IMG/VR virus record: IMGVR_UViG_3300008952_000052
Coordinates: 1 to 59,885 of that record
Reading direction: 5' to 3' (one strand)
DNA: 59,885 nucleotides
Source: a virus
Taxonomy: Duplodnaviria > Caudoviricetes
The notes under the pieces: model-generated
Database searches by the model: none
The model's input: only the letters and a program-made list of their open reading frames with translations
Told to the model about the DNA's origin: nothing
Program-made: the position numbers and the translations under genes
Part shown: positions 1 to 59,885 of the stretch, one piece after another
How the letters are laid out: each line of letters starts with the position of its first letter
Numbering within the stretch: the stretch's first letter is position 1

Positions 1-69
1 AGAATAGAGGCAGGTGTAGATATGGAGGTGGTCTTAAATGCCCTCAGAATGATGGAAAAGGTAGTATGA
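1..69 (+). CDS. 3' end of a hypothetical protein, truncated by the window edge (RIEAGVDMEVVLNALRMMEKVV*)
   Basis: Frame 1 is open from base 1 to TGA at 67-69, in the same orientation as the following early genes. Confidence 0.55.
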   Translation, partial: RIEAGVDMEVVLNALRMMEKVV

Positions 70-114
70 GAGCCTGTTTGGGGTAGAATTACCCTTAAAC
101 AAACGGAGAGAACA

Positions 115-423
115 ATGACTAATCAAGAATTAATAAATATCATCCGTGAATGTAAGAAGTCCAAGACTGGAGAGGATTACGTTCAGGGAGTGTACCTTTC
201 TAATGATGGTATTCACTTTGTGGATTCCAGAAAAGAATACCCTATTGGAGATCAAGCGTATCCAGCGTGGTCTTTTTATATTCATCTCACATCAAAAGGT
301 GAAATTCTCCAGATCCAATCAGGTGACCTTGAAGATTTAGGAGAGAAAAAGGAGAGAGAATTAAACAACTCTTGCCCTACTTACCTTCAATTATCAGAAT
401 TTCTAAAGGAGGCGACATTATGA
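115..423 (+). CDS. hypothetical phage early protein (102 aa)
   Basis: GGAG SD before ATG; stop overlaps the next start (ATGA). Confidence 0.8.
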   Translation: MTNQELINIIRECKKSKTGEDYVQGVYLSNDGIHFVDSRKEYPIGDQAYPAWSFYIHLTSKGEILQIQSGDLEDLGEKKERELNNSCPTYLQLSEFLKEATL

Positions 424-680
424 AATGTGATCGCTGTAATACGAAAACCAACACATTTATGATGTCTTGGTTCAACAAAGAGATGCTCTGTCAGGAGTGT
501 CAAGACACAGAATCCAAACACCCGAAATTTCAGGAAGCTAAAGAGACTGAAAGACAGGAATGTCTTTCAGGGAACCTCAACTTTGAGGGGATTGGGCTAC
601 CAGCAGATATCGGGAAAAGACAACGTGAAAAGTCCGATCTATTCGCCCTTAATTATTCTGATTATGAGGGTGTGAAATGA
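420..680 (+). CDS. small putative Zn-binding protein (CxxC...CxxC, C-terminal GNLNFEGIG motif)
   Basis: Start re-assigned to ATG 420 (AGGAGG SD, ATGA overlap). The pattern CDRC...MSWFN..LCQEC...HP...GNxNFxGIG is one I recall from phage/prophage hypothetical proteins. Confidence 0.8.
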   Translation: MKCDRCNTKTNTFMMSWFNKEMLCQECQDTESKHPKFQEAKETERQECLSGNLNFEGIGLPADIGKRQREKSDLFALNYSDYEGVK

Positions 681-964
681 CGGAAAAAGAAACCCCCTAC
701 GGAACATTTTGGGGTTGTCCATCAAAGCCCTATGCTGGCTGGCTCCACAGAGCAGGGCATCTTGGGTATGTTCCATCTCCAAGAACAATTAATGTCATTA
801 TATGGGAAGATGGAACAGGTCGAGTGGAAGTCTTTCACACACTCCCCCCACCTTCCCTTAAAGAAAGAGCTACAGAAAGAATTCGATGGTCTTCAAAGAC
901 TATGCCAGTAGCAAAACTTATGGAATTGGTGCAAAACATAAGAGAATGGAGTGCTGAAAAATAA
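677..964 (+). CDS. hypothetical protein (95 aa)
   Basis: ATGA overlap with upstream gene; GAGG SD. Confidence 0.75.
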   Translation: MTEKETPYGTFWGCPSKPYAGWLHRAGHLGYVPSPRTINVIIWEDGTGRVEVFHTLPPPSLKERATERIRWSSKTMPVAKLMELVQNIREWSAEK

Positions 965-972
965 ATTCATTA

Positions 973-1011
973 TTTTCCTGTGGGAGAAAACCTGATTTGT
1001 ATGATTATTAG
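973..1011 (+). promoter_or_regulatory. putative phage early promoter, copy 1
   Basis: ttttcCTGTGggagaaaacctgatTTGTATgattattag; same boxes and 14-nt spacer as four other intergenic copies. Confidence 0.75.
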
Positions 1012-1146
1012 AAATGGAAATCACCTTGAGAAAGCTATGAAAAATTTCTCCACAATACTTGTGTCGGTGATTTAGAGGAAGCATTTGTTTTATTTTCTGC
1101 CTACAAGATAGGGGAAATCTTAAAACGGGGCTTCCTCTTCCATTTC
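1011..1146 (+). ncRNA. highly structured multi-branch RNA (sRNA or structured 5' leader), family unknown
   Basis: Nested helices 1011-1018/1139-1146, 1019-1025/1066-1072, 1028-1033/1045-1050, 1051-1055/1059-1063, 1074-1082/1130-1138, 1087-1092/1121-1126 and 1100-1103/1109-1112. It begins at the end of promoter copy 1. Confidence 0.7.
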
Positions 1147-1178
1147 GTTACCTCACCCCCCCCAAATAGGAGACATTT

Positions 1179-1469
1179 ATGTCTTTCCCTTATCGTCTTA
1201 CCCTCAAAGAGCAGCACAAAGCCCTTGGGTTGCTCTATATGGTCTGCATCAAAGCAGATGATTGCCTTGATGCAGAAGAATTTGAATACTGTATTGATGC
1301 AATTCTCTTCCCTCTCACAGAAGAAGAGAAATCCAGCCTCCAGAAAGGCTGTCAGGCTGGCGAAACCTATCCAGAGATAGAACAGTGGTCTGTCAGTAAG
1401 CTGGATGAATTCTTTTCATCCCTTCCTTCTGATGATGATTGTCTTGATCATATGGGGTTTTCACAATGA
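1179..1469 (+). CDS. acidic hypothetical protein (96 aa)
   Basis: AGGAG SD; ATGA overlap with next gene. Confidence 0.8.
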   Translation: MSFPYRLTLKEQHKALGLLYMVCIKADDCLDAEEFEYCIDAILFPLTEEEKSSLQKGCQAGETYPEIEQWSVSKLDEFFSSLPSDDDCLDHMGFSQ

Positions 1470-1765
1470 CTTGGTTTAAACAACGAGTACCACCCTTCGA
1501 CAAAGCCAACCTTTCACTTAGAGACATTAAGAAAGCTCTAAGTGAAAGCGGTAGTGTCTGGATCTATGACTGGAATGGTGTGGAAATCCATTGGGATACT
1601 CCACATAAGAGTGGAACCCTTCACGAAACCAGAGTGAAGTCTGACCCTAACCAAATCCACGAATGGGATTTGGCTTGTTCTGACATGCCGTTCTTGGTAA
1701 TCAAGGAATGCCCTCCAGACTATAAAGCAATCAGACAGAGATTGAATTCTATGGGCTGGTATTAA
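1466..1765 (+). CDS. hypothetical protein (99 aa)
   Basis: Translationally coupled (ATGA); ends just before promoter copy 2. Confidence 0.8.
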   Translation: MTWFKQRVPPFDKANLSLRDIKKALSESGSVWIYDWNGVEIHWDTPHKSGTLHETRVKSDPNQIHEWDLACSDMPFLVIKECPPDYKAIRQRLNSMGWY

Positions 1766-1783
1766 ATTTTATTTTTCTCACTA

Positions 1784-1822
1784 TTTTTCTGTGAGGAAAA
1801 ACCTGACCTGTATAAGTATTAG
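1784..1822 (+). promoter_or_regulatory. putative phage early promoter, copy 2
   Basis: tttttCTGTGaggaaaaacctgacCTGTATaagtattag. Confidence 0.8.
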
Positions 1823-1824
1823 AG

Positions 1825-1851
1825 GGAGGGGGAACACAGTGTTCCCCCTCC
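1825..1851 (+). promoter_or_regulatory. 5'-terminal hairpin (perfect 13-bp inverted repeat)
   Basis: GGAGGGGGAACAC-A-GTGTTCCCCCTCC immediately after promoter copy 2. Confidence 0.7.
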
Positions 1852-1859
1852 GATTAACC

Positions 1860-1885
1860 TTCCGATCCTTTTAGGATCTATGGAG
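1860..1885 (+). promoter_or_regulatory. conserved SD-enclosing leader hairpin, copy 1
   Basis: ttcc-GATCCT-ttt-AGGATC-tat-ggag, 7 nt before ATG 1893. Confidence 0.7.
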
Positions 1886-1892
1886 TTTTATT

Positions 1893-2129
1893 ATGCGTAG
1901 AACCGCAGAATTTCGCAGAGCTAAAGCTGCTAAAGCTAAAGCTGCTGCTGCCAGAACAGCAAAACTTTGGGGCTGGAATCCCAATCCCCGTACTATTGGT
2001 ATTCTCACCTCTACGGGCTGTCGCCCCAAAAGTGGGGATACTAACCGTGAGATTTTTGGTGCTTCTCGTCAGGAGCGGAGAGCAGACATTGATGCTGCTC
2101 AACAAATCTCAGAAGCATCCCAACCTTAA
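1893..2129 (+). CDS. small basic Ala/Lys/Arg-rich protein (78 aa)
   Basis: GGAG SD; first gene after promoter copy 2; N-terminal RRAKAAKAKAAAAR low-complexity helix. Confidence 0.75.
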   Translation: MRRTAEFRRAKAAKAKAAAARTAKLWGWNPNPRTIGILTSTGCRPKSGDTNREIFGASRQERRADIDAAQQISEASQP

Positions 2130-2142
2130 AACAAACCCTTTT

Positions 2143-2168
2143 TTCCGATCCTTTCAGGATCTATGGAG
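2143..2168 (+). promoter_or_regulatory. conserved SD-enclosing leader hairpin, copy 2
   Basis: ttcc-GATCCT-ttc-AGGATC-tat-ggag, 25/26 identical to copy 1, before ATG 2174. Confidence 0.7.
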
Positions 2169-2173
2169 CAAAC

Positions 2174-2377
2174 ATGACTTATCGAATTTGGATACCTTCC
2201 CTTAAAAGAACCTTTTGGGCAAAGAAGCCCAAGGGTAGAAAGACTTGGTGGAAGGTTCAGTACCCTTCTGCCTGTGGGAAGTTCCTCTATCAGAGCGAAC
2301 ACGGTGGAACAGTCACCGATATGAAACGGGATGTCTTGAAAGAGCATCCTGATGCTGTCATTACCAAATGTAGGTAA
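2174..2377 (+). CDS. small basic hypothetical protein (67 aa)
   Basis: GGAG SD within the leader hairpin; fills the space to promoter copy 3. Confidence 0.75.
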   Translation: MTYRIWIPSLKRTFWAKKPKGRKTWWKVQYPSACGKFLYQSEHGGTVTDMKRDVLKEHPDAVITKCR

Positions 2378-2395
2378 TGAATTCTTTTTCATCTA

Positions 2396-2436
2396 TTTTT
2401 CTGTGGGATAATTCCCAACCTGTATAGGAAGCATAG
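2396..2436 (+). promoter_or_regulatory. putative phage early promoter, copy 3
   Basis: tttttCTGTGggataattcccaacCTGTATaggaagcatag, followed by hairpin gaggggag/ctcccttc. Confidence 0.7.
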
Positions 2437-2471
2437 AGGGGAGATTGGCTCCCTTCCTATGTTCCTTTTTA

Positions 2472-2496
2472 TTCCGACCTTTTAAGGTCTTTGGAG
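2472..2496 (+). promoter_or_regulatory. conserved SD-enclosing leader hairpin, copy 3
   Basis: ttcc-GACCT-ttta-AGGTC-ttt-ggag before ATG 2505; stem sequence differs from copies 1-2 but pairing is kept. Confidence 0.65.
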
Positions 2497-2504
2497 ATTA
2501 CATT

Positions 2505-3794
2505 ATGAGTACATCAAAAACTCACCTCACTTTCGCTCTTGAGAAAAAAGGGCAGAAGCCCTCTGATTATTTTCCTACTCGTTCCAGCCTTATGGCAACG
2601 AATTGCTGCATCTGCGGCAAGAAGTTGGAAAAAGCAGATAGTGTTCAACATATGATCGGCCCTGTGTGCCGTGAAAAGTACATACTGAACCCCATCGGGG
2701 GATTGGCAGTACCTTCTAAAACGGCTGCTTTGGATGCCTTTTGGGGTTTCATCGCTACTGCTGCTCTGGACAGCGACCTTGAAGATTACCTTTTCAGCAA
2801 CGAAGATAATTTCGCTATGCTTGCGGATATCTTGATTGCTTACGGAAGCATTGTCACTCACCAGAAAGGTGGGCATGAAAAGATCCTTATCCTTGCTCAA
2901 GCCCTTCGGGAAATCGGATATGGTCTTGTAGCTGATAGATTGGAAGAAGACAGATGCAGCATCAAGCTTTACCCAAGTGAGCGAATTGGGAAAGAAGATA
3001 CTCACTTCAAACTCTTCATCCCTCTGAAGTCTGAGTTGAGCGTTTCCCAACTTTACAAATTCGTTGGGAAATCTAAGGTTGAGTATTTTCAGCCTCAGAA
3101 AACTCGTCGTGGTTGTTATTGGGAAATTCCCAAAGCTTCATCTGTTGAGATGTTGTTCTCTCTTTCCCTTCAATATGGAAGAGAACGCTTCTTTCAGAAG
3201 GGTATGAAGACCATTCAAACGGTTCCCACATTTTCCTCTTTCGGAGATATGGAGCCTTGTCAGGAGTGGCTTGATGCTCACATACCTGCTGTAACCATTC
3301 AGCAAGTTGGTGAGAATGTAACAGTACACTCCCCTGCCCCTTGGTCTTCTACTCAGGCTGGTAACTTCTCTGCCTTTGTGAAGTCTTTCAAGTGGAAGTG
3401 GGCAAGAGGATATGGTCTGATTGTGGATCACTCCCACCTGAAGGCTATTGAGGCTAAAGCAAAGGCTCTCTTCGCATCTTATGATGTGAAGGTGGACATT
3501 GTATCCAAGCCTGTTGCCAAGCCTGTACAGACTGCTGCTGCTCCCACCGTGGCTACTGTCAAGGCTGGTACTGCTACCTTGGTCACCTTCACTAAGGAAG
3601 GCAAGAGAATCCGTATGAAGTCACCTGCCCCTTGGACTTGTCCTTCTGCTGGAGCCTTGGTAGCAACTGTCAAGGCAACCAGAGGTCGCAAGTATGATGG
3701 TAAGACTTATACTTGGACTTTCCCTGCTTCCAAATGGGATGCTATCAAGGAGAAGGCTGAAGAGGTCTACACTAACCAATGGGTTCTGGTATAG
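2505..3794 (+). CDS. DUF6011-like Zn-finger protein with two C-terminal HARP-like repeats (putative nucleic-acid-binding protein)
   Basis: Start re-assigned to ATG 2505 (GGAG SD). N-terminal CCICGKKL...S...IGPVC; duplicated SPAPW...VK module; last repeat VKATRGRKYDGKTYTWTFP. Confidence 0.75.
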   Translation: MSTSKTHLTFALEKKGQKPSDYFPTRSSLMATNCCICGKKLEKADSVQHMIGPVCREKYILNPIGGLAVPSKTAALDAFWGFIATAALDSDLEDYLFSNEDNFAMLADILIAYGSIVTHQKGGHEKILILAQALREIGYGLVADRLEEDRCSIKLYPSERIGKEDTHFKLFIPLKSELSVSQLYKFVGKSKVEYFQPQKTRRGCYWEIPKASSVEMLFSLSLQYGRERFFQKGMKTIQTVPTFSSFGDMEPCQEWLDAHIPAVTIQQVGENVTVHSPAPWSSTQAGNFSAFVKSFKWKWARGYGLIVDHSHLKAIEAKAKALFASYDVKVDIVSKPVAKPVQTAAAPTVATVKAGTATLVTFTKEGKRIRMKSPAPWTCPSAGALVATVKATRGRKYDGKTYTWTFPASKWDAIKEKAEEVYTNQWVLV

Positions 3795-3815
3795 GACTTG
3801 TTGCTGTATTTATTC

Positions 3816-3844
3816 GGGAGAGAGGTCTAACCCACCTCTCTCCC
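3816..3844 (+). terminator. intergenic 11-bp hairpin (terminator, or 5' hairpin of a degenerate promoter)
   Basis: GGGAGAGAGGT/ACCTCTCTCCC followed by a T-rich tract and preceded by CTGTAT at 3804. Confidence 0.55.
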
Positions 3845-3868
3845 ATTCTTATTTTCTGGAGTTGAAAA

Positions 3869-4138
3869 ATGTCGAAAAACAAAGCCCGTTACCATAAGCG
3901 GAAAACGCTCTTTAACATTGCTGATGCACTGGTAAAAGACCAAGCCTGTAGGGATCTTCTAATGGCTCTACTGGCTCCCATCAAGGGATCTAACAACGGT
4001 GTTCTCACACCAGAGCAAGTGCTGCAATGCAATGCGGTTCGTACCGCACTCATTCACACCTTGAAAGAGGGATCTTCTGTAAATGGTTTTATGCCTGACA
4101 AAGCTCAGAATGAATTCTCTAAAACTTGGAGGGGATAA
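3869..4138 (+). CDS. hypothetical protein (89 aa)
   Basis: GGAG SD; TAATG overlap with next gene. Confidence 0.8.
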   Translation: MSKNKARYHKRKTLFNIADALVKDQACRDLLMALLAPIKGSNNGVLTPEQVLQCNAVRTALIHTLKEGSSVNGFMPDKAQNEFSKTWRG

Positions 4139-4326
4139 TGGTCAAAGAAATCTGGACTAAAAAAGAAGATGCTGAAGCTAAGAAATCCAAAGATGATTTT
4201 GAAAGAAGGCAAGCCGAATTGAAAGCAAAGTTAGGTCGTGATCTGACGAGAGATGAAACCCTTTCCTGTCTTGTAGAGGAATTGGATGCTTCTGAATTCA
4301 ACAAAGATTGGAGGAAATTCAAATGA
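4138..4326 (+). CDS. small charged helical protein (62 aa); source/target of the 35-nt inverted repeat
   Basis: Start re-assigned to ATG 4138 (GGAGG SD, TAATG overlap); ATGA overlap with next gene. Confidence 0.75.
   Translation: MVKEIWTKKEDAEAKKSKDDFERRQAELKAKLGRDLTRDETLSCLVEELDASEFNKDWRKFK
4212..4246 (+). repeat. 35-nt inverted repeat, copy A (inside CDS 4138-4326)
   Basis: agccgaattgaaagcaaagttaggtcgtgatctga equals the reverse complement of 7512-7546 at 34/35 positions. Confidence 0.95.
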
Positions 4327-5009
4327 GAAATGAAATCCAAAAGTATCTCTTCAGACCTGATCTCATAGATGAAGCAATGAAGAGAATACGAGAGCTAACC
4401 TTCTTCTTCAAAAAGCATACGGAGATCAAGGTAGCTATGGCTGACGGATCAGCCAAGGTCACCATCCAAGAGATAGAACAGGAGCCTGACTTCTGGATGC
4501 CTTTTGTGAAAACAAAAGATTTCTCACAATCTGAAGAAGGTTGGGGAGATGGTTTTCAGTATGCTTGGGCAAATAACAAATACCAAGTCTTCACCAAGAT
4601 CCTGTTTTATGAACATGGAGATATGATCTGGCTTAGTATCAAAACCCACGGCAGAGATAGCAACCTGCCTTGGAGAGATTTGCAGAGGATTAAGAATGAC
4701 CTGTGCGGTACTGACTGTACAGGAGTAGAGATTTACCCCTCTTCTGACTGTCTGGTGGACACCTCCAACCAATTCCACCTATGGGTAATGCGACCCGGTA
4801 TGCGTGTTCCCTTCGGCTATCAGACAAGGGATGTCTGCCTCACCCAAGAAGAATTCGTTAAAACCCTTGGAGGCAAGCCTGTAGGCTTGGGGAAACAAGA
4901 TCCCTTCAAGCCTCACCACAAAGATGATGGTCTACCAGCCGTGGGGCTGGCTTGGCTCCAATACGAGAAAGATCATCCTGACCGCTACGATTCAGAGAGT
5001 GAAGAATGA
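4323..5009 (+). CDS. conserved phage hypothetical protein (WxDLQRIKN...GVEIYP...VDxxNxxHLW signature)
   Basis: Start re-assigned to ATG 4323 (GGAGG SD, ATGA overlap). The signature is recalled from a widespread uncharacterised phage family. Confidence 0.85.
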   Translation: MRNEIQKYLFRPDLIDEAMKRIRELTFFFKKHTEIKVAMADGSAKVTIQEIEQEPDFWMPFVKTKDFSQSEEGWGDGFQYAWANNKYQVFTKILFYEHGDMIWLSIKTHGRDSNLPWRDLQRIKNDLCGTDCTGVEIYPSSDCLVDTSNQFHLWVMRPGMRVPFGYQTRDVCLTQEEFVKTLGGKPVGLGKQDPFKPHHKDDGLPAVGLAWLQYEKDHPDRYDSESEE

Positions 5010-5368
5010 GACTTACACCAAAAGAGAAAGAGGTGCTTAAACACCTCCACAACCAGCCTGTAATGCCTTCTCGGAGAGAACGTAGGCAACAGACAACCCA
5101 TTGGGTAGGAGCCATTAGAAGGGCTTTATACTCCCTTGAGCGCAAAGGTCTTGCCAAGCCTTTCAGTGACTATGAAGAGTTGAAATTACGACAAAAGGAT
5201 TGGTCTTACGGAAAAGATCGACCCTCCCTTGGTATTCTTCGTGAAAGGAAAATCTGGCATAACGGTACTTGGGTGAGCCAAGCAGAGGCTGAGAAGAACC
5301 CTGCCCAATTTGAATGGACACTTACCCCCGAAGGCTTGGAAGCCTACAATGAAAATTCTGGAGAATAA
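5006..5368 (+). CDS. putative winged-helix-like DNA-binding protein (120 aa)
   Basis: LTPKEKEVLKHL...IRRALYSLERKGL...WTLTPEGLEA matches a wHTH pattern with an inserted wing. Confidence 0.65.
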   Translation: MRLTPKEKEVLKHLHNQPVMPSRRERRQQTTHWVGAIRRALYSLERKGLAKPFSDYEELKLRQKDWSYGKDRPSLGILRERKIWHNGTWVSQAEAEKNPAQFEWTLTPEGLEAYNENSGE

Positions 5369-5369
5369 A

Positions 5370-5765
5370 ATGAAAATAGGTAAACACACATTCGGAAATG
5401 AAACTTTCTACTATGTGAAAAGAGAAGAAGAATGGGGTTGTGAATACTGGCAGTCAGGATTTTGGGATGATTTCTCAAAAATAGATCCCTCCAGTCTGAA
5501 AGACCCAACCTTTCTTCATCTTGTAAAAGACTTCTTTGGATTAACAGAAACTCCCTTAGCTGCCTCTGCTGACTGCACCGTAGAATTCTATGTTCGATCT
5601 GCATGCAAAGACCTGATGGAGTGTGGCTTCTTCAAAACCCCCCAAAGCTTCATTGCTGTAGACCACAGAACCTCTGCTGTTGGTGTCTGCTATCGGTTCT
5701 CAAGAGTGATCTACGGTGCAAAAGTAAGACACGACTATTCGTGGAAACCATCAACCAATAGGTGA
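5370..5765 (+). CDS. hypothetical protein (131 aa)
   Basis: Start re-assigned to ATG 5370 (GGAG SD, 1 nt after the upstream stop). Confidence 0.75.
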   Translation: MKIGKHTFGNETFYYVKREEEWGCEYWQSGFWDDFSKIDPSSLKDPTFLHLVKDFFGLTETPLAASADCTVEFYVRSACKDLMECGFFKTPQSFIAVDHRTSAVGVCYRFSRVIYGAKVRHDYSWKPSTNR

Positions 5766-6064
5766 AAACAATGTTTAATACTATCTGTTTGAATTCCATC
5801 TTTGAAGGTGGAGATAGAACCTACGAATCTTATGAAAGAGATCCTTGGACTATCGCTCAACTTCAAAAGTTAGCCCTTCTTCTGGATGGTTACCACAATT
5901 TTGATAAGCACCATCTTGAAAAAGAAATAGTCAGCATCCTTGGCTATCCCTATGAGGGAGGAGTGACGATCACGGCTCTTAACAAATACACAGGCAAACA
6001 AGTCACCTTCATAGGAGACTACCACTCAAACAAAACCCACATACAAGCAGGGGCTGCACAATGA
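5762..6064 (+). CDS. hypothetical protein (~100 aa)
   Basis: GTGA overlap; alternative ATG at 5771 with AGGTG SD. Confidence 0.75.
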   Translation: MKTMFNTICLNSIFEGGDRTYESYERDPWTIAQLQKLALLLDGYHNFDKHHLEKEIVSILGYPYEGGVTITALNKYTGKQVTFIGDYHSNKTHIQAGAAQ

Positions 6065-6309
6065 CCCTTCAAGAAAGAAATGAATATCTCTCCAGCGTTG
6101 GAGAGGTGCAGAGAGAAACCCCCTTATCTCAATCAGAGACAGATGCTATCGGTTCTCATTGGGATAGCCTGATAGAAATAATGCTGAAGAGAGGGGCAAG
6201 CTTCAGTGAAGAGGAGCAAAGAATGATCAAAAAGATAGATCGAATTCTGGAACCCTCAAAAGAAACCCAAAAGAAATGGGCTGCTGAATGCAAAGCCCTC
6301 AAAGGATAG
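6061..6309 (+). CDS. hypothetical protein (82 aa)
   Basis: ATGA overlap with upstream gene. Confidence 0.75.
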   Translation: MTLQERNEYLSSVGEVQRETPLSQSETDAIGSHWDSLIEIMLKRGASFSEEEQRMIKKIDRILEPSKETQKKWAAECKALKG

Positions 6310-6313
6310 AACA

Positions 6314-6694
6314 ATGCACATTCAAGACTGTACTGTTGGACAGAGAGTTGTCTTTGGTCGCCCCAATGGGCAGAAGACTGAGGGAACCATAGTCAAGGTC
6401 AATCGCAAGACCGTCAAGATTCGACAGGTAGGAGCCAGAGGAACCACCAAGGATCACAGTGTGGGTACAATGTGGACTTGCTCCCCTGCCCTTGTGACCC
6501 TCCTGACTGCCTCTGAGCGATCAGAGAGTGAGATCCTCAAGGATCTGGCAAGGGTCATCATCAAGATACAGATACCCAGCACCAGAGACACTGGGCTGAA
6601 CAGCTTGAGGATGAAAGCCTTCAAACTTAGAGCGGAACTAACCAGAGAGGTTCCTGACACTGAAATCTGGAACCTCATACTGAAAGGAATATAA
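6314..6694 (+). CDS. hypothetical protein with N-terminal SH3/KOW-like beta barrel
   Basis: VGQRVVF...EGTIVKVNRKTVKI...WTCSPALV pattern; AAGGA SD. Confidence 0.75.
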   Translation: MHIQDCTVGQRVVFGRPNGQKTEGTIVKVNRKTVKIRQVGARGTTKDHSVGTMWTCSPALVTLLTASERSESEILKDLARVIIKIQIPSTRDTGLNSLRMKAFKLRAELTREVPDTEIWNLILKGI

Positions 6695-6696
6695 CA

Positions 6697-7086
6697 ATGA
6701 CTTTTACAAAGAGAGAGCAGCAAGCTCTATATCACTTGCTCACATTGCAGCAACACATCGGAAGCCTACCCTCTTTTGAGAGTAGGCTTATCTCAGATCA
6801 TATCAGTCATGCTATCTTAGTAGACTTGGAAAGCAAAGAGTGCTTTGAAGATATGTTGAGCAATGATGGTAACCCTACAACCCTCAAGTCCTTGACTGTA
6901 CTTGGGATGGAAAACGCTATCCCCCACCACGCTCTTAACCGCTTTACCATTCCATTCTCTGAGACAGAGTGGGGGAAGCTAATGAGAGGCTTCCCAAATG
7001 AACAGTGTCTCATAGCTTGGATTCGTGAACAAGCAATTGAGAACAGTGAGAAAACAGTCTTTATACGAAATCGGGTGGAACAATGA
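6697..7086 (+). CDS. hypothetical protein (129 aa)
   Basis: AAGGA SD, 2 nt after the upstream stop. Confidence 0.75.
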   Translation: MTFTKREQQALYHLLTLQQHIGSLPSFESRLISDHISHAILVDLESKECFEDMLSNDGNPTTLKSLTVLGMENAIPHHALNRFTIPFSETEWGKLMRGFPNEQCLIAWIREQAIENSEKTVFIRNRVEQ

Positions 7087-7108
7087 GACTTTCTGTAGGA
7101 AAATCAGA

Positions 7109-7435
7109 TTATACTTTCTCAATCATATATTCTTTCACACCATAATTTGTTCCATTAAAAGAAACTGAGAGATTATTTGGTTTATCATAAGTAATTGTTC
7201 CAACAACACCCTTTCGATAAAAAGCCCCTAATTCTCTTGAATACTCATTAGAAAACTTAGTAGGTACTCTGTGCTTGTTGTATTCTTGCAATCCTTTCAA
7301 GGTGAGCATTACCTTATCCCCTTTTCTGAATGACGAACCAGCACTCTTAGTGACAAGTGGTAACAAATGCTCTCTTAATTCAGGCTTTTGGTGTGCAAGT
7401 CTGATAACTTTTGATCTTAATGATTTGTCTGACAT
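7109..7435 (-). CDS. lone reverse-strand protein with N-terminal LRSKVIRLAHQKPELREHLLPLV leader (candidate internal virion protein)
   Basis: Start re-assigned to ATG 7435 (GGAG SD); has its own candidate late-type promoter at 7479-7495. Confidence 0.75.
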   Translation of the reverse strand: MSDKSLRSKVIRLAHQKPELREHLLPLVTKSAGSSFRKGDKVMLTLKGLQEYNKHRVPTKFSNEYSRELGAFYRKGVVGTITYDKPNNLSVSFNGTNYGVKEYMIEKV

Positions 7436-7478
7436 TGTTTTTTCTCCAAAAATAAAAAGTTTTCTCAATAAGTGAACT

Positions 7479-7495
7479 GTATAAAATGATTATTG
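7479..7495 (-). promoter_or_regulatory. candidate late-type promoter (CRRTAR-N6-TATM)
   Basis: caATAAtcatttTATAc on the - strand, resembling motifs at 27275-27291 and 35124-35140. Confidence 0.35.
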
Positions 7496-7503
7496 TTTGG
7501 CTT

Positions 7504-7566
7504 TCAGGGTTTCAGGTCACGACCTAACTTTGCTTTCAATTCGGCTGGAAACGAAACTATCTCCAT
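7504..7566 (-). CDS. possible 20-aa mini-ORF MEIVSFPAELKAKLGRDLKP
   Basis: GAGG upstream of ATG; reads the inverted repeat in the same frame as CDS 4138-4326. It may not be translated. Confidence 0.3.
   Translation of the reverse strand: MEIVSFPAELKAKLGRDLKP
7512..7546 (-). repeat. 35-nt inverted repeat, copy B (intergenic; the + strand is antisense to the mRNA of CDS 4138-4326)
   Basis: tcaggtcacgacctaactttgctttcaattcggct; the single difference (G7516 opposite T4242) would be a G-U pair in RNA. Confidence 0.95.
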
Positions 7567-7591
7567 ACTCGTCCTCGCTCATAGGAGAATC

Positions 7592-7629
7592 TTTTCTGTG
7601 GGGTAAAACCTCACCTGTATAGGTATTAG
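7592..7629 (+). promoter_or_regulatory. putative phage early promoter, copy 4
   Basis: ttttCTGTGgggtaaaacctcacCTGTATaggtattag. Confidence 0.8.
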
Positions 7630-7649
7630 CCCACAACCAAGGAGTAAGC

Positions 7650-7796
7650 ATGGAAAACGTAAAAGTAAGATGGATCAACTTTACTGGTCAAGAACAGGAG
7701 CGCATGTTCACCGAAAAACATGCTGAGAAATTCATTGCAATGCTGAAAAGCACAGGCTTGCCTGTACTATCAAAAACCAAACTCAAGGAGCAATAA
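7650..7796 (+). CDS. small hypothetical protein (48 aa, MENVKVRWINFTGQEQERMF...), absent from the supplied ORF track
   Basis: AAGGAG SD, directly after promoter copy 4; TAATG overlap with next gene. Confidence 0.8.
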   Translation: MENVKVRWINFTGQEQERMFTEKHAEKFIAMLKSTGLPVLSKTKLKEQ

Positions 7797-8128
7797 TGAG
7801 TAAGACAGGAGCATGGGTGCTTGAAATTCAGGAACAAATGACTGAAGAAGAATGGCATCAACAAAATCAACAAAACGACTACAGCCCTCACGATTGGGCT
7901 ACAAGCCAGCCTGAGTGGGATGCCACTCTTGGGAGGGCTATATCCCTCATCAGACAGGCTCTGAGTGAACAGAAGGGGTTAGACACTCCCCTGTGGAAAG
8001 CCTTCTCCTATGCAGAGGAATTGGCTGTCTATGCCCTCTGTGAGCAGGAAAAGCCAACCTTGAAAAAGGCTTATTCCATCTTGGGATATCCAGAGGAAGA
8101 AACGGAAACCTCAGAAATTCCGTTTTAA
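7796..8128 (+). CDS. acidic hypothetical protein ending in EIPF
   Basis: AAGGAG SD; acidic C-terminal tail EEETETSEIPF resembling an SSB-type tail. Confidence 0.8.
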   Translation: MSKTGAWVLEIQEQMTEEEWHQQNQQNDYSPHDWATSQPEWDATLGRAISLIRQALSEQKGLDTPLWKAFSYAEELAVYALCEQEKPTLKKAYSILGYPEEETETSEIPF

Positions 8129-8236
8129 ATTTCTATCAACCTCCCCCTGTCACTGTATAGGGGGGATGTGAGAGGCAATCCGCTAATCACAAAATCAACA
8201 ATCTATCAGACTTATGTCTGTAAATAGGAGGAGCCT

Positions 8237-9004
8237 ATGGCTCAAAAAACTGGCATTGGTTGGACATCTTCTACTTGGTCACCTGTGGTGAACTGTACGA
8301 AGTGTTCACCTGAATGCAAAAACTGCTATATGTTCGATACTGCGAAGCGAATAAACGCTTCTGGTAAGGCATACCGTAAGAAACACGGAAAGCACCCTCC
8401 ACCTCAGATGGATGCGTATAGAAAGCTCAATCAGGGGCCTCAAATGGTTCCTGAGAGTATGAACATTCCTCGTAAGTGGAAGAAGGGTCGTATGATCTTC
8501 GTCTGCTCTATGAGCGATCTCTTTCATGCAGATATTGAAGACTGGTACATCAAGGCAGTCTTTCAAGTGATGAATGAGTGTCCACAGCATACCTTTCAAG
8601 TCTTAACTAAGCGTTCTGATCGTTTAGCTCAGATAGCTTCTCAGTTGACTTGGACAGATAATATCTGGATTGGTGTTTCTGTTGGTGTGAAAAAGTCTGT
8701 GTATCGTATTCACGATCTTCAAACGGTGAAGCAAGCTAAAGTCCGTTTTCTCTCTGTAGAGCCTCTTTTAGAGAATATCCCTAATATGCCTTTGGATGGT
8801 ATTGATTGGGTAATCTGCGGTGGAGAGAGTGGTTCAAAGCATCGTCCTATGGATCTGGCTTGGGCAAGATCTGTTCGTGATCAAGTCCTGACTGCTAAGA
8901 TTCCATTCTTCTTTAAGCAAATTGGAGGTCGTACTTCAAAGGCTAATGGAAAGATTTTGGATGGGAACACTCATTGCGATTTCCCGTATCACGCTATGCC
9001 GTAG
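8237..9004 (+). CDS. DUF5131 (phage Gp37/Gp68) family protein, radical-SAM-like
   Basis: TGIGWT..TWSP..CTKCSPECKNCY, IFVCSMSDLFH, HTFQVLTKR, RFLSVEPLL, IDWVICGGESG, PFFFKQ; AGGAGG SD. Confidence 0.93.
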   Translation: MAQKTGIGWTSSTWSPVVNCTKCSPECKNCYMFDTAKRINASGKAYRKKHGKHPPPQMDAYRKLNQGPQMVPESMNIPRKWKKGRMIFVCSMSDLFHADIEDWYIKAVFQVMNECPQHTFQVLTKRSDRLAQIASQLTWTDNIWIGVSVGVKKSVYRIHDLQTVKQAKVRFLSVEPLLENIPNMPLDGIDWVICGGESGSKHRPMDLAWARSVRDQVLTAKIPFFFKQIGGRTSKANGKILDGNTHCDFPYHAMP

Positions 9005-9015
9005 TCTCTTTCTCT

Positions 9016-9049
9016 GGTTCTCTTCGTAATTCTTTTTGCGGAGAGAACC
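9016..9049 (+). terminator. 14-bp intergenic hairpin, probable terminator or processing stem
   Basis: GGTTCTCTTCGTAA/TTGCGGAGAGAACC (two G-U pairs) downstream of the DUF5131 gene. Confidence 0.5.
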
Positions 9050-9101
9050 TATTCTCTAACTCTTTTTGCAATTTTGTAATGATTTTATACGGAGACACAT
9101 A

Positions 9102-9404
9102 ATGTCTAATACTATCTCACTCGCAAGCACTGAAGGGTTCTTGGCTATGTCTCAATGGGCAATGGTCAATGATATGAACCGTCAGTTAGAACCAACAATT
9201 GAAGATGCCATTGATCCAAATGGTACTCACATCTGTACTACTGTTATCTTCCACAACCATCGTGCAGGGATCAAGGTTGATCCCCACCTTCGCACTGGAT
9301 GGATGGTGAAGATTAAAGAAACTATGGAGCCAGCCCAACTCTGGATAGATGTTTGCCCCAAGCTGTTTTCTCAACACACCACTAAAGAAGAGGTGTCAGC
9401 ATGA
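9102..9404 (+). CDS. hypothetical protein (100 aa)
   Basis: Start re-assigned to ATG 9102 (GGAG SD); ATGA overlap with next gene. Confidence 0.8.
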   Translation: MSNTISLASTEGFLAMSQWAMVNDMNRQLEPTIEDAIDPNGTHICTTVIFHNHRAGIKVDPHLRTGWMVKIKETMEPAQLWIDVCPKLFSQHTTKEEVSA

Positions 9405-9781
9405 TTGAAATGCCAGATCAATTCTATGATGATGTTCTGAGTATCTGTGGGAGCTTTGCCTACAAAGCTCAATTCGGAGACTTCCCAAAGAAAGACCTCA
9501 CTTCAGATGCCATTGATCCTAAGATGGTAGATATCTTCACTGAGTTTGGTCGCCTCACTATGCACTATCAAATAGCCCTGTTCCATGTAATGAAGGGTAG
9601 GCTGAAAGCAGAAGAGGAAACCTTCATCACTCATCAGAAAGCTTGGACAGAACAAGTGCGAAAGATACAGGAAGTGATCAGCACTGATGAAATCAATGAC
9701 TTTATCAGAGCAGAAGGAAATGTGATGAAAGCCTTTGGTCTGCCTGTCATTCCTTTAGCCGTTGGCTACGCAGAAAATTAA
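9401..9781 (+). CDS. hypothetical protein (126 aa)
   Basis: GAGGTG SD; ends just before promoter copy 5. Confidence 0.8.
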   Translation: MIEMPDQFYDDVLSICGSFAYKAQFGDFPKKDLTSDAIDPKMVDIFTEFGRLTMHYQIALFHVMKGRLKAEEETFITHQKAWTEQVRKIQEVISTDEINDFIRAEGNVMKAFGLPVIPLAVGYAEN

Positions 9782-9790
9782 ATTCATCTT

Positions 9791-9829
9791 TTTTTCTGTG
9801 GGAGGTTTCCTGACCTGTATGAGTATTAG
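9791..9829 (+). promoter_or_regulatory. putative phage early promoter, copy 5
   Basis: tttttCTGTGggaggtttcctgacCTGTATgagtattag. Confidence 0.8.
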
Positions 9830-9870
9830 GAAGGAAACCTCCCTTCTTTTATTCCCCCTTTTATTTTCAA

Positions 9871-9893
9871 CCGACTGCCTTGCAGTCTACGGA
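9871..9893 (+). promoter_or_regulatory. conserved SD-enclosing leader hairpin, copy 4
   Basis: cc-GACTGC-ctt-GCAGTC-tac-gga before ATG 9900; compensatory changes relative to copies 1-3. Confidence 0.6.
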
Positions 9894-9899
9894 ATTTTT

Positions 9900-10274
9900 A
9901 TGTTTATCAACCTTACTCCTCACAACCTTAATTTCCAAGATGCAAACGGTAAGATCCACACCATCAACACTTCTGAAACGATTTGTCGTGTGGGAACAAA
10001 GACTTCAAAGGAAGTAGGTAAGATCTCTTCCTCAGAATTACCTTGGGGATTCTCAGCCCCAATTTTCAGTGCGCCTGTATTTACAAGTATTATCGACCTT
10101 CCTGATGCTGAAGATGGAAAGGTTTTCATAGTAAGTGGCTTCGTAGCTGCTGCTATGAGAGCAGCAGGTCTGGATAGACCAGACGTTATCGTTCCCGGCA
10201 CAGGCCCCAAAGATGGCTGCATCCGTGAAAATGGTCGCATTGTTGCTGTCACTCGCTTCGTCAGAGCAACCTAA
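9900..10274 (+). CDS. NLTPH-motif viral protein (candidate Crn4-like ring nuclease / anti-CRISPR)
   Basis: Start re-assigned to ATG 9900. Motifs INLTPH...RV...LP...FIVS..VA.A....RPDV..PG....R..G.I. The CDS is well supported; the functional call is recall-based. Confidence 0.7.
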   Translation: MFINLTPHNLNFQDANGKIHTINTSETICRVGTKTSKEVGKISSSELPWGFSAPIFSAPVFTSIIDLPDAEDGKVFIVSGFVAAAMRAAGLDRPDVIVPGTGPKDGCIRENGRIVAVTRFVRAT

Positions 10275-10304
10275 TGGGTATGATTAGCTGAAACGGGAGG
10301 GGCT

Positions 10305-10619
10305 ATGGATAACGTCAGGGATCATTTCAAGGAATTCTTTACTAAGAAGTATGACACCCTATTCCAAGACACCATAGACCCCGAACAAGTAGAGCAAGTG
10401 CTTCAGGAATGTATCACTATATGTATGTTCTTCGATCATCCTAAAGCAGACCACCCATATGAAAAGAGCCTTAGCAACCATAAAGACGTTGCTAAGGCTC
10501 TTGTTTCAGTTTTTGGGGCTGTTCCTCTGGTAGCAGCAGAGAGAAATCTACCTCTAAAGAATAGATGCCCATCTTTCCTACACTTCTGGTTACAACACTG
10601 TTCTCCAGACTGTCTCTGA
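10305..10619 (+). CDS. hypothetical protein (104 aa)
   Basis: GGAGG SD; last + strand gene before the terminator. Confidence 0.75.
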   Translation: MDNVRDHFKEFFTKKYDTLFQDTIDPEQVEQVLQECITICMFFDHPKADHPYEKSLSNHKDVAKALVSVFGAVPLVAAERNLPLKNRCPSFLHFWLQHCSPDCL

Positions 10620-10672
10620 GTTTATTTTACGCTCTATAACTAAACCAATCCTTCACTTCTATACAGAAAAGT

Positions 10673-10706
10673 AAACCCCCCGATCCAATGGATCGGGGGT
10701 TTTTTT
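10673..10706. terminator. bidirectional intrinsic terminator between the early and structural units
   Basis: AAA-C-CCCCCGATCCA-A-TGGATCGGGGG-TTTTTTT between convergent genes. Confidence 0.85.
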
Positions 10707-10723
10707 CATTTTCTTAGAAGCAT

Positions 10724-11284
10724 TTAGGCGGTTGCTTCTTCTTCCTCTTTGGCTCCACCTAACATGTGCTTGAACACAGTCTCCCAAGAACCAACAGCAG
10801 CAAGACCAGCAGCCAACCCTTGCCAGATAGCATCAGGTACTGCTGTACCGCTTACAAGAGCTAATCCTGTAGTGGTTGCAACACCCACACCCAAAGCAAC
10901 CCAAGGAACAACCTTGGCTCCAACTTTATCCTTCAAGCCAAATTTATTAGCTAAGAAAACCAGCATCATCAAAATCAGACCTGCAACAACCGGCCAATTC
11001 TTAGCTTGAACAGCCTTAACCAAATCACTGGTTGTTTCCACTGCTTCATTGAAGTCTTCGGGTACTTCTGGTTTTTCGGTTTTTGCTTCCTCCCCCGTTT
11101 TTTTGTCATCAGATTTTTCACTTACATCTGTTTTCACATTCTCGGCTGGTTTTTCATCAGCAGGTGCTTCTACAGTTTCAGCAGGGGGGTTATCACCACC
11201 TTCTTCAGCATTACCTATAATGGGATAAAAGAAAATGGGGATAAAGATCACCATAAAAACCAGAGAGAGTATCTTCTTTTTCAT
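10724..11284 (-). CDS. holin-like membrane protein with N-terminal signal peptide and acidic linker
   Basis: MKKK + hydrophobic stretch + GNA|E cleavage-like site; about 60-aa E/K/P-rich linker; about three TM helices ending GLAAGLAAVGSWE; AAGGAG SD. Confidence 0.65.
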   Translation of the reverse strand: MKKKILSLVFMVIFIPIFFYPIIGNAEEGGDNPPAETVEAPADEKPAENVKTDVSEKSDDKKTGEEAKTEKPEVPEDFNEAVETTSDLVKAVQAKNWPVVAGLILMMLVFLANKFGLKDKVGAKVVPWVALGVGVATTTGLALVSGTAVPDAIWQGLAAGLAAVGSWETVFKHMLGGAKEEEEATA

Positions 11285-11324
11285 AATTGTCTCCTTAAGA
11301 CTAAAAAACGGACATCATTGTCAC

Positions 11325-11534
11325 TTATGGTACTTGAATAGCACCAACGGGAAACGGAATATGATCCCCGTATTCTTTCGGCTTACCCAAAGTGTCCAAA
11401 CTTTTCTTTATTTGTTTGTATTGATCTTCTGTCAACGCAGGGTTGAGAAGTGCCTTTCTTAATTCCTTTTTCCGTTCTTCCAGATATGGTCTACGAATAT
11501 CCATATCTATATCTTGCTGGCTGATAAATGGCAT
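11325..11534 (-). CDS. small hypothetical protein (69 aa)
   Basis: AAGGA SD, 2 nt after the upstream stop. Confidence 0.75.
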   Translation of the reverse strand: MPFISQQDIDMDIRRPYLEERKKELRKALLNPALTEDQYKQIKKSLDTLGKPKEYGDHIPFPVGAIQVP

Positions 11535-11536
11535 AT

Positions 11537-14500
11537 TTATTCCTTAATGTAAGGTACGGGTGTAATCATTGGATCTGGATGATGTTGTGAATTTGGGGCG
11601 AACATGGGCTTTCCACAGATTCGATACCGATCACAAGCTGCATACCCATCACCATACCCACTTGGGGAAATTTTCCCTCCAATGTTGATACCCACATCTC
11701 TTATGGAAGGACTACCAAAGAAACCATAGGTCATAATTATCATCTGAAGCTCATCACCAGCAGATACTTGAGTAGGTTCTGTGAAAGCTGTCTCAGCAAA
11801 GTTTCTCACAAGCAGAGCTTTAGCTGCCAAGATTCCACCTTTAAGAACAGGTTGCAGAGAAGAAGAAAACGAACCACTAACCCAATCAATCGGGCCACCC
11901 GGATTCTGCCCACCCAAGAGCATTGCTGATCCACCACCTCTAAAGATACGGAATTTCTTTGTACCAGAAGGATTGTCTACATTGTGATACGGAGTGTACC
12001 CTAAGATCCCACCATCACACATTGTAATCATTTCACTTGGAATACTCAGAAATCTACTCACTTCTTCACCGTTTTCCGTCAATGGAAGAAGGGTCTGAAG
12101 AGGTCTGATGTTAGAAGGAAAAGTCTGAAGCGCACTGGCTTTGTCATTCAAGATGTTTTCACAAAGGAAATCACTATCATTCATAAGAAGACCAAGCGGT
12201 AGTCTTTCGGTCATTCCTGTCAGGTTCATCTGACAAACACCATCACCAGCATTGACAGGAAGGTCTTTTCCACCAGTGAAATTTACTTTTGTTACAATTG
12301 GCGCACCCACTTTCCTATTATCTCTTTTCGATATCAGCCTGATTAGCTGCGTAGGAGAAAAGCCAGCAGTTGGGTGGGTAATCTCCAATTGAAGATCATT
12401 CCCCTGCTCTCCTGTAACAATAGATTCAAACTCAACATAGGTTCCATCACTATGTGCAGTACAGGTTAGGTTTAGGTGTTCTGAGTTATTAACGACATAA
12501 GCCATTTTCTTAAAAGTAGCTTCCATATCAACAACTTCGGATACCATAGTGATGGTATACGAAACTGGTGGTAAGGTAAGAGGACCTATTTCAGTAGGAG
12601 CCGAAGAGGTGGCAGAAACTTTTAATTTTCCCATAGCACCTGAACCAGAACCATCTCCTGAGTCAACCCAAGCATGATAGATCACTGGTGGTGGGTACTG
12701 AGAAGATGAACCAAAAAGATTAGGTTCTATAGAGACTGAACAAGCGGTGTGAGCATAAGCATCAATGTTCATATCTGAACGGGAAATTGTAAAATCTCCA
12801 AACCCCTGATTGTCTATGGTTTTCATAGATTGGCTGTCATTTACTGCCAGAGGATCATCAAGGGGTTCTAAGGTTCCAAATTCAATATCTACTTCAGCAG
12901 TTTGAGTAATTGTCTTTGTTACCATTTTCACTTCATGGGTACGAATCGCAATTCCCCCTGAAAGATTTTCCAGCAACCTAACCCATACTTTTAGACCATC
13001 TAAACGAGTAAATTCAAAAGTAAGACCTTCTATTGCAGCAGCGTAACCTAAAGAAGCAGGAAACCAAGCATCGTTCCAGTCTATGGCAGAAGGCTCTACT
13101 GTTGGAACACTTTGAATAAGTGCAGTGGCTCTGGAAGTGTTGGTTAACTGGCTCTCAGAGAAAGCTCTGGTGACAGTCTGAAGCCTATTTGCCGTTGAAG
13201 AAGATGGGATACGAGACTTATCAGTTTGAAAATACCCTACGTCCATAAAGGTTCCGGGGTATAGCTGACCACCAAATTTCCCTGTTCCCATAGAAGTATA
13301 GAAGTCTACACTTGCCATAACCTGAAAGGCTCTTGCATTGGGTGTTTCGATTTGACCATTGCCATTACTATCGAATTGTTGAACGGGTGTTTTCACTTGG
13401 TAGGCTGAAGCTACTGGTATCTGACCATATCTTCTTTCACAATCAGTAATGGTTCTGGTTGATCCATTACGAGACATGTAGGGATCTCCCTGATAAACCG
13501 TTCTGGAATATGTCGTATAGAACCGATTGCTCAGAGCAGCAGCACAAGGGAACACCATATTTAAGTCTTCCAATTGGAAGTCTGTCGGGCCGCCACTTGG
13601 ATTTACAAAGTCGGTAAGTATATTGCCCTGTGCATCGTGATTTCTCATCAACACATAGTTATTGCCATTGATCCACTCTTTAGCGAAGCCAAAAATAACA
13701 CACTCTACAATGTAGTTGAAATCCTCAAATTTCTCTTTAACAGAAGTGCTGTCATTGAATTTATGGTTGGGAGATAGGGTTGTATCAATCACATTCTCAG
13801 GAATGATATATGTATGATCTCCATTCTCTCCAGTAAGATCCAAAGCACCATCTTGCATAATAAACAAGGTTTGCTTGTGATTATCCATACGAAGGAGGTT
13901 TGTGGCTGAGTCTGCCTCCATAGTGGTTCTATCAGCAGCAAATGTCACACCACCTTTGGCAATGTAATCATCATAATCATAGACCCCGTAAATTCTTGCT
14001 ACTCCAAGATAGGGAGGAAGCTGAATTCCTTTCAGACCAGCACCAAGATCACTACTTCTCACATTGGTGAATTTTGCGACAACAGCTTTCTCATTGTCAG
14101 TCACTGTCGCTATATCAGTAGACTTCCTTGCGTGATAGAAAGGTTTGTTAAGAACACCACCTATTGAGGTTCCGTGTACACCATAGGAAGCAGGGGTGTC
14201 TGTTCTAAAGAACAAAGGCTTTACCTGATTTCCTCCAGAGATATTATCCTCACCGCCAATAATCTTAAAGACTGGATTGTTCAGCGTGGTGCTGTCTACG
14301 AAAAGATGATTGATACCAGCAAGGAAATTACCTGAACCTGTATTCATCGGAATGTCTTGCCTACCGAATTTAGGCATTACTTCTGGTGGGAGAGCAAAAG
14401 CCATTTGCTTTCCACTGGTTGCAGTACCAGAGAATAGTGTCAACCCATCTTTAGATGTTCCATTTGGATAGGCATAGGAACCAATCAGGCTCATTGTATT

Positions 14501-17500
14501 AGTTGTGGCTGATGTGGCACAATGAACAGTCATTTGTCGTGAGCGATATGGTCTAATGACAAGGCTCTTAGAACCTCTGTCAAATAGAACCTCATTCTCC
14601 CTATCTTGCTCTGAGTTAGCAATAACTCTCCCACCATAGGAAGGAGCATCGGGTGCATGCCAGCCCAAAGCAGGTAGTGCATTCCAGAGTTGTGCTTGTA
14701 TCGCATCAAATTCAATGTTCGCAGCAGGGGTTCCTGTTGCAGCAGAGAAAGTACTGTCTAAACCACCCTTTGATTCTCTGAGATAATCACTACTCCCGTT
14801 TGTTAAGGCTACAGTGTGGATCTTGTCTGGAACCCTTGCCATCGCACCTCTGTTCGGTTCGTAAAGCAAGGTAGTCGAAATGCAAATCTTAGAAGGCATC
14901 CGACCTTTGTCTGTTCCGTCATTATTGGCAGTAGGAACAGAATAATCAAGAGGGGAACCACTACCAGCCTCCAATTCACTCTTCGCCCACCTATGTCCTT
15001 TCAGCCCCTGAATATCTGTAAGAGCAATACACAAGGCACTGGAACCCAAAGTGAAACCATTCCCATCAAGAGAGTGTGTGTGTTGAGATCTGAATTCTGC
15101 TGTTAGAGTAGCACTGCTGGTTGTTTCCCAATTCGTGAATTCTGTATCCAGAGCTTCTACAACAACAGAAGTGGCATTAGCTGCATCCCACATTGTGTAT
15201 CCAGCCGTACCAACACCCACCACCTTAAATACACCATTATTCTCTCTGGCATTAGCCGTATTATCACCATAAAGGACGAGATAAACCTCTGAGGACTGCC
15301 CTGTAGTATCCCTACCATAATCAGTCAGCATATCCCAAAGGGTGCGCTCACCGTGTATCATTGGAGAGGTTACGAGAGAGGCATCTGAGGTAAAATCATT
15401 ATTGCTGTCTTTGTGGTAATACCCACCAACAGTATCAAAGTTAATACCAAGATCGATCTCTCCCTTATTTCCAAAGGCATAGGTAGTAAAAGGAACCAGA
15501 TTTGTATTCAAAGTGGAAACAGTAGTCTTTAGCGTAGCGTGGAGAACACCACCTAAGACGATAAAGGGATACTCAAAATTATAAGCCCTGCTTGGATACA
15601 TTGGGCCGGGTCGCTTTAATGCGGCATTAGGATCAAAGCTCTCTTCACCATATGGTTTAGGATTGTGAGAAGGCAATTCCAACGCTCTTAAAGTCACTGG
15701 GTATTGGTTCCCATTCAGAGGATCGATAACAGGATACCCTGTCTTCCAGAATTCTCTTGGGGAAACAAACCGAACCGCCTTCTCACTTCCATCTCTGAAA
15801 GTATTTCTGGCTCCGCTGGTTCCATCTTCCCCTCCAATGTGAAGAAAGATGATTGAACCGTTTGTGAAAGTTCCATTGGCTCCTTCGTTATTCAAAAACC
15901 CACTTGGCTTAAAATCAGGAGCAACATCCCAACCCACATTAGTATCAAATTGATCTTGGGTTGCACCATTCAATAGGGTGACATCATTATCAAGTAGAAT
16001 TGTTACATCTCTCTGAAGAACCGCACTGTCAGAAAATACGGTACGAATTCCATCTGTTCCATCCATCGCTTCAGTTTGAAGAGGAACGTCTGTGGTTCCA
16101 TCAGAAAAGAGATAGGAAACCTCAGTAACAATGGGGCCTTCCGTATCTCCAACAGCAGCCCTCTTATATGTTGAGTGTAATTCTCCCTTTAATAACAACC
16201 CTAAATTATGCTGAAGAATTCTATGATAATCCCATTCCCCCATCGTTACCGATCTACGGAGGTCTAAAAGATCCTCTTTTGCTATCTCATCAGCAAATTT
16301 TCCATTTGGGTTTGTATTGAAAAATTGAATGGGTGATGAGGCTAAATGAGCCGTAGCAGAAGTACCATACCTTCCTCTTTGAGAGAGGGTTAAAGTCAAA
16401 TTTGGTGAGGTTATATTGATTGCAGAAAGCCCTATAATTTCCGATCCAATTCTTATGTGAAGATTTTCTACGGTATGTCTACTATCGTCCAGACCAGAGC
16501 CTATCAATCCTTCTACTTCTACCACTCCCGTAGCTGAAGAAGTAAGATCCGCTTTCAAAGTTGCTGATGTAAGAAGTTTAGCTCCTTCTCTTGGGTTTGC
16601 TAAATAAGCAGAAGATGGGGTTCTGTTCAAAGCTCCGTTCTGATTAGCATTACCACTAATGTTCACAGCCACAAAGGGGTTTGAATTTCTTCTGAAAACA
16701 GCGCAGATTGGAATAGCATAAACATATCCATCAACCGTTCCAAGACCATTATCAGGATTCCCATCCCCTGCTCTCCAAAGAGAGGGATCACTCAGAGTAT
16801 CTTGCATGTTTGCAAAGGGCAGTGCTGCTACTGGTGTGCTTGCCGTTCCTTGTCCAAGTATATTAGGGTCACCTAATCCATCAGGATGCTCCTGAAGGGC
16901 TACACCAGCCCCTAAACCAGCCCCTGAACCATAAACTCTGATACGGTATTGGATTTGTACTCTTTCAGAAGTTTCAAATCCAATGTTGGGATCTTCCAAA
17001 TCATCAACGATATTCGTACCACCATATTCTGTATTACCATATTTCCAAATGGTAGTGGCTGAAGGCTTGTTCACTGTTGAAGGATTAGGAGCAACGAGGG
17101 TCTTCCACACTTCTAAGAAAACAAAATCTACTCGACTGTCTGTAGCTGGAGGGGGATTAAGTTTAATTCGATTTGAGTATGCACCATGCTCTGTTCCACA
17201 AACAGGAACAATCATCCCTGCTACATTAGCATACAGAAAGGGTTGATTAGACCCATCTTCCTGACCCAAATAGAAATGATTACTCCAACCTCCCTTAAAC
17301 ATGAAGTCTTGTGCGGATCTGGTTGGATCAATAATAAAACCTGAATTCATACAGGAGCGAATTTGCTGCTGCATTTGTTCAACGTCCACCTGAGACATGA
17401 GGTTTAATTCACTATCAAGTGGTGGCTTCCCTTTCTGCCACACTACAGTTGAAAACTGTCTATCAATTGCAGATAAGGTTCTGCTTACACCATTTCCAAA

Positions 17501-17512
17501 TTTCTCAGACAT
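11537..17512 (-). CDS. large virion structural protein (baseplate/tail-fibre-associated, 1991 aa); paralog of 30971-34438
   Basis: Long ORF in the structural operon with motifs VVWQKGKPPLDSELN, RVDFVFLEVW, RVQIQYRIRV, GTVDGYVYAIPICAVFRR, DLLDLRR. Confidence 0.8.
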   Translation of the reverse strand: MSEKFGNGVSRTLSAIDRQFSTVVWQKGKPPLDSELNLMSQVDVEQMQQQIRSCMNSGFIIDPTRSAQDFMFKGGWSNHFYLGQEDGSNQPFLYANVAGMIVPVCGTEHGAYSNRIKLNPPPATDSRVDFVFLEVWKTLVAPNPSTVNKPSATTIWKYGNTEYGGTNIVDDLEDPNIGFETSERVQIQYRIRVYGSGAGLGAGVALQEHPDGLGDPNILGQGTASTPVAALPFANMQDTLSDPSLWRAGDGNPDNGLGTVDGYVYAIPICAVFRRNSNPFVAVNISGNANQNGALNRTPSSAYLANPREGAKLLTSATLKADLTSSATGVVEVEGLIGSGLDDSRHTVENLHIRIGSEIIGLSAINITSPNLTLTLSQRGRYGTSATAHLASSPIQFFNTNPNGKFADEIAKEDLLDLRRSVTMGEWDYHRILQHNLGLLLKGELHSTYKRAAVGDTEGPIVTEVSYLFSDGTTDVPLQTEAMDGTDGIRTVFSDSAVLQRDVTILLDNDVTLLNGATQDQFDTNVGWDVAPDFKPSGFLNNEGANGTFTNGSIIFLHIGGEDGTSGARNTFRDGSEKAVRFVSPREFWKTGYPVIDPLNGNQYPVTLRALELPSHNPKPYGEESFDPNAALKRPGPMYPSRAYNFEYPFIVLGGVLHATLKTTVSTLNTNLVPFTTYAFGNKGEIDLGINFDTVGGYYHKDSNNDFTSDASLVTSPMIHGERTLWDMLTDYGRDTTGQSSEVYLVLYGDNTANARENNGVFKVVGVGTAGYTMWDAANATSVVVEALDTEFTNWETTSSATLTAEFRSQHTHSLDGNGFTLGSSALCIALTDIQGLKGHRWAKSELEAGSGSPLDYSVPTANNDGTDKGRMPSKICISTTLLYEPNRGAMARVPDKIHTVALTNGSSDYLRESKGGLDSTFSAATGTPAANIEFDAIQAQLWNALPALGWHAPDAPSYGGRVIANSEQDRENEVLFDRGSKSLVIRPYRSRQMTVHCATSATTNTMSLIGSYAYPNGTSKDGLTLFSGTATSGKQMAFALPPEVMPKFGRQDIPMNTGSGNFLAGINHLFVDSTTLNNPVFKIIGGEDNISGGNQVKPLFFRTDTPASYGVHGTSIGGVLNKPFYHARKSTDIATVTDNEKAVVAKFTNVRSSDLGAGLKGIQLPPYLGVARIYGVYDYDDYIAKGGVTFAADRTTMEADSATNLLRMDNHKQTLFIMQDGALDLTGENGDHTYIIPENVIDTTLSPNHKFNDSTSVKEKFEDFNYIVECVIFGFAKEWINGNNYVLMRNHDAQGNILTDFVNPSGGPTDFQLEDLNMVFPCAAALSNRFYTTYSRTVYQGDPYMSRNGSTRTITDCERRYGQIPVASAYQVKTPVQQFDSNGNGQIETPNARAFQVMASVDFYTSMGTGKFGGQLYPGTFMDVGYFQTDKSRIPSSSTANRLQTVTRAFSESQLTNTSRATALIQSVPTVEPSAIDWNDAWFPASLGYAAAIEGLTFEFTRLDGLKVWVRLLENLSGGIAIRTHEVKMVTKTITQTAEVDIEFGTLEPLDDPLAVNDSQSMKTIDNQGFGDFTISRSDMNIDAYAHTACSVSIEPNLFGSSSQYPPPVIYHAWVDSGDGSGSGAMGKLKVSATSSAPTEIGPLTLPPVSYTITMVSEVVDMEATFKKMAYVVNNSEHLNLTCTAHSDGTYVEFESIVTGEQGNDLQLEITHPTAGFSPTQLIRLISKRDNRKVGAPIVTKVNFTGGKDLPVNAGDGVCQMNLTGMTERLPLGLLMNDSDFLCENILNDKASALQTFPSNIRPLQTLLPLTENGEEVSRFLSIPSEMITMCDGGILGYTPYHNVDNPSGTKKFRIFRGGGSAMLLGGQNPGGPIDWVSGSFSSSLQPVLKGGILAAKALLVRNFAETAFTEPTQVSAGDELQMIIMTYGFFGSPSIRDVGINIGGKISPSGYGDGYAACDRYRICGKPMFAPNSQHHPDPMITPVPYIKE

Positions 17513-17525
17513 TATTTTTTCCCCA

Positions 17526-18359
17526 TTAGAACATCACACCATAGTGAGCAAGATATACTTTGGCTCCACTATCGTTTTTGAAAGCAATTTTGAGACTATC
17601 GACCTTGCAGCAAAAAGAGAGAGGTTCCAACCGCTTGGCACTATGCCAAGTGGTTCCACCATCTATAGAAAGATAGACAGAAAAATCAGTTGGCTCTTGG
17701 GCTATCTCTTTTATTTGACGGTGTGAAGGCTGGTTTTTTACACCGTGAACACCAAAATTAGTTGAAGAGAGAATATCGTGTGTGACCACAAACTCATAAA
17801 TTTTCCAGTAGACCATAAATTGATCCGCACCACCACCACTTGATACCGAACCAACATAGGGAGAGATATCAATTGCACTGGTAATCATCATCCCCGGCTT
17901 CACAGGAGACACTGTAGTATTAGCTGGAAGTATTGCAGTAGAGGTGGGGCTATTCCCATCATCTACACCAGAACCCACTCTTCCCGTTTGGTATCGTGGA
18001 TACCAAGTGTTTACCCCATCAGGAAAAGTAGCAGTGGGGTCAAAGCCTCCACTGGTTGAAACACTTAAATCTTGATCTGTTAAAATCGGGTTGAAGAAGA
18101 TGTACTCATACATAGGGTACTTCGCCAACAACTCAGCAAAGCCCCTACTACTTAAATCTCCACCATCAACAGGCAAAACATAGCTGTTAAGGTCTACAGA
18201 GAGGGAAACCCCATCTGGAGAGCAGAGAATATACCTACCATTTACAGGTGTTAGGGTTCCAAGATTCGGAGCCTTCATTTCCACCTGAGTTATCAGAGGC
18301 TTATTTGAAGGATTCTTCAAGGCTGATGCGTGGCTTGCTAAGTCTACATATGTTCTCAT
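17526..18359 (-). CDS. putative virion protein (277 aa)
   Basis: In-operon spacing; beta-rich, with C-terminal VYLSIDGGTTW. Confidence 0.75.
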   Translation of the reverse strand: MRTYVDLASHASALKNPSNKPLITQVEMKAPNLGTLTPVNGRYILCSPDGVSLSVDLNSYVLPVDGGDLSSRGFAELLAKYPMYEYIFFNPILTDQDLSVSTSGGFDPTATFPDGVNTWYPRYQTGRVGSGVDDGNSPTSTAILPANTTVSPVKPGMMITSAIDISPYVGSVSSGGGADQFMVYWKIYEFVVTHDILSSTNFGVHGVKNQPSHRQIKEIAQEPTDFSVYLSIDGGTTWHSAKRLEPLSFCCKVDSLKIAFKNDSGAKVYLAHYGVMF

Positions 18360-18372
18360 AATAAATCCTAAA

Positions 18373-21300
18373 TCAGTTGTTTCCCGTTACTTTTTTTTCT
18401 GCTGTTCCAAAAGAGGTTTCAACATCAAAAGAACATCGAACAGGGCCAACCCAAACTCCATTATTAGAAAGAGCTTGGGAAGCGTGACCAATTTCACCAT
18501 AGTTTGTTGAAATTTCTAAAAATACCCTCGCTCCAGTTGGAAGCATAGATCCGTCCTGTTCTGGACTACCAAATACATTAAGAATATTTTCTAACCAAGT
18601 ACCAACTTTGTTATTTGGCATCCCTGCATTGTTTAATCTTCTACCAAAATGAGCAAATCTTTCATCCCCTGAAGCCTGACTACTAACAAATTGTTCTGTG
18701 GCTATGAAATCACTAATTCCAGAATTCCATTGCCATTTAGGAGCCATTGAGCCAATTGTTCCAGCAACAGAAATTCTTTCCCCTTTAGCATTTTTAGGTG
18801 GGTCAAATTTCTCTCCCACTGGTGTTAAAGCTATTGTAAAGCTATGAGGGCAAGTCTTCGTGTTTCGTCTATGAATATTTGGAATTGAAGATATTGCAGC
18901 ATCGTTCTTATCCACATTAAAAATTGTTGGTGCGAAATTGGTCGGAGATCCTTCTGACCACTGTCTTGGGTGGGGTGCTGTTGCTCTATGAGCTACCACA
19001 ATTCCAGTCATAGTAGCAGCACTAAGACTGGCTGGCCCCTCACCCACAGGCCCTCTAATAAACCCTGACCCATCTGTGCCTCTTGAAAAGATATCCCCAT
19101 TATTCACAATTCCACTTGTGAAAAAATCTCTCACCCCTCCAGAGGTTCTGGAAATTCTTGGGTAAATACCAGCTAAAGCAAGACTGGATTCTTGAGTGAG
19201 GAATGGAGCCGTAAAATTCTTTGTCCAAGATTGACCAAGAAAACCATCACCATCTACACCATAATTATTTTGGGAGTAGGTAGCATTTGCCATTACCATA
19301 GAGGTGCTATAATCATAGTTGGAGGCAGCAAAGAAATTAGTTGCAGTATCAAAGTCAATACCACCCCAAACTACAGGATAATGTGGGTTTCCAATACAAG
19401 AGTGGTGGATATGAGAAGATTGATGAGTAACCTGTTCCTGATATAGAGAGTGGAGAACACCTCTGGCATAAGACTTAGCATTCAATAAGCCATAATCAGG
19501 AGGATCTATAAAGCCGAAACCGCTCTCAGGGTCGCCACTCGCCCAATCAGAAGGTATTTGGGTTCCTACCGTCTGACTTCTGGATGCGGAACCCGTATCA
19601 ACAAACTGCTCCATTACATTAGGCATAAGATCACCTGACTCTCTATTCACATAGAGAGGGATCACAATGGTTCCACCACCAACCCCAGCACCAGCAGCAC
19701 CTACATTAAAGAAGGAATTTAAGTAGTCAATATTATGTGTCGCAATGGCATTAGGACAACGACCCCCCAACCCAAATCCTTCTGACCCACTATGGAGGTA
19801 TGTACTATTTAAATTCGTCCTACTTGCGAATGTGACAGCAAATCCAGTACCATAAGCCCCACCACCTAAAAATTCCCAACCAACCATCCCTGATCCTTGG
19901 AACACAATTGACCTTTGTTGGGAGATAGCTGGATTTGTACTTCTGTTTGTATTCCACTCCAACATTACGCAATCACCGATATGCTGTGCGCTAACCTCTA
20001 AAAGCGCACCTGAAGGGGTCAAAGAAGAATTCCTTGCAGCCAGATTAATTGCAAGAGCAATATTCTTTGCAATAGCATATCTTTCATACACTATTGCCGA
20101 ACCCATACCCTGCCACTGCCCTATGAAGAATTCATAGTCATTAGCACCAGTTACGGGGTCAAATGGGCTGGTTTGAGCAGTGAAGGATCTACATATGAAG
20201 TTCCATGCGTTTCCATTACCATCGTTTATTGTGAAAGCTACTTTTTGCTCATAATCTCCAGCCGCAAATTTAGCGGAGTCTGGCCTCTGCCTAACTCTAA
20301 AATAACACCTATCTATAGTAGGAATTCTGGATTGAGTAGAGGGTAGCTCAACAACAAGATTGAAAGCAATATGGTTTGTCCTCATAACCGCATTTGGTTG
20401 ACAGACAGGTAGCTCTTTATTTTGAGTTCCCGATACGGCTGAAGGTAAAACCTGCTCTGTTAAACCAGCTACCTCACGACCAGTTTCATACCAATCACTA
20501 TATTTCTTCCGATCTCCCCAAACACCGAAGTTTACCCAAAGCTTATTTAATCGAACACCTTTAGCATCAGCACCGCCTAATTGAAGGGCTTGCGTATATG
20601 CCTCTGTTAAATCTACACGAAGAGTTGGTGGGGGGCTGGAAGCATTGAATTGAACGGAATCACCACTTGGTTGTGGTAGTTGCAGTTGCCACCACTCACC
20701 AGAAGGACACCAATTATATAAAGAGTAATAAAAGAACGGCAGTGCTTTTTGTTCTGTATCATTGGTCATAAAGGTATTCAAATAACCAAGATCATCTCCG
20801 AAAATGTTATCCGCATTCCAAAGCTCTCTTTCATTTCTGGATCTCTCTGGATAGCTGGTATCTGGAAGACCAGCAGCGGTTATTGATGTGTTCCCCCAAA
20901 CATTAGTTCTTTGTATATTTTGACGAGACATCAACACCCAAGGGTTGATTCCTGTTAGCATAGTCTCAATATGATTGACGGAGTTAGTGATGATGTTGTT
21001 GAGGGTGATATGAGATAAATCAAGAATTTGCCCACCAACCCCAACACCACCACTGGCTCCAAAACTTTGATGTTGAGTAGAGAACATAGAAGTAGAGGAA
21101 GCCGAATTGGGAGAGATTGTAATAATCTTCTCTTTATTTATGAGTTGAAGACTGTATTGAATCGTAGAATTCAAACTCATTGTGCTTGGAGGGTTTTGAG
21201 TAAGAGTGTCTTCCCAAACACCACCAACACCCAATGGGGAATACATTATGGAGTGAAATTTCTCTTCTTGGATATGTACAAGCTCTGTTTGGTAAACTTC

Positions 21301-24300
21301 ACAATCCCCCCCTACAACCATCTGATTTGTAGCAGGACACTTATTCAACCTAAAAATATCAACTTCTTTTTCAATGTGAGTACCAACTTTTTGAGCAGGG
21401 AAATTTGTCCACCCACTTCCCATTGGGAAATGCATGTAAGGAGAATTCTTTTTAATGTTTAGATAAGAACCAATATGCCTATCCGTTAAAGGCTCACTAA
21501 AGACCCAACGTAGACCATTTGCAGCACTGTTAACTTCTCTGGTGCTTGGTACTAAAGAACCACCACCTGACACCGTATAAGGATTTATCTTTATGTGGTT
21601 ATTCGCATCCCCAAAGAAAGCCGCAACCTCTGAGCTATGTCCTCTGTGTGAAATGAAGCCAATAGCATCGGGTCTTCCAATTGCCACTTCGGGAGTTGCG
21701 CTTTGATTATTATCATAAAACCTACCGTCTACTCTGGACAAGAAATTGATCTGTAAGAAGCCTGCTGGCCCACAAAGAGATTGGGCTTGTGCTGTGGTTA
21801 AAGCAGTGTAATTTACACTAACTTCTAAAGAGCAACCATGTTCGTAACCACCCCTTGTCTCAACATCCCAATAAAGGAAGGATACTCCTGTTGTTCCATC
21901 CCCAAAAATAAAATAACTTCCATTCAAATAAGGATCTGAATTGGCAAAGGCAGCAAGAGTAGTAGCATCAACAACCCCACCACTTTGAAGAGTGGCAGCA
22001 ACAACTGCCACTTGTTGAACAGGGGGTTGAGCGCCGGGGTCTTGTAATTTAATGGTAACGTGAAGGTTTGTATATGGTGGGGTTCCTGTTCCATCCCAAG
22101 CTTTAAAGAAGCCAAAACACTTCAGATTGCTTAACAGTCCACCGTTCCCATTAGTACGAGCATCCATAGCCATTCTAACAGAACCACCCCTTGCTTTAAG
22201 TGGGAGGCTACCATCTTGAGTTAAACCTTGCCCTCCTCTCATTCCCATTGAAGTTAGACCTTTTCGGGCTTCAGCAGTACCCTTCATTTGAACAATAGCT
22301 ACTGTACGATTGGAGTCTAACCAAGGAATATTATAGTCTTTAAGAATTCCAACAATCTGCCACCAACCCACATAGTTATAGTTGTTTGTACCGCAAATAT
22401 AGACATACCTATGAAGATCCTCAATTTTGAAGTCATACAACCCATCGTATAAAAAAGCATGTGCTTCAGCAATGGCAGTGTTTTCATCCGTAGGATCTAC
22501 ATAAGGAGGAATTAAGCCACCCAACACACTGGACTCCATCCCACTATGAGAAGGAACAACTGGAACAAATTCTACATTTGGAACAATACGATATTTGTGA
22601 CCAGCCAAAGGATTTCTTGGAATGTTATTGTCTGTACGATCTCCAAAGCCTGTATCAGCAAACGGAATTTTTTCATGTTTCATATGGTCTGAAATATCAA
22701 ACCCTATTTCTGGATCGACACCACCACTTAGGAACCAAACATTAATTGAATCTGTTGTACCATCAACAAAAGATTGGGTGGAAATCTTGCCAGCCTCTTC
22801 CATATAGCCTCCACCATCGTGTGTACCAGAACCGCTTGGATAGTTCATTGACCACCAAGCAAGGCCGGATGAGGCATTAAGGATCATACTTTCAGCGAAG
22901 GTGTCAGTTACCAGATTATCTGCTAAGGGTGAGGCATTATGACCCAATACAGATTCATAGGTTGGATCGGTTTGGTCATGGGTAGCAATAAACCAGCGAT
23001 TACCATCAAGCCCAACAGTCTCATTTCTAAACATTACTGTTACACGGTCTATGCTTGTAACAGTATCTACTTCCCAATGGCTAATGATGGCCTCTAACCT
23101 GCCTGCTGTCTCAGGAAACCCAGCAGAAACATAGTCAGCTTCAGGGATATCGTTTATCTGGGTGCAGATAAATTCAAGGGCTTGTTTTATCGGAACAGTA
23201 GCATGCGCTGTAGCTCCAAGTTGTGCAAGGGTTCTTTTCATGACATAAACAGTTCCCGTATGCTTCTCAACATAACCCCAAGTAATCTGTCCTTTGTTTG
23301 AGAAATGCAGATGAGCAGTAGGATCTACTCTAAATGTCCAAAACAGTTTAGCCCTGTCTCCACCCGTAATAATAGGTGATGGCTCATAGGGGCGAAGTGA
23401 GCCATGTGAGGTAAGCCTCTTGTCTTCTACTGTATTATATGCCCAATGGGTGTATTCGGAAAATGAGTGGATTGAAACAGTAGCACCCTCATCTTCAAAT
23501 AGGGCTGTAGTAGTAGAAGTGGCATCACCAAAGATACTACCCCCTACTCCGTGGAAGCCCATAGCATCCACGTTATATTCACCGCCACCACCAACCGTAC
23601 CGACCCCATAAGGTGAAGTTGTAGGCCAGTAATACTTTTGATGGTAAACCATCAAACGGGGATGTTCATTTTGAATTTGCTCATCGAAATCAAGATGGAA
23701 CCCCCAAGATTGCGTTTCTGCGAGAGGGTTTGAATTTACTTTTTCTATTAAATTAATAAGACTTTTAATCGTAGAAGTGCCAAGTGGAACCTCCCAAATA
23801 GTACCAGAACCACCAGCAGGAATAAAAGTCCATATTAGTTGATGCCAAGTACCACCAGCATATTTTGATAAAGTGAAAGTATCGCCAACTATAATTGCCT
23901 GAGCCGTCCTTATCTTTGGACAAATAGCCTCTACTTTAAAGGGGATATAAACACTTCCCGGAGTTGCCTGATCACCCCTTACGTTGTACCCCCTACCAGA
24001 ATCTCCGATTGTGAAAAACAAACCTGAAGTCACATCTTCAATAACCATCCCCGGCAAAACACGGACTTGTTGTGACATACTCGCTGTGTGCGCCAACCAA
24101 GAAAGTTGGTAGCCCCCAAGCGTAGCTGTTCTTCTATAAGAAGAAGCCCCGAAATAAGGGGAGCAACGACTATTTATATGACGGTAGCCAACAAAAAAGT
24201 TGCCCGGATTAGAAGGTTTCTTCTGGTGCGTATATGAGGCATTTACTGCTCCAAAGGTTCCGTCATATCCTCCATATGGGGGTACATGTCTGCCCAAAAT

Positions 24301-27237
24301 ATCATTCCCACCATACGAATCTAAAAATTGGATAATTGCTGGCTTAATCGGATACCCTTGTGTCAAGAACCCGTTCCCATACCCCCCACTAAATTCATAA
24401 AGAGGAACGTCTGTGGGGAAATTCCCTTTGGGGTATTTAATTTCAGTTGGAAAATTATGATAGGGTTGACTAACTCCTTCGCCCTTTGCGCTCGTAGGCC
24501 CCTTGGGTAGAAGAAAAGCATTTCCTGATACGGGGATCTTATTGGTTTCTAACTCTACTTCATCATAATGAATTGGGTCTATCGTGATAGATCCATCAAA
24601 ATTCTGCTGGATCTTAGTCTTTGTGAATCTTAATGCGGAGAACCTTTTTGCATTCCCGTGTGTTGTATCTTCTTGGTATGGGGTCAGAGTAGCAAAAGCA
24701 TCTCCCCTTGGGGTAGCTCTTATGTTTTTCCGAAGAACCGCATAGTATTCATCATCATCCTTTGATGTTGTAATTGTATCAACACCGTGTTTAGCTCCAC
24801 CATACAAACCATGCAAAGCAGTATATGTTTCCCCACCCTCAACATGAGTTCCTTTTGAGAGGTATCCAAAAGTAGATGCTGGTGTGCGTGTTCCATTTAC
24901 ATCATATGTAAGAGCAGGGTGGCTTGGTTGATATGGATCTGTTGGGCTATGAATAATCTCTATGAAACCACTCTCAGGGAGCAGATGTTCTGAATCATAA
25001 GAGGATAAAATTAGAGAGTTTGTAGTTACTGTTGAAGTGGTGTTACCTCTGGAATGGATACTGTATGGAGTACCAGAATCAAGCCCTTTAATGCCAAAAG
25101 AAAGTCTCTTTCCATAAATATCTTCTTGGTCTTGAATTATATCAGGGGTGAGATTATTGTACCGACTACCTGTGACTCTAACAGATGCCCCTAACTGCCC
25201 TGCTTCTCTGGAATAAGGAACGCAGCAAGCGAATAAAACAATCTTACCAGATGGATCGAAAATGCCATTTGGATTTAGGTCACCGTAAGTTGAACCACCA
25301 GCGGATTTCTCTGGTGGTTCGTGAGAGAGGATGACCAGACCAGCAGAATAATCAATGTGGACATACTGTTTCTCATCAATAGAAGGGTCTATTACAAGCT
25401 CTCTGGAAGTAATGGGATTATCCCAATCAGGAATGCCTTCCCCTAAAACAAACCCCTTGCAAGGAAATAGCACTGCTCTAAAACCAAGATCCAAGAGACT
25501 TCCGGGATCTGCGTTATAGCCGTTTGCTCCATTCTGAGAAGAACGAGTATCGAAAACCGCCCGATCTGCTCTGGCATAGAAGGTATTCCCACCGTCAGAA
25601 AGATCTATAGAGTTTTCTGCGCTCTTTCCACTATTCTGAACCCAAGAAGGATCAATCAAATTATCCAAACGACTATGCTCAATTGCATCTATATCTAAGC
25701 TGTAGTTGTGGACTGGATCATTCCACAACTCAAAGAGGGAGTCATGCACCGTGAAAGAAATCTTATATGTCTTGTCGTGGAATTGAGGGTCTTTGACATT
25801 TTGAGCAATGCTGCTTCCGTAACTTTTCTTTCCTGTTCCCGGATGAACCTCAATTAACTTGAAAAGAATAGTAGTAAAGAATGGGGCTGACCCTACAGAA
25901 TGAACATGATACCACCCAAGCAAAGGATTTCCTTGTATTGGAATCTGTGCTGTAGCATCACTTTCAATACCCGTTATGTGAATAATTTTATTTACAAGAG
26001 ATGCACCATTTGGGATTTCTATCGGCCCCACTATTCTTGCAAAACCAGCCGCCATAATACCTAAGTTATCGGAGGTTTTCTCCATATAAGCCGTACCCCG
26101 ATAAAGTACTCTGGGGCAAGGTAAGCGCATTTTGTCTTGCAGCATATAGGAAGACGGTGTGGGGGCAACTCCCGTTATATTCTGAAATATGGGATCAAAT
26201 CCTCCACCAGCCCACGTTCCAGTAATTGAACCAGCACCAAGAGGCGGCATCAGATCGGATTTTAAAGAGAAAACAGGAGGAACAACTGCAAAAGCCCTCT
26301 CTCTCCCAACACTGCTTCCTGAAGTTGGAATGGGAGCTAAACGTGTAGCTTTTGGAGTAATAATTTTTATTGCCCGAATTATCGGGGTGGTTCCAGCAGC
26401 AAACGAGAAGTAGTCTTTCAGCCTCTTAGAGCAATCAAGGGTTATTTTACCACCGGGTACATCATCTTCTATGTCTACAATACGGAAGATTTCATATTTA
26501 GAGCTTGGTGTTCTCGCCACGGCTGCTGCTCTTGGGAGCGTGAAAGCAGCATTGGTAGGAACATGACCGTCAAGGGCGATCATCCCATCTCCAAGACCAA
26601 CTCCCGTAGTCACACCCTCTGCCCCATCTTCTCCTGTTTGTTCAATTATTAGATAAAGATTGTTATGATGGGCAGGTAGAGCATTGCTGTCGAAGCCATA
26701 CGCATGCTGATTATTATCACAATCTGGTGGAATGGCTGATGTTGGAAAAGTAAGATTTGTATCTATATCTATCTGAAGAGTATCGCCTTGAGTGGGAGTA
26801 GCACTGTTATCTACCACAATAAATTGCCAATTGACAGCAGAGGACTTTAATGTGGGGCCGACAAACTCAAAAGAAATGGGATGTCCAAGAAGAGAACACC
26901 CCTTTATGCCTGATCTATTCGTATTATGATCATAAGGAACAAAATTTACTTCAGGAACACCTGCCTGCCCCAACTTTGAGTATTCTCTATTGGCAGCAGG
27001 TGGGAATTGTGAATCTGGAAGCTGGTCTAACTGCTTTTTGCTAACATCCTTTGTGTAAACGGAAGCCCAAGAACCAGCAAAACCTTTAAGGATTTCAGCA
27101 GCTTGGAGACTTTTAGAAGAAACCGTAGTGTGTCTTGAAAGATGCTCTTGCCAAGACTCCCTTCCACTAAGGGTTTCTGTTTTATTCTCCAAAAGCTTCC
27201 TAATATATAAAAGCAGTTCGCTATCATTCATAGCCAA
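18373..27237 (-). CDS. very large putative virion/tail-fibre protein (2954 aa)
   Basis: 8.9-kb uninterrupted ORF, TTG start with GAGGT SD, G/S/T-rich composition, structural operon context. Confidence 0.8.
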   Translation of the reverse strand: MAMNDSELLLYIRKLLENKTETLSGRESWQEHLSRHTTVSSKSLQAAEILKGFAGSWASVYTKDVSKKQLDQLPDSQFPPAANREYSKLGQAGVPEVNFVPYDHNTNRSGIKGCSLLGHPISFEFVGPTLKSSAVNWQFIVVDNSATPTQGDTLQIDIDTNLTFPTSAIPPDCDNNQHAYGFDSNALPAHHNNLYLIIEQTGEDGAEGVTTGVGLGDGMIALDGHVPTNAAFTLPRAAAVARTPSSKYEIFRIVDIEDDVPGGKITLDCSKRLKDYFSFAAGTTPIIRAIKIITPKATRLAPIPTSGSSVGRERAFAVVPPVFSLKSDLMPPLGAGSITGTWAGGGFDPIFQNITGVAPTPSSYMLQDKMRLPCPRVLYRGTAYMEKTSDNLGIMAAGFARIVGPIEIPNGASLVNKIIHITGIESDATAQIPIQGNPLLGWYHVHSVGSAPFFTTILFKLIEVHPGTGKKSYGSSIAQNVKDPQFHDKTYKISFTVHDSLFELWNDPVHNYSLDIDAIEHSRLDNLIDPSWVQNSGKSAENSIDLSDGGNTFYARADRAVFDTRSSQNGANGYNADPGSLLDLGFRAVLFPCKGFVLGEGIPDWDNPITSRELVIDPSIDEKQYVHIDYSAGLVILSHEPPEKSAGGSTYGDLNPNGIFDPSGKIVLFACCVPYSREAGQLGASVRVTGSRYNNLTPDIIQDQEDIYGKRLSFGIKGLDSGTPYSIHSRGNTTSTVTTNSLILSSYDSEHLLPESGFIEIIHSPTDPYQPSHPALTYDVNGTRTPASTFGYLSKGTHVEGGETYTALHGLYGGAKHGVDTITTSKDDDEYYAVLRKNIRATPRGDAFATLTPYQEDTTHGNAKRFSALRFTKTKIQQNFDGSITIDPIHYDEVELETNKIPVSGNAFLLPKGPTSAKGEGVSQPYHNFPTEIKYPKGNFPTDVPLYEFSGGYGNGFLTQGYPIKPAIIQFLDSYGGNDILGRHVPPYGGYDGTFGAVNASYTHQKKPSNPGNFFVGYRHINSRCSPYFGASSYRRTATLGGYQLSWLAHTASMSQQVRVLPGMVIEDVTSGLFFTIGDSGRGYNVRGDQATPGSVYIPFKVEAICPKIRTAQAIIVGDTFTLSKYAGGTWHQLIWTFIPAGGSGTIWEVPLGTSTIKSLINLIEKVNSNPLAETQSWGFHLDFDEQIQNEHPRLMVYHQKYYWPTTSPYGVGTVGGGGEYNVDAMGFHGVGGSIFGDATSTTTALFEDEGATVSIHSFSEYTHWAYNTVEDKRLTSHGSLRPYEPSPIITGGDRAKLFWTFRVDPTAHLHFSNKGQITWGYVEKHTGTVYVMKRTLAQLGATAHATVPIKQALEFICTQINDIPEADYVSAGFPETAGRLEAIISHWEVDTVTSIDRVTVMFRNETVGLDGNRWFIATHDQTDPTYESVLGHNASPLADNLVTDTFAESMILNASSGLAWWSMNYPSGSGTHDGGGYMEEAGKISTQSFVDGTTDSINVWFLSGGVDPEIGFDISDHMKHEKIPFADTGFGDRTDNNIPRNPLAGHKYRIVPNVEFVPVVPSHSGMESSVLGGLIPPYVDPTDENTAIAEAHAFLYDGLYDFKIEDLHRYVYICGTNNYNYVGWWQIVGILKDYNIPWLDSNRTVAIVQMKGTAEARKGLTSMGMRGGQGLTQDGSLPLKARGGSVRMAMDARTNGNGGLLSNLKCFGFFKAWDGTGTPPYTNLHVTIKLQDPGAQPPVQQVAVVAATLQSGGVVDATTLAAFANSDPYLNGSYFIFGDGTTGVSFLYWDVETRGGYEHGCSLEVSVNYTALTTAQAQSLCGPAGFLQINFLSRVDGRFYDNNQSATPEVAIGRPDAIGFISHRGHSSEVAAFFGDANNHIKINPYTVSGGGSLVPSTREVNSAANGLRWVFSEPLTDRHIGSYLNIKKNSPYMHFPMGSGWTNFPAQKVGTHIEKEVDIFRLNKCPATNQMVVGGDCEVYQTELVHIQEEKFHSIMYSPLGVGGVWEDTLTQNPPSTMSLNSTIQYSLQLINKEKIITISPNSASSTSMFSTQHQSFGASGGVGVGGQILDLSHITLNNIITNSVNHIETMLTGINPWVLMSRQNIQRTNVWGNTSITAAGLPDTSYPERSRNERELWNADNIFGDDLGYLNTFMTNDTEQKALPFFYYSLYNWCPSGEWWQLQLPQPSGDSVQFNASSPPPTLRVDLTEAYTQALQLGGADAKGVRLNKLWVNFGVWGDRKKYSDWYETGREVAGLTEQVLPSAVSGTQNKELPVCQPNAVMRTNHIAFNLVVELPSTQSRIPTIDRCYFRVRQRPDSAKFAAGDYEQKVAFTINDGNGNAWNFICRSFTAQTSPFDPVTGANDYEFFIGQWQGMGSAIVYERYAIAKNIALAINLAARNSSLTPSGALLEVSAQHIGDCVMLEWNTNRSTNPAISQQRSIVFQGSGMVGWEFLGGGAYGTGFAVTFASRTNLNSTYLHSGSEGFGLGGRCPNAIATHNIDYLNSFFNVGAAGAGVGGGTIVIPLYVNRESGDLMPNVMEQFVDTGSASRSQTVGTQIPSDWASGDPESGFGFIDPPDYGLLNAKSYARGVLHSLYQEQVTHQSSHIHHSCIGNPHYPVVWGGIDFDTATNFFAASNYDYSTSMVMANATYSQNNYGVDGDGFLGQSWTKNFTAPFLTQESSLALAGIYPRISRTSGGVRDFFTSGIVNNGDIFSRGTDGSGFIRGPVGEGPASLSAATMTGIVVAHRATAPHPRQWSEGSPTNFAPTIFNVDKNDAAISSIPNIHRRNTKTCPHSFTIALTPVGEKFDPPKNAKGERISVAGTIGSMAPKWQWNSGISDFIATEQFVSSQASGDERFAHFGRRLNNAGMPNNKVGTWLENILNVFGSPEQDGSMLPTGARVFLEISTNYGEIGHASQALSNNGVWVGPVRCSFDVETSFGTAEKKVTGNN

Positions 27238-27274
27238 GACCTCAAATTCATTTCATCTATCTATCAACGGATGG

Positions 27275-27291
27275 ATATAAGAATTCTACCG
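27275..27291 (-). promoter_or_regulatory. candidate late-type promoter
   Basis: cgGTAGaattctTATAt in one of the few intergenic gaps of the structural operon. Confidence 0.35.
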
Positions 27292-27292
27292 A

Positions 27293-30200
27293 TCAAGATG
27301 AAAATGGTAAAACCTTAACTCCAATAATTCCTTTTATGTCTCCTGATCTAAGATCAGAAGAGGAAACTCCAGAGGCATTAGATGGGTGGGGGTTATCAAC
27401 TCTTAGATTGTATTCTTTCGTCTTTGCAAAGTCATACATTCTGACTTGGAACAAAATGGGTATACGGTAATTGTCTAAGTGATTAGCAAATAAATTCGCT
27501 GTCGTGCCGACATTTATTTTCACTTCACAATAAACCATACCCGTTTGTGGATCTATCCCATCCTTAGTTTCAGGACACACAACCTGACAACCTGCACCAT
27601 CTAAGTTTAGATCCTGCTTAGAGGGGCCATCCCCATCTCTTCTACCAATGTCCATCCAAGTAGTGAGGCCGGGAACCTTCACGAAGATTGCCATAGCTTC
27701 ACTTCCGAAAGCACCATTTGGGTGGGGGTAGTAATTAAAGTCTTCTAATTTAATTCCATCTATCCGTATGCTGAAAATTGGTTGTCCAGCAACCTGATCT
27801 ACACCATTTCGACCAACATCAAAGACCCTTGTGTATCTTCTTGTTCCTGTTAAACCAGAATAATCCCGTTGTGGGTACTGAAGATCAGAATCAACATCAG
27901 AAGGTCTATGATTAAGACTATAATTTTCCTGTGGGTACTGCAAAAGACCAGTAGAAGGAAACGGTACGATAACCCCTTCCTCTATAGGGGGATTTCTATC
28001 TGGAAGCCCTGAGACTTGTAGCTCATTTGGATATAAACTAAGGTCTTGTTTATGAGCATCATTTTGAAGCCAAGAAATTTCCTTCCACAAATAAGGAGAA
28101 GATATAGAGACTGCTCTCCCAAGACTAACAGGAATAAGAATGGGTTTTGGTGTTCCCGTCAAAGTAAGACCAGGGCCAGCAAGAAGTTTTCCAAAAGCAG
28201 GATCAGCAGCCACAATATTAGCAAAAGTAGACTCACATCGGTAAACTTCGTCCAAGAACCTCTCATTATAAAGTCTATCTAAAATTTCAACAGAAGGAAT
28301 TGCTCTCGTATCTGTAAGAGGTTCCATCTGTAAATTTCCAAACATAGTATTCCCACCAATAGAGGTGTATAGAATTCTCTTTCCATCTACGGGATTGAGA
28401 GGAAACCCTTGTTTTGGAAGAAGGGTAAAGTCTACATCACTGTGTCCGATTGGTTTCTTTGCAAAAGTCCTCATTCTTGCGTTGGTTGAAAAGGTTGGAG
28501 TTTTGTTTTCAGCAAACAAATTAATATCGTTAATGAAAACAGATACTGGATCTGAAGGGGTTGGGGCTGTCACAGCAGGGTCGTACCCTAAACTTTCCAT
28601 ACCAAGATCAACCCTCTGCCTACGCTCTGTTCCAAGGGAAGATGTAAAAGTAGGAGGATCATGCTCATAACTAAAAGGAGCAAGACCCAAGGTTACAGGG
28701 CTTGGGGAAATTTTATTATAAGCCCTTTCTGAAACCCGATAAGAGTTATCAAATAAGCCAGTGATCTGAAAAGCCACATTCTTTAGGGCAAAAGTATTCG
28801 GGTATGTATTTGGGTAGCTTTTAGGTGGAGAGGAAATTTGGTATTGAGAAGAAGGGCAGAAATAATAGATACCTGAAACTGGAACAGAAGACTGTTCTGT
28901 GCGGTTATACTCAAATTGACCAGAGAAATTAGGAATAAGGTCTGATCCCACTAAATTTTCGCCAAAAATAGAAGATCGAACAACGTGGTAGGAAGCAGCA
29001 GAAGTTTCTATATGGGGGCTTGCTGATTTGATAGAATTTCCCAGATGTTCAGGAGTATAGGGGCTATTAGCACCCCACATTTCTAAATTTATAGAGTAAA
29101 TTTTATCCTGAGTTGGGATAATTCCATCTCGCACAAGTTCTTCAAAGTAAGCCTCTTTCTTAAAGTGAATCAAGACGTAAGAGCCTAAATCAAAACCATC
29201 TGCGGTAGCTGGGTCTGCACAGGCAGGATCATGCACTTCAAATCTATGACGATATCTTGCCATTTGAAAGGGCCAATAATCTTTCACAAATGGAGAATAG
29301 TCTCCAGCCTGAAGAAGATCAATTCCAGCAGAAGAAGCCACCGTTGGCTTTTTGAAGTATCTCCATCTCTCATCTTCAGGTGTCCATTTAAGATGTTTTG
29401 GAGAGGCAAATTCATAATCATCTAAATAAGGCAGTCTATATCGAAGGAAATTGTTATCATCCCCACCACCTCTGGCATATTGACCACCACCAAGAATAGG
29501 GATTCCTTCTGGTACTACAGGAACACCAGCATTAGGGTCAGAGCCTAATCGGACTTGGCCGGGATATGGCTTATCTGCATCAAAAATCACATAGTCAGCT
29601 TTGTTACAACCAATCTCTCTCTTAACGATTCCCCCTGCCCCAACTACAGTGGTTGCAAGAGGAATTCCATCAGATTTAGCAAGACTAAATTCTGTAGTTG
29701 AAATAACAGTAATTATGAAGGTACTATTCACTGCATTGTTTGTATGTCCTGTTATTTTTACGATATCTCCATCAGAGAATCCGTGGGGGATACTTGTTGT
29801 GATTTCACAAGGATTAGAAGCAAGACTACTACTTACTCCAATAGGGCCGTAACTAAGACCATCAAAATTAAAATATGGATCATTGGAGGTAAAAAATTCA
29901 GTGTTCTCTGAAATACCTCTATGCAATTCATAGAGAGATCCTTGACCTGAAGCCTGACCCGGCCACTCATAGGGGTCATAGTCTCCATTACTATCGGAAC
30001 CCATCAGGAAAATCCCTCCCGGATCTCCATCACAAGGACACTTATCTCCTAAAATCCCCTTACCAAGCAAAGTAGCAGCCACCACTCTCTGGTTTAATGC
30101 TTTAGCTAAAAACCCATTTTTATCCACACCATTAGGCCAATGAAGAAGTGCTAACACCCCACGATCTGCTGGATAAACCACACCAGACACGACAACATTA

Positions 30201-30967
30201 AAATGACTACTTTGACCAATTGGATAGATCCGAAGGGTCTGTACAACCCCTTTACTATGAAGCCCTGAGTAATAGAAAGCAGTGTCTCTGGTAAAACCAC
30301 CAGAATAGACATTTCCAGCACCACCACCATTATATCCAGAACCTGTAGTATCTATAACATTGAAGGTGGGATCGGTTTGGGGATCTTTACCTCCTTCATT
30401 CCATGTCTCAGTAATATAATGACCATCAAAAGAGTCTGTTCCATCAGGCTCAAAGACAGGGTTCTTCCAAGCAGGGTTGGGTGGATACCAATAGTAAGGA
30501 TAAATTTTACTTGGGTCGTTTGTTGCGTGGTGGTTTGTTCCTTGAGCATTCAGATAAGTAGAGAATCGATCATACAAAAAGCTCTCATTCAACTTCAGAA
30601 CACCCCAATCAGGAATTCCTGAAACCGTCATATACCCTTTGCGTGTTCCAATCTTAGGAGGCTTTGGAGGTATTAAAGCAGAAAGCTCATCCAAGGCTCC
30701 TTCAACATGCTGCGAAGTGAAAGTCTCTTTAGGCTTTCCATCTATGGAAATATTTGAAGCCGTATGAGCTATCACATCTGGATCAAGGTGGGTGTTCAAA
30801 GGAGAAGAAACCCCGTCCAAAGGATGATCATTCTTAGCTTCATCATAATCCGCAGCAGCCTCATCAACCTTCCCTGTTGGTGGGGTAGTTAATGACCAAT
30901 TGGTTGCCTCTGTCGGCTTAACTCCGCTACCAGATTTGATAGAAGAGGGGTTCTTCTTAACTGGCAT
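27293..30967 (-). CDS. large putative virion protein (1224 aa) with an E1-FCCH-like beta domain
   Basis: N-terminal AHTASNIS...VEGALDEL fibre-type motif; internal NPCEITTSIPHGFSDGDIVKITG...TTEFSL; AGGAG SD. Confidence 0.8.
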   Translation of the reverse strand: MPVKKNPSSIKSGSGVKPTEATNWSLTTPPTGKVDEAAADYDEAKNDHPLDGVSSPLNTHLDPDVIAHTASNISIDGKPKETFTSQHVEGALDELSALIPPKPPKIGTRKGYMTVSGIPDWGVLKLNESFLYDRFSTYLNAQGTNHHATNDPSKIYPYYWYPPNPAWKNPVFEPDGTDSFDGHYITETWNEGGKDPQTDPTFNVIDTTGSGYNGGGAGNVYSGGFTRDTAFYYSGLHSKGVVQTLRIYPIGQSSHFNVVVSGVVYPADRGVLALLHWPNGVDKNGFLAKALNQRVVAATLLGKGILGDKCPCDGDPGGIFLMGSDSNGDYDPYEWPGQASGQGSLYELHRGISENTEFFTSNDPYFNFDGLSYGPIGVSSSLASNPCEITTSIPHGFSDGDIVKITGHTNNAVNSTFIITVISTTEFSLAKSDGIPLATTVVGAGGIVKREIGCNKADYVIFDADKPYPGQVRLGSDPNAGVPVVPEGIPILGGGQYARGGGDDNNFLRYRLPYLDDYEFASPKHLKWTPEDERWRYFKKPTVASSAGIDLLQAGDYSPFVKDYWPFQMARYRHRFEVHDPACADPATADGFDLGSYVLIHFKKEAYFEELVRDGIIPTQDKIYSINLEMWGANSPYTPEHLGNSIKSASPHIETSAASYHVVRSSIFGENLVGSDLIPNFSGQFEYNRTEQSSVPVSGIYYFCPSSQYQISSPPKSYPNTYPNTFALKNVAFQITGLFDNSYRVSERAYNKISPSPVTLGLAPFSYEHDPPTFTSSLGTERRQRVDLGMESLGYDPAVTAPTPSDPVSVFINDINLFAENKTPTFSTNARMRTFAKKPIGHSDVDFTLLPKQGFPLNPVDGKRILYTSIGGNTMFGNLQMEPLTDTRAIPSVEILDRLYNERFLDEVYRCESTFANIVAADPAFGKLLAGPGLTLTGTPKPILIPVSLGRAVSISSPYLWKEISWLQNDAHKQDLSLYPNELQVSGLPDRNPPIEEGVIVPFPSTGLLQYPQENYSLNHRPSDVDSDLQYPQRDYSGLTGTRRYTRVFDVGRNGVDQVAGQPIFSIRIDGIKLEDFNYYPHPNGAFGSEAMAIFVKVPGLTTWMDIGRRDGDGPSKQDLNLDGAGCQVVCPETKDGIDPQTGMVYCEVKINVGTTANLFANHLDNYRIPILFQVRMYDFAKTKEYNLRVDNPHPSNASGVSSSDLRSGDIKGIIGVKVLPFSS

Positions 30968-30970
30968 CTT

Positions 30971-33900
30971 TTAATCTCCTACCAATAACAGCAGGTTCTT
31001 TGTTCGATAAACCGCAGCACAAGTCCTATTATCGGGAGCATCTATGAATTTAACTGTGTTATCAGCATCCAATTCAGCAAACCTGCTAATGACTATCAAC
31101 AACAATTCATTCTTTCTATAGAGAACCCCTCCTGTAGAGGTTATTGCATCAGCCGTAGCCCTCGCCAACATTGGAATGAAAACCTTATGTCTCACAGCCC
31201 CACTCAAAGGCTGAGTAAGGATTGTGGGTCGATATGTAGTATTATCTGCAAGGGGGTAGTAAAGCCTGAATTCCATATCCTTTCTTGGCTTTTCTACATT
31301 GGTGGAGCCACCTAATTTCAAATACTCTGTCCTATCTTCCTGAACAAAAGGATGGAGCGCAAGAAGCCCTGTATTAGCATCAAAATCATCTATCTCAATC
31401 TGAGATGTTGCACAGAAGAACCATTCGTGGGTCATTCCAGCTACCCAAGATGAAGTGTCTAAAGTACTCCCATCGTTTATAGCTATTTGATCTAATGAAG
31501 CAGCATAAGGGAAAGATCCTTCGACTGCTCCCATACCAATCTGACCTGTCCAGATATTATCATCTACCAAAAGAGGCTCTACTTCCAGAGTAGAAGGAAC
31601 AACATCATTGATATCCCCTTCTTTTACACCACAAGTCTGTGGGGCATTGGTTCTAAAATAAGCAGCTATCTGGTAACCACCACCTTTAGCTCCGTAATTT
31701 GGAATGGGGTCTTGGGCGAAATAAGTGATTTTACAAAGCGTGTGTCCGTTGCCATTCAGGTTCCCTGACAGAACCACCTTTCTTTCACTTGAACCGTATG
31801 TTGATTGACTGTCATCAATACCCATATTCGTGGTATTAGACTCATCTGTGACCGTCAGTAATTGATATTTGTCTCTGTATACTCTACGGGGGAAGTGAAG
31901 GTTAGTCCTATTGGCACTTACAATGTACTGTTCTGTTCCAGATACAGATCCAATTGCAGCACCACCACCGTTTTGACCAGCTACATATTCCAGAGAGACT
32001 TCTCTATATCCTTCTCTCCATTGAGGATTTAAAGGGTATTCCATATCATCAGGTCGTTGTGAAATTCCTCCACACTCAACAATCTCCCCATAAGGGTAAG
32101 GCGAGTTGGCTGATATATCAGGAGTGACTTGATGATCTGGAGTATCAGTTAAACCATTACCAAGAGGATAGGTCACTTCAACTTCTACAAAGATCCTTCT
32201 TGGAGATCCATCGGTGGCAGCACTGGTAGCTATCATTTTGTATTCTGGGTTGGGGCCTGTAACTGGCATACCACCCGATACCAATTGATCATTAGTATCT
32301 AAAGTGATTTCAACATGTGTTGTTCCCAATCCAGAGATGTGCTTTATCTGAACGTCTTGGACAGTAGAATTCACAAAGTGACCATCATCATGTTTCACAT
32401 TCAGAATGTCTGTAATGAGCATCCCACTTGGGGCAAAATTCACAACTGAAGGATCTCCAATACCAGTGGCTGAAGCCTGTAATGTTAATCCATCGTATAC
32501 AAATCCATTAGAAGAAGCATCAAAGCTGGAAAGATCAACGTGAAGTTTGTCTCCTTCACACCAACGGATTGTACTAACCCCTGTCTTAGTGACATGTTTC
32601 CCATCGTTTATTGTACCCAACCCTTGTGCTGGAGCCGTAGCCGTACTTCTATCTCCCGGATAGAAAGCAAACACTGCTCTTTCTACTACGGGCTGGTCAC
32701 CAAATCTTCTTGCGATATGATCAAAGGAACGAATTGTTTGACCACGATTAGTATCTCCACTGAAGGGGGGGTTTCCATCTTTTCCCTGCTCTCTACCAAC
32801 TTCGTTACAAACTAAAAATCTGGTTGAGACATCCCCACTTGAACCGCCAAGAGTATTCTTGGAAGAAGCATCTATAGCCCAAGACCTGAATTTCCCATCC
32901 AATAGGGATTGCATCTGATACTGAATTTCTGCTTTGAGATCAAGATGCCCAAAGGAAACGTGTCTCCTCAAATCCAAAATGTCATTCTCATTAATCGCAT
33001 CACAAAACGCATTGTCTGGTCTATCCGAAAGACCAGCAGGAATAGCACCTAATGGGCCTGTATATCCAGTATGATTATAGGTCGGTGCGCCATTCGTATT
33101 ATTGACAGGATCAAATCCCTTATGTGCTAACGGACTATTAAAAGTATCACTTCTTCTGAAAATGAAGCATATAGGAATAGCATATACAAACCCATCAACA
33201 GTACCCAAAGCTGCTGCTGATGATGCAGAACCATCACCAGCGATAAACAATCCTTGGTCTACAATGTCATAATTTACTGCACTGGAAGTATCTCTTGTGG
33301 AGGCTCCATCAGCAGGTACGAAAGGATATAAATCTACTGGAGAGGTTTGTGACCCTTGTGCGTTTATCTGACCTGTCGGGCCAACAATATTTCTTGGGGT
33401 TGTGAAACCATCAGGGTGCATCTTATGATTCACACCCTCATCATCTCCCGTTACCCGAATACGGTACTGAATTTGTACTCTCTGAGTACTTTCAGTATCA
33501 ATGATTGGGTCAACTAAATCATCATCAAGCCAAGTAGCTGTTGGAGATAAAACATTTCCGTGTCGATAAATCTTATCTTGGGCTGGCTTGTTCAAGCGGT
33601 CTTCACCACCTGTAAAATTACCAGCCAAAGTGAGACACCCAGCATTTACCATTGTGACAGAAATCGCTGTGGCATTACCACTGGCTCCCGGAAGATCCAC
33701 TTTTATTGTGACCGTAGAGGTTCCATTATTATCTGCGGTAACCCCTGCCGAACCTTGATTAATCGCTGCTGCTATGTTCGCAGCAGTAGCTATATCAGTG
33801 CCTCCGATTTCCCAATTTACAGAAGAGGGAACAGTGGGTTGTCCAGTACCAGCAGCAACACAATCAAAAGGAGCCGTTGCAATCTCTATTCTGTCTCCGA

Positions 33901-34438
33901 TTGTAAGGGCATTAACAGAAGTATCTACAACAATGGTAGTGCTTGCTTTCACACTTGGAGCTATCAGGGTTTTCCATACCTCCAAGAAAACGAAATCTGT
34001 TCTTTTAATGGTTGTATTTGTTCCATCATAGACCTTTGGGATCTGTAATGTAATGAGATTGTCTTCATCAACAACCGTAGTGGAATATTCCACTACTATT
34101 GGACAACCAGCTACCATCACTGTAGCTCTTTTCATATGAAAGCCATTAGCTACAAATGCAGCATCAGCGATATCTCTGAATGTGAAATCAGAGTATCCAT
34201 CTCTAAATGTCGTTCCTCTGACAAATCCTGATTGAATCTGAGAGCGACCTATCAAAGTACGAAGATAGTTAGAAATATCTCCAGAGATATTTAGCTCACT
34301 GTCTAATACAGGCTTTCCTGATTGATAGACAACATGATCATAAGACCTTTCCCCTGTCTTAAGATGTCTGGAAACTTGATTGGGCAGACCTGATGAATTG
34401 AGGTCGCCATAAAACTTATTGTGATCTTTTAAAGCCAT
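30971..34438 (-). CDS. virion structural protein (1155 aa); paralog of 11537-17512
   Basis: VVYQSGKPVLDSELN, RTDFVFLEVW, RVQIQYRIRV, GTVDGFVYAIPICFIFRR, DILDLRR; GAGGT SD. Confidence 0.8.
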   Translation of the reverse strand: MALKDHNKFYGDLNSSGLPNQVSRHLKTGERSYDHVVYQSGKPVLDSELNISGDISNYLRTLIGRSQIQSGFVRGTTFRDGYSDFTFRDIADAAFVANGFHMKRATVMVAGCPIVVEYSTTVVDEDNLITLQIPKVYDGTNTTIKRTDFVFLEVWKTLIAPSVKASTTIVVDTSVNALTIGDRIEIATAPFDCVAAGTGQPTVPSSVNWEIGGTDIATAANIAAAINQGSAGVTADNNGTSTVTIKVDLPGASGNATAISVTMVNAGCLTLAGNFTGGEDRLNKPAQDKIYRHGNVLSPTATWLDDDLVDPIIDTESTQRVQIQYRIRVTGDDEGVNHKMHPDGFTTPRNIVGPTGQINAQGSQTSPVDLYPFVPADGASTRDTSSAVNYDIVDQGLFIAGDGSASSAAALGTVDGFVYAIPICFIFRRSDTFNSPLAHKGFDPVNNTNGAPTYNHTGYTGPLGAIPAGLSDRPDNAFCDAINENDILDLRRHVSFGHLDLKAEIQYQMQSLLDGKFRSWAIDASSKNTLGGSSGDVSTRFLVCNEVGREQGKDGNPPFSGDTNRGQTIRSFDHIARRFGDQPVVERAVFAFYPGDRSTATAPAQGLGTINDGKHVTKTGVSTIRWCEGDKLHVDLSSFDASSNGFVYDGLTLQASATGIGDPSVVNFAPSGMLITDILNVKHDDGHFVNSTVQDVQIKHISGLGTTHVEITLDTNDQLVSGGMPVTGPNPEYKMIATSAATDGSPRRIFVEVEVTYPLGNGLTDTPDHQVTPDISANSPYPYGEIVECGGISQRPDDMEYPLNPQWREGYREVSLEYVAGQNGGGAAIGSVSGTEQYIVSANRTNLHFPRRVYRDKYQLLTVTDESNTTNMGIDDSQSTYGSSERKVVLSGNLNGNGHTLCKITYFAQDPIPNYGAKGGGYQIAAYFRTNAPQTCGVKEGDINDVVPSTLEVEPLLVDDNIWTGQIGMGAVEGSFPYAASLDQIAINDGSTLDTSSWVAGMTHEWFFCATSQIEIDDFDANTGLLALHPFVQEDRTEYLKLGGSTNVEKPRKDMEFRLYYPLADNTTYRPTILTQPLSGAVRHKVFIPMLARATADAITSTGGVLYRKNELLLIVISRFAELDADNTVKFIDAPDNRTCAAVYRTKNLLLLVGD

Positions 34439-34450
34439 TTCACAACCTCA

Positions 34451-35086
34451 TTAAAAAGACAAACGCCATGTAAGGGTGAGAATAGCGGTTGAGGGTTTGG
34501 TTACAACACTGAAGGTCAAATAATTCACAAGCGTATCATACAGCGAAGTATCAATTGTACTGTCATACGATGCTGGTGGATTATTTGTATTCTTATTTGT
34601 CTGAGAATTATGCTTAGTGGATAACAGACCCATCTCATTCAAAGGCCCAACTGCCTCTGCCTCTCCAAAGGTGGTCGTGAAGTCTACTATGTTAGTAGGA
34701 TAGGAGACTGCTACACCACTTGAAGTCCTAAAGGTCGTAGACGAAAAAGCTTTGCGAGCAATTTCATTGTTCAACGACCTCTGGTCATTGCTTGGAGCAT
34801 CAGGAGAAAGGATAGCCCCTGTAGCCCCCGTACCTACTGCAAGCATATTCAGACCATGTAGTGGTTCTGAGTTATTTCTAAAAAGACGGGCTGCTAAAAT
34901 CCCAGCATCTTTTGTGATAATATTATCTTTTTCCCAATGTTCTAAGACCTCTCCTGTCCTCGCATCCTCCATATGAAGAATAAATCTTCCTTTTGGAAGA
35001 AGGAGAGATTCACTATGGGAAAGCCCTAATCCAACCTTCACAGCTTGATTTGCCCTTTTAATTCTTTCATTATAAGGCTGTCGCAT
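34451..35086 (-). CDS. tail-collar fibre-like (DUF3751-like) baseplate/fibre attachment protein
   Basis: NIIT...LAVGTG...SLNNEIARK...FTTTFGEAEAVGPLNEMGL...K.....LTLTWRLSF pattern; GGAG SD. Confidence 0.7.
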   Translation of the reverse strand: MRQPYNERIKRANQAVKVGLGLSHSESLLLPKGRFILHMEDARTGEVLEHWEKDNIITKDAGILAARLFRNNSEPLHGLNMLAVGTGATGAILSPDAPSNDQRSLNNEIARKAFSSTTFRTSSGVAVSYPTNIVDFTTTFGEAEAVGPLNEMGLLSTKHNSQTNKNTNNPPASYDSTIDTSLYDTLVNYLTFSVVTKPSTAILTLTWRLSF

Positions 35087-35123
35087 GTTTTCTCCATTTA
35101 CATATATCTCTACTTGTATTCAT

Positions 35124-35140
35124 AGATAGAATTACTATCG
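35124..35140 (-). promoter_or_regulatory. candidate late-type promoter
   Basis: cgATAGtaattcTATCt in the intergenic gap before the 211-aa gene. Confidence 0.35.
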
Positions 35141-35147
35141 TGATTTT

Positions 35148-38100
35148 TTAATTTGCAGACTGTAATACTTGTTCGTGTGAGGTTGAGGTTGGTAGTAATG
35201 ATCCCCCCTGCAATACTATACCGTTGGAATACGAACCCCCATTCAAAAGAGAGCCTGTTGTAAATAGTGATCCAATAGGATTAGAAGTGACACCATCACC
35301 AATTTCTATTTGCTGATTACCATCTGGAGTAAGGGAGGGAAGCCCACCCCACGGGCCCAGTCTTGGATAATTCCCAGCCTGAGAAACTGAAAGATAGCAA
35401 CCAGCATCAGCCGAATTTGGTGCTGTCGGAGTATTAGAGTGTCCTGTTGGAGCATAGGGAGACAGTGGTACGGGTGCATCCTCCTGTAAATCTGTATCCG
35501 CTCCTTGTGAATTCACTTGGTTTAGCTTGAATACCCACAATGTCCTTCTTTGATGGTTCCCAGCAGCCAAGGGATAGGTAAGGGTAGAGGTGCTATTCGT
35601 CAGACCACCCAAAGCCCTTTTACCACCACTGGCAAAAAGCAAAGTTTGAGGCATTCCCCCAAGTTGTTGAAAAGAAGGAATTAGTGGGAGATTATTTCCG
35701 TTCTCCGTGAAAGGTCTTCCCTCTAATGCAATTTCTCGGAATCCATGTTCAGGATAGGGTGAGTCACATATCGAAGTGATTAAACCAGCTTCTCCATCAT
35801 TTTTCACATCGTAAAAATCCATACTATCATACTGAGCCTGAGCCTCTTCTACGAAGGTGACTGCTGTGTGGGGATCGTTTAAGACAAGACCACCAAGAGC
35901 ATTTAAAGGATTATATGGATCTGAAAGGGGGGAGCCTGACTGTAGTACTCTCTCTGCATCTGCAATTCTATTCTTGGCAAAAGAAGGAACCCCCTCATTC
36001 AAGAGAGTGATACTGTCTAAGAGGGGTTGAGCTTTAAGATAGGTATCTGTGATCTTGTCTTTCACCGCACAAACTACGGTTGTGATTTCATGTTCTTGTG
36101 AAAGTATCCCAAGCTCTAAGGTGATAAGTTGAGCTTCTTCATTAAAGGACCAGCTTGTCATTGGAACAATCTGATCTCCCACAATAACTTTGAAGATGCG
36201 ATCAGCATAAATATGTGCTGGGTGTAGGGAGATATGTGTGGAATCCATACTCTTAATGGAAAGGACTTCAGGGGTTATATCTTCAGTAGCCTCCCCACTA
36301 TGGATCATATTGTATTGGTTTAGAACCATATTCTCTGGTGATCTATAATCATCTATTGGATGATCAAAGATGCGGTATCTCAACCATTCCCATCGTTGTT
36401 GTGATAGAGAAGTGGTTCCAAAACTAAGGTATCCCAAGGATCTTGGAGAAGTCTTCACAGGAAGTTGTGAGTACTCTACATTTATCCAACCAGCACTTGG
36501 CTGCGTAATGTCGGTAGCATAATCTCCATTAAAATAAGGTGGTGGGCCAAGCGTGTCTATAAGTATAGTTACTCCCCACTCCATATCTCTGTGAATTCGG
36601 AAGTCCACCCAATCCGACCAATTGACTTCTTGTATCTGTACCTCTGTCAAAGAAGAATTCGGCTCCCTACTGGCATCTATCCTTGGCAATTCCCAAGAGT
36701 TTATATCTGTAGGATTTCTACCAAGCCACACACCAAGAGTTTTCTTCATCCCTGCTGGTGGAGACATTTGATAGAACATAGAAGTGAAGTGAATTTCAGC
36801 CCCTGTCTGATTCCAAATGATTTTCTCTTCATTAGCAGAAGGTGTTGAAATCAAATTCGCCCAAGTGACAGTAGTTAAAACTGCTCCGTCTACGGATAAA
36901 CTTAAAGCCCCATTTGCTTTTACAAAGCGATAGGTGTGCTGTTTTTTATCTGTCCAGTCAAAAGCTGCTGAGAAGAGAGTCTGTGAAGACCCTTGGAAAG
37001 CTATCCCACCATCATAAAACAGGACTTCGATAGGAGTGTCTTTGAAATTTAATGTGAAAGTGAAATCAGCATAGCCAGCATTCAAAGTGTAGCTCTCAAC
37101 CGAAAACCTCAATTCCACTTCACGATTTGTTGGATCTGTGAAGCCTAATCCAGTTGTTGATAGTGCTTCTGTTGAAAAAGTATGCGTACCTGACAGAATC
37201 GCCAGAGAGCTTTCAATCTTAGCTGCTGTGATCTGTCCATTGTGAGAAACAAAGGGAAGAGTGATTATTCGTCTTTTCTCTGAAAAACCAACTCCCTGCT
37301 CCTCGGTATAGGCAATAGGAGCTACTTCAACTGCTCTGATCGTATCCCATATTTCTATGATTTTGTAAGGCTTACAGAAATTCTCTACCCTCATTTTGAT
37401 AGCAACATCAAGATTCACTTTGTTTGTGAGAAAGGGTTCAATTCTGGTGTAGATCCTCCCATCACTTCCTACTGTATCTTTCAGTAATAGGGCATCTCTG
37501 CTACTATCAATCTCAGCATATCCACCATCCTTTTCCAAAAACCATTCACTATGTGGATTTTCTTGAGGGAGATCCCCCAATTCTGTAAAAACCCTATGAC
37601 CAAGAGAAGTCTCTTTATGTTTGGACGGAGACACACTATATCTGAAGAAAGACCAAGAGGAATTACTCACCGCATTGGGGTCTATCGCCCCCCAAATGAC
37701 CTGTCCTTCCTTAGAGGTGTCTAACCCCAACAATACTGGCTCAGTCAACTCAGGAGGCTCTGAGATGGTCAGACACACCCCTGAGATATGTCCTGAGATA
37801 TAGACCTCACAAGTCTTTTCGTGATGGAGAGAGGTCATTCTATAGGTATTTCTATCTGAATATAAAACCTCAAAAGAAATCTTAAAGAAGGCATTTCCAA
37901 AAATGGTGTGGTCTACAGGAAAAGCCTCTTCAATAACCAAAGTGGTTGTACCAAAGATTTTATCTTCAACAATTTCACTTATGGTATACACCCCTGCTTG
38001 GGTTCCTTCAAATATCTGAAACCGTCGATCTGGCTCTAATGATGTCGGAAGATCTGTTGAAATGACTTTAATAGTGTTCTTACGAGTTATTTCACAATCT

Positions 38101-40826
38101 ATTGTGAAACCAATCTCCCAAGATTCAAACAAATCCTTTCTGGCAGCATCCTTGAGGAACCCTATGTGTTCCACGGAATTGATTTTTAATGCTCCCACAA
38201 AGAACAGGTTGTGATTGTTGTGGAACCCAAAGCCTGTTCCACAGAACACACCGTTGGGAGTATAAGAAAGCATCTCAAAACGAGAGACTAAATTCACTGC
38301 GCTATCAAAAGAGAAATCTTGATCTTTATAGTAATAAGCAAGGGAACCATCCACCGCATAGGTTCCCTCCCCAATCTCTATGGAGCCGTTGTCTGTTCCA
38401 ACTAACCCCCACCCATCTGTAGCTGGACTAATTAAACCCTCATAGACACAAGTATATCCTTCCAACTCTCTCTCAAATTTATCCACAGAAATGTTGTTGG
38501 GGTTTTGATTGAGCAGCAGTGTCACAGGACTATTTAGACTGGCTGTATAATCTCGCTCAAACCCTAAGTACCGGTGACCTATGTATAAAGGATCTCTCCT
38601 CTTAGACATGGGTAGGGTGATACCCATTGGAAATCTTGCAGTATCAGGAGATCCTTTGTTGGGAGAAGCTTGTGAAGCTCCGTGGTTTCCTTTTCTCAAA
38701 TCCCACTTGTTGAGTACTGCTCCTTCTGTATTCAACCCTAAAATCTCTACTGGAGGAGTGGGAAACCACTTATAGTCAGTGGTAACTGCCATTTCTCCCA
38801 TTGGCATCAAAGGAACAGGAACCGCCAAAGAGACTTTTCCCATATATGGATTAACTGTCTCTATCTCTACTTCTTGTTTTGGGTTGGAGAGATACTGGAG
38901 ATAGACTTTCACATCTTGTTTTGTGGCAAGGGTGTTGTCTCCCCACCCTTTCACTAATGGGCCTCTCTCCGTCAGAAGATGATCTCTTGTAAATTCAGCG
39001 GAGCCAATAAAAGTAGAGGGTGTATTATGCATGAAATTCCATGCCTTGGAATACACCGTTGCAGAAGAATTCACATTGAGACTATGAAAGTGAAAATTGA
39101 TTACTTTATAGGCGGCTGCAAGCTCTACCTTCGCTCCAGTATAACTTCCAGCAGTCACAAAGCTGGCTACACCAAAGGTTCCAATAGGAATCCCGTCTAC
39201 CAAGAACACATATACATCAGCCTTCTTATTTCTCAGAACGGTGACTGTTTTTGTTCCCGTAGACCAATTCACTGCAATGGTAGAGATGCCAAGTATGTTG
39301 AGGTATTCCTGACCCCCCGTTTTCTGTAGAGCCATCTGTACTTCTATAGCTCCATCAGAAGTAGAGAAAGTGCAAAAGGTTCCGTTAATAGCAGGGTCTG
39401 TAAGAGTATTCTCAGCATTGAAAGTAAAATCTACACGGTAAGTGCTGTTCGGGGCTGTCAACTTGCCGCTGGTGTCCTCAAATTGCCACCCGTAAGGGTT
39501 TCCAGCCTCTTTAGAGAGGGATAGGAAAGTGCTGGAATAGGACGTTCCTGTTCCTAATTCTGAGCCTGTAAATGAGGTGCTTGCAGAAGGGAGATATGAC
39601 CCATCATATTCTATTGCAGTAGCATCAGAAATCAGAGAAGTGTAATTAAGAGAAGTCATTCCCTTAACAGCTAACTTCACTTTCTTGAAGTCATTTCCAT
39701 AACGAGGAACCCCGTAATGCGTAGCAGTAGTAACTGTGATTGGTATTGGATAGCTTGGTGTAGAATTGAAGCTATAAGAAGTAGGGTTTTCAACACCATT
39801 GGGAAATTCACTTTCTGACAGAACATCTTGTGAAAACTGAACCAGAAGCGTATTTCCAGATGTTGGAGATACAGTATACGAAGGCTGAGAGCCTTTTGTG
39901 AGAAGTTGAATTTCATTAGACTGAATTCCATAACTCTCATCCACATCAACAGGGATAACAATCTCATTTCCAGAAACATCTGTAATAGGATTGGTTATCC
40001 GTATTTTGTAGAAGCCACCCAACATTGTTCCAGTATGGGTGATAATCACACTGAGAACACCACCAGAATAATCTCCAGAGCCAGCATTGAAGGTGTCTCT
40101 GCTTCCTACTCTCACTGATACTGTATCGCTTGCTCCACCTGTTACTGCTGTAATTTCATAAGTAGACACTTGAAGGAGGTGGGGGTTTTCTTCATCCATA
40201 GCTTCTGAGAAGAATATCTCAATCTCAAAACCATTGAGAGAAGTGGCACTTGCCAGAGTGGGGAGGGTTAATTCTGTGGAACCGTAGTGCCAAAGACCAT
40301 AGGGGTCACCACCATAACCACCGCTTATCGCAAAAGTGACAGCAGGGAATTGACCGTTTCCATAAGGGTCTTCACCATGTGGAGATTCCCCATAACCACC
40401 AACAATCTGTTCAGGGATTTTACCAAGCAGCCCATTCCCATAAGCAAAATGACCAAAGAAACTACCCCCATACCCCTCAGAAATGCTTTCTGGTTGGTGT
40501 GAATAGGGTGGGGATACAGAGGATGGGGTTGGGAAAGCCCATACACCATAAGGGTTGTTTCCGTATTGCTGACCCCCGTATCCTTGATTAACGAAGTTGC
40601 TGAGTTTGGGTTCTTCAGCACTCCAATCTACACCACCGTATGCTCGTAACCCATATGCAGATCCTGAACGGACTTCTTGGGAATAATGCACACCTCCGTA
40701 TCCAGCAGCCTGTGGGTGTGCTGGAGGAACAAAGAGAGCAACGAAGTCATGTTCAAAAGGGCCGAAGCCATAAACGGAACCTTCAAAGCTCTCCGAAGGG
40801 TCAAAATAATTAGGAGGATAGGGCAA
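35148..40826 (-). CDS. large virion protein (1892 aa) with N-terminal GYG repeats, Ig-like and lectin-like beta-sandwich regions
   Basis: TTG start with GAGGTG SD; repeated GYGxxxYGxxxYG; PTLASATS...IEIFFSEAM Ig-like starts. Confidence 0.8.
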   Translation of the reverse strand: MPYPPNYFDPSESFEGSVYGFGPFEHDFVALFVPPAHPQAAGYGGVHYSQEVRSGSAYGLRAYGGVDWSAEEPKLSNFVNQGYGGQQYGNNPYGVWAFPTPSSVSPPYSHQPESISEGYGGSFFGHFAYGNGLLGKIPEQIVGGYGESPHGEDPYGNGQFPAVTFAISGGYGGDPYGLWHYGSTELTLPTLASATSLNGFEIEIFFSEAMDEENPHLLQVSTYEITAVTGGASDTVSVRVGSRDTFNAGSGDYSGGVLSVIITHTGTMLGGFYKIRITNPITDVSGNEIVIPVDVDESYGIQSNEIQLLTKGSQPSYTVSPTSGNTLLVQFSQDVLSESEFPNGVENPTSYSFNSTPSYPIPITVTTATHYGVPRYGNDFKKVKLAVKGMTSLNYTSLISDATAIEYDGSYLPSASTSFTGSELGTGTSYSSTFLSLSKEAGNPYGWQFEDTSGKLTAPNSTYRVDFTFNAENTLTDPAINGTFCTFSTSDGAIEVQMALQKTGGQEYLNILGISTIAVNWSTGTKTVTVLRNKKADVYVFLVDGIPIGTFGVASFVTAGSYTGAKVELAAAYKVINFHFHSLNVNSSATVYSKAWNFMHNTPSTFIGSAEFTRDHLLTERGPLVKGWGDNTLATKQDVKVYLQYLSNPKQEVEIETVNPYMGKVSLAVPVPLMPMGEMAVTTDYKWFPTPPVEILGLNTEGAVLNKWDLRKGNHGASQASPNKGSPDTARFPMGITLPMSKRRDPLYIGHRYLGFERDYTASLNSPVTLLLNQNPNNISVDKFERELEGYTCVYEGLISPATDGWGLVGTDNGSIEIGEGTYAVDGSLAYYYKDQDFSFDSAVNLVSRFEMLSYTPNGVFCGTGFGFHNNHNLFFVGALKINSVEHIGFLKDAARKDLFESWEIGFTIDCEITRKNTIKVISTDLPTSLEPDRRFQIFEGTQAGVYTISEIVEDKIFGTTTLVIEEAFPVDHTIFGNAFFKISFEVLYSDRNTYRMTSLHHEKTCEVYISGHISGVCLTISEPPELTEPVLLGLDTSKEGQVIWGAIDPNAVSNSSWSFFRYSVSPSKHKETSLGHRVFTELGDLPQENPHSEWFLEKDGGYAEIDSSRDALLLKDTVGSDGRIYTRIEPFLTNKVNLDVAIKMRVENFCKPYKIIEIWDTIRAVEVAPIAYTEEQGVGFSEKRRIITLPFVSHNGQITAAKIESSLAILSGTHTFSTEALSTTGLGFTDPTNREVELRFSVESYTLNAGYADFTFTLNFKDTPIEVLFYDGGIAFQGSSQTLFSAAFDWTDKKQHTYRFVKANGALSLSVDGAVLTTVTWANLISTPSANEEKIIWNQTGAEIHFTSMFYQMSPPAGMKKTLGVWLGRNPTDINSWELPRIDASREPNSSLTEVQIQEVNWSDWVDFRIHRDMEWGVTILIDTLGPPPYFNGDYATDITQPSAGWINVEYSQLPVKTSPRSLGYLSFGTTSLSQQRWEWLRYRIFDHPIDDYRSPENMVLNQYNMIHSGEATEDITPEVLSIKSMDSTHISLHPAHIYADRIFKVIVGDQIVPMTSWSFNEEAQLITLELGILSQEHEITTVVCAVKDKITDTYLKAQPLLDSITLLNEGVPSFAKNRIADAERVLQSGSPLSDPYNPLNALGGLVLNDPHTAVTFVEEAQAQYDSMDFYDVKNDGEAGLITSICDSPYPEHGFREIALEGRPFTENGNNLPLIPSFQQLGGMPQTLLFASGGKRALGGLTNSTSTLTYPLAAGNHQRRTLWVFKLNQVNSQGADTDLQEDAPVPLSPYAPTGHSNTPTAPNSADAGCYLSVSQAGNYPRLGPWGGLPSLTPDGNQQIEIGDGVTSNPIGSLFTTGSLLNGGSYSNGIVLQGGSLLPTSTSHEQVLQSAN

Positions 40827-40838
40827 ACGGTCACCTCA

Positions 40839-43800
40839 TTAACTTTCTTGCTTGAATTTAGCTGTCACCCTACCAACCATATGAGGGATTCGGTCATTTG
40901 TTCTTCCAGATGGGAAAGCAATATTTATAGTCACTCGCAAAGTATCTCCAGCGTTGGGAACGGTTGCCAAACTACTAAGATCAAGATCCGCATTTGAATT
41001 TTCAAAAAGATAGTTGTTAATGGTTCCTACATTCACACCAGCATTTATTGTCGTAGCCGTATTAGCTTTAGCTTCCTGTCCAATTAGCACTCCATCAGCG
41101 GTGTTGTGAAGGCTCAGAGTGATGGTGGGTCTGTCTGAAGCATCTATATCTACAATAGATCCCATGATGTCATCACATTGTCCGTAATACCAGATTTTCA
41201 CTTCAAACAGTGCATTTGTACCACCAAAATCACCACCCATCTTATTAGCTGGATACGGAATAGCTATCTCAGTGTAGTAATTTAAATCTGAGGTAATCGC
41301 TTGCGCTTGGGTGTTTGTAAGGAACCAACCAACCATTTCTTCAGAAGAAGATGTGTCGGATTTAAGTGTTGGGGTATAAAGGTGTCTGCTGTTTCCAATA
41401 CTTTGAACAAAATCCACCTCGTTTGTTGAAGGGTTAATATCATCTGGATAAGCTATGTCTCTCCCCTTTCTTACAACAACAAGCTCTCTGGCATCAATAA
41501 TCTGAGATTTCTTAGAAGCCGTGTATTGATGGTGTAGGGTTGAGGTTAATGGTGATCCAGTTTCAGTGGCTGAGATAGTAGATGGTTCTTTCGCACCAAT
41601 TACCCAAGCAGCCCCATCCCAAACATTAGTAGTAGTGCTGGCATCTACACCAATCTTGATAGCTTTAGCAAAAGTAGTTTTCCCAGCAGAAATAACCAAC
41701 GAGGCTGTAGAAGTACCATTAATAAGGGTCTTAATAAAACATTGGGAATCCTCTTGACCATTTGAAGCATCTGTCAACTGGAAATTAAAGAAGCCCAATC
41801 CCTTATTGTTAAATTCGTATTTGGTTTCTATCCCCCCACCCTTATCAGGGGCAGCTTCTGTCTCATGTTCGATCTGGAGAATTCTACAAATCTCAGAACC
41901 GTTAGTAGCGGTACTATCAGAATTCCCCTGCACTTTAAATGTAGTCTTATTTGTAGCAGCGGCAGCCTGTATCGTTGCAGTCTGTTCCTCAGAAAACTGA
42001 AGTAAAATACCGTTAACACCATCGTCTAAATTTGAAAGCTGGAATGACCCGTTGTTCATTCGGAGCATTCCATATGCGGTTGGTATGGCTGGATCATTAC
42101 CAAAAATAACAAGACCATTGGCTCTTGTTGTTCCGTTCGGAAAAGTTGAATCGAAAGGTGTAATGTCTCCAGAAGTGATTTTTATGATATTGCTTCCAGT
42201 AGCCTTTCCAAAGATAAACTGGTCTTCTTGCCAGAGATTTCCATAAACCCCCTGCAAACCTAAATTATGTCTTGCTCCTCTTGCCGTTTCTTCAGTATCA
42301 ATATGTAATACCGCTTTCCATCCGAAAGGTTGGAGAGTATACGAGATGCCTCCACCAGCATCATTTTCCATCGCAGTACCAGAGACAGCAATATCGTAGG
42401 TTGCTGTGGGGTTAATGGCTTGAAGAAGAACGTCATAGTATGGTTGATTCGGCCCAGTATTTGTAGTCTCAACACTACTACTGTAATTGGTGATTAGAAC
42501 CAACAATGTATTGATAGCACCAGCTAAAGCCACCTTAGTAGTAGTAATAGTTGCAACATCAATATTCGCTGATGCTACCGTGGGTGATACAACACTCCAA
42601 GTATTGTCTGTGGCTCCATTGCTATTAAGATTAATGGTATAGGTGGCAGATTGAATTCCAGCCCCGTTACCATTATCAACTTTAAGAATCAATTCTTGTG
42701 GTAGGCTGGCAATCGCTGGAACCCCTTCAACCATCAGAGTAGCAGCAGAGAGATCCTTACCTTGGTGGTCTATTCTAAAGACACCATACTGATCTCTACC
42801 AACTCTCCACTCATCTTCATTGGCTCCAACACCAGAATTCGTAAGCTCTAAATAGGAAGCCATATTTGAATTGGAACTGTCAACCGTGAGGGTCTTATTG
42901 GCACTATCAAACAAAAGCTCTGCCTGTCCAACAACATTTCCAGCACCATCAAAGACACCTACTTGTTGGGCTGACCCACTACCAGAAAGGTTTCCACTAC
43001 CTGTCAAACCATTCCAAATCCCACTATGCTTCACCTTTATTGCATTAACAGTAGTATCAAAAACGAGCGCACCATCTCTGTACTCAGTAGCAGTTGGAAG
43101 GGAGGCTGTTGGATAGGAATTCAGGGCAAGAGGTGTTTCAAATCTGACTTGTGCTGCTTGAGTACTGGAGGTATCCTTAAAGAAGGAGAACATAGTTGTC
43201 CAACCCGGATTATCACCATAATCAAAATCTACCTGACTCTCCAGATTAGCAATGTCTGTGAAGTTGCTAATCTGTCTCATTATATAGACAGCCCCGTCAG
43301 TAGCCTCACCTCTCCAAACAACCCCCGTTCCATGTCCAGTTGTGAGGTTTGCCTTTGTTTCAGCATAGGTGGATGCGAAATGGTGGGAAGATTTACCATA
43401 AGAATTCGACCCCTCCATTACATGGAATCCTCTTTCACTACCTCCACTGTCAGCAAAGTGAAGACCTTTATCCTTGGTTCCACCTTGGTCTGATTGCACA
43501 AATATAGTTTGAACAGTGGAAGCAACCTCTCCAAATGTCTGAGTAGCAGTGTTAGGAACGAGGTTCGTACTGTTCTCTGACCAGTTAGTCAGACCGCCAC
43601 TACCACCCATAGCAGACCAGTTACCACCATCCCACACCTTCACTTCGTTAGTAGTGCTGTCATAGGCGATTGTGCCAGCTAAGATCGTTCCTGATGAGGG
43701 CAAGCTGCCTGTAGCATAGTTTTTCAAGAGAAGGGGAACTTCAAACCTAACTTGAGCGATTTTGGAATTCGCAGTGTCTGCAAACAAAGAGAACATTGTT

Positions 43801-46800
43801 TGCGGTGTAGCACTGTTGTTTTGATAAAGATCAAAATCAATAGTAGACTCAAGATTGGCTGCATTGATGAGATCCCCTTTAATTCTAAACATCGCCAAAG
43901 CTGCATTGTTAGTATCCACCCCAGCTATATTTAAGGTAATGCTTTGACCCGAACCAGCGACATTAGCTAAAGTATCATCATACTGTCCAAGAAATTGAAG
44001 GGTCTTATCGTATGGGGTTATTCCATGAGCATAAGCATGGAGAATCCCAACAGGTACAGGAGTACCAGAAGGGTCTTCAGTGAAATTAATTCCACCAATC
44101 AGCCCAGAGTCCACTCCTTGAACTTGTAAAAATCGAACAGGTTTTGTTGTTGTTCCCAAATCTTGACCAACAGCATCAGGAACCAAATTAGTACTAATCA
44201 CTGACCAGTCTGCGAGAGCTACAGCATTGGCATCCACATAGGCTTTGACACTCTCTGAAGTAGACAAAGTATCAGCAGAAGCCGAAGACATAGTATCATC
44301 ATCAATAATTCCTGTAATAACAACACTTGCAGAAACACCAACCTTCAAAGATGTTCCAACATGAACCACTCCAGAAGCGTGATCTATGGTAATCCCTTTA
44401 GCGAGATCAGAAGCATTAGCCATAGTGAACATGTCTGTACTGTTGTCATAATGAACAGTAAACATAAACGTGGCGAGGTCATAAAAATCTATGGCTGCTT
44501 TTTCACTTGTTCCAGCCTTAATAGCCATTTTAGAATGAGAAGCATTGTAAATCTCAAACTGGTGAGTGGCTACCCCACTACCACCGCCCATAACACCTTG
44601 TAGCTTACCAGTATTATCAATCTGCCAGTACAACGTATTGTCAGTCATAAAGTCTATGGTATCAGCAGTCTGCGCTATAACTTTTGTGGTTTGAGCAGCG
44701 TTCTCAATTCTATCTCCAGAAGAAGCCAAACCAGAAGAAGTAGCAATCAAGACAGGAGTAGCATCACTTTCTGCTTTGTAATACAGACCATTGTCTGTCA
44801 AAGAAGCAGATCCATCACTAACAAACAAGGCTCCCTGATTAGCAGCAGTCGGAACATTAGCATTCGTATATGCCACTTCATCAAAGATCATTCCCTTGGG
44901 ATCGATAAGGCCGGGTACTGTGAGCTTTCCAGTTACAGCATCATAGATCATCGGCATTGTGCCAGCAGCAGCACCTCCGATTGTGATTTCTTGTGTGTTG
45001 GAACAGTGAAGGTTCACAAACTCTGGAGCAGTACCAGCTACATACACAGCACCACTGGAAACTTTGAATTCTCCAAGATTAAGATTGAGGTCGTTAGCTA
45101 CAGCAGGTGATGTGGGTTCATCTGAAACATAAACAACGTCAGCCAATTCTCCCTTGGCAGTGGTTGTTACAACCACCTTTCCAGAGGTTTCTGAGAATAC
45201 CAGAAGACCAACTCCTCTCAATACTCCTTCAGTACCATTATGAGCAGTATTGAGAGCAGAGAGTAAGAGAGACATATTAGCGTAGCCAGTCAGCAACTCA
45301 ATGACTACCTCTCCCATCGGAGTAGCAAAAGTGATATTCCCAGCACAAGTCGTTGGAAGTGTTGCTGCTGCATTTGCTGTCAGTGTGGCAGCAGTCATAG
45401 CAAGGGGGTTGACCAGTCTCATCCAACCATAAGGTTCATCAGCACCAGCAGCAGTAGAGGCTCCCGGAATAACGAAAATCGTACCTGCTGGACAATTAAT
45501 TCCACTACTCTGTGTAGCAGGTAGATATGAACCACCCTGAAGGAAGACATCACCAGAATGAGGCCCCGCAGTGGCTCCATCTGTTTCTAAAGTATCACCA
45601 CCTTGAATAATGACCCAACCAACACTACCATTACTGGTTGTTGTTGAAGATTGAGTTTGAAGTCTAAGATTATAGCTATGAGAAGAGTCTCTTGAATTCC
45701 CTTGAATGATACCAGCAGGGAGAGAACGTCTGTCTGCATTAGCAGCAATATCAGAAGGCCAAACCGTATGACCAAGATTTAATCTTGGCCCCATTGCGAG
45801 ATAATTGGGATCAAGCTCTATTTCAGGAGCAGAAATTCCACCAACCTCAATACTTCCTTCAATTTGTAAGTGTCCGTGTCTTGGATCATTTGCACCAAAT
45901 TTATCAACACCAGCACCAGAAAGGTTAGGAAGGGCTGGTGTAGAAGAGGCTTGGATAACCACAGGCCCCGCATCAGCAGAGATTTTTCTACCAGCACCAG
46001 AACCAGCTACAGGAGGGTTTACCGAAGTGAAACCATCATAGGCAACATCAAGAGAGCCGTAAGCATTAAAGGCTCCTTGAGTAGTAGCAAAGAAAGCCAG
46101 ATCATCAATCGCATCCTGAACATCCTCTGCACCCAATTGGTTTGCAAGGGGGATAGCAACGACCCCACCACTGAAAGGATCAGGATAATTGTTCTGATAG
46201 TGAATACTCTTGGCTTGGGTGTGTGTGGCAAAAATGTTGGGCTTTGTACCAGCAAATACATAACCCGGCGCTGCTGCACCAGAAGTAGGATCTCCATATT
46301 TACAAGAGGAAACATCCAAAACAGTATTTGCTAAAACCATTCCTGTAGTGTCGAAGTGAATGGGTGCAATACCAAAATCAGAGAAGGAAAGATAGACTTT
46401 CACATCACCAGCTTTTGCTAATGAACCACCCTCTCCAATGTGAAGAGTGCGACCTACAAAGGAAGAAGTGACTTCAGACCAACGAATTCTGGTTGTTGAA
46501 GCGTTTGTGAGAATACCATATCCATTAGAACCATTCTTTCCAGCGACAACAGATCTATCAACCAGAAGGTCAAAAGTCTCCGCTACAACATTAGCAATAA
46601 TCGGATTGGCTTTGATAGCACTATCTCCAAAGACAGTACTGCCAATGATAAAAAGCTTTCCACAATAGCAGTTAGCAGTAATCGCTGTCTGACCAGCCGT
46701 GGAAAGTGAATTGTAGACATAGGAATCTATGATGTAGGTTTCAGCCGTAAAGGTAGTGCTGCTGACAGGATCTGAGACTGCAAAGATAGCAGAAGTGCCT

Positions 46801-47819
46801 GATCCAGCCGTGTGTAATACCGCACAGTCAATGAGGTACATTTTCCCACGTTTATGGGTAATCGTTGGTTGGGTAGAGGCTCCATCATCGGTTTCAAACT
46901 GAATTCCCATACAGACGAGAAGGTCTGCATTAGCACCAGCATCAAATAGATGACCTGCATTTGATTTTGTTCTCGCAACAACACCTTTTGTCTGTGCTGT
47001 AGGAGATGGGTTAATGAGATCAGCAGCTACAATGTGAATATGAGGCTCAAATACAAGGCTCTCTTCGTACAGTCCATTCCTCACCAAAATCACATAAGGT
47101 TGATCTGCTGATGGTGCTGGCTCCCCACGGGTTGCTGCCGTATTCGCATATGCGATAGCATCTTGAATTTTGAAAAAGTCAGCGAAGCCTTCTGCATAAG
47201 TAGTCACCCCACTCGTTGCTAAAGAAGCGGAGTCGGGGCCGGGCATAGAGACTAAATTTGTAGTGTGATCATTTGGAGCTTGAGAAGCATCGTAAGATTT
47301 TCGCCCCCTGTTCGCATCAACATAGAGAACACGACCACTGGTGCTAACCCTTCTCACATAAGCCAGAAGTCTTTGGAGGTTTTGGTTCTGGTTGTCAGCC
47401 CAACCAACGATATCTATGTCAACAGGAATGGAACCAACCGTATCTTTTCGTTCACCAGCAGCAGGGAGTTTAAGATCACCAAAACGGGTTTGACTACGAA
47501 CCCGTAAAAAAACCGTATCCTCATTGGATGTGCCTAAATCTGTGATCAAACGAACAAGGTAGGAGCCTTCGTGATCTACATTAAATTTACACCAATACTG
47601 AGTAGATCCCGGCGGACTAATTAAAGCTGCTGATGATGCTACGGCACTTGGACTGTCTGGAGTGAAAACGATTGTCCAATTGTAAGTAGAAATACCTGAT
47701 GTGCTTGCCACCTCACACTTGATTTCATCACCCTTACGGGCAGTTTCTACACTTTGATTTGTTGGATGGGATGTTGGGGTTCCATTATGGGTGACCGTAA
47801 TACTAAAATTGGCTGACAT
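40839..47819 (-). CDS. tail fibre/tailspike-like protein (2326 aa) with PKD-like N-terminus, pectin-lyase-like beta-helix region and tandem ~200-aa repeat
   Basis: YNWTIV...GSYLVRL; KIQDAI...ILVRNGLYEE beta-helix cap; DVQDAIDDL; duplicated STNLVP...AQVRFExPL...LP...G...D module; GGAG SD. Confidence 0.75.
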   Translation of the reverse strand: MSANFSITVTHNGTPTSHPTNQSVETARKGDEIKCEVASTSGISTYNWTIVFTPDSPSAVASSAALISPPGSTQYWCKFNVDHEGSYLVRLITDLGTSNEDTVFLRVRSQTRFGDLKLPAAGERKDTVGSIPVDIDIVGWADNQNQNLQRLLAYVRRVSTSGRVLYVDANRGRKSYDASQAPNDHTTNLVSMPGPDSASLATSGVTTYAEGFADFFKIQDAIAYANTAATRGEPAPSADQPYVILVRNGLYEESLVFEPHIHIVAADLINPSPTAQTKGVVARTKSNAGHLFDAGANADLLVCMGIQFETDDGASTQPTITHKRGKMYLIDCAVLHTAGSGTSAIFAVSDPVSSTTFTAETYIIDSYVYNSLSTAGQTAITANCYCGKLFIIGSTVFGDSAIKANPIIANVVAETFDLLVDRSVVAGKNGSNGYGILTNASTTRIRWSEVTSSFVGRTLHIGEGGSLAKAGDVKVYLSFSDFGIAPIHFDTTGMVLANTVLDVSSCKYGDPTSGAAAPGYVFAGTKPNIFATHTQAKSIHYQNNYPDPFSGGVVAIPLANQLGAEDVQDAIDDLAFFATTQGAFNAYGSLDVAYDGFTSVNPPVAGSGAGRKISADAGPVVIQASSTPALPNLSGAGVDKFGANDPRHGHLQIEGSIEVGGISAPEIELDPNYLAMGPRLNLGHTVWPSDIAANADRRSLPAGIIQGNSRDSSHSYNLRLQTQSSTTTSNGSVGWVIIQGGDTLETDGATAGPHSGDVFLQGGSYLPATQSSGINCPAGTIFVIPGASTAAGADEPYGWMRLVNPLAMTAATLTANAAATLPTTCAGNITFATPMGEVVIELLTGYANMSLLLSALNTAHNGTEGVLRGVGLLVFSETSGKVVVTTTAKGELADVVYVSDEPTSPAVANDLNLNLGEFKVSSGAVYVAGTAPEFVNLHCSNTQEITIGGAAAGTMPMIYDAVTGKLTVPGLIDPKGMIFDEVAYTNANVPTAANQGALFVSDGSASLTDNGLYYKAESDATPVLIATSSGLASSGDRIENAAQTTKVIAQTADTIDFMTDNTLYWQIDNTGKLQGVMGGGSGVATHQFEIYNASHSKMAIKAGTSEKAAIDFYDLATFMFTVHYDNSTDMFTMANASDLAKGITIDHASGVVHVGTSLKVGVSASVVITGIIDDDTMSSASADTLSTSESVKAYVDANAVALADWSVISTNLVPDAVGQDLGTTTKPVRFLQVQGVDSGLIGGINFTEDPSGTPVPVGILHAYAHGITPYDKTLQFLGQYDDTLANVAGSGQSITLNIAGVDTNNAALAMFRIKGDLINAANLESTIDFDLYQNNSATPQTMFSLFADTANSKIAQVRFEVPLLLKNYATGSLPSSGTILAGTIAYDSTTNEVKVWDGGNWSAMGGSGGLTNWSENSTNLVPNTATQTFGEVASTVQTIFVQSDQGGTKDKGLHFADSGGSERGFHVMEGSNSYGKSSHHFASTYAETKANLTTGHGTGVVWRGEATDGAVYIMRQISNFTDIANLESQVDFDYGDNPGWTTMFSFFKDTSSTQAAQVRFETPLALNSYPTASLPTATEYRDGALVFDTTVNAIKVKHSGIWNGLTGSGNLSGSGSAQQVGVFDGAGNVVGQAELLFDSANKTLTVDSSNSNMASYLELTNSGVGANEDEWRVGRDQYGVFRIDHQGKDLSAATLMVEGVPAIASLPQELILKVDNGNGAGIQSATYTINLNSNGATDNTWSVVSPTVASANIDVATITTTKVALAGAINTLLVLITNYSSSVETTNTGPNQPYYDVLLQAINPTATYDIAVSGTAMENDAGGGISYTLQPFGWKAVLHIDTEETARGARHNLGLQGVYGNLWQEDQFIFGKATGSNIIKITSGDITPFDSTFPNGTTRANGLVIFGNDPAIPTAYGMLRMNNGSFQLSNLDDGVNGILLQFSEEQTATIQAAAATNKTTFKVQGNSDSTATNGSEICRILQIEHETEAAPDKGGGIETKYEFNNKGLGFFNFQLTDASNGQEDSQCFIKTLINGTSTASLVISAGKTTFAKAIKIGVDASTTTNVWDGAAWVIGAKEPSTISATETGSPLTSTLHHQYTASKKSQIIDARELVVVRKGRDIAYPDDINPSTNEVDFVQSIGNSRHLYTPTLKSDTSSSEEMVGWFLTNTQAQAITSDLNYYTEIAIPYPANKMGGDFGGTNALFEVKIWYYGQCDDIMGSIVDIDASDRPTITLSLHNTADGVLIGQEAKANTATTINAGVNVGTINNYLFENSNADLDLSSLATVPNAGDTLRVTINIAFPSGRTNDRIPHMVGRVTAKFKQES

Positions 47820-47860
47820 TTGTAACTCTCCATAAAAGATCGGTAGTCATATAAAACAAG

Positions 47861-49372
47861 TCATAGATAAAATAGGGAAGAAACATCCTCTCCAATCCTA
47901 TCTTTTGGTGTCCTTACTCCCAACCTATCTACCGTAAGACGGTATGATTGTGCTGTTGCTGTTCCTTTCATCCTTTGATCTAAACGAATAGTAGAAAGTC
48001 CTAATTTCACTTTGGTAGATGACCCCGAAGTGAAACCAACCCTTCCACCATTAGATTCCAATAGGAACTCCATTCGATAATTTCCTTTATTTTGACCATC
48101 TATAATGGTCAGGATCGTGCCTTCTCCACAAGAAGAGAAGTCTTGATCAAGGTCTTTTATAGTGTTTCCATTGAGAACCGTTAATTTCCCACTCAATCCA
48201 TTAGAGGTTGTATAGGATCGTGGAGTGTTATCTGCTCCCAAAGGAAAGCAAAGAACATCCTTGACCCTGTAGGTTCCCTTGTTCACACCACTCAGAATCT
48301 CTAAGGAAGCACCTATTGGTACGCTCTGAAAGTTTTTTGAAGTGTCCGTAAACAAAGATCTGTCTGTAAGGGTAGCTCCGTACCCTGTTATTTCTTTTGC
48401 CCCACTACAAAATTTGCGAAAATCCTCATAATAAGAGAGGTCATAGTCCATAGATAAGACATCTGTAAAAACTTGCTGATAGACCTCTCTGAATAAATGT
48501 CTGAATTCATAGAGCGTGTGGGCTGGTTTCAGAATCTGCATCACCAGCGGTAAATTATTGAAAATCTTTTGGATATTCTCTGAGAATTCTGAAACAAGAT
48601 GATGAGTATGCCCTCCGTCCTCAGAAGCTAAAACCTTGAATTGATATATTTCATGGGTGTGGGTTTCACCCTCTCCATCAAGACTGATAGTCTTCCCATT
48701 ACCATCACTATCCATTCGTATCGTATGATAATGATCTTCATCTGAAGAGGTGGTTTTCACATTCAAAAGGGAAACTTCAAATTCAAACTGATCTGCAAGT
48801 CTGTAAGCTGAATTAGGTGTCCTCTTCATCTCCATAGATTTCTCTATGATCTGAATATCCCCTTCAGTCAAGAGCCTAATCCCTTCTTTAACTGTAGAAA
48901 GTCTTGAACCATTTAGAAGAAGAACAATCATCTTCTTCAGAAATGTTCTGTGTTCTATGTCGCTGTCCAACTTGAATGTGAAATCACGATAATGAGGATT
49001 GACCAGCCCACCAAGGATCTGGTAGAGAAATTCTGGTCTTGTGAAATCAAAATCACTGTCTGAATAGACCTCTTGTGCTACTACCTGTATCTTAGCTATT
49101 TGCTCGGCTGCACTTTGAAGTTGCAAGGTATAGAAAGGCCCCTTCACCTGAGAGATATAATTGCTTGGTAGCAAAGACATCAAGACTTCCAGTATTCTCT
49201 CAGTCTGAATCCTAACTCCCCTGTACCACTCCTGACCTGTCTCCTCTATAGGAGAGGGGTTTATGGCTACGCTGTTGGGAAAGGTCTTCTCAGAGCCTTC
49301 TACATAGTCTGTTTCTGGAAGCTTTGATCCTTCACTATTATATGGAACAAAAGGGTCTTTCTTTATCGACAT
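47861..49372 (-). CDS. baseplate wedge protein (P2 gpI/T4 gp7-like) with His-rich insertion
   Basis: Directly follows the baseplate J-like gene; RPEFLYQILG, LKPAHT motif. Confidence 0.65.
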   Translation of the reverse strand: MSIKKDPFVPYNSEGSKLPETDYVEGSEKTFPNSVAINPSPIEETGQEWYRGVRIQTERILEVLMSLLPSNYISQVKGPFYTLQLQSAAEQIAKIQVVAQEVYSDSDFDFTRPEFLYQILGGLVNPHYRDFTFKLDSDIEHRTFLKKMIVLLLNGSRLSTVKEGIRLLTEGDIQIIEKSMEMKRTPNSAYRLADQFEFEVSLLNVKTTSSDEDHYHTIRMDSDGNGKTISLDGEGETHTHEIYQFKVLASEDGGHTHHLVSEFSENIQKIFNNLPLVMQILKPAHTLYEFRHLFREVYQQVFTDVLSMDYDLSYYEDFRKFCSGAKEITGYGATLTDRSLFTDTSKNFQSVPIGASLEILSGVNKGTYRVKDVLCFPLGADNTPRSYTTSNGLSGKLTVLNGNTIKDLDQDFSSCGEGTILTIIDGQNKGNYRMEFLLESNGGRVGFTSGSSTKVKLGLSTIRLDQRMKGTATAQSYRLTVDRLGVRTPKDRIGEDVSSLFYL

Positions 49373-49374
49373 TC

Positions 49375-52300
49375 TTAGTATCCCCCACTGGAGGAATATG
49401 AAGTACCTGCTGACAGACGATTGGAAACACTGTCAGAATCGTATAAAAATTCAAAGGTTCCCGGAATTAGATACTCAATCGGCCCAGTTTCAATACTGGA
49501 AACACCTTCACTTCTACCTACAAAATAAGTCACATCGTAAGTATATGAAGTTGGAATTTCTTCATAGGACATCGTGACCAAAACCCTGTTGGCTGTCATA
49601 CTAACAGCAAGATCGTTTATTTCATTCTCTGTCTTTGAAGGATAAAGAGCCTGTAGTGTCTCCTGATCTGAGTATCCTTGGATAGACATCCCTTCATATC
49701 CTATGATGAAAGCCCTTCCCGATTTCTCTACAAAAGGAAGCCCCTCACTATTAGGAATATCTACAATTATTTCTAACGGAGTGGTTCCTTGATACACGGC
49801 TCTGAATTCATTTACTGATCCACCACCTGTTAAGGTATCTGAGTTTAGGGGGTCTTTGATGAGATATGTGCAGACCTCATTTGTAGACCAAGCATCTATT
49901 TTCACAATGTCAGCATCTTCACTGGCATCTATAGCTTCTCTTACAACATAGGATTCTTCTGTTCTACTCACCTTTGTAAGAGGAACCACCACATAAGAAA
50001 CACCAGTGGTATTATCTATCACTTCAATAATATCAGATTGTCTAAGGGGTGTTCCGAAAGATAGAGAATTAAAGAGGTTGTATAATCTTCCTCTGAGTAA
50101 TCGATCCACTACGGACATTTCAGCCCCTTGTGAAAGAATGACCGTTGCAGAAATATCTACAATATTCCTAACAGCCTCTTTCACAACAACATCGGCTGTT
50201 AAATGCTTCATATTGTTAATGCTGTTCTGAGCCACACTCAACATAGAATTCACCGAATACGTCACAGTGTAATTCTCATCATGCTTATAGGAAGCTATAA
50301 CCACAGATCCTGACGGAATAGCACTGTTTTCGGTTCTCTGAATACCAAGAGGGGTATTATCATCTCCTTCAATAACTCTATAATCAGGAAAAGAAGAAGT
50401 AGGTGAAGCGTACTCCGTACCCTCAGAATCTGTGATAACTATCGTCAAAGGGTTAATCCCTAAATACCGAAGATAATCAACAGTATTTCCAACCAAGATA
50501 TGTTCTTCATCAGTAACAGTTGTGACTGAACCAAGATCCTTCTCTGTACTTATTTGTATGTGGTCAGCAGCTAAGGTTGAGTACCCCATTTCCAGAATAG
50601 ATTGTTTGCGGTATAGGGCATATTCGGTATCGGTAAGAACCACATTACTTCCAGAAACGTCAATCAAAGAAAGTACTGGCTGTCTGGACATTGTGAAAGC
50701 ATTGCTGGTGCGGTAGCGGTAATCTCCCATGACGACATCTGTTAAATCAAGATCAGCAGGGTCATTATATTGACTGGAAAGCTGAATTCTATTGTAAGAA
50801 AGAATGGTCAGCCCTGTTAAAACGAAATTCGTACCTTCACTGTGGTTTCGGATACCATAAGGAGGAACCTCATCAGGCAAATCTAAAACTTCTATCAAGG
50901 GATTGTCCAGCGTAAGATTTTGATCTTGGATTTCAAAAATAAGATCCTGCGGATCACCAACCACTTCAAATTGAACATCCCTCTTTGTTTCAAAAGAAAA
51001 GGCAAAATTGTCTGTAACGATTGAATCTTGCGACCCCCGTATATAAACATCAACCTTCCCACCTTTGTGTTGTTGAAGGGTGTTGTCATAATCTCTCTTC
51101 ATCAGGCTCTCTCCAGAACCAACAATCTTACTTTCAGCCACACCAGCCAAACCTGAAACCAACTGCCGATAGCCTTGAAGGGTTCCTGTATCTACAGAGG
51201 AAAGGGTGTGCTGCGCCCTTACAGCCAATTCTCTATTACTCTCTTGATCTCTACCTCCAAAGAAAGTCTCTTTATTCCTCACAAGTACGTTCAAACCCGT
51301 AACAGTAGTGATTTTCCCCACCGAAACATTTCCAACAAGCCCAGAAGAATTGCAGATAGCAAATGTCGTAACCTCATACCACCCCGTAGAAGGGTCGTAG
51401 TGTGAGATCAAATTCCGTAATGAAATTTCAGTATAGGCTGTCGTTCTAAAGGAGAGGCTTCCAGCAGAAATTGTCGTACCAAGAGGGATACTATGCGTTG
51501 TTGTTGGTTTTGAAGTTACATAGAAGGTGACTTGACCTCTGGAGGGAGTGCCACCTCTTCTATAAACCCCAACATTAGAAGCCAGTTTTTCAAAAGCAGC
51601 ATCTATAAGATTCTGCGCTTTCATTGAATTTTTGAGGTAAAAAGACTGAGCTAAAGCCTGTTTGTATGGTGAAGAGGCTGGTGAGATTGAAAACCCTGAA
51701 TTTGTAGGATCATCAATCTCTAATAGAGTGCTGAAAGACTGTGTACGAGAAAGGAAATCAATAAGAAATCGTAACCTCACGCTCTCAGCAGACATTGGAT
51801 CTATAAAAGTATCTCTTAATACCGCACCGGGCTGAACAGCTATGTTTTCATTGGCTCTGTGAATGGAGGTAACAATTTCCCTAACTACCTGTCTTCTGGA
51901 AACAGTGGGCAATGAGGCAGTATTCAAAGAAAGCTGTATCGGATATCCAACAACCTCTAAAGAATACGGACTTTCAAACTCCACACCAGAAATCGTATTG
52001 TAATAAACCGCAGTTACTACATAATATAAAGGTCTATCCAAAGGAGTAGAAGAGAACTCATTATCAGGTACTGTAGAAGGAGTTGAATTTATGCTCCCAA
52101 GCCTATTGTGAGTGAAAGAGTATCGGTTTTTCTTGGCAATGCTCTCTACTGTAATCGAAGTCCTAAATTGTGTGGTCGCTTCATTAACCGCCATTCTCTC
52201 GTTAAATTCAACAGATACGGTATCTCCTTTAGTGTCTTCCTGATACCCAAAAACCCGAAAGTAAAGGGGGTCTACAGTAAGATCTCCATTAGCATCCACA

Positions 52301-52881
52301 GATGGAGTAGAGTCTACTGCCAGTTGTCCAATTATGGTAGTATCCTCAATCACTTTATCAACATCTCCTATGGGAGATGGATTAAGGAGTTTATACCCTA
52401 TTGATCCACCACCCTCTGAAGTAGCTGCGTAGTAATTCATACCAAGGAACTGTCTTTCATAGGAATTGGAAGCAGCTATCTCTGCGGAAAGTCTCACAAG
52501 TCCAGTTAATCTTTCTACCCTTACTCCAACAGGAATCCCCGACACAGCAGGTAGCTCTTCACTCTGCAATAGAGTGACCCTAATTAATGCTTCCTCCGTG
52601 ACTGAACCATCTGTTAGGATAGACCTAACCTTTATTATGTTTTCCCCTATCATTAAAAGGTATCCATCTGGATACTTAGAGGGGCTTGGTATTGAAAAAG
52701 TCTCCCCTTCAAATGTGATTAGGTCTGGATTATCTTCAAAATCCCTCCCCAAAACAGAAATCTGTAAGTAGGCAGTGTTAGGATCTATTTTGCCTTGAAA
52801 AAACCTACTTTCTATAGATGTGGAAAAGCTAAACTCCTCTCTATACTTCCCATCTGGACATAAAAAACTTGGTGATATCAT
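49375..52881 (-). CDS. baseplate J-like (T4 gp6/P2 gpJ) wedge protein
   Basis: QPGAVLRDTFIDP, LASNVGVYRR...SRGQVTFY, IPLGT, GLVGNV, GGRDQESNREL, GGKVDVYIRG, LRQSDII; follows the gp25-like gene. Confidence 0.85.
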   Translation of the reverse strand: MISPSFLCPDGKYREEFSFSTSIESRFFQGKIDPNTAYLQISVLGRDFEDNPDLITFEGETFSIPSPSKYPDGYLLMIGENIIKVRSILTDGSVTEEALIRVTLLQSEELPAVSGIPVGVRVERLTGLVRLSAEIAASNSYERQFLGMNYYAATSEGGGSIGYKLLNPSPIGDVDKVIEDTTIIGQLAVDSTPSVDANGDLTVDPLYFRVFGYQEDTKGDTVSVEFNERMAVNEATTQFRTSITVESIAKKNRYSFTHNRLGSINSTPSTVPDNEFSSTPLDRPLYYVVTAVYYNTISGVEFESPYSLEVVGYPIQLSLNTASLPTVSRRQVVREIVTSIHRANENIAVQPGAVLRDTFIDPMSAESVRLRFLIDFLSRTQSFSTLLEIDDPTNSGFSISPASSPYKQALAQSFYLKNSMKAQNLIDAAFEKLASNVGVYRRGGTPSRGQVTFYVTSKPTTTHSIPLGTTISAGSLSFRTTAYTEISLRNLISHYDPSTGWYEVTTFAICNSSGLVGNVSVGKITTVTGLNVLVRNKETFFGGRDQESNRELAVRAQHTLSSVDTGTLQGYRQLVSGLAGVAESKIVGSGESLMKRDYDNTLQQHKGGKVDVYIRGSQDSIVTDNFAFSFETKRDVQFEVVGDPQDLIFEIQDQNLTLDNPLIEVLDLPDEVPPYGIRNHSEGTNFVLTGLTILSYNRIQLSSQYNDPADLDLTDVVMGDYRYRTSNAFTMSRQPVLSLIDVSGSNVVLTDTEYALYRKQSILEMGYSTLAADHIQISTEKDLGSVTTVTDEEHILVGNTVDYLRYLGINPLTIVITDSEGTEYASPTSSFPDYRVIEGDDNTPLGIQRTENSAIPSGSVVIASYKHDENYTVTYSVNSMLSVAQNSINNMKHLTADVVVKEAVRNIVDISATVILSQGAEMSVVDRLLRGRLYNLFNSLSFGTPLRQSDIIEVIDNTTGVSYVVVPLTKVSRTEESYVVREAIDASEDADIVKIDAWSTNEVCTYLIKDPLNSDTLTGGGSVNEFRAVYQGTTPLEIIVDIPNSEGLPFVEKSGRAFIIGYEGMSIQGYSDQETLQALYPSKTENEINDLAVSMTANRVLVTMSYEEIPTSYTYDVTYFVGRSEGVSSIETGPIEYLIPGTFEFLYDSDSVSNRLSAGTSYSSSGGY

Positions 52882-52892
52882 ATCTTCAAACC

Positions 52893-54017
52893 CTAATAAG
52901 TATTATTGTTGGATACCAACTGTGCTGATCCCATTCTTGCTATGACTTTACCGTCTTGTAAGATACTACTCACAGTACTTGGGTTGCTATATAGTACTGT
53001 TACTTGCAGTCTCTGAGAACTGGCACTTTGAACTACCACATCAATAAGGAAAGTTGTTGGGTCTGTTGGGGAGGGGATTGTCTCAACGCTTAATATCCTG
53101 TAAAGCCTTTCTTTTAGAGTGAGCTTTTGATATTTCCCACTCATAGTCTGATACTCCTGTATCTGAGACAAAGCTCTCCTTACTTCAGCAGAGACTGCTG
53201 AAGAGACTGCTCCAAGAGCCTTTCTTCCAACCTTCTGCCTAAGACTTGTGCCATATCCTTTATAGAAAAGATTGGAGCCTCTATCTGTGAGCAAGATTTT
53301 CAAGCAACTTTGGTAGAGAAGATTCTCATTGTCTACAAATAAAAGCCCCCCATTAGGCCCGAATCTAAAGTCATTTTCTATTTCATTTGCTTGACACCTG
53401 CGGCATTGGTTTGGGTGTGTAAAATAAGAGAGCCTGAAAGAATGGTTGCTCTTTACGGTTTGTGAAAACTGTATCCCTCTTGTGAAAAAATATGTTTCTT
53501 CTTGATTAAGGCTCCATGAGGGGAAAACTTTTTTTCCTCTCGCCCCTGCCTGTAGGTCAAAGCCAATATGTGGAGCAGCTTTGCCCAAGACCTGAATAAT
53601 AGAACTTGAGCCATGTGTTGCAAGATCAGTCAGAGACAAAAATCCGTTGTTATTTTCAACCAAAAGACTTGTAGCCCTTTTCCGTATTTCTTTGACCAGA
53701 TCCTTAATTGACAAGCGGTTTTGAAAAGAAGAAGTTTTCAGCGTTAGCTCTATGTGATCTTCCGTAGAGGAAATTATAAGAGTGTTTTCATATTTGGGAA
53801 TAAAGAAGGGGCCAGCAATTCTGGATTTTATAGAAGCAGGGGTGTAAAGACCTCCTGACGGAATAACCATATCGTTTGCATAGAGGATTGTTCCTCTGGT
53901 TGGGCTGCTAAAGATAGGCTGTCTGGTTGAGATAGTCCTACCATCCCCACTCAAAGTAACTGCTTCTTCAATAGTTTGGTGGGGGCAGGAAAAAGCTAAT
54001 TGGATATCAAAAGACAT
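52893..54017 (-). CDS. baseplate protein with C-terminal gp25/gpW-like domain
   Basis: LLYQSCLKILLTDRGSNLFYKGYGTSL...ERLYRILSV; lies upstream of the baseplate J-like gene. Confidence 0.75.
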   Translation of the reverse strand: MSFDIQLAFSCPHQTIEEAVTLSGDGRTISTRQPIFSSPTRGTILYANDMVIPSGGLYTPASIKSRIAGPFFIPKYENTLIISSTEDHIELTLKTSSFQNRLSIKDLVKEIRKRATSLLVENNNGFLSLTDLATHGSSSIIQVLGKAAPHIGFDLQAGARGKKVFPSWSLNQEETYFFTRGIQFSQTVKSNHSFRLSYFTHPNQCRRCQANEIENDFRFGPNGGLLFVDNENLLYQSCLKILLTDRGSNLFYKGYGTSLRQKVGRKALGAVSSAVSAEVRRALSQIQEYQTMSGKYQKLTLKERLYRILSVETIPSPTDPTTFLIDVVVQSASSQRLQVTVLYSNPSTVSSILQDGKVIARMGSAQLVSNNNTY

Positions 54018-54069
54018 AGGTATTCCTCTCTCTCATAGGAATACTCTTATAGACAAAAACCCACAAAGA

Positions 54070-55050
54070 TCAAAACATCATACTCAAAGCACCTTCAGTC
54101 TTATCATCTTTATATGCCCAAACCTCATTGATAACGAACCTCGGCATAGAAAGTACTGGCTGATTCTCTTCGTCTGTATGAAAGAATGTCCTATCGTAGT
54201 CATAAACAAGAGACTGAACACGGCTTTTTAAGAAATATTTTGCTGAAGGATCAAAAATAGCATCTTCTTCTCCACCCAATTCACTTTCATCAAAACTACC
54301 AGACAACCAAAAGGGCAAGAGAGCAGACACAGCACCCCCAAAGGCTTTGGTTAAAGTTTCAATTTCTTGTTCTAATTGTTCAGAGAGGTCACAAAGCTTA
54401 ATGATCTTATGTTCCAAAAGGTGTAGTTTTTCCGCAATTTCCTGATTTGCCCAACCTCGTAGCTTATGCATGGCATCTGCCATAATAGTGTGTTCTTTGT
54501 TCCAGACTAAACGAGGCTGACCTGTTTTGTCCACCAATCTTGCAGGTTGGTACTTTTTCACATTCAACATCCCACCAGCATCAGAACCCCAATCCAATTC
54601 TTCAATAGTCTCTTCTGTCTTACTAATATTAGATTCGTGACGGGAAGAATTCGGGTGAACTCTGGAAACAGGAGCTATTAGCCCCCCATAGGGATATTTC
54701 TCCACCTCTTTTATCTCCCCATCTCCTATTACTTCAATGGCTTTGGTTTCATTGGGGTGCATAAACATAGAGATATCATATGGGTTCCCCCCAACCATTA
54801 TGTAAGCCATTACAAGACCTTCTAAGGAAGAACCTTCGGTAACAGAGAAATTCAACCTTTTCTCTGTTCTATATTTTCCAGTATCGGTTTCGATAGCCTC
54901 ATAGGTCACAGTAATGTATCCAATCCTATCCCTCTCTACTTGTATGCTTTTAATCCTGTGTGGAATATTCACGGCTTCTCTTAGAAGCCACTCTCGTATT
55001 CCAAGCCAATAGCCCGTTCTAAAACGAGTAAAACCACCAAAACTACCCAT
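54070..55050 (-). CDS. hypothetical protein in structural operon (326 aa)
   Basis: Tight spacing; C-terminal coiled-coil-like segment. Confidence 0.8.
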   Translation of the reverse strand: MGSFGGFTRFRTGYWLGIREWLLREAVNIPHRIKSIQVERDRIGYITVTYEAIETDTGKYRTEKRLNFSVTEGSSLEGLVMAYIMVGGNPYDISMFMHPNETKAIEVIGDGEIKEVEKYPYGGLIAPVSRVHPNSSRHESNISKTEETIEELDWGSDAGGMLNVKKYQPARLVDKTGQPRLVWNKEHTIMADAMHKLRGWANQEIAEKLHLLEHKIIKLCDLSEQLEQEIETLTKAFGGAVSALLPFWLSGSFDESELGGEEDAIFDPSAKYFLKSRVQSLVYDYDRTFFHTDEENQPVLSMPRFVINEVWAYKDDKTEGALSMMF

Positions 55051-55053
55051 ATC

Positions 55054-57912
55054 TCACCCCGTTGTTTCCAAAGCAGAGTCATTCATGTCTTTCCCTGAGA
55101 ACATTTCAATAATATCCATAATAATAGCCCCACCCGGAACTGGTACAAGACCCATCGCACTGAAGCCCCAATGAGTAGAACCAGAATCAGGCTTATCCTC
55201 TGATGTTATCAAATCCATCAAAACCCCATCTGTACCCCTTGAAAAGAAATACAAAATCTTAGCCTCTGGCAATTCAAACAACCCCAAGGATTGAATAATA
55301 GCATTGATCCTTCTGATAAGGTTTTGAACTTCCTTAATTCTCTGCTGCACCCATTCGATATATCGAAGAATTACGTCAATAACGCTCTGCATAGCTTTCA
55401 TTATCATCTCAATAAAATTGAGAATATAGTTAAAAACCTTTTCTATTCCCAAAGATCTACCAAGCCTTATATATTCCCAATTCTCAGAGCTACCATATCT
55501 GTTGATATCAAGCCCTGCGGTTGCAATTTTAAGGATGAGTGCAGCCTCTGGTATTACAGCAGAATCAGAGAGTAAAGCTGTTCTACAAAAAACAGCCCTA
55601 CTTGGTCCTGATGTGTCTGGATCTTCTACCAGATCCTCAATATCAGTATAAATAATGGGTAGATCTGTCCTATCAGGCTTTGCAACACCCCCCACTGGCT
55701 TTTTTCCCAACTGCCAGCAGTTTACTATTAAGCCATTCCTACCATTCTTTGTTTTTAAATTTCCATTTATATCTCTGAGAAAACCACCAACACTCGGATC
55801 AGTAGATTCCATCCATTCCAGTTGATCTTCAGCAGCCTTCTTTGTTTTCGTAGTTACTTTTGAATCTGCTATTATTAGCTTTAAACTCTTCAATTGAGTA
55901 GTATAAACATCAAGAGAAATATCATTTGGGTACGATATAGAATCGTGTGTGCCTCCCGTAATATCCTCTTCCCAATTGTACAAAGGGCTAAGAATGTGGG
56001 TCAAAACAAGCTCAGTGTTTTTTGTCTTGCCTTGAGAGACAAATAAAGACTTCCAATTGGGGGCTAATCCTGAATCGGCATTTGTATTGGCAGATTTTTT
56101 TAAGCCAACACTTTCTAAGAGGGTGAGATCTGGAAGCTCTAAATCATAATCTCTCCACTTCCATTCTCTAAGGGTAGTAGTGTTGTCAATAGTAAGTTGC
56201 TCAACCGTTATAGGTAGTGGTCCTATGAAATCTATAATTTTTGAAGCCATTCTCTTTACATGTCGCTTTAACTTCCTCTCAAAAGCTTTGGGGTCTTCAA
56301 CATTTTTGAAGAATTTCACTCCAGACATTCGTAAAACTTTATTGAGAATTTCAAGGGTTCCATTCTTATCAAAGCCTGTTGATCTTATGGTGTACCGACC
56401 CTCCGTACCATCATCAGGATCAAGATCAGGACGAGACAGGATTAAAACCAACAAAGCAGCTTGAAGGGTTTCCATAAATAGCTGGGTGTTTTCCCTCGGA
56501 ATAACCACATTCACAGGCTTACAGAATTTCTCTATCTTCCCAATAGGTTCAATCACAACTCTCTCTTCACTATCAACATCTGACTTAGGAACCTGATAAG
56601 AGAGGTCATAATCAAGGGGTTCAAACTTACCATCATTATAGTCTGCACCTCTCATTTTAAGATCATCGGGAACTGCTGCTATCCTGATAGCAAATGTGGC
56701 AGGGGGGTTCTCCGTATCTTCAACTAATTTCATATCAGAACCCTTCCCTTCAATTTTTGCGTTCACAGGAAGTTGTTCATGCTTAATAGTGAAGCTATGA
56801 GGCGCACCCGGCCCTGTCTTCATAAAACCAGTTGCTGTTGAATAGATAAAGGATCTCTGGAAAAAATACTTCGGCAGATCGGGGTTGGAGACATCCTTCA
56901 TCAATTCAAGAGGAACTAATGCGGGGCCAATCCCCTCTGAGGAAGGCACTGCCCTATGAGAAGCCACCACATAAGAGTATCCATTCTTCCTTTTCCCTTC
57001 TTTATCCGTGGCATTTGTATATTTTAACATTTCAACCAGACCTACCCTGTCGTGTCCACCATACAAGACAACGGGGTGTCCATCTTTGCCATATAAAGGA
57101 ACCAACTCTTCTTGTGAAGCCCCACTCTGTGCTGGCTGGGCAGTGTTCTTCTTCCGACAAAGCATCAGGGGCATCCCAGCAACTTCTGTAGAGACTTCTA
57201 TAATAAAGCCCTCTGCTGGTATTGTAGGAAGGGTCACTCCCATTGCCGAATATCCACTCGCCTGTTTCCAAGAAACTTCTATTTCGGCAGGTTTATTAAA
57301 GATTTTACCGTGAGTTGGAGCGTATGTTGGGTCGTTTGACATATAAGAAACTGTGACATTCGTTATGGGAGATTGAACATCTCCCAATCTTCCGAATTTA
57401 AGCAATTTCATAATTAGCTCAATCGTTTTAAGTAGAGAGCCAATCATTTCACTATCTGCACTGGCAAACAACATAAACCCAAAAACATAAGAACCACTGG
57501 ATAGATTAGGGCGACCCGGATCAGATCGATCTGTTAATCTTCCAATCATTCTTTTTTCAGCACCAGAATAACCACCAAGAAGATTTTTCATTCGTTGTGA
57601 AAATCTTCCTTGTTGTAGTACTTTCCAATCTCCCGTAGCGTAAAGACCTAATTGTGAGAGATCCCTCAATAGCTTTTTGATCTCCTCCATTAACTTTTTA
57701 ATCAAAGCAGAAAGAGGGTCAGCGATACCTACAAGAAAAGCCTTAATGACTTCCATTATGGTATTAACCACTTCCAAAGCTGCTATTAGAAATTTAGCAA
57801 TTGTGTCTACTTTTGCTTTAAATTTCTCCAACCAAGGAGGGGGCCAAGGCTCAATTAAAAGCTTTTGCTCCCACTTATTCTCCCATTTATTTTCATCTTC
57901 AAAATCGCTCAT
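55054..57912 (-). CDS. putative virion/baseplate-region protein (952 aa) with amphipathic helical ends
   Basis: TAATG overlap with upstream gene; long amphipathic helices near both termini. Confidence 0.8.
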   Translation of the reverse strand: MSDFEDENKWENKWEQKLLIEPWPPPWLEKFKAKVDTIAKFLIAALEVVNTIMEVIKAFLVGIADPLSALIKKLMEEIKKLLRDLSQLGLYATGDWKVLQQGRFSQRMKNLLGGYSGAEKRMIGRLTDRSDPGRPNLSSGSYVFGFMLFASADSEMIGSLLKTIELIMKLLKFGRLGDVQSPITNVTVSYMSNDPTYAPTHGKIFNKPAEIEVSWKQASGYSAMGVTLPTIPAEGFIIEVSTEVAGMPLMLCRKKNTAQPAQSGASQEELVPLYGKDGHPVVLYGGHDRVGLVEMLKYTNATDKEGKRKNGYSYVVASHRAVPSSEGIGPALVPLELMKDVSNPDLPKYFFQRSFIYSTATGFMKTGPGAPHSFTIKHEQLPVNAKIEGKGSDMKLVEDTENPPATFAIRIAAVPDDLKMRGADYNDGKFEPLDYDLSYQVPKSDVDSEERVVIEPIGKIEKFCKPVNVVIPRENTQLFMETLQAALLVLILSRPDLDPDDGTEGRYTIRSTGFDKNGTLEILNKVLRMSGVKFFKNVEDPKAFERKLKRHVKRMASKIIDFIGPLPITVEQLTIDNTTTLREWKWRDYDLELPDLTLLESVGLKKSANTNADSGLAPNWKSLFVSQGKTKNTELVLTHILSPLYNWEEDITGGTHDSISYPNDISLDVYTTQLKSLKLIIADSKVTTKTKKAAEDQLEWMESTDPSVGGFLRDINGNLKTKNGRNGLIVNCWQLGKKPVGGVAKPDRTDLPIIYTDIEDLVEDPDTSGPSRAVFCRTALLSDSAVIPEAALILKIATAGLDINRYGSSENWEYIRLGRSLGIEKVFNYILNFIEMIMKAMQSVIDVILRYIEWVQQRIKEVQNLIRRINAIIQSLGLFELPEAKILYFFSRGTDGVLMDLITSEDKPDSGSTHWGFSAMGLVPVPGGAIIMDIIEMFSGKDMNDSALETTG

Positions 57913-58142
57913 TATTGACCACCACCATGCTTCAAGCGGTCTACTTTCTCATGCAATTCTATGACCAACTCCTGATCTTTTTTTACCTGCGCTTCCAGCA
58001 ACTCAGACATTTTCTTTAGAAGCAAAATCTGAGGCTTCAACATTGCATGCTCCTTCTGACCAGCCTCTACATCAGACCATTCACCAAGATTGACACCGCA
58101 CTCTTTGAGCTTTTTCATCACATCTTCTAATTCTTTATCCAC
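57912..58142 (-). CDS. small coiled-coil protein (76 aa)
   Basis: GTG start, GGGGTG SD, coupled to the downstream gene. Confidence 0.75.
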   Translation of the reverse strand: MDKELEDVMKKLKECGVNLGEWSDVEAGQKEHAMLKPQILLLKKMSELLEAQVKKDQELVIELHEKVDRLKHGGGQ

Positions 58143-58153
58143 CTTTCACCCCC

Positions 58154-59884
58154 TTATCCTTGTGACAACATACGAAGGACATATTCTCTCATTTCTTTCA
58201 ACCTCTTGGACAACTGCCTATCAAACTGACGGATTTGAGCCAAAAGCCCCTCTGTCCTATGAACCCGATAGTTAATCCAAGTGTTACGAAGGTCACGGAA
58301 TCGATCCCTATCATTTAATACTACCTCAACATGATCTAATAATAGAGGTCTTACCAACGATCCCGATTGACCATTCAATGAAGAAGCCCGATCTTCATAA
58401 GCAGTGTAGGGGGTTCCACCAAGATTCGACACCAAGCCTGAGCTAATCCCATTTGCTGCTGGACACATTTCATCCAACTGCTCATCTTGAATAAAGAACC
58501 GTCTATCCAACAATGAGAGAGCATCACTGTCGCTTGTAAAGGGTGAGTTGTCTACTCTCCCTAAGAGGTCTTCCAAAATAGCATTGTGGGCTACACCCAA
58601 CCCACTCTCAGCAATCAGAGGACTGCCAAGGTCTTCTATGTGCTGATTATCTTGAAAGACATAATAATCCCCACTCTTCTCTAAAAGCATAATGGCTCTA
58701 AAGTGTTCAATTAGAGACAGGGTGCGTTCTCTTAGCATCAAAACCATTTCAATAGTATCTTCAGTGAATAGCTTTGAGGGTCTGATTACTCTGTATCCAA
58801 AAGGTCTTATGGAGAAATCATTTGTGGAAAAGGAATTTGCTTTATCTGTGTCACCGTGTTCTGAGCCATCATTGGTCAAATAAGCCTTCATTGTTGGTCT
58901 GAGATCCATCTGCCCCTCATCGTTCGTTGGAGAGGCAAAGAAATAAGAATGGTTGAGATTAGAAGCATGGATTGTTGGATAGATGGTGTAACCAAGAACC
59001 GTTTTAGCCACGGCATCTGAAGGAAAGGTCACATCAGCACCATAAATTCCAACAAAGTTATTCTTGTACCCCCCTTCAACTACTAAATGATCCCCCTCTA
59101 CTTTCTTGACCTTATAGAAGCCCCGATTATCGTCTAAAGAAGAAGGTTGACCAGCTTGATAAGGGTTTTCTGATATGACAGAATTGGCTCCTGACGGATC
59201 ATTTCTCTCAATAATTCCTTGATCTCCAAAGGGTCTGGAACCTCTTTCTTCTGGATTGTGAAAACCACCAGCACCTTGAAGAAGCCCAATGGGATCTATG
59301 ATAACAATATCATCTTCTTGAATTCCAGCAGCAGCAAAATCACCAGAATTAGTGGCATTTAGATCATCATAGAGGAGATTAGAATAGCTTTCCCATGTCT
59401 TAACCTGTCCTGTATCTGGATCTATTTCACCTGCGGAACTGGGAGTGTTTGCTAATGCAGGGATCTCTGGAACATAGCCTCCTGTCTGATTTGCAAAATC
59501 AGGAACCGTTGTGAAAAGAGTTTTCTCTGTAATCAAAGATAGTAGCTGCTCATTGGTCTGTTCATGCGGTACGGGAGCCTGTCGAAGATAAATCTCAAAA
59601 GAGTATCCCGTAAAATTAGAAGAGGCAGCAGCAGCAATGAAAGCCTCATCCGTGAAAGCTGGTGATCGAAGACGAAGGACTTGATCCTTCTTGATATACT
59701 TAAAAATCCCAGCCTCTTGTAAGTCTCTCACTTCTTCCATCGTTTGAGGGTCAGCCGCCACCCAATCAGGGTTTAATTCTCCAAACCCAAGAACCTCTGC
59801 GGTATCAACCAAGACTCCGTCTTTCAGAAGTCTCACATCATCCCCAGTATTTATATTCACATCCCGATCTCTAAAATCTCCTAA
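58154..59884 (-). CDS. C-terminal part of a large putative virion protein, truncated by the window edge
   Basis: The frame stays open upstream of the listed GTG (59860) to the end of the window (L-G-D-F-R-D-R-D-V...). Confidence 0.8.
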   Translation of the reverse strand, partial: LGDFRDRDVNINTGDDVRLLKDGVLVDTAEVLGFGELNPDWVAADPQTMEEVRDLQEAGIFKYIKKDQVLRLRSPAFTDEAFIAAAASSNFTGYSFEIYLRQAPVPHEQTNEQLLSLITEKTLFTTVPDFANQTGGYVPEIPALANTPSSAGEIDPDTGQVKTWESYSNLLYDDLNATNSGDFAAAGIQEDDIVIIDPIGLLQGAGGFHNPEERGSRPFGDQGIIERNDPSGANSVISENPYQAGQPSSLDDNRGFYKVKKVEGDHLVVEGGYKNNFVGIYGADVTFPSDAVAKTVLGYTIYPTIHASNLNHSYFFASPTNDEGQMDLRPTMKAYLTNDGSEHGDTDKANSFSTNDFSIRPFGYRVIRPSKLFTEDTIEMVLMLRERTLSLIEHFRAIMLLEKSGDYYVFQDNQHIEDLGSPLIAESGLGVAHNAILEDLLGRVDNSPFTSDSDALSLLDRRFFIQDEQLDEMCPAANGISSGLVSNLGGTPYTAYEDRASSLNGQSGSLVRPLLLDHVEVVLNDRDRFRDLRNTWINYRVHRTEGLLAQIRQFDRQLSKRLKEMREYVLRMLSQG

Positions 59885-59885
59885 T

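Follow-up and report, generated by a model that had tools for sequence, protein, structure and literature searches.

The 136 nt from 1011 to 1146 on the + strand of the window (the whole stretch of DNA that was analysed, 59,885 bp) were found to fold into two nested three-way junctions, starting at the last base of a promoter-like box and ending upstream of the SD and start codon of a small gene. The most probable role of this fold appears to be a variant of known things, that is, a promoter/stem-loop cassette combined with a 5' stabilising leader, and no new category. The reading that we favour, to which we assign a probability of about 0.5, is that the fold is a 5'-terminal structured leader shielding an early mRNA from decay.

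The window is an entire linear IMG/VR record whose completeness was estimated by CheckV at 11%, which makes the contig part of a very large phage genome. Its - strand carries giant ORFs from 11.5 to 59.9 kb, the largest of 2954 aa, and two of these matched baseplate families, including phrog_6 (baseplate wedge) with an E value of 1.6e-25. The nearest named record was LR745208.1, an unannotated 485-kb uncultured phage, to which the 1168-aa wedge protein showed 38% amino acid identity across 98% of its length; for the same protein, Bacillus phage G was a more distant relative than LR745208.1. We found no mention of LR745208 in the literature, and a literature search for structured or noncoding RNA of huge phages with covariation returned nothing relevant. 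Window sequence was present in six public runs from two studies, which carry the label marine metagenome and none of which is an RNA run. The contig belongs to a huge, myovirus-like marine phage. A series of small genes, nearly all of them without a Pfam or PHROG family, occupies the first 10.3 kb or so of the + strand. The 136-nt element sits there, in the 214 nt that separate the genes for 95 aa (677-964) and 96 aa (1179-1469).

The fold, its stability and its strand

The fold (1011-1146, + strand) comprises 53 pairs and is present as a single copy in the window. Its outer junction is closed by P1 (1011-1018 / 1139-1146, 8 bp; the 3' arm reads TCCATTTC), and P2 (1019-1025 / 1066-1072, 7 bp) closes the second three-way junction together with P2a (1028-1033 / 1045-1050, 6 bp with an 11-nt loop) and P2b (1051-1055 / 1059-1063, 5 bp with a 3-nt loop). 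P3 (1074-1138) is a 65-nt hairpin of 27 pairs (9 + 9 + 5 + 4) with three small bulges and the apical loop CAAGA. We refer to the 5' arm of P1 with the P2 domain (1011-1072) as the 5' module of the fold. The earlier note on this DNA had described helices nested over nearly the whole interval, a three-way junction with U1073 as its one unpaired base, and a P2 that branches into two hairpins. RNAfold reproduced every one of these helices at the same coordinates in both the MFE and the centroid structure, with T1073 as the sole unpaired base of the outer junction and with P2a (1028-1050) and P2b (1051-1063) both present.

The MFE and centroid structures of 1011-1146 coincided at -47.5 kcal/mol. 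When the same letters were shuffled with their dinucleotide composition preserved (n=200), the mean energy was -26.6 +/- 3.5 kcal/mol, which gave the element a z-score of -5.95, and none of the 200 shuffles was as stable; the fold thus came through the shuffling control that the earlier note had proposed. By raw MFE the element fell outside the 25 lowest 136-nt windows of the contig, because it is AT-rich (GC 0.38). Once base composition had been corrected for by regression, it came first among 2391 + strand windows, its residual being -20.7 kcal/mol (-4.4 sd), a ranking in which the element window was placed exactly and the others at 25-nt steps, giving the element a slight advantage. The ranks just below it after this correction were occupied mostly by other intergenic regions of the same early block. 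The mean pair probability was 0.88-0.98 for all eight helices in six sequence contexts of 136 to 793 nt, so that in the folding model the 136 nt behave as an autonomous unit.

The reverse strand also folded well (-44.4 kcal/mol, z -5.94, 0/200 shuffles as good), the + strand being better by 3.1 kcal/mol. The reverse complement folds almost equally because the element is a near-perfect inverted repeat. The 53 pairs consist of 49 Watson-Crick and four U.G pairs, all four of the latter within P3, and P1, P2, P2a and P2b are Watson-Crick in 26/26 pairs. No A.C-type opposition occurs in the + strand fold, and each + strand U.G would read C.A on the - strand. Since the non-Watson-Crick pairs are all U.G on the + strand, an RNA from this strand is favoured, modestly; under a transitions-only null the strand bias of the four U.G pairs has a p of about 0.06. 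The + strand is also the gene strand of all neighbours.

Known RNA families did not account for the fold. Covariance models of the 4227 Rfam families gave no match at gathering score anywhere in the window, and the sub-threshold matches within 900-1300 were noise alone, the best two that overlap the element reaching 20 bits against a gathering score of 70 and 16.3 bits against 49.8. ARAGORN detected no tRNA or tmRNA gene in the window. A single-sequence covariance model built from the element found itself alone in the window and nothing in LR745208.1, and blastn-short detected no repeat of the element in the window longer than 11 exact or 14 near-exact bases. The view that this is neither a tRNA nor a known riboswitch was borne out, including by the Infernal/Rfam scan suggested at the time. 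The sequence of the fold is new and without family.

The promoter-like box, its sibling cassettes and the linker

The fold is preceded by a 45-bp box (966-1010, + strand) that is built of a T-run, the motif YCTGTGRG, about 6 nt and CCYNAYYTGTATRRK. In copy 1 the T-rich run and YCTGTGRG are followed by CCTGAYYTGTATRRK and TATTA, after which comes G1011, the predicted +1. The earlier note had placed the 5' end of the structure on the last G of promoter copy 1, and indeed the fold starts at G1011, the final base of the TATTAG of this copy. The prediction of +1 at G1011 has a single basis, namely that box conservation ends there. Within the box, TATRRK and TATTAG are present and no -35 element is recognisable, and a + strand scan gave no match to a sigma-70 consensus at any of the five boxes.

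A stricter box pattern found two close copies in comparison with none expected. A looser pattern found five copies in the window, all on the + strand, all intergenic and all within 977-9823, with TATTAG at the end of four of the five; no copy lay on the - strand or in the 11-60 kb structural region. The ORFs around the boxes encode 48-449 aa and are mostly without family. The box pattern was absent from LR745208.1, and box patterns gave no match in viral_contigs or in genome_contigs. In the public runs, read depth over 901-1000 was 11-17 as against about 3-7 nearby, and separate contigs matched the box and then departed into unrelated sequence at 1004, 1010, 1012 or 1013, which shows that this phage population carries the box at many more loci.

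The other four copies in the window, all on the + strand, belong to cassettes of a similar plan. Cassette 2 (1785-1851) has the box and then a 12-bp hairpin of G-runs and C-runs from +4; cassette 3 (2397-2458) has a diverged box and then an 8-bp hairpin from the predicted +1; and cassette 5 (9792-9852) has the box, a 6-bp hairpin at +1 and then UUUU, as well as an 11-bp inverted repeat (9799-9809 / 9832-9842) that spans TGTAT..TATTAG of its box. Cassette 4 (7592-7649), with the box and a 21-nt unstructured leader, is the lone exception. Thus four of the five cassettes have a 6-12-bp helix or the 136-nt fold, then an SD and ATG. When the predicted leaders were folded from the final G of the box to the start codon, a helix of 6-12 contiguous pairs began at nt 1-4 in 4/5, whereas 8-25% of random windows of equal length had such a helix start, so that the probability of four or more in five is about 0.004, a value to be read in the light of +1 positions that are predicted and of hairpins that were known before the test was framed. 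The 19-nt continuation of a further box copy, seen in runs X2 and X3, reads by eye as an 8-bp hairpin.

The fold is followed by an unstructured linker (1147-1178, + strand), which begins ACCTCA and carries eight C (1156-1163). The letters after P1 are, in order, GTTACCTCA, the eight C, AAAT, the SD AGGAG (1168-1172), a spacer of six bases and ATG at 1179. The SD of the next gene therefore lies outside the fold, which ends at 1146, as had been proposed. No terminator-like site was detected on the + strand in 965-1178, the sequence after P1 being GTTACCTCACCCCCCCC. Adding the linker to the folding left the fold unchanged and gave weak extra pairing near the SD (-3.6 kcal/mol). With no terminator, and with SD and ATG following, the transcript is expected to continue into the ORFs with its ribosome-binding site accessible. 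This anatomy fits a 5' leader rather than a terminated small RNA or an SD-sequestering switch. The bicistron downstream (1179-1765, + strand) consists of two orphan genes of 96 aa (1179-1469) and 99 aa (1466-1765) with a 4-nt overlap. Neither had a Pfam or PHROG family, and Atlas gave sub-threshold, weak TerB-like leads for them. Two mini-ORFs of 8 and 12 codons, noticed by eye inside the fold, were set aside as they have no convincing SD.

We propose the following model for the protective leader. Repeated cassettes, at least five in number and each made of box, 5' stem-loop and SD, would be spread through the early orphan-gene region of this huge, myovirus-like marine phage, and the fold would supply the stem-loop of one of them. 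With G1011 as the predicted start site, the 136 nt would fold co-transcriptionally and open a 168-nt 5' leader on the bicistronic mRNA for the 96-aa and 99-aa proteins. P1 pairs the first nucleotides of that transcript, so that its 5' triphosphate would be buried in a helix, which would likely block 5'-end-dependent decay (an RppH-type pyrophosphohydrolase plus RNase E or J), and the SD outside the fold would stay free for ribosomes. For a helix that starts at +1 with the SD left unpaired, protection of this kind is the role established best. According to section 6 of a review (PMC3997798), RppH and RNase E both require single-stranded 5' ends, and this requirement is given there as the explanation for the long-known stabilisation by 5' secondary structure. 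We infer the start site, the production of the RNA, its protective effect and the evolutionary order of its arms.

Relatives and competing readings

The sequence of the fold suggests that its parts differ in age. The arms of P1 and P2 (1011-1025 against 1066-1072 plus 1139-1146) make up a perfect 15-nt inverted repeat that is split by T1073 and the entire P3, and a direct repeat, TTAGA, at 1008-1012 and 1072-1076 flanks the 5' module. If the 5' module is removed in thought, the box runs into ...TATTAGAGGAAGC, resembling copy 2 (TATTAGAGGGAGG), and P3 then lies at +1. That P1 and P2 are all Watson-Crick and P3 has U.G pairs and bulges suggests that P3 is older and P1/P2 younger.

Reads from four of the six runs (X2, X3, X5 and X6) were compared with the window, X1 and X4 being left out. 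In X2 and X3, about 1014-1152 was not covered among the contigs listed, which is a gap in cover. X5 and X6 belong to another study than the other two and carry another organism label; their contigs have 80-95% similarity to the window. One X6 contig, of 94 nt, matches the box (955-1004/1010, 11 differences) and then shows 30 letters, of which the last 22 are identical to 1077-1098, in the 5' arm of P3, at 19/22 positions. P3-like sequence is thus found within about 8 nt of the box, and the P1-5'/P2 module of about 63 nt is missing from this contig. Its change A1079>G opposite U1133 turns an A-U into a G.U pair, T1086>C opposite G1127 turns a U.G into a C-G pair, and T1093>A concerns a bulged base; these three changes are compatible with the P3 fold, all of them one-sided in that the 5' arm alone is shown. 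For a fourth difference, A1076>T, pairing would require a change in the partner, whose letters are not displayed. A 209-nt contig of X5, which lies on 1101-1320 and runs into the 96-aa gene, lacks 11 nt relative to the window, every one of them within 1130-1156, the region of the P1 3' arm. Taken together, these two short, unbridged contigs from two runs suggest that a relative has box, P3, SD and gene without P1/P2, as far as their letters go. The X6 contig could instead come from a paralogous cassette.

Wider searches returned few sequences. Nothing matched 900-1300 by blastn among GenBank phages, searches of viral_contigs with the flanking proteins (95, 96 and 449 aa) and of metagenome_contigs with the 96-aa protein gave no match, and in the protein database the 96-aa protein found its own cluster alone, with a 98% twin on a 9989-bp contig. 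The P3 pattern had no match in viral_contigs. Its two matches in metagenome_contigs were both in unrelated AT-rich DNA and were discarded.

For the protective leader, these comparisons suggest that P3 would be the older core and P1/P2 a lineage-specific addition that keeps the 5' end paired. The P2 module may have entered the initial transcribed region, after which the 3' arm of P1 would have restored pairing of the 5' end, and such a restoration would account for the mutual complementarity of two separate indels. For protection alone a simple hairpin suffices, and a 136-nt double three-way junction exceeds the need; P1/P2 could also be a recent insertion that has no function.

A doubtful alternative to the protective leader is that the element is an RNase III processing site, whose cutting frees the downstream mRNA from upstream read-through and sets its stability or translation. 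Such processing operates at the RNase III sites in the early region of T7 and in the lambda N leader. The duplex is well above two helical turns (27 pairs in P3, or 35 if P3 is stacked on P1), and P3 is the part common to the relative. Because no terminator lies between the upstream genes (115-964) and the element, read-through would carry the element internally in a longer transcript. However, the sibling hairpins of 6-12 bp are too short for RNase III, suggesting that the feature shared among the cassettes is the paired 5' end and not a long duplex.

We regard as improbable that the cassette acts as DNA or is selfish in origin, with no RNA function, that is, as a recombination or shuffling site of which the fold is a by-product. 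In a variant of this idea, P1/P2 would be a recent palindromic insertion or a template-switch product between the TTAGA repeats. The equal z-scores of the two strands agree with it, as do the perfect 15-nt inverted repeat (26/26 Watson-Crick) with the 5-bp direct repeat that flanks the 5' module, the seeming lack of the P1/P2 module in the relative, and the statement, in the parts of PMC4122927 that bear on this, that the promoter-early stem-loop (PeSL) cassettes described there adjoin indels between close relatives. On the other hand, each of the four positions that deviate from Watson-Crick pairing is U.G on the transcribed strand, and the two separated indels are mutually complementary and close a junction exactly at the predicted +1, for which a single random insertion is insufficient. 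Neither was there a second copy in the 60 kb, and the P1/P2 pattern gave no match in viral_contigs and one in genome_contigs, in a GC-rich coding region of a bacterial MAG, which was rejected as chance (about 0.4 expected).

A free or processed phage ncRNA, released from the 5' end of the transcript to act in trans as a decoy, scaffold or regulator, is rated no higher. We keep it alive because the branched excess over what 5' protection needs is unexplained. A compact, autonomous and very stable fold would persist as a processing product, and sRNAs derived from 5'UTRs are reported for the giant phage 201phi2-1 in the relevant part of PMC11512511. Against it, neither a terminator nor a U-run follows the fold, almost no unpaired, potentially conserved nucleotides are available for recognition, the complement of the 11-nt P2a loop matched the window twice, the loop itself included, where 1.83 matches were expected, and half of the structure seems dispensable in the relative. 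In its boldest form, to which we give a slimmer chance still, the fold would be released by cleavage from the early transcript's 5' end and would endure as a trans-acting ncRNA of a new class of compact, almost fully paired huge-phage RNAs, serving for example as scaffold or decoy for a host protein that binds RNA or senses double-stranded RNA, with P3 as core and P1/P2 as lineage-specific extension. The earlier note had left two interpretations side by side. Its cis-regulatory leader gains from the lack of a terminator, from the SD and ORF that follow directly and from the sibling helices near the 5' end, whereas its ncRNA, decoy or antitoxin mimic loses by the single copy, by the lack of a loop target beyond chance and by the seeming lack of P1/P2 in the relative.

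That the fold is a cis-regulatory sensor (a riboswitch, thermosensor or protein-bound operator) governing translation of, or elongation into, the 96-aa gene is very unlikely. The 5' UTR does directly precede the ORF, and 1147-1153 have a weak alternative pairing with the SD region at the -3.6 kcal/mol given above, but the SD is outside the fold and essentially free, junctions with 0-2 unpaired nt offer no plausible ligand pocket, and neither a competing terminator/anti-terminator nor an Rfam match was found; one structure dominates the ensemble, with helix probabilities of 0.88-0.98. Finally, that an AT-rich intergenic stretch folds well by accident is hardly credible: it would fit a single sequence that has no covariation and a raw MFE outside the 25 lowest windows, but 0/200 shuffles were as stable, the composition-corrected rank is 1/2391, and the fold is placed precisely at the end of the box.

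Implications and relation to known systems

If the protective leader is true, a huge marine phage lineage that is little known assembles its early units from three parts, namely a promoter box of its own type, a helix enclosing the 5' end, and an SD, and has enlarged the helix of one unit to a branched fold of 136 nt. The idea behind PeSLs, mobile cassettes that express and shuffle orphan genes, would then reach beyond T4-type phages and to another type of promoter. The cassettes would also offer a natural series of 5' structures for studies of early-mRNA protection, from no helix through 6-bp, 8-bp and 12-bp helices to a double three-way junction, and the element is a fair candidate for a 5' stabiliser that is both strong and portable.

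Several known phage RNAs resemble the element in part. The antitermination RNA of HK022 put has stem-loops near a promoter with one unpaired base between them, and the phi29 pRNA contains a compact three-way junction. With both, the likeness is one of shape only; unlike at HK022 put, no downstream terminators to override were identified, and packaging of the phi29 type is inapplicable to a myovirus with such a gene set. Like the element, the RNase III hairpins of T7 R0.3 type and of the lambda N leader are long imperfect duplexes placed in early leaders or between cistrons; they differ in that the element is branched and its sibling hairpins are too short for RNase III. In the sections of PMC11512511 on small RNAs of giant phages, eight of the 11 sRNAs of 201phi2-1 arise by premature termination in the 5'UTR. 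Like those sRNAs of 201phi2-1 and phiKZ, the element would place structured RNA 5'-terminally in a transcription unit, and the phage is very large; unlike them, as that source presents them, seen in long-read RNA data as products of premature termination, it has no terminator and is known from sequence alone.

Of the systems described so far, the PeSL cassettes of T4-type myoviruses (Arbiol et al. 2010, PMC2839356; Comeau et al. 2014, PMC4122927) come nearest. In the portions of these two papers that define it, a PeSL unit consists of an AT-rich run, an early promoter, a stable stem-loop often with G-runs/C-runs, an SD and a start codon, and the units sit between orphan genes in hyperplastic regions. 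The same portions state that promoter and terminator activity was demonstrated and that a role in modular shuffling was proposed, and those of PMC4122927 add that PeSLs often adjoin indels between close relatives. The present cassettes are likewise repeated, intergenic and about 100 bp long, and lie among small orphan genes in a variable region of a myovirus-like phage. They also run from a T/AT-rich stretch through promoter and stable stem-loop to SD and start codon, have G-runs and C-runs in the stem-loops of copies 2 and 5, and adjoin indels between close relatives. They depart from PeSLs in that the box has no sigma-70 consensus, whereas the PeSL promoter is sigma-70-like (TTGACA-N17-TATAAT or a near variant), and in that the stem-loop follows the box, within the 5' end of the transcript, whereas that of PeSLs lies upstream of, within or across the promoter. 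They have no terminator U-run, copy 5 being a possible exception, one stem-loop is enlarged to a 136-nt double three-way junction, and the phage may be of another type than T4. Because the box lacks a sigma-70 promoter and the stem-loop is in the transcribed 5' end, we classify the cassettes as PeSL-like and not as PeSL members.

The element also resembles the stem-loops that stabilise bacterial and phage mRNAs from the 5' end, such as the 5'-terminal stem-loop of the T7 gene 10 leader. As in these, a helix lies at or within a few nt of the predicted +1, the SD is free, and there is no ligand or terminator logic. The ompA, papA and aprE leaders, on which the review PMC3997798 cites work, are of this kind too. 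Known 5' stabilisers are single hairpins, whereas the element is a branched fold of 136 nt in which the 5' end pairs 128 nt downstream.

A second repeated motif directly upstream of the SD

In the window, four early genes carry a second repeated motif directly upstream of the SD, at 1860-1885, 2143-2168, about 2474-2499 and about 9870-9893. Its elements follow the order CCGA, a short hairpin, TCT and (A/T)(T/C)GGA(G/A). A pattern search showed two exact matches to the 26-nt pattern, with 0 expected, and the other two copies were found by eye. The stems vary in sequence but keep their complementarity (GATCC/GGATC, GACC/GGTC and GACTGC/GCAGTC), a variation among the copies that looks like covariation. 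Additional loci with the motif were present in contigs from public runs (joints to 2141 and 2168>2474), and the gene at 1179, downstream of the branched 136-nt fold, was without it. The SD-proximal motif could be a translational operator bound by a protein.

Other hairpins and the two coding blocks

The 96-aa ORF contains a perfect 10-bp palindromic hairpin at 1243-1276, because of which sub-threshold matches to mir-5595 appeared on both strands. In a composition-corrected window ranking, the windows at 1201 and 1226 were among the more over-structured ones. Another 10-bp hairpin, rich in G+C, lies at 10677-10699, at the junction of the + strand early block and the - strand block. Since it has T-runs on both strands, it resembles a bidirectional terminator, and we regard it as a candidate for one.

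On the early side of this junction, the only widely shared gene of the block, at 8237-9004, codes for 255 aa and belongs to PHROG 2045 (E 3e-77). Its product shares about 46% identity with proteins from Gordonia and Mycobacterium phages, and in one of the matching phage records the protein carries the annotation DUF5131 family protein. On the other side, thirteen - strand ORFs, which range from 186 to 2954 aa and include six above 1100 aa, lie within 10724-59860. Pfam gave no family for any of the thirteen at E <= 0.001, and they adjoin baseplate-like genes. They form a block of giant, unannotatable proteins whose role is presumably structural.

The promoter-like box and its fifth copy

The 45-bp promoter-like box occurs in five copies, all on the + strand (977-1011, 1788-1822, 2400-2436, 7595-7629 and 9795-9829). 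It showed no match to the sigma-70 consensus, and the box patterns had zero exact matches in IMG/VR, in GTDB genomes or in LR745208.1, the nearest named phage record. A factor or polymerase specific to the phage probably recognises these boxes. At the fifth copy, a perfect 11-bp inverted repeat was found by eye (GGGAGGTTTCC at 9799-9809 and GGAAACCTCCC at 9832-9842), covering the TGTAT..TATTAG portion of the box. This repeat has the geometry of some PeSLs, the promoter-early stem-loop cassettes of T4-type myoviruses, in which the stem-loop overlaps the -10 region.

What the first reader, a model, noticed from the sequence alone, without database searches (positions are those of the whole stretch)
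7497..7595. Intergenic 35-nt antisense copy of another early gene: candidate trans-acting sRNA
Seen: 7512-7546 is the reverse complement of 4212-4246 (inside the 62-aa gene 4138-4326) at 34/35 positions, with 30 contiguous. Read on the + strand, the only difference (G7516 vs U4242) is a G-U wobble, so an RNA would pair over all 35 nt. The segment is bracketed by GTTTC(7509-7513)/GAAAC(7548-7552), which would display most of it as a loop. It is preceded by a CTGTAT box (7477) like the downstream box of the early promoters. It is followed by a TCTCC/GGAGA hairpin (7560-7588) and a T-run. Inference: a ~95-nt phage sRNA made from a captured gene fragment, silencing 4138-4326 and perhaps the translationally coupled genes behind it.
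Basis: partly seen in the sequence, partly recalled or inferred. Interest (0 to 1): 0.85.

Follow-up and report, generated by a model that had tools for sequence, protein, structure and literature searches.

The report
Inverted gene-fragment copy behind a split promoter
A 35-base piece of a small early phage gene really is repeated backwards in a non-coding gap 3.3 kb away, but the gap lacks the parts of a stand-alone small-RNA gene, so it is more likely a recent rearrangement scar that may or may not act as an antisense patch.

Summary
7512-7546 is the reverse complement of 4212-4246 at 34/35 positions and is by far the best inverted repeat in the window. It can be extended to 7506-7546 versus 4212-4262 with a 10-nt gap.

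Contigs from four marine metagenome runs of one study carry both copies, so it is not an assembly artefact.

The sRNA-gene anatomy is not supported:
- The CTGTAT box at 7477 is only the downstream half of the early promoter motif. The matching upstream half lies at 7090-7103. The two halves are separated by 365 nt that hold a reverse-oriented 108-aa gene.
- The hairpin is weak (-5.7 kcal/mol), and a natural variant breaks it.
- The T-run belongs to the next promoter.
- The + strand RNA folds no better than shuffles (z +0.59), and the minimum-energy fold does not show the loop display.

The target gene has no relative among 5.8 billion proteins, no close relative of the phage was found, and no RNA data exist.

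Best reading (0.45): a young inverted patch duplication in a rearrangement-prone early region of a huge-phage fragment. An antisense effect through longer + strand transcripts remains possible (about 0.25). A discrete sRNA is unlikely (about 0.1).

The parts
7512..7546 (+). 35-nt inverted copy of a gene fragment. It is antisense to the 4138-4326 mRNA when read on the + strand.
   Evidence: I1, 97%; E 2.7e-12. Contigs X1 record 8 and X4 record 32 carry it.
7506..7511 (+). Possible 6-nt extension of the copy. It matches the reverse complement of 4257-4262 across a 10-nt gap bounded by TCA/TCA.
   Evidence: One search shows a 9-nt exact match of 7506-7514 to 4262-4254; sequences read. By my estimate the chance of this is roughly 0.005-0.01, so it is suggestive only.
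4212..4262 (+). Source and target segment inside the 62-aa gene. The core is 4212-4246 (codons 26-36). The gene holds the longer form, which its reading frame constrains.
   Evidence: X4 record 26 spans 4146-4357 with no differences.
4138..4326 (+). 62-aa early gene with no known relative. It has a GGAGG ribosome site. Its start overlaps the previous stop and its stop overlaps the next start.
   Evidence: One search finds only itself among 5.8 billion proteins. No Pfam or PHROG match.
7090..7103 (+). Orphan upstream half of an early-promoter motif, 3 nt after the stop of gene 6697-7086.
   Evidence: one of only 3 exact matches to the upstream-half pattern; the other two lie in intact promoters. 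It aligns to the upstream half in A3.
7108..7472 (-). Inferred 365-nt insertion carrying the reverse-oriented 108-aa gene (7109-7435, ATG, GGAG site) and 37 nt upstream of it. The junction is ambiguous by a few bases.
   Evidence: ORF. Relatives P0002 (99%) and P0003 (77%), plus a shared N-terminal module. The best-scoring virtual removal is 365 nt (null 23 of 600).
7473..7484 (+). Orphan downstream half of the same promoter motif.
   Evidence: 1 mismatch to the downstream-half 12-mer, and one of 3 hits at 1 mismatch or fewer; the spacing to any TTCT element is wrong (21 or 41 nt against 26-28).
7560..7588 (+). Weak hairpin (5-bp stem) in front of the next promoter. It lies partly in a variable patch.
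   Evidence: -5.7 kcal/mol. Not listed. In X1 and X2 the variant has 7556 A>G, 7561 C>T, 7563 C>A and 3 bases missing at 7569-7572.
7588..7636 (+). Intact early-promoter copy (family D1) that drives the operon starting at 7650.
   Evidence: D1; A1; 55.0 bits.
7650..7796 (+). First gene of the downstream early operon (48 aa, AAGGAG site).

Best explanation
This is a genuine and evolutionarily young inverted duplication of a short internal piece of the 62-aa early gene 4138-4326. The core is 35 nt, or 41 nt if a 10-nt gap is allowed.

The copy sits in a non-coding spacer of about 95 nt between two tandem early promoters. The fragment comes from a huge (roughly 0.5 Mb) marine phage, and this early region is prone to rearrangement. 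The first of the two promoters was later split when a reverse-oriented 108-aa gene was inserted into it. That insertion left the CTGTAT box as an orphan half promoter.

The copy is most likely a by-product of illegitimate recombination or template switching. Rearrangements of this kind are described around repeated promoter/stem-loop cassettes of T4-like phages. It is not a dedicated sRNA gene. Any antisense action on the 62-aa gene would be incidental and would be carried by longer + strand transcripts that cross the spacer.

Shown here: the repeat, its uniqueness, its presence in independent contigs, the two half promoters and the inserted gene. Inferred: the order of events and the lack of selected function.
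For: Repeat and boundaries:
- The repeat is real and unique.
- Its boundaries are sharp. Flank similarity is no better than shuffles: left 71 of 500 and right 418 of 500 shuffles score at least as well.
- The target gene has no relative, which fits a recent, lineage-specific event.

Rearrangement-prone setting:
- The region holds five copies of a ~40-nt promoter motif, several followed by stem-loops.
- It also holds an orphan upstream half at 7090-7103 and an orphan downstream half at 7473-7484.
- These halves flank exactly the reverse gene plus its ribosome site. Virtual removal of 365 nt restores the 27-nt span seen in four intact copies (null 23 of 600).
- A hypervariable patch at 7556-7572 lies next to the copy in two of four runs.

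No sRNA-gene features:
- No complete promoter.
- No terminator-like site; the hairpin is weak and a natural variant breaks it.
- Fold z-score +0.59, with 141 of 200 shuffles folding at least as well.
- Opening energy 10.7 kcal/mol against a context mean of 13.0, and 9.6 against 10.2.
- No Rfam match.

Literature: degraded half promoter/stem-loop cassettes near indels are described for T4-like phages (PMC4122927; abstract and passages seen).
Against: - A near-perfect 35-nt antisense patch in a transcribed-strand spacer, about 20-35 nt downstream of a promoter-like box, is what a young antisense regulator would look like.
- The one substitution keeps pairing (G-U), although a random transition does so about half the time.
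- Phage genomes tend to lose useless DNA, yet the spacer persists. In the X1/X2 variant contig the copy is unchanged while the adjacent 17 nt are rearranged.
- The split-promoter inference is only moderately significant in the position-weight test (p about 0.04). The joined site scores 7.8 bits, against 34-47 bits for intact copies left out of the model.
- No mechanism for moving a 35-50-nt piece 3.3 kb in inverted orientation was demonstrated.
Confidence: 0.45

Rival explanations
1. Embedded antisense element. The copy is selected and acts as part of longer + strand early RNAs. These could be read-through from the 3869-7086 operon or a leader started at the residual half promoter.

It would pair over 35 bp (41 with a bulge) with the 62-aa gene's mRNA, either in trans or within the same 5-kb transcript. 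The duplex would be cut by a double-strand RNase such as RNase III. This would lower the 62-aa protein and uncouple the upstream and downstream parts of the operon.
For: - Duplex -62.2 kcal/mol and cofold gain -54.7 kcal/mol, against opening costs of about 10 kcal/mol on each side.
- No + strand terminator-like site between 4495 and 8504, so read-through across the copy is plausible.
- The orientation is antisense on the strand of all neighbouring early genes.
- The copy is unchanged next to a variable patch.
- A weak ProQ C-terminal-like match sits in the same operon (6314-6694, E 4.4e-4, below the Pfam cut-off).
Against: - No RNA data.
- No conservation test is possible.
- The target lies mid-ORF, not at a ribosome site.
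- Accessibility is average.
- About 500 nt of untranslated RNA before the copy could invite Rho termination (inference).
- Tolerance of the insertion that split the upstream promoter suggests transcription from it was dispensable.
Confidence: 0.25
2. Discrete trans-acting sRNA of about 95 nt. It would start after the CTGTAT box at 7477, end at the TCTCC/GGAGA hairpin and T-run, and silence 4138-4326.
For: - The downstream half box TGAACTGTATAA is a rare match: one of 3 hits at 1 mismatch or fewer, and the other two lie in intact promoters.
- CTGTAT boxes mark intergenic regions of the early cluster: about 7 of the 9 + strand occurrences below 10.7 kb, judged against my ORF map.
- Before the insertion, an intact promoter probably did fire into this spacer.
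Against: - The upstream promoter element is at the wrong distance: 21 or 41 nt, against 26-28 nt in the seven other sites matched.
- The contiguous site scores -25.4 bits, against 49.7-55.4 for intact copies.
- No terminator-like site. The hairpin is only -5.7 kcal/mol. The X1/X2 variant changes two stem bases, one to a mismatch, with no compensating change.
- The T-run is part of the next promoter.
- Fold z-score +0.59, and the proposed loop display is absent from the minimum-energy fold.
Confidence: 0.1
3. DNA-level role. The two 35-bp arms would serve one of two functions. They could be recombination sites for inverting the 3.3-kb segment 4247-7511. Alternatively they could be a pair of binding sites for a DNA-binding protein, since the copy holds a 12-bp palindrome, AGGTCGTGACCT on the minus strand, that is perfect only in the intergenic copy.
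For: - The inverted arms are 3265 nt apart.
- A homology of 30-35 bp is within the range used by phage single-strand annealing recombinases (general knowledge, recalled).
- The palindrome was read.
Against: - No joints of inverted type appear in the contigs of four runs, although contigs drop rare forms.
- Inversion would truncate the 62-aa gene and turn a whole early operon around (read).
- X4 record 26 and the overlapping stop/start codons fix the present orientation.
- No recombinase was seen among the proteins scanned, and only part of the window was scanned.
Confidence: 0.07
4. Sense copy in the 5' leader of the reverse 108-aa gene. A minus-strand transcript starting to the right of 7546 would carry the same 35-nt RNA as the 62-aa gene's mRNA. 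One RNA-binding regulator could then control both, or the leader could soak up the + strand antisense RNA.
For: - The inserted segment has only 37 nt upstream of its ATG, so its promoter must lie further right, beyond or within the copy.
- The gene is real.
Against: - No promoter-like site on the minus strand in 7436-7650.
- The minus-strand RNA 7436-7600 is no more structured than shuffles: z -0.03, with 89 of 200 shuffles folding at least as well.
- The in-frame 20-codon minus-strand mini-ORF (ATG 7566-7564) is turned into ATG-stop in the X1/X2 variant.
Confidence: 0.05
5. Assembly artefact, or a CRISPR-like solitary spacer.
For: - A length of 35 nt is in the range of CRISPR spacers (recalled).
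- Huge phages can carry CRISPR arrays (recalled).
- De Bruijn contigs break at the shared 30-mer.
Against: - Separate contigs from four runs cross each copy with unique flanks.
- The 62-aa ORF reads through its copy and is translationally coupled on both sides.
- No direct repeats flank the 35-mer.
- No CRISPR repeat family, or any other Rfam family, matches even at E up to 10.
Confidence: 0.02

Closest known systems
Promoter-early stem-loop cassettes (PeSLs) of T4-like phages and the indels around them (PMC2839356, search listing only; PMC4122927, abstract and passages)
   Same: - A repeated early-promoter motif with adjacent stem-loops sits between small genes, many without recognised families, in a plastic early region.
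- Degraded half copies lie next to an indel. Here these are the halves at 7090-7103 and 7473-7484 around a 365-nt insertion.
   Different: - The motif here is not sigma-70-like (one search finds none at these sites).
- The phage is only distantly related to T4: the baseplate wedge matches PHROG 6, and the best record is a 485-kb uncultured phage at 38% identity.
- PeSL papers describe swaps of whole ORFs, not a 35-nt inverted gene fragment.
- Recombination at these sites was not shown here.
c4 antisense RNA of phages P1/P7 (as summarised in PMC12197685, passages seen)
   Same: A phage RNA encoded away from its target would pair with a phage mRNA of the same early or immunity region through complementary stretches.
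   Different: As that review describes c4:
- Its complementary sequences target the region around the ribosome binding site of the ant mRNA.
- They are thought to sit in RNA loops, and c4 function depends on its secondary structure.

Here there is one long, perfect mid-ORF match with no loop display and no defined RNA.
Cis-encoded phage antisense RNAs that act with RNase III, such as lambda OOP (PMC12197685, passages seen)
   Same: A long, perfect duplex with an mRNA would be a substrate for a double-strand RNase.
   Different: OOP overlaps its target locus. Here the complementary piece is an ectopic copy 3.3 kb away, and no own promoter or terminator could be shown.
Birth of plant microRNA genes by inverted duplication of target-gene fragments (recalled; no call)
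   Same: A regulator-like antisense sequence arises from an inverted copy of its own future target. Near-perfect complementarity marks its youth.
   Different: The domain of life and the processing machinery differ. No evidence here shows that the copy is processed or used.

Membership tests
Stand-alone trans-acting bacterial/phage sRNA gene | Own complete promoter | tested here: not met
   Only the downstream half box is present. The TTCT...YTGTAT span is 21 or 41 nt, against 26-28 nt in the seven other sites matched. The contiguous site scores -25.4 bits, against 49.7-55.4 for intact copies.
Stand-alone trans-acting bacterial/phage sRNA gene | Intrinsic terminator (stable GC-rich hairpin plus U-run) | tested here: not met
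   No + strand terminator-like site between 4495 and 8504. The hairpin is -5.7 kcal/mol. The X1/X2 variant breaks the stem. The T-run is part of the next promoter.
Stand-alone trans-acting bacterial/phage sRNA gene | Stable or conserved secondary structure | tested here: not met
   z +0.59, with 141 of 200 shuffles folding at least as well. No Rfam family matches. Conservation is not testable because no relatives were found.
Stand-alone trans-acting bacterial/phage sRNA gene | Transcript of defined size detected | not testable with these tools
   No RNA run holds the stretch, and the contigs laid are DNA.
Antisense RNA regulator (any form) | Extended complementarity to an mRNA of the same genome, on the transcribed strand | tested here: met
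   34/35 plus a G-U pair. Duplex -62.2 kcal/mol. The neighbouring early genes are all on the + strand except the inserted one.
Antisense RNA regulator (any form) | Complementarity maintained in relatives (covariation) | not testable with these tools
   No relative carries either site: viral contigs, metagenome contigs (best 49% on a neighbouring gene), genome contigs and proteins.
PeSL-like promoter/stem-loop cassette region | Repeated early-promoter motif in intergenic positions of a region of small, poorly conserved genes | tested here: met
   Five copies, with 4 of 5 hit by the upstream-half pattern against 0.10 expected. Most neighbouring genes lack families.
PeSL-like promoter/stem-loop cassette region | Stem-loop attached to the promoter | tested here: inconclusive
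   Strong stem-loops follow the boxes at 1808, 2420, 3804 and 9815 (read). None follows 7615. No statistical test was done.
PeSL-like promoter/stem-loop cassette region | Half or degraded copies at indel junctions | tested here: met
   Halves at 7090-7103 and 7473-7484 flank a 365-nt insertion. The permutation-type test gives 23 of 600.
PeSL-like promoter/stem-loop cassette region | Sigma-70-type -35/-10 boxes as in T4-like PeSLs | tested here: not met
   The sigma-70 scan lists none of these sites.
CRISPR mini-array or solitary spacer | Spacer flanked by a direct repeat (at least one recognisable CRISPR repeat) | tested here: not met
   No flanking direct repeats. No CRISPR-DR family matches at E up to 10.
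Invertible DNA segment | Both orientations present in the population | tested here: inconclusive
   No joints appear in the contigs of 4 runs, but contigs drop rare variants.
Invertible DNA segment | Site-specific recombinase nearby | not tested
   Only selected ORFs were scanned, and the record is about 11% of the genome.

The most novel reading that the evidence does not exclude
A snapshot of regulatory-RNA birth in a phage. An inverted copy of a 35-50-nt piece of an early gene landed just downstream of an early promoter and created, in one step, an antisense RNA against that gene. It would work through a 35-41-bp duplex and double-strand RNase cleavage, in trans or as a long-range intramolecular pairing that loops out 3.3 kb of the operon transcript. 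This would parallel, in bacterial viruses, the inverted-duplication route proposed for young plant microRNAs.
Probability: 0.15. Interest if true: 0.7.

Novelty: new variant of a known kind. Interest (0 to 1): 0.35.

Why it matters
If the copy is used, it would be a rare case of a phage regulator made directly from a fragment of its own target. It would also show that trans-encoded antisense RNAs with long perfect matches exist in huge phages, whose early gene control is almost unknown.

If it is only a scar, it still documents how an early region of a huge marine phage is remodelled. A gene was inserted into the middle of a promoter, short patches of sequence were moved and inverted, and a hypervariable patch lies beside them.

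Either way, the repeated promoter motif and the split copy give a handle on the early transcription signals of an uncultured phage lineage.

Tried and rejected
Relatives, all negative or too distant:
- Exact 29-mer of the copy in viral contigs: none.
- Degenerate promoter pattern in viral contigs: none.
- Protein-seeded scans in viral contigs: 4323-5009, none; 6314-6694, one weak short hit; 52893-54017, none; 6697-7086, none; 7796-8128, none.
- Scans seeded with the 108-aa protein gave only proteins sharing its N-terminal module: viral contigs, 26 loci, and genome contigs, 2 loci.
- Metagenome contigs with the DUF5131 neighbour: 80 loci kept, best 49% identity, none syntenic enough to use.
- Phage database by DNA: no match.

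RNA evidence: no RNA holder is listed among the runs. This is no evidence either way.

Rejected readings:
- Rfam: nothing at gathering score. At E up to 10 there are 4 chance-level hits in 7380-7700.
- CRISPR-like reading: no flanking repeats.
- Small ORFs in the spacer. The + strand ORFs 7493-7606 and 7497-7622 start with TTG and have no ribosome site. The minus-strand 20-codon ORF that shares the copied residues becomes ATG-stop in the X1/X2 variant.
- Extended homology of the flanks: none beyond the 6-nt extension.
- Other intergenic antisense copies in the window: none. The other 22 inverted pairs are 18-25 nt at 78-89%.
- Protein Atlas for the 108-aa protein: best score 0.79, unnamed viral clusters, no lead.
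- Upstream regions of homologues of the 108-aa gene in 26 viral loci share no motif with this locus.

Correction: a first position-weight model was mis-anchored for one promoter copy and was redone. Only one search is used.

Full report
1. THE OBSERVATION

Reading both sites confirms that 7512-7546 is the reverse complement of 4212-4246 at 34 of 35 positions. Thirty of these are contiguous (7517-7546). The one difference (G7516, T4242) gives a G-U pair between the two + strand RNAs.

The repeat finder ranks this pair first among 23 inverted pairs. The other 22 are 18-25 nt at 78-89%. blastn-short within the window gives E 2.7e-12. It is therefore true homology, not chance.

One addition: 7506-7514 equals the reverse complement of 4254-4262. 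The homology can thus be read as 7506-7546 against 4212-4262, 40 of 41 identical, with 10 nt missing on the intergenic side between two TCA triplets. A 10-nt indel cannot sit in a reading frame, so the gene is the likely source and the intergenic piece the derived copy (inference). Beyond that, the flanks are no more alike than shuffles: left 71 of 500 and right 418 of 500 shuffles score at least as well.

2. WHAT THE WINDOW IS

The window is a whole IMG/VR virus record of 59,885 bases. It is linear and estimated to be 11% complete.

- Positions 10.7-59.9 kb carry minus-strand genes. These include baseplate wedge proteins and ORFs of 1155-2954 aa without Pfam matches.
- The best database relative is a 485-kb uncultured phage. 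It matches at 38% identity over 98% of the baseplate wedge protein. The window is therefore a fragment of a huge phage.
- Four marine-metagenome runs of one study hold the stretch.
- Positions 1-10.6 kb carry tightly packed small + strand genes, most without families.
- The 62-aa gene 4138-4326 has a GGAGG site. Its start overlaps the previous stop and its stop overlaps the next start. It has no relative among 5.8 billion proteins other than itself.

3. THE PROMOTER MOTIF

Five intergenic copies of a ~40-nt motif (family D1, at 970, 1781, 2393, 7588 and 9788) were found.

- The upstream-half pattern hits four of them, against 0.10 expected by chance.
- A position-weight model gives 49.7-55.4 bits to the five copies and 34.3-47.3 when each is left out. 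The next best site in the window scores 15.3.
- The motif has two conserved blocks, TTTCTGTGGG and CCTGTAT. The span from TTCT to the end of YTGTAT is 27 nt in four copies. It is 26 and 28 nt in two diverged sites in front of genes 3869 and 8237.
- These sites do not fit the sigma-70 scan.
- Several are followed by strong stem-loops.
- They start 0-20 nt after the preceding stop codon (read).

This resembles the promoter/stem-loop cassettes of T4-like phages. Those cassettes are associated with indels and with degraded half copies (PMC4122927, abstract and passages; PMC2839356, listing only).

4. ANATOMY OF 7087-7649

In fact a minus-strand gene, 7109-7435 (ATG, GGAG site, 108 aa), lies directly to its left.

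The gene is real:
- It has a 99% variant and a 77% relative.
- Its first ~33 residues are a near-invariant module. All 16 aligned proteins share it, although most have unrelated C-termini.
- 26 viral loci also carry the module.

The CTGTAT box at 7477 matches the downstream half of the motif (TGAACTGTATAA, 1 mismatch). It is one of only 3 hits at 1 mismatch or fewer, and the other two lie in intact copies. It has no upstream block at the right distance: the spans are 21 and 41 nt. As a contiguous site it scores -25.4 bits.

The missing upstream block is at 7090-7103, 3 nt after the stop of gene 6697-7086. It is one of only 3 exact hits to the upstream-half pattern, and the other two lie in intact copies. 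I chose that pattern after seeing the site, so it is somewhat post hoc.

Removing 365 nt, namely the reverse gene plus 37 nt upstream of it, restores the canonical register. This is the best-scoring removal among all those tried. However, it reaches only 7.8 bits, and 23 of 600 random places do as well.

I conclude, with moderate confidence (about 0.7), that the 108-aa gene was inserted into an early promoter. Before that event, two promoters stood about 138 nt apart, with the copy in the ~95-nt spacer between them.

5. TESTS OF THE sRNA-GENE MODEL

- Promoter: only a half (section 4).
- Terminator: none in the scan between 4495 and 8504 on the + strand. The TCTCC/GGAGA hairpin is worth -5.7 kcal/mol. 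The T-run is the 5' end of the next promoter motif, present in all five copies.
- Structure: 7490-7600 folds at -18.6 kcal/mol against -20.4 +/- 3.1 for shuffles (z +0.59). In that fold 7505-7532 forms an internal hairpin, and the GTTTC/GAAAC closure does not appear.
- Accessibility: opening the 35 nt costs 10.7 kcal/mol (context mean 13.0, range 7.0-19.4). Opening the target costs 9.6 (mean 10.2, range 6.3-15.6). Both are ordinary.
- Pairing itself would be strong: -62.2 kcal/mol for the 35-mers and a cofold gain of -54.7.

6. POPULATION DATA

Contigs of four runs (one study, possibly including the source sample) were laid on 3900-7900.

- Both copies are present with their unique flanks. X4 record 26 covers 4146-4357, X4 record 32 covers 7499-7783, and X1 record 8 covers 7486-7900.
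- Contigs tend to end at the shared 30-mer, as expected for a k=31 graph.
- No inverted joints were seen.
- A variant in X1 and X2 differs only in 7556-7572, by three substitutions and three missing bases. It changes two bases of the TCTCC stem, one to a mismatch, with no compensation. It also turns the second codon of a minus-strand 20-codon ORF (ATG 7566-7564) into a stop. That ORF shares the copied residues.
- The copy itself is unchanged. The remaining ~390 nt of that contig are also unchanged, so this says little.

7. OTHER READINGS CHECKED

- CRISPR-like spacer: no flanking repeats, no repeat family.
- Artefact: excluded by bridging contigs and by the intact, coupled ORF.
- Inversion substrate: possible in principle, but not seen, and it would be disruptive.
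- Sense leader of the 108-aa gene: possible, because the insertion brought only 37 nt of upstream sequence. No promoter or structure supports it.

8. VERDICT

The repeat is real, unique and young. The spacer lacks the parts of a stand-alone sRNA gene, and its former promoter has been split.

I put:
- 0.45 on a non-selected rearrangement scar in a plastic early region;
- 0.25 on a selected antisense element carried by longer + strand RNAs, either read-through (no terminator-like site lies between 4495 and 8504) or residual initiation;
- 0.10 on the discrete sRNA;
- the remainder on DNA-level or sense-leader roles.

Neither expression nor conservation could be tested. No RNA run was listed, and every search for relatives came back empty or too distant.

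9. COMPARISON WITH KNOWN SYSTEMS

If the copy works, it would work like phage antisense RNAs that act by base pairing and double-strand RNase cleavage. Examples are OOP, and c4 for action away from its own locus (review PMC12197685, passages). It fails the tested membership features of a stand-alone sRNA gene.

Its setting matches promoter/stem-loop cassette regions of T4-like phages in three of four tested features.

The inverted-duplication origin recalls the model for young plant microRNAs (recalled; no call).

Noticed in passing
window 970-1018, 1781-1829, 2393-2441, 7588-7636, 9788-9836; diverged sites near 3784-3809 and 8131-8158: A family of ~40-nt early-promoter-like motifs that does not fit sigma-70. 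It has two conserved blocks at a fixed 27-nt span. Several copies are followed by G-rich/C-rich stem-loops. Other contigs in runs X1-X3 share only 7592-7629, so further copies exist elsewhere in the sample.
   Followed up: partly
window 1860-1885, 2143-2168, about 2473-2498: A hairpin just before the ribosome site is repeated in front of three early genes (starts 1893, 2174, 2505). The third copy keeps the stem through changes on both arms (GATCC/GGATC against GACCT/AGGTC). It is a candidate translational operator.
   Followed up: no
window 7109-7435 (minus strand): The 108-aa protein starts with a ~33-residue module that is nearly invariant in 16 of 16 aligned proteins, most with unrelated C-termini. 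The module occurs several times in single large viral contigs. It may be a targeting or propeptide module of a huge-phage lineage. No Pfam or PHROG match.
   Followed up: partly
window 7556-7572: Hypervariable patch. In runs X1 and X2, one contig differs from the window by three substitutions and three missing bases within 17 nt. It is otherwise identical over about 400 nt.
   Followed up: partly
window 6314-6694: This 126-aa protein has a weak match to the Pfam phage ProQ C-terminal-like domain (E 4.4e-4, 21.3 bits, below the cut-off of 27) and to PHROG 2251. It may be an RNA-chaperone-related protein in the same operon as the target gene.
   Followed up: no
window 4190-4225, 4944-4978, 7842-7878: Contigs in the runs share only these ~35-nt stretches with the window and have unrelated flanks. 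7842-7878 appears in two runs with the same flanks. These could be chance matches at 85% likeness, or further short shared patches.
   Followed up: no
window 10677-10699: A perfect 10-bp GC-rich hairpin with T-runs on both strands sits between the + strand early cluster and the minus-strand late cluster. It looks like a bidirectional terminator.
   Followed up: no
window 11537-47819 (minus strand): Six ORFs of 1155-2954 aa in a row. The five that were scanned against Pfam had no match (the 2954-aa ORF was not scanned). They lie next to baseplate genes. The closest record is a 485-kb uncultured phage.
   Followed up: partly
window 7597-7611 / 7621-7635: The intact promoter copy in front of gene 7650 contains its own 15-nt inverted repeat (87%) that spans the CTGTAT box. 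I did not notice one on reading the other copies; this was not tested.
   Followed up: no
window 7115-7123 and 7461-7469: A 9-nt direct repeat (TTTCTCAAT) lies near both ends of the inferred 365-nt insertion. By my estimate the chance is about 0.25, so it is probably not meaningful.
   Followed up: no
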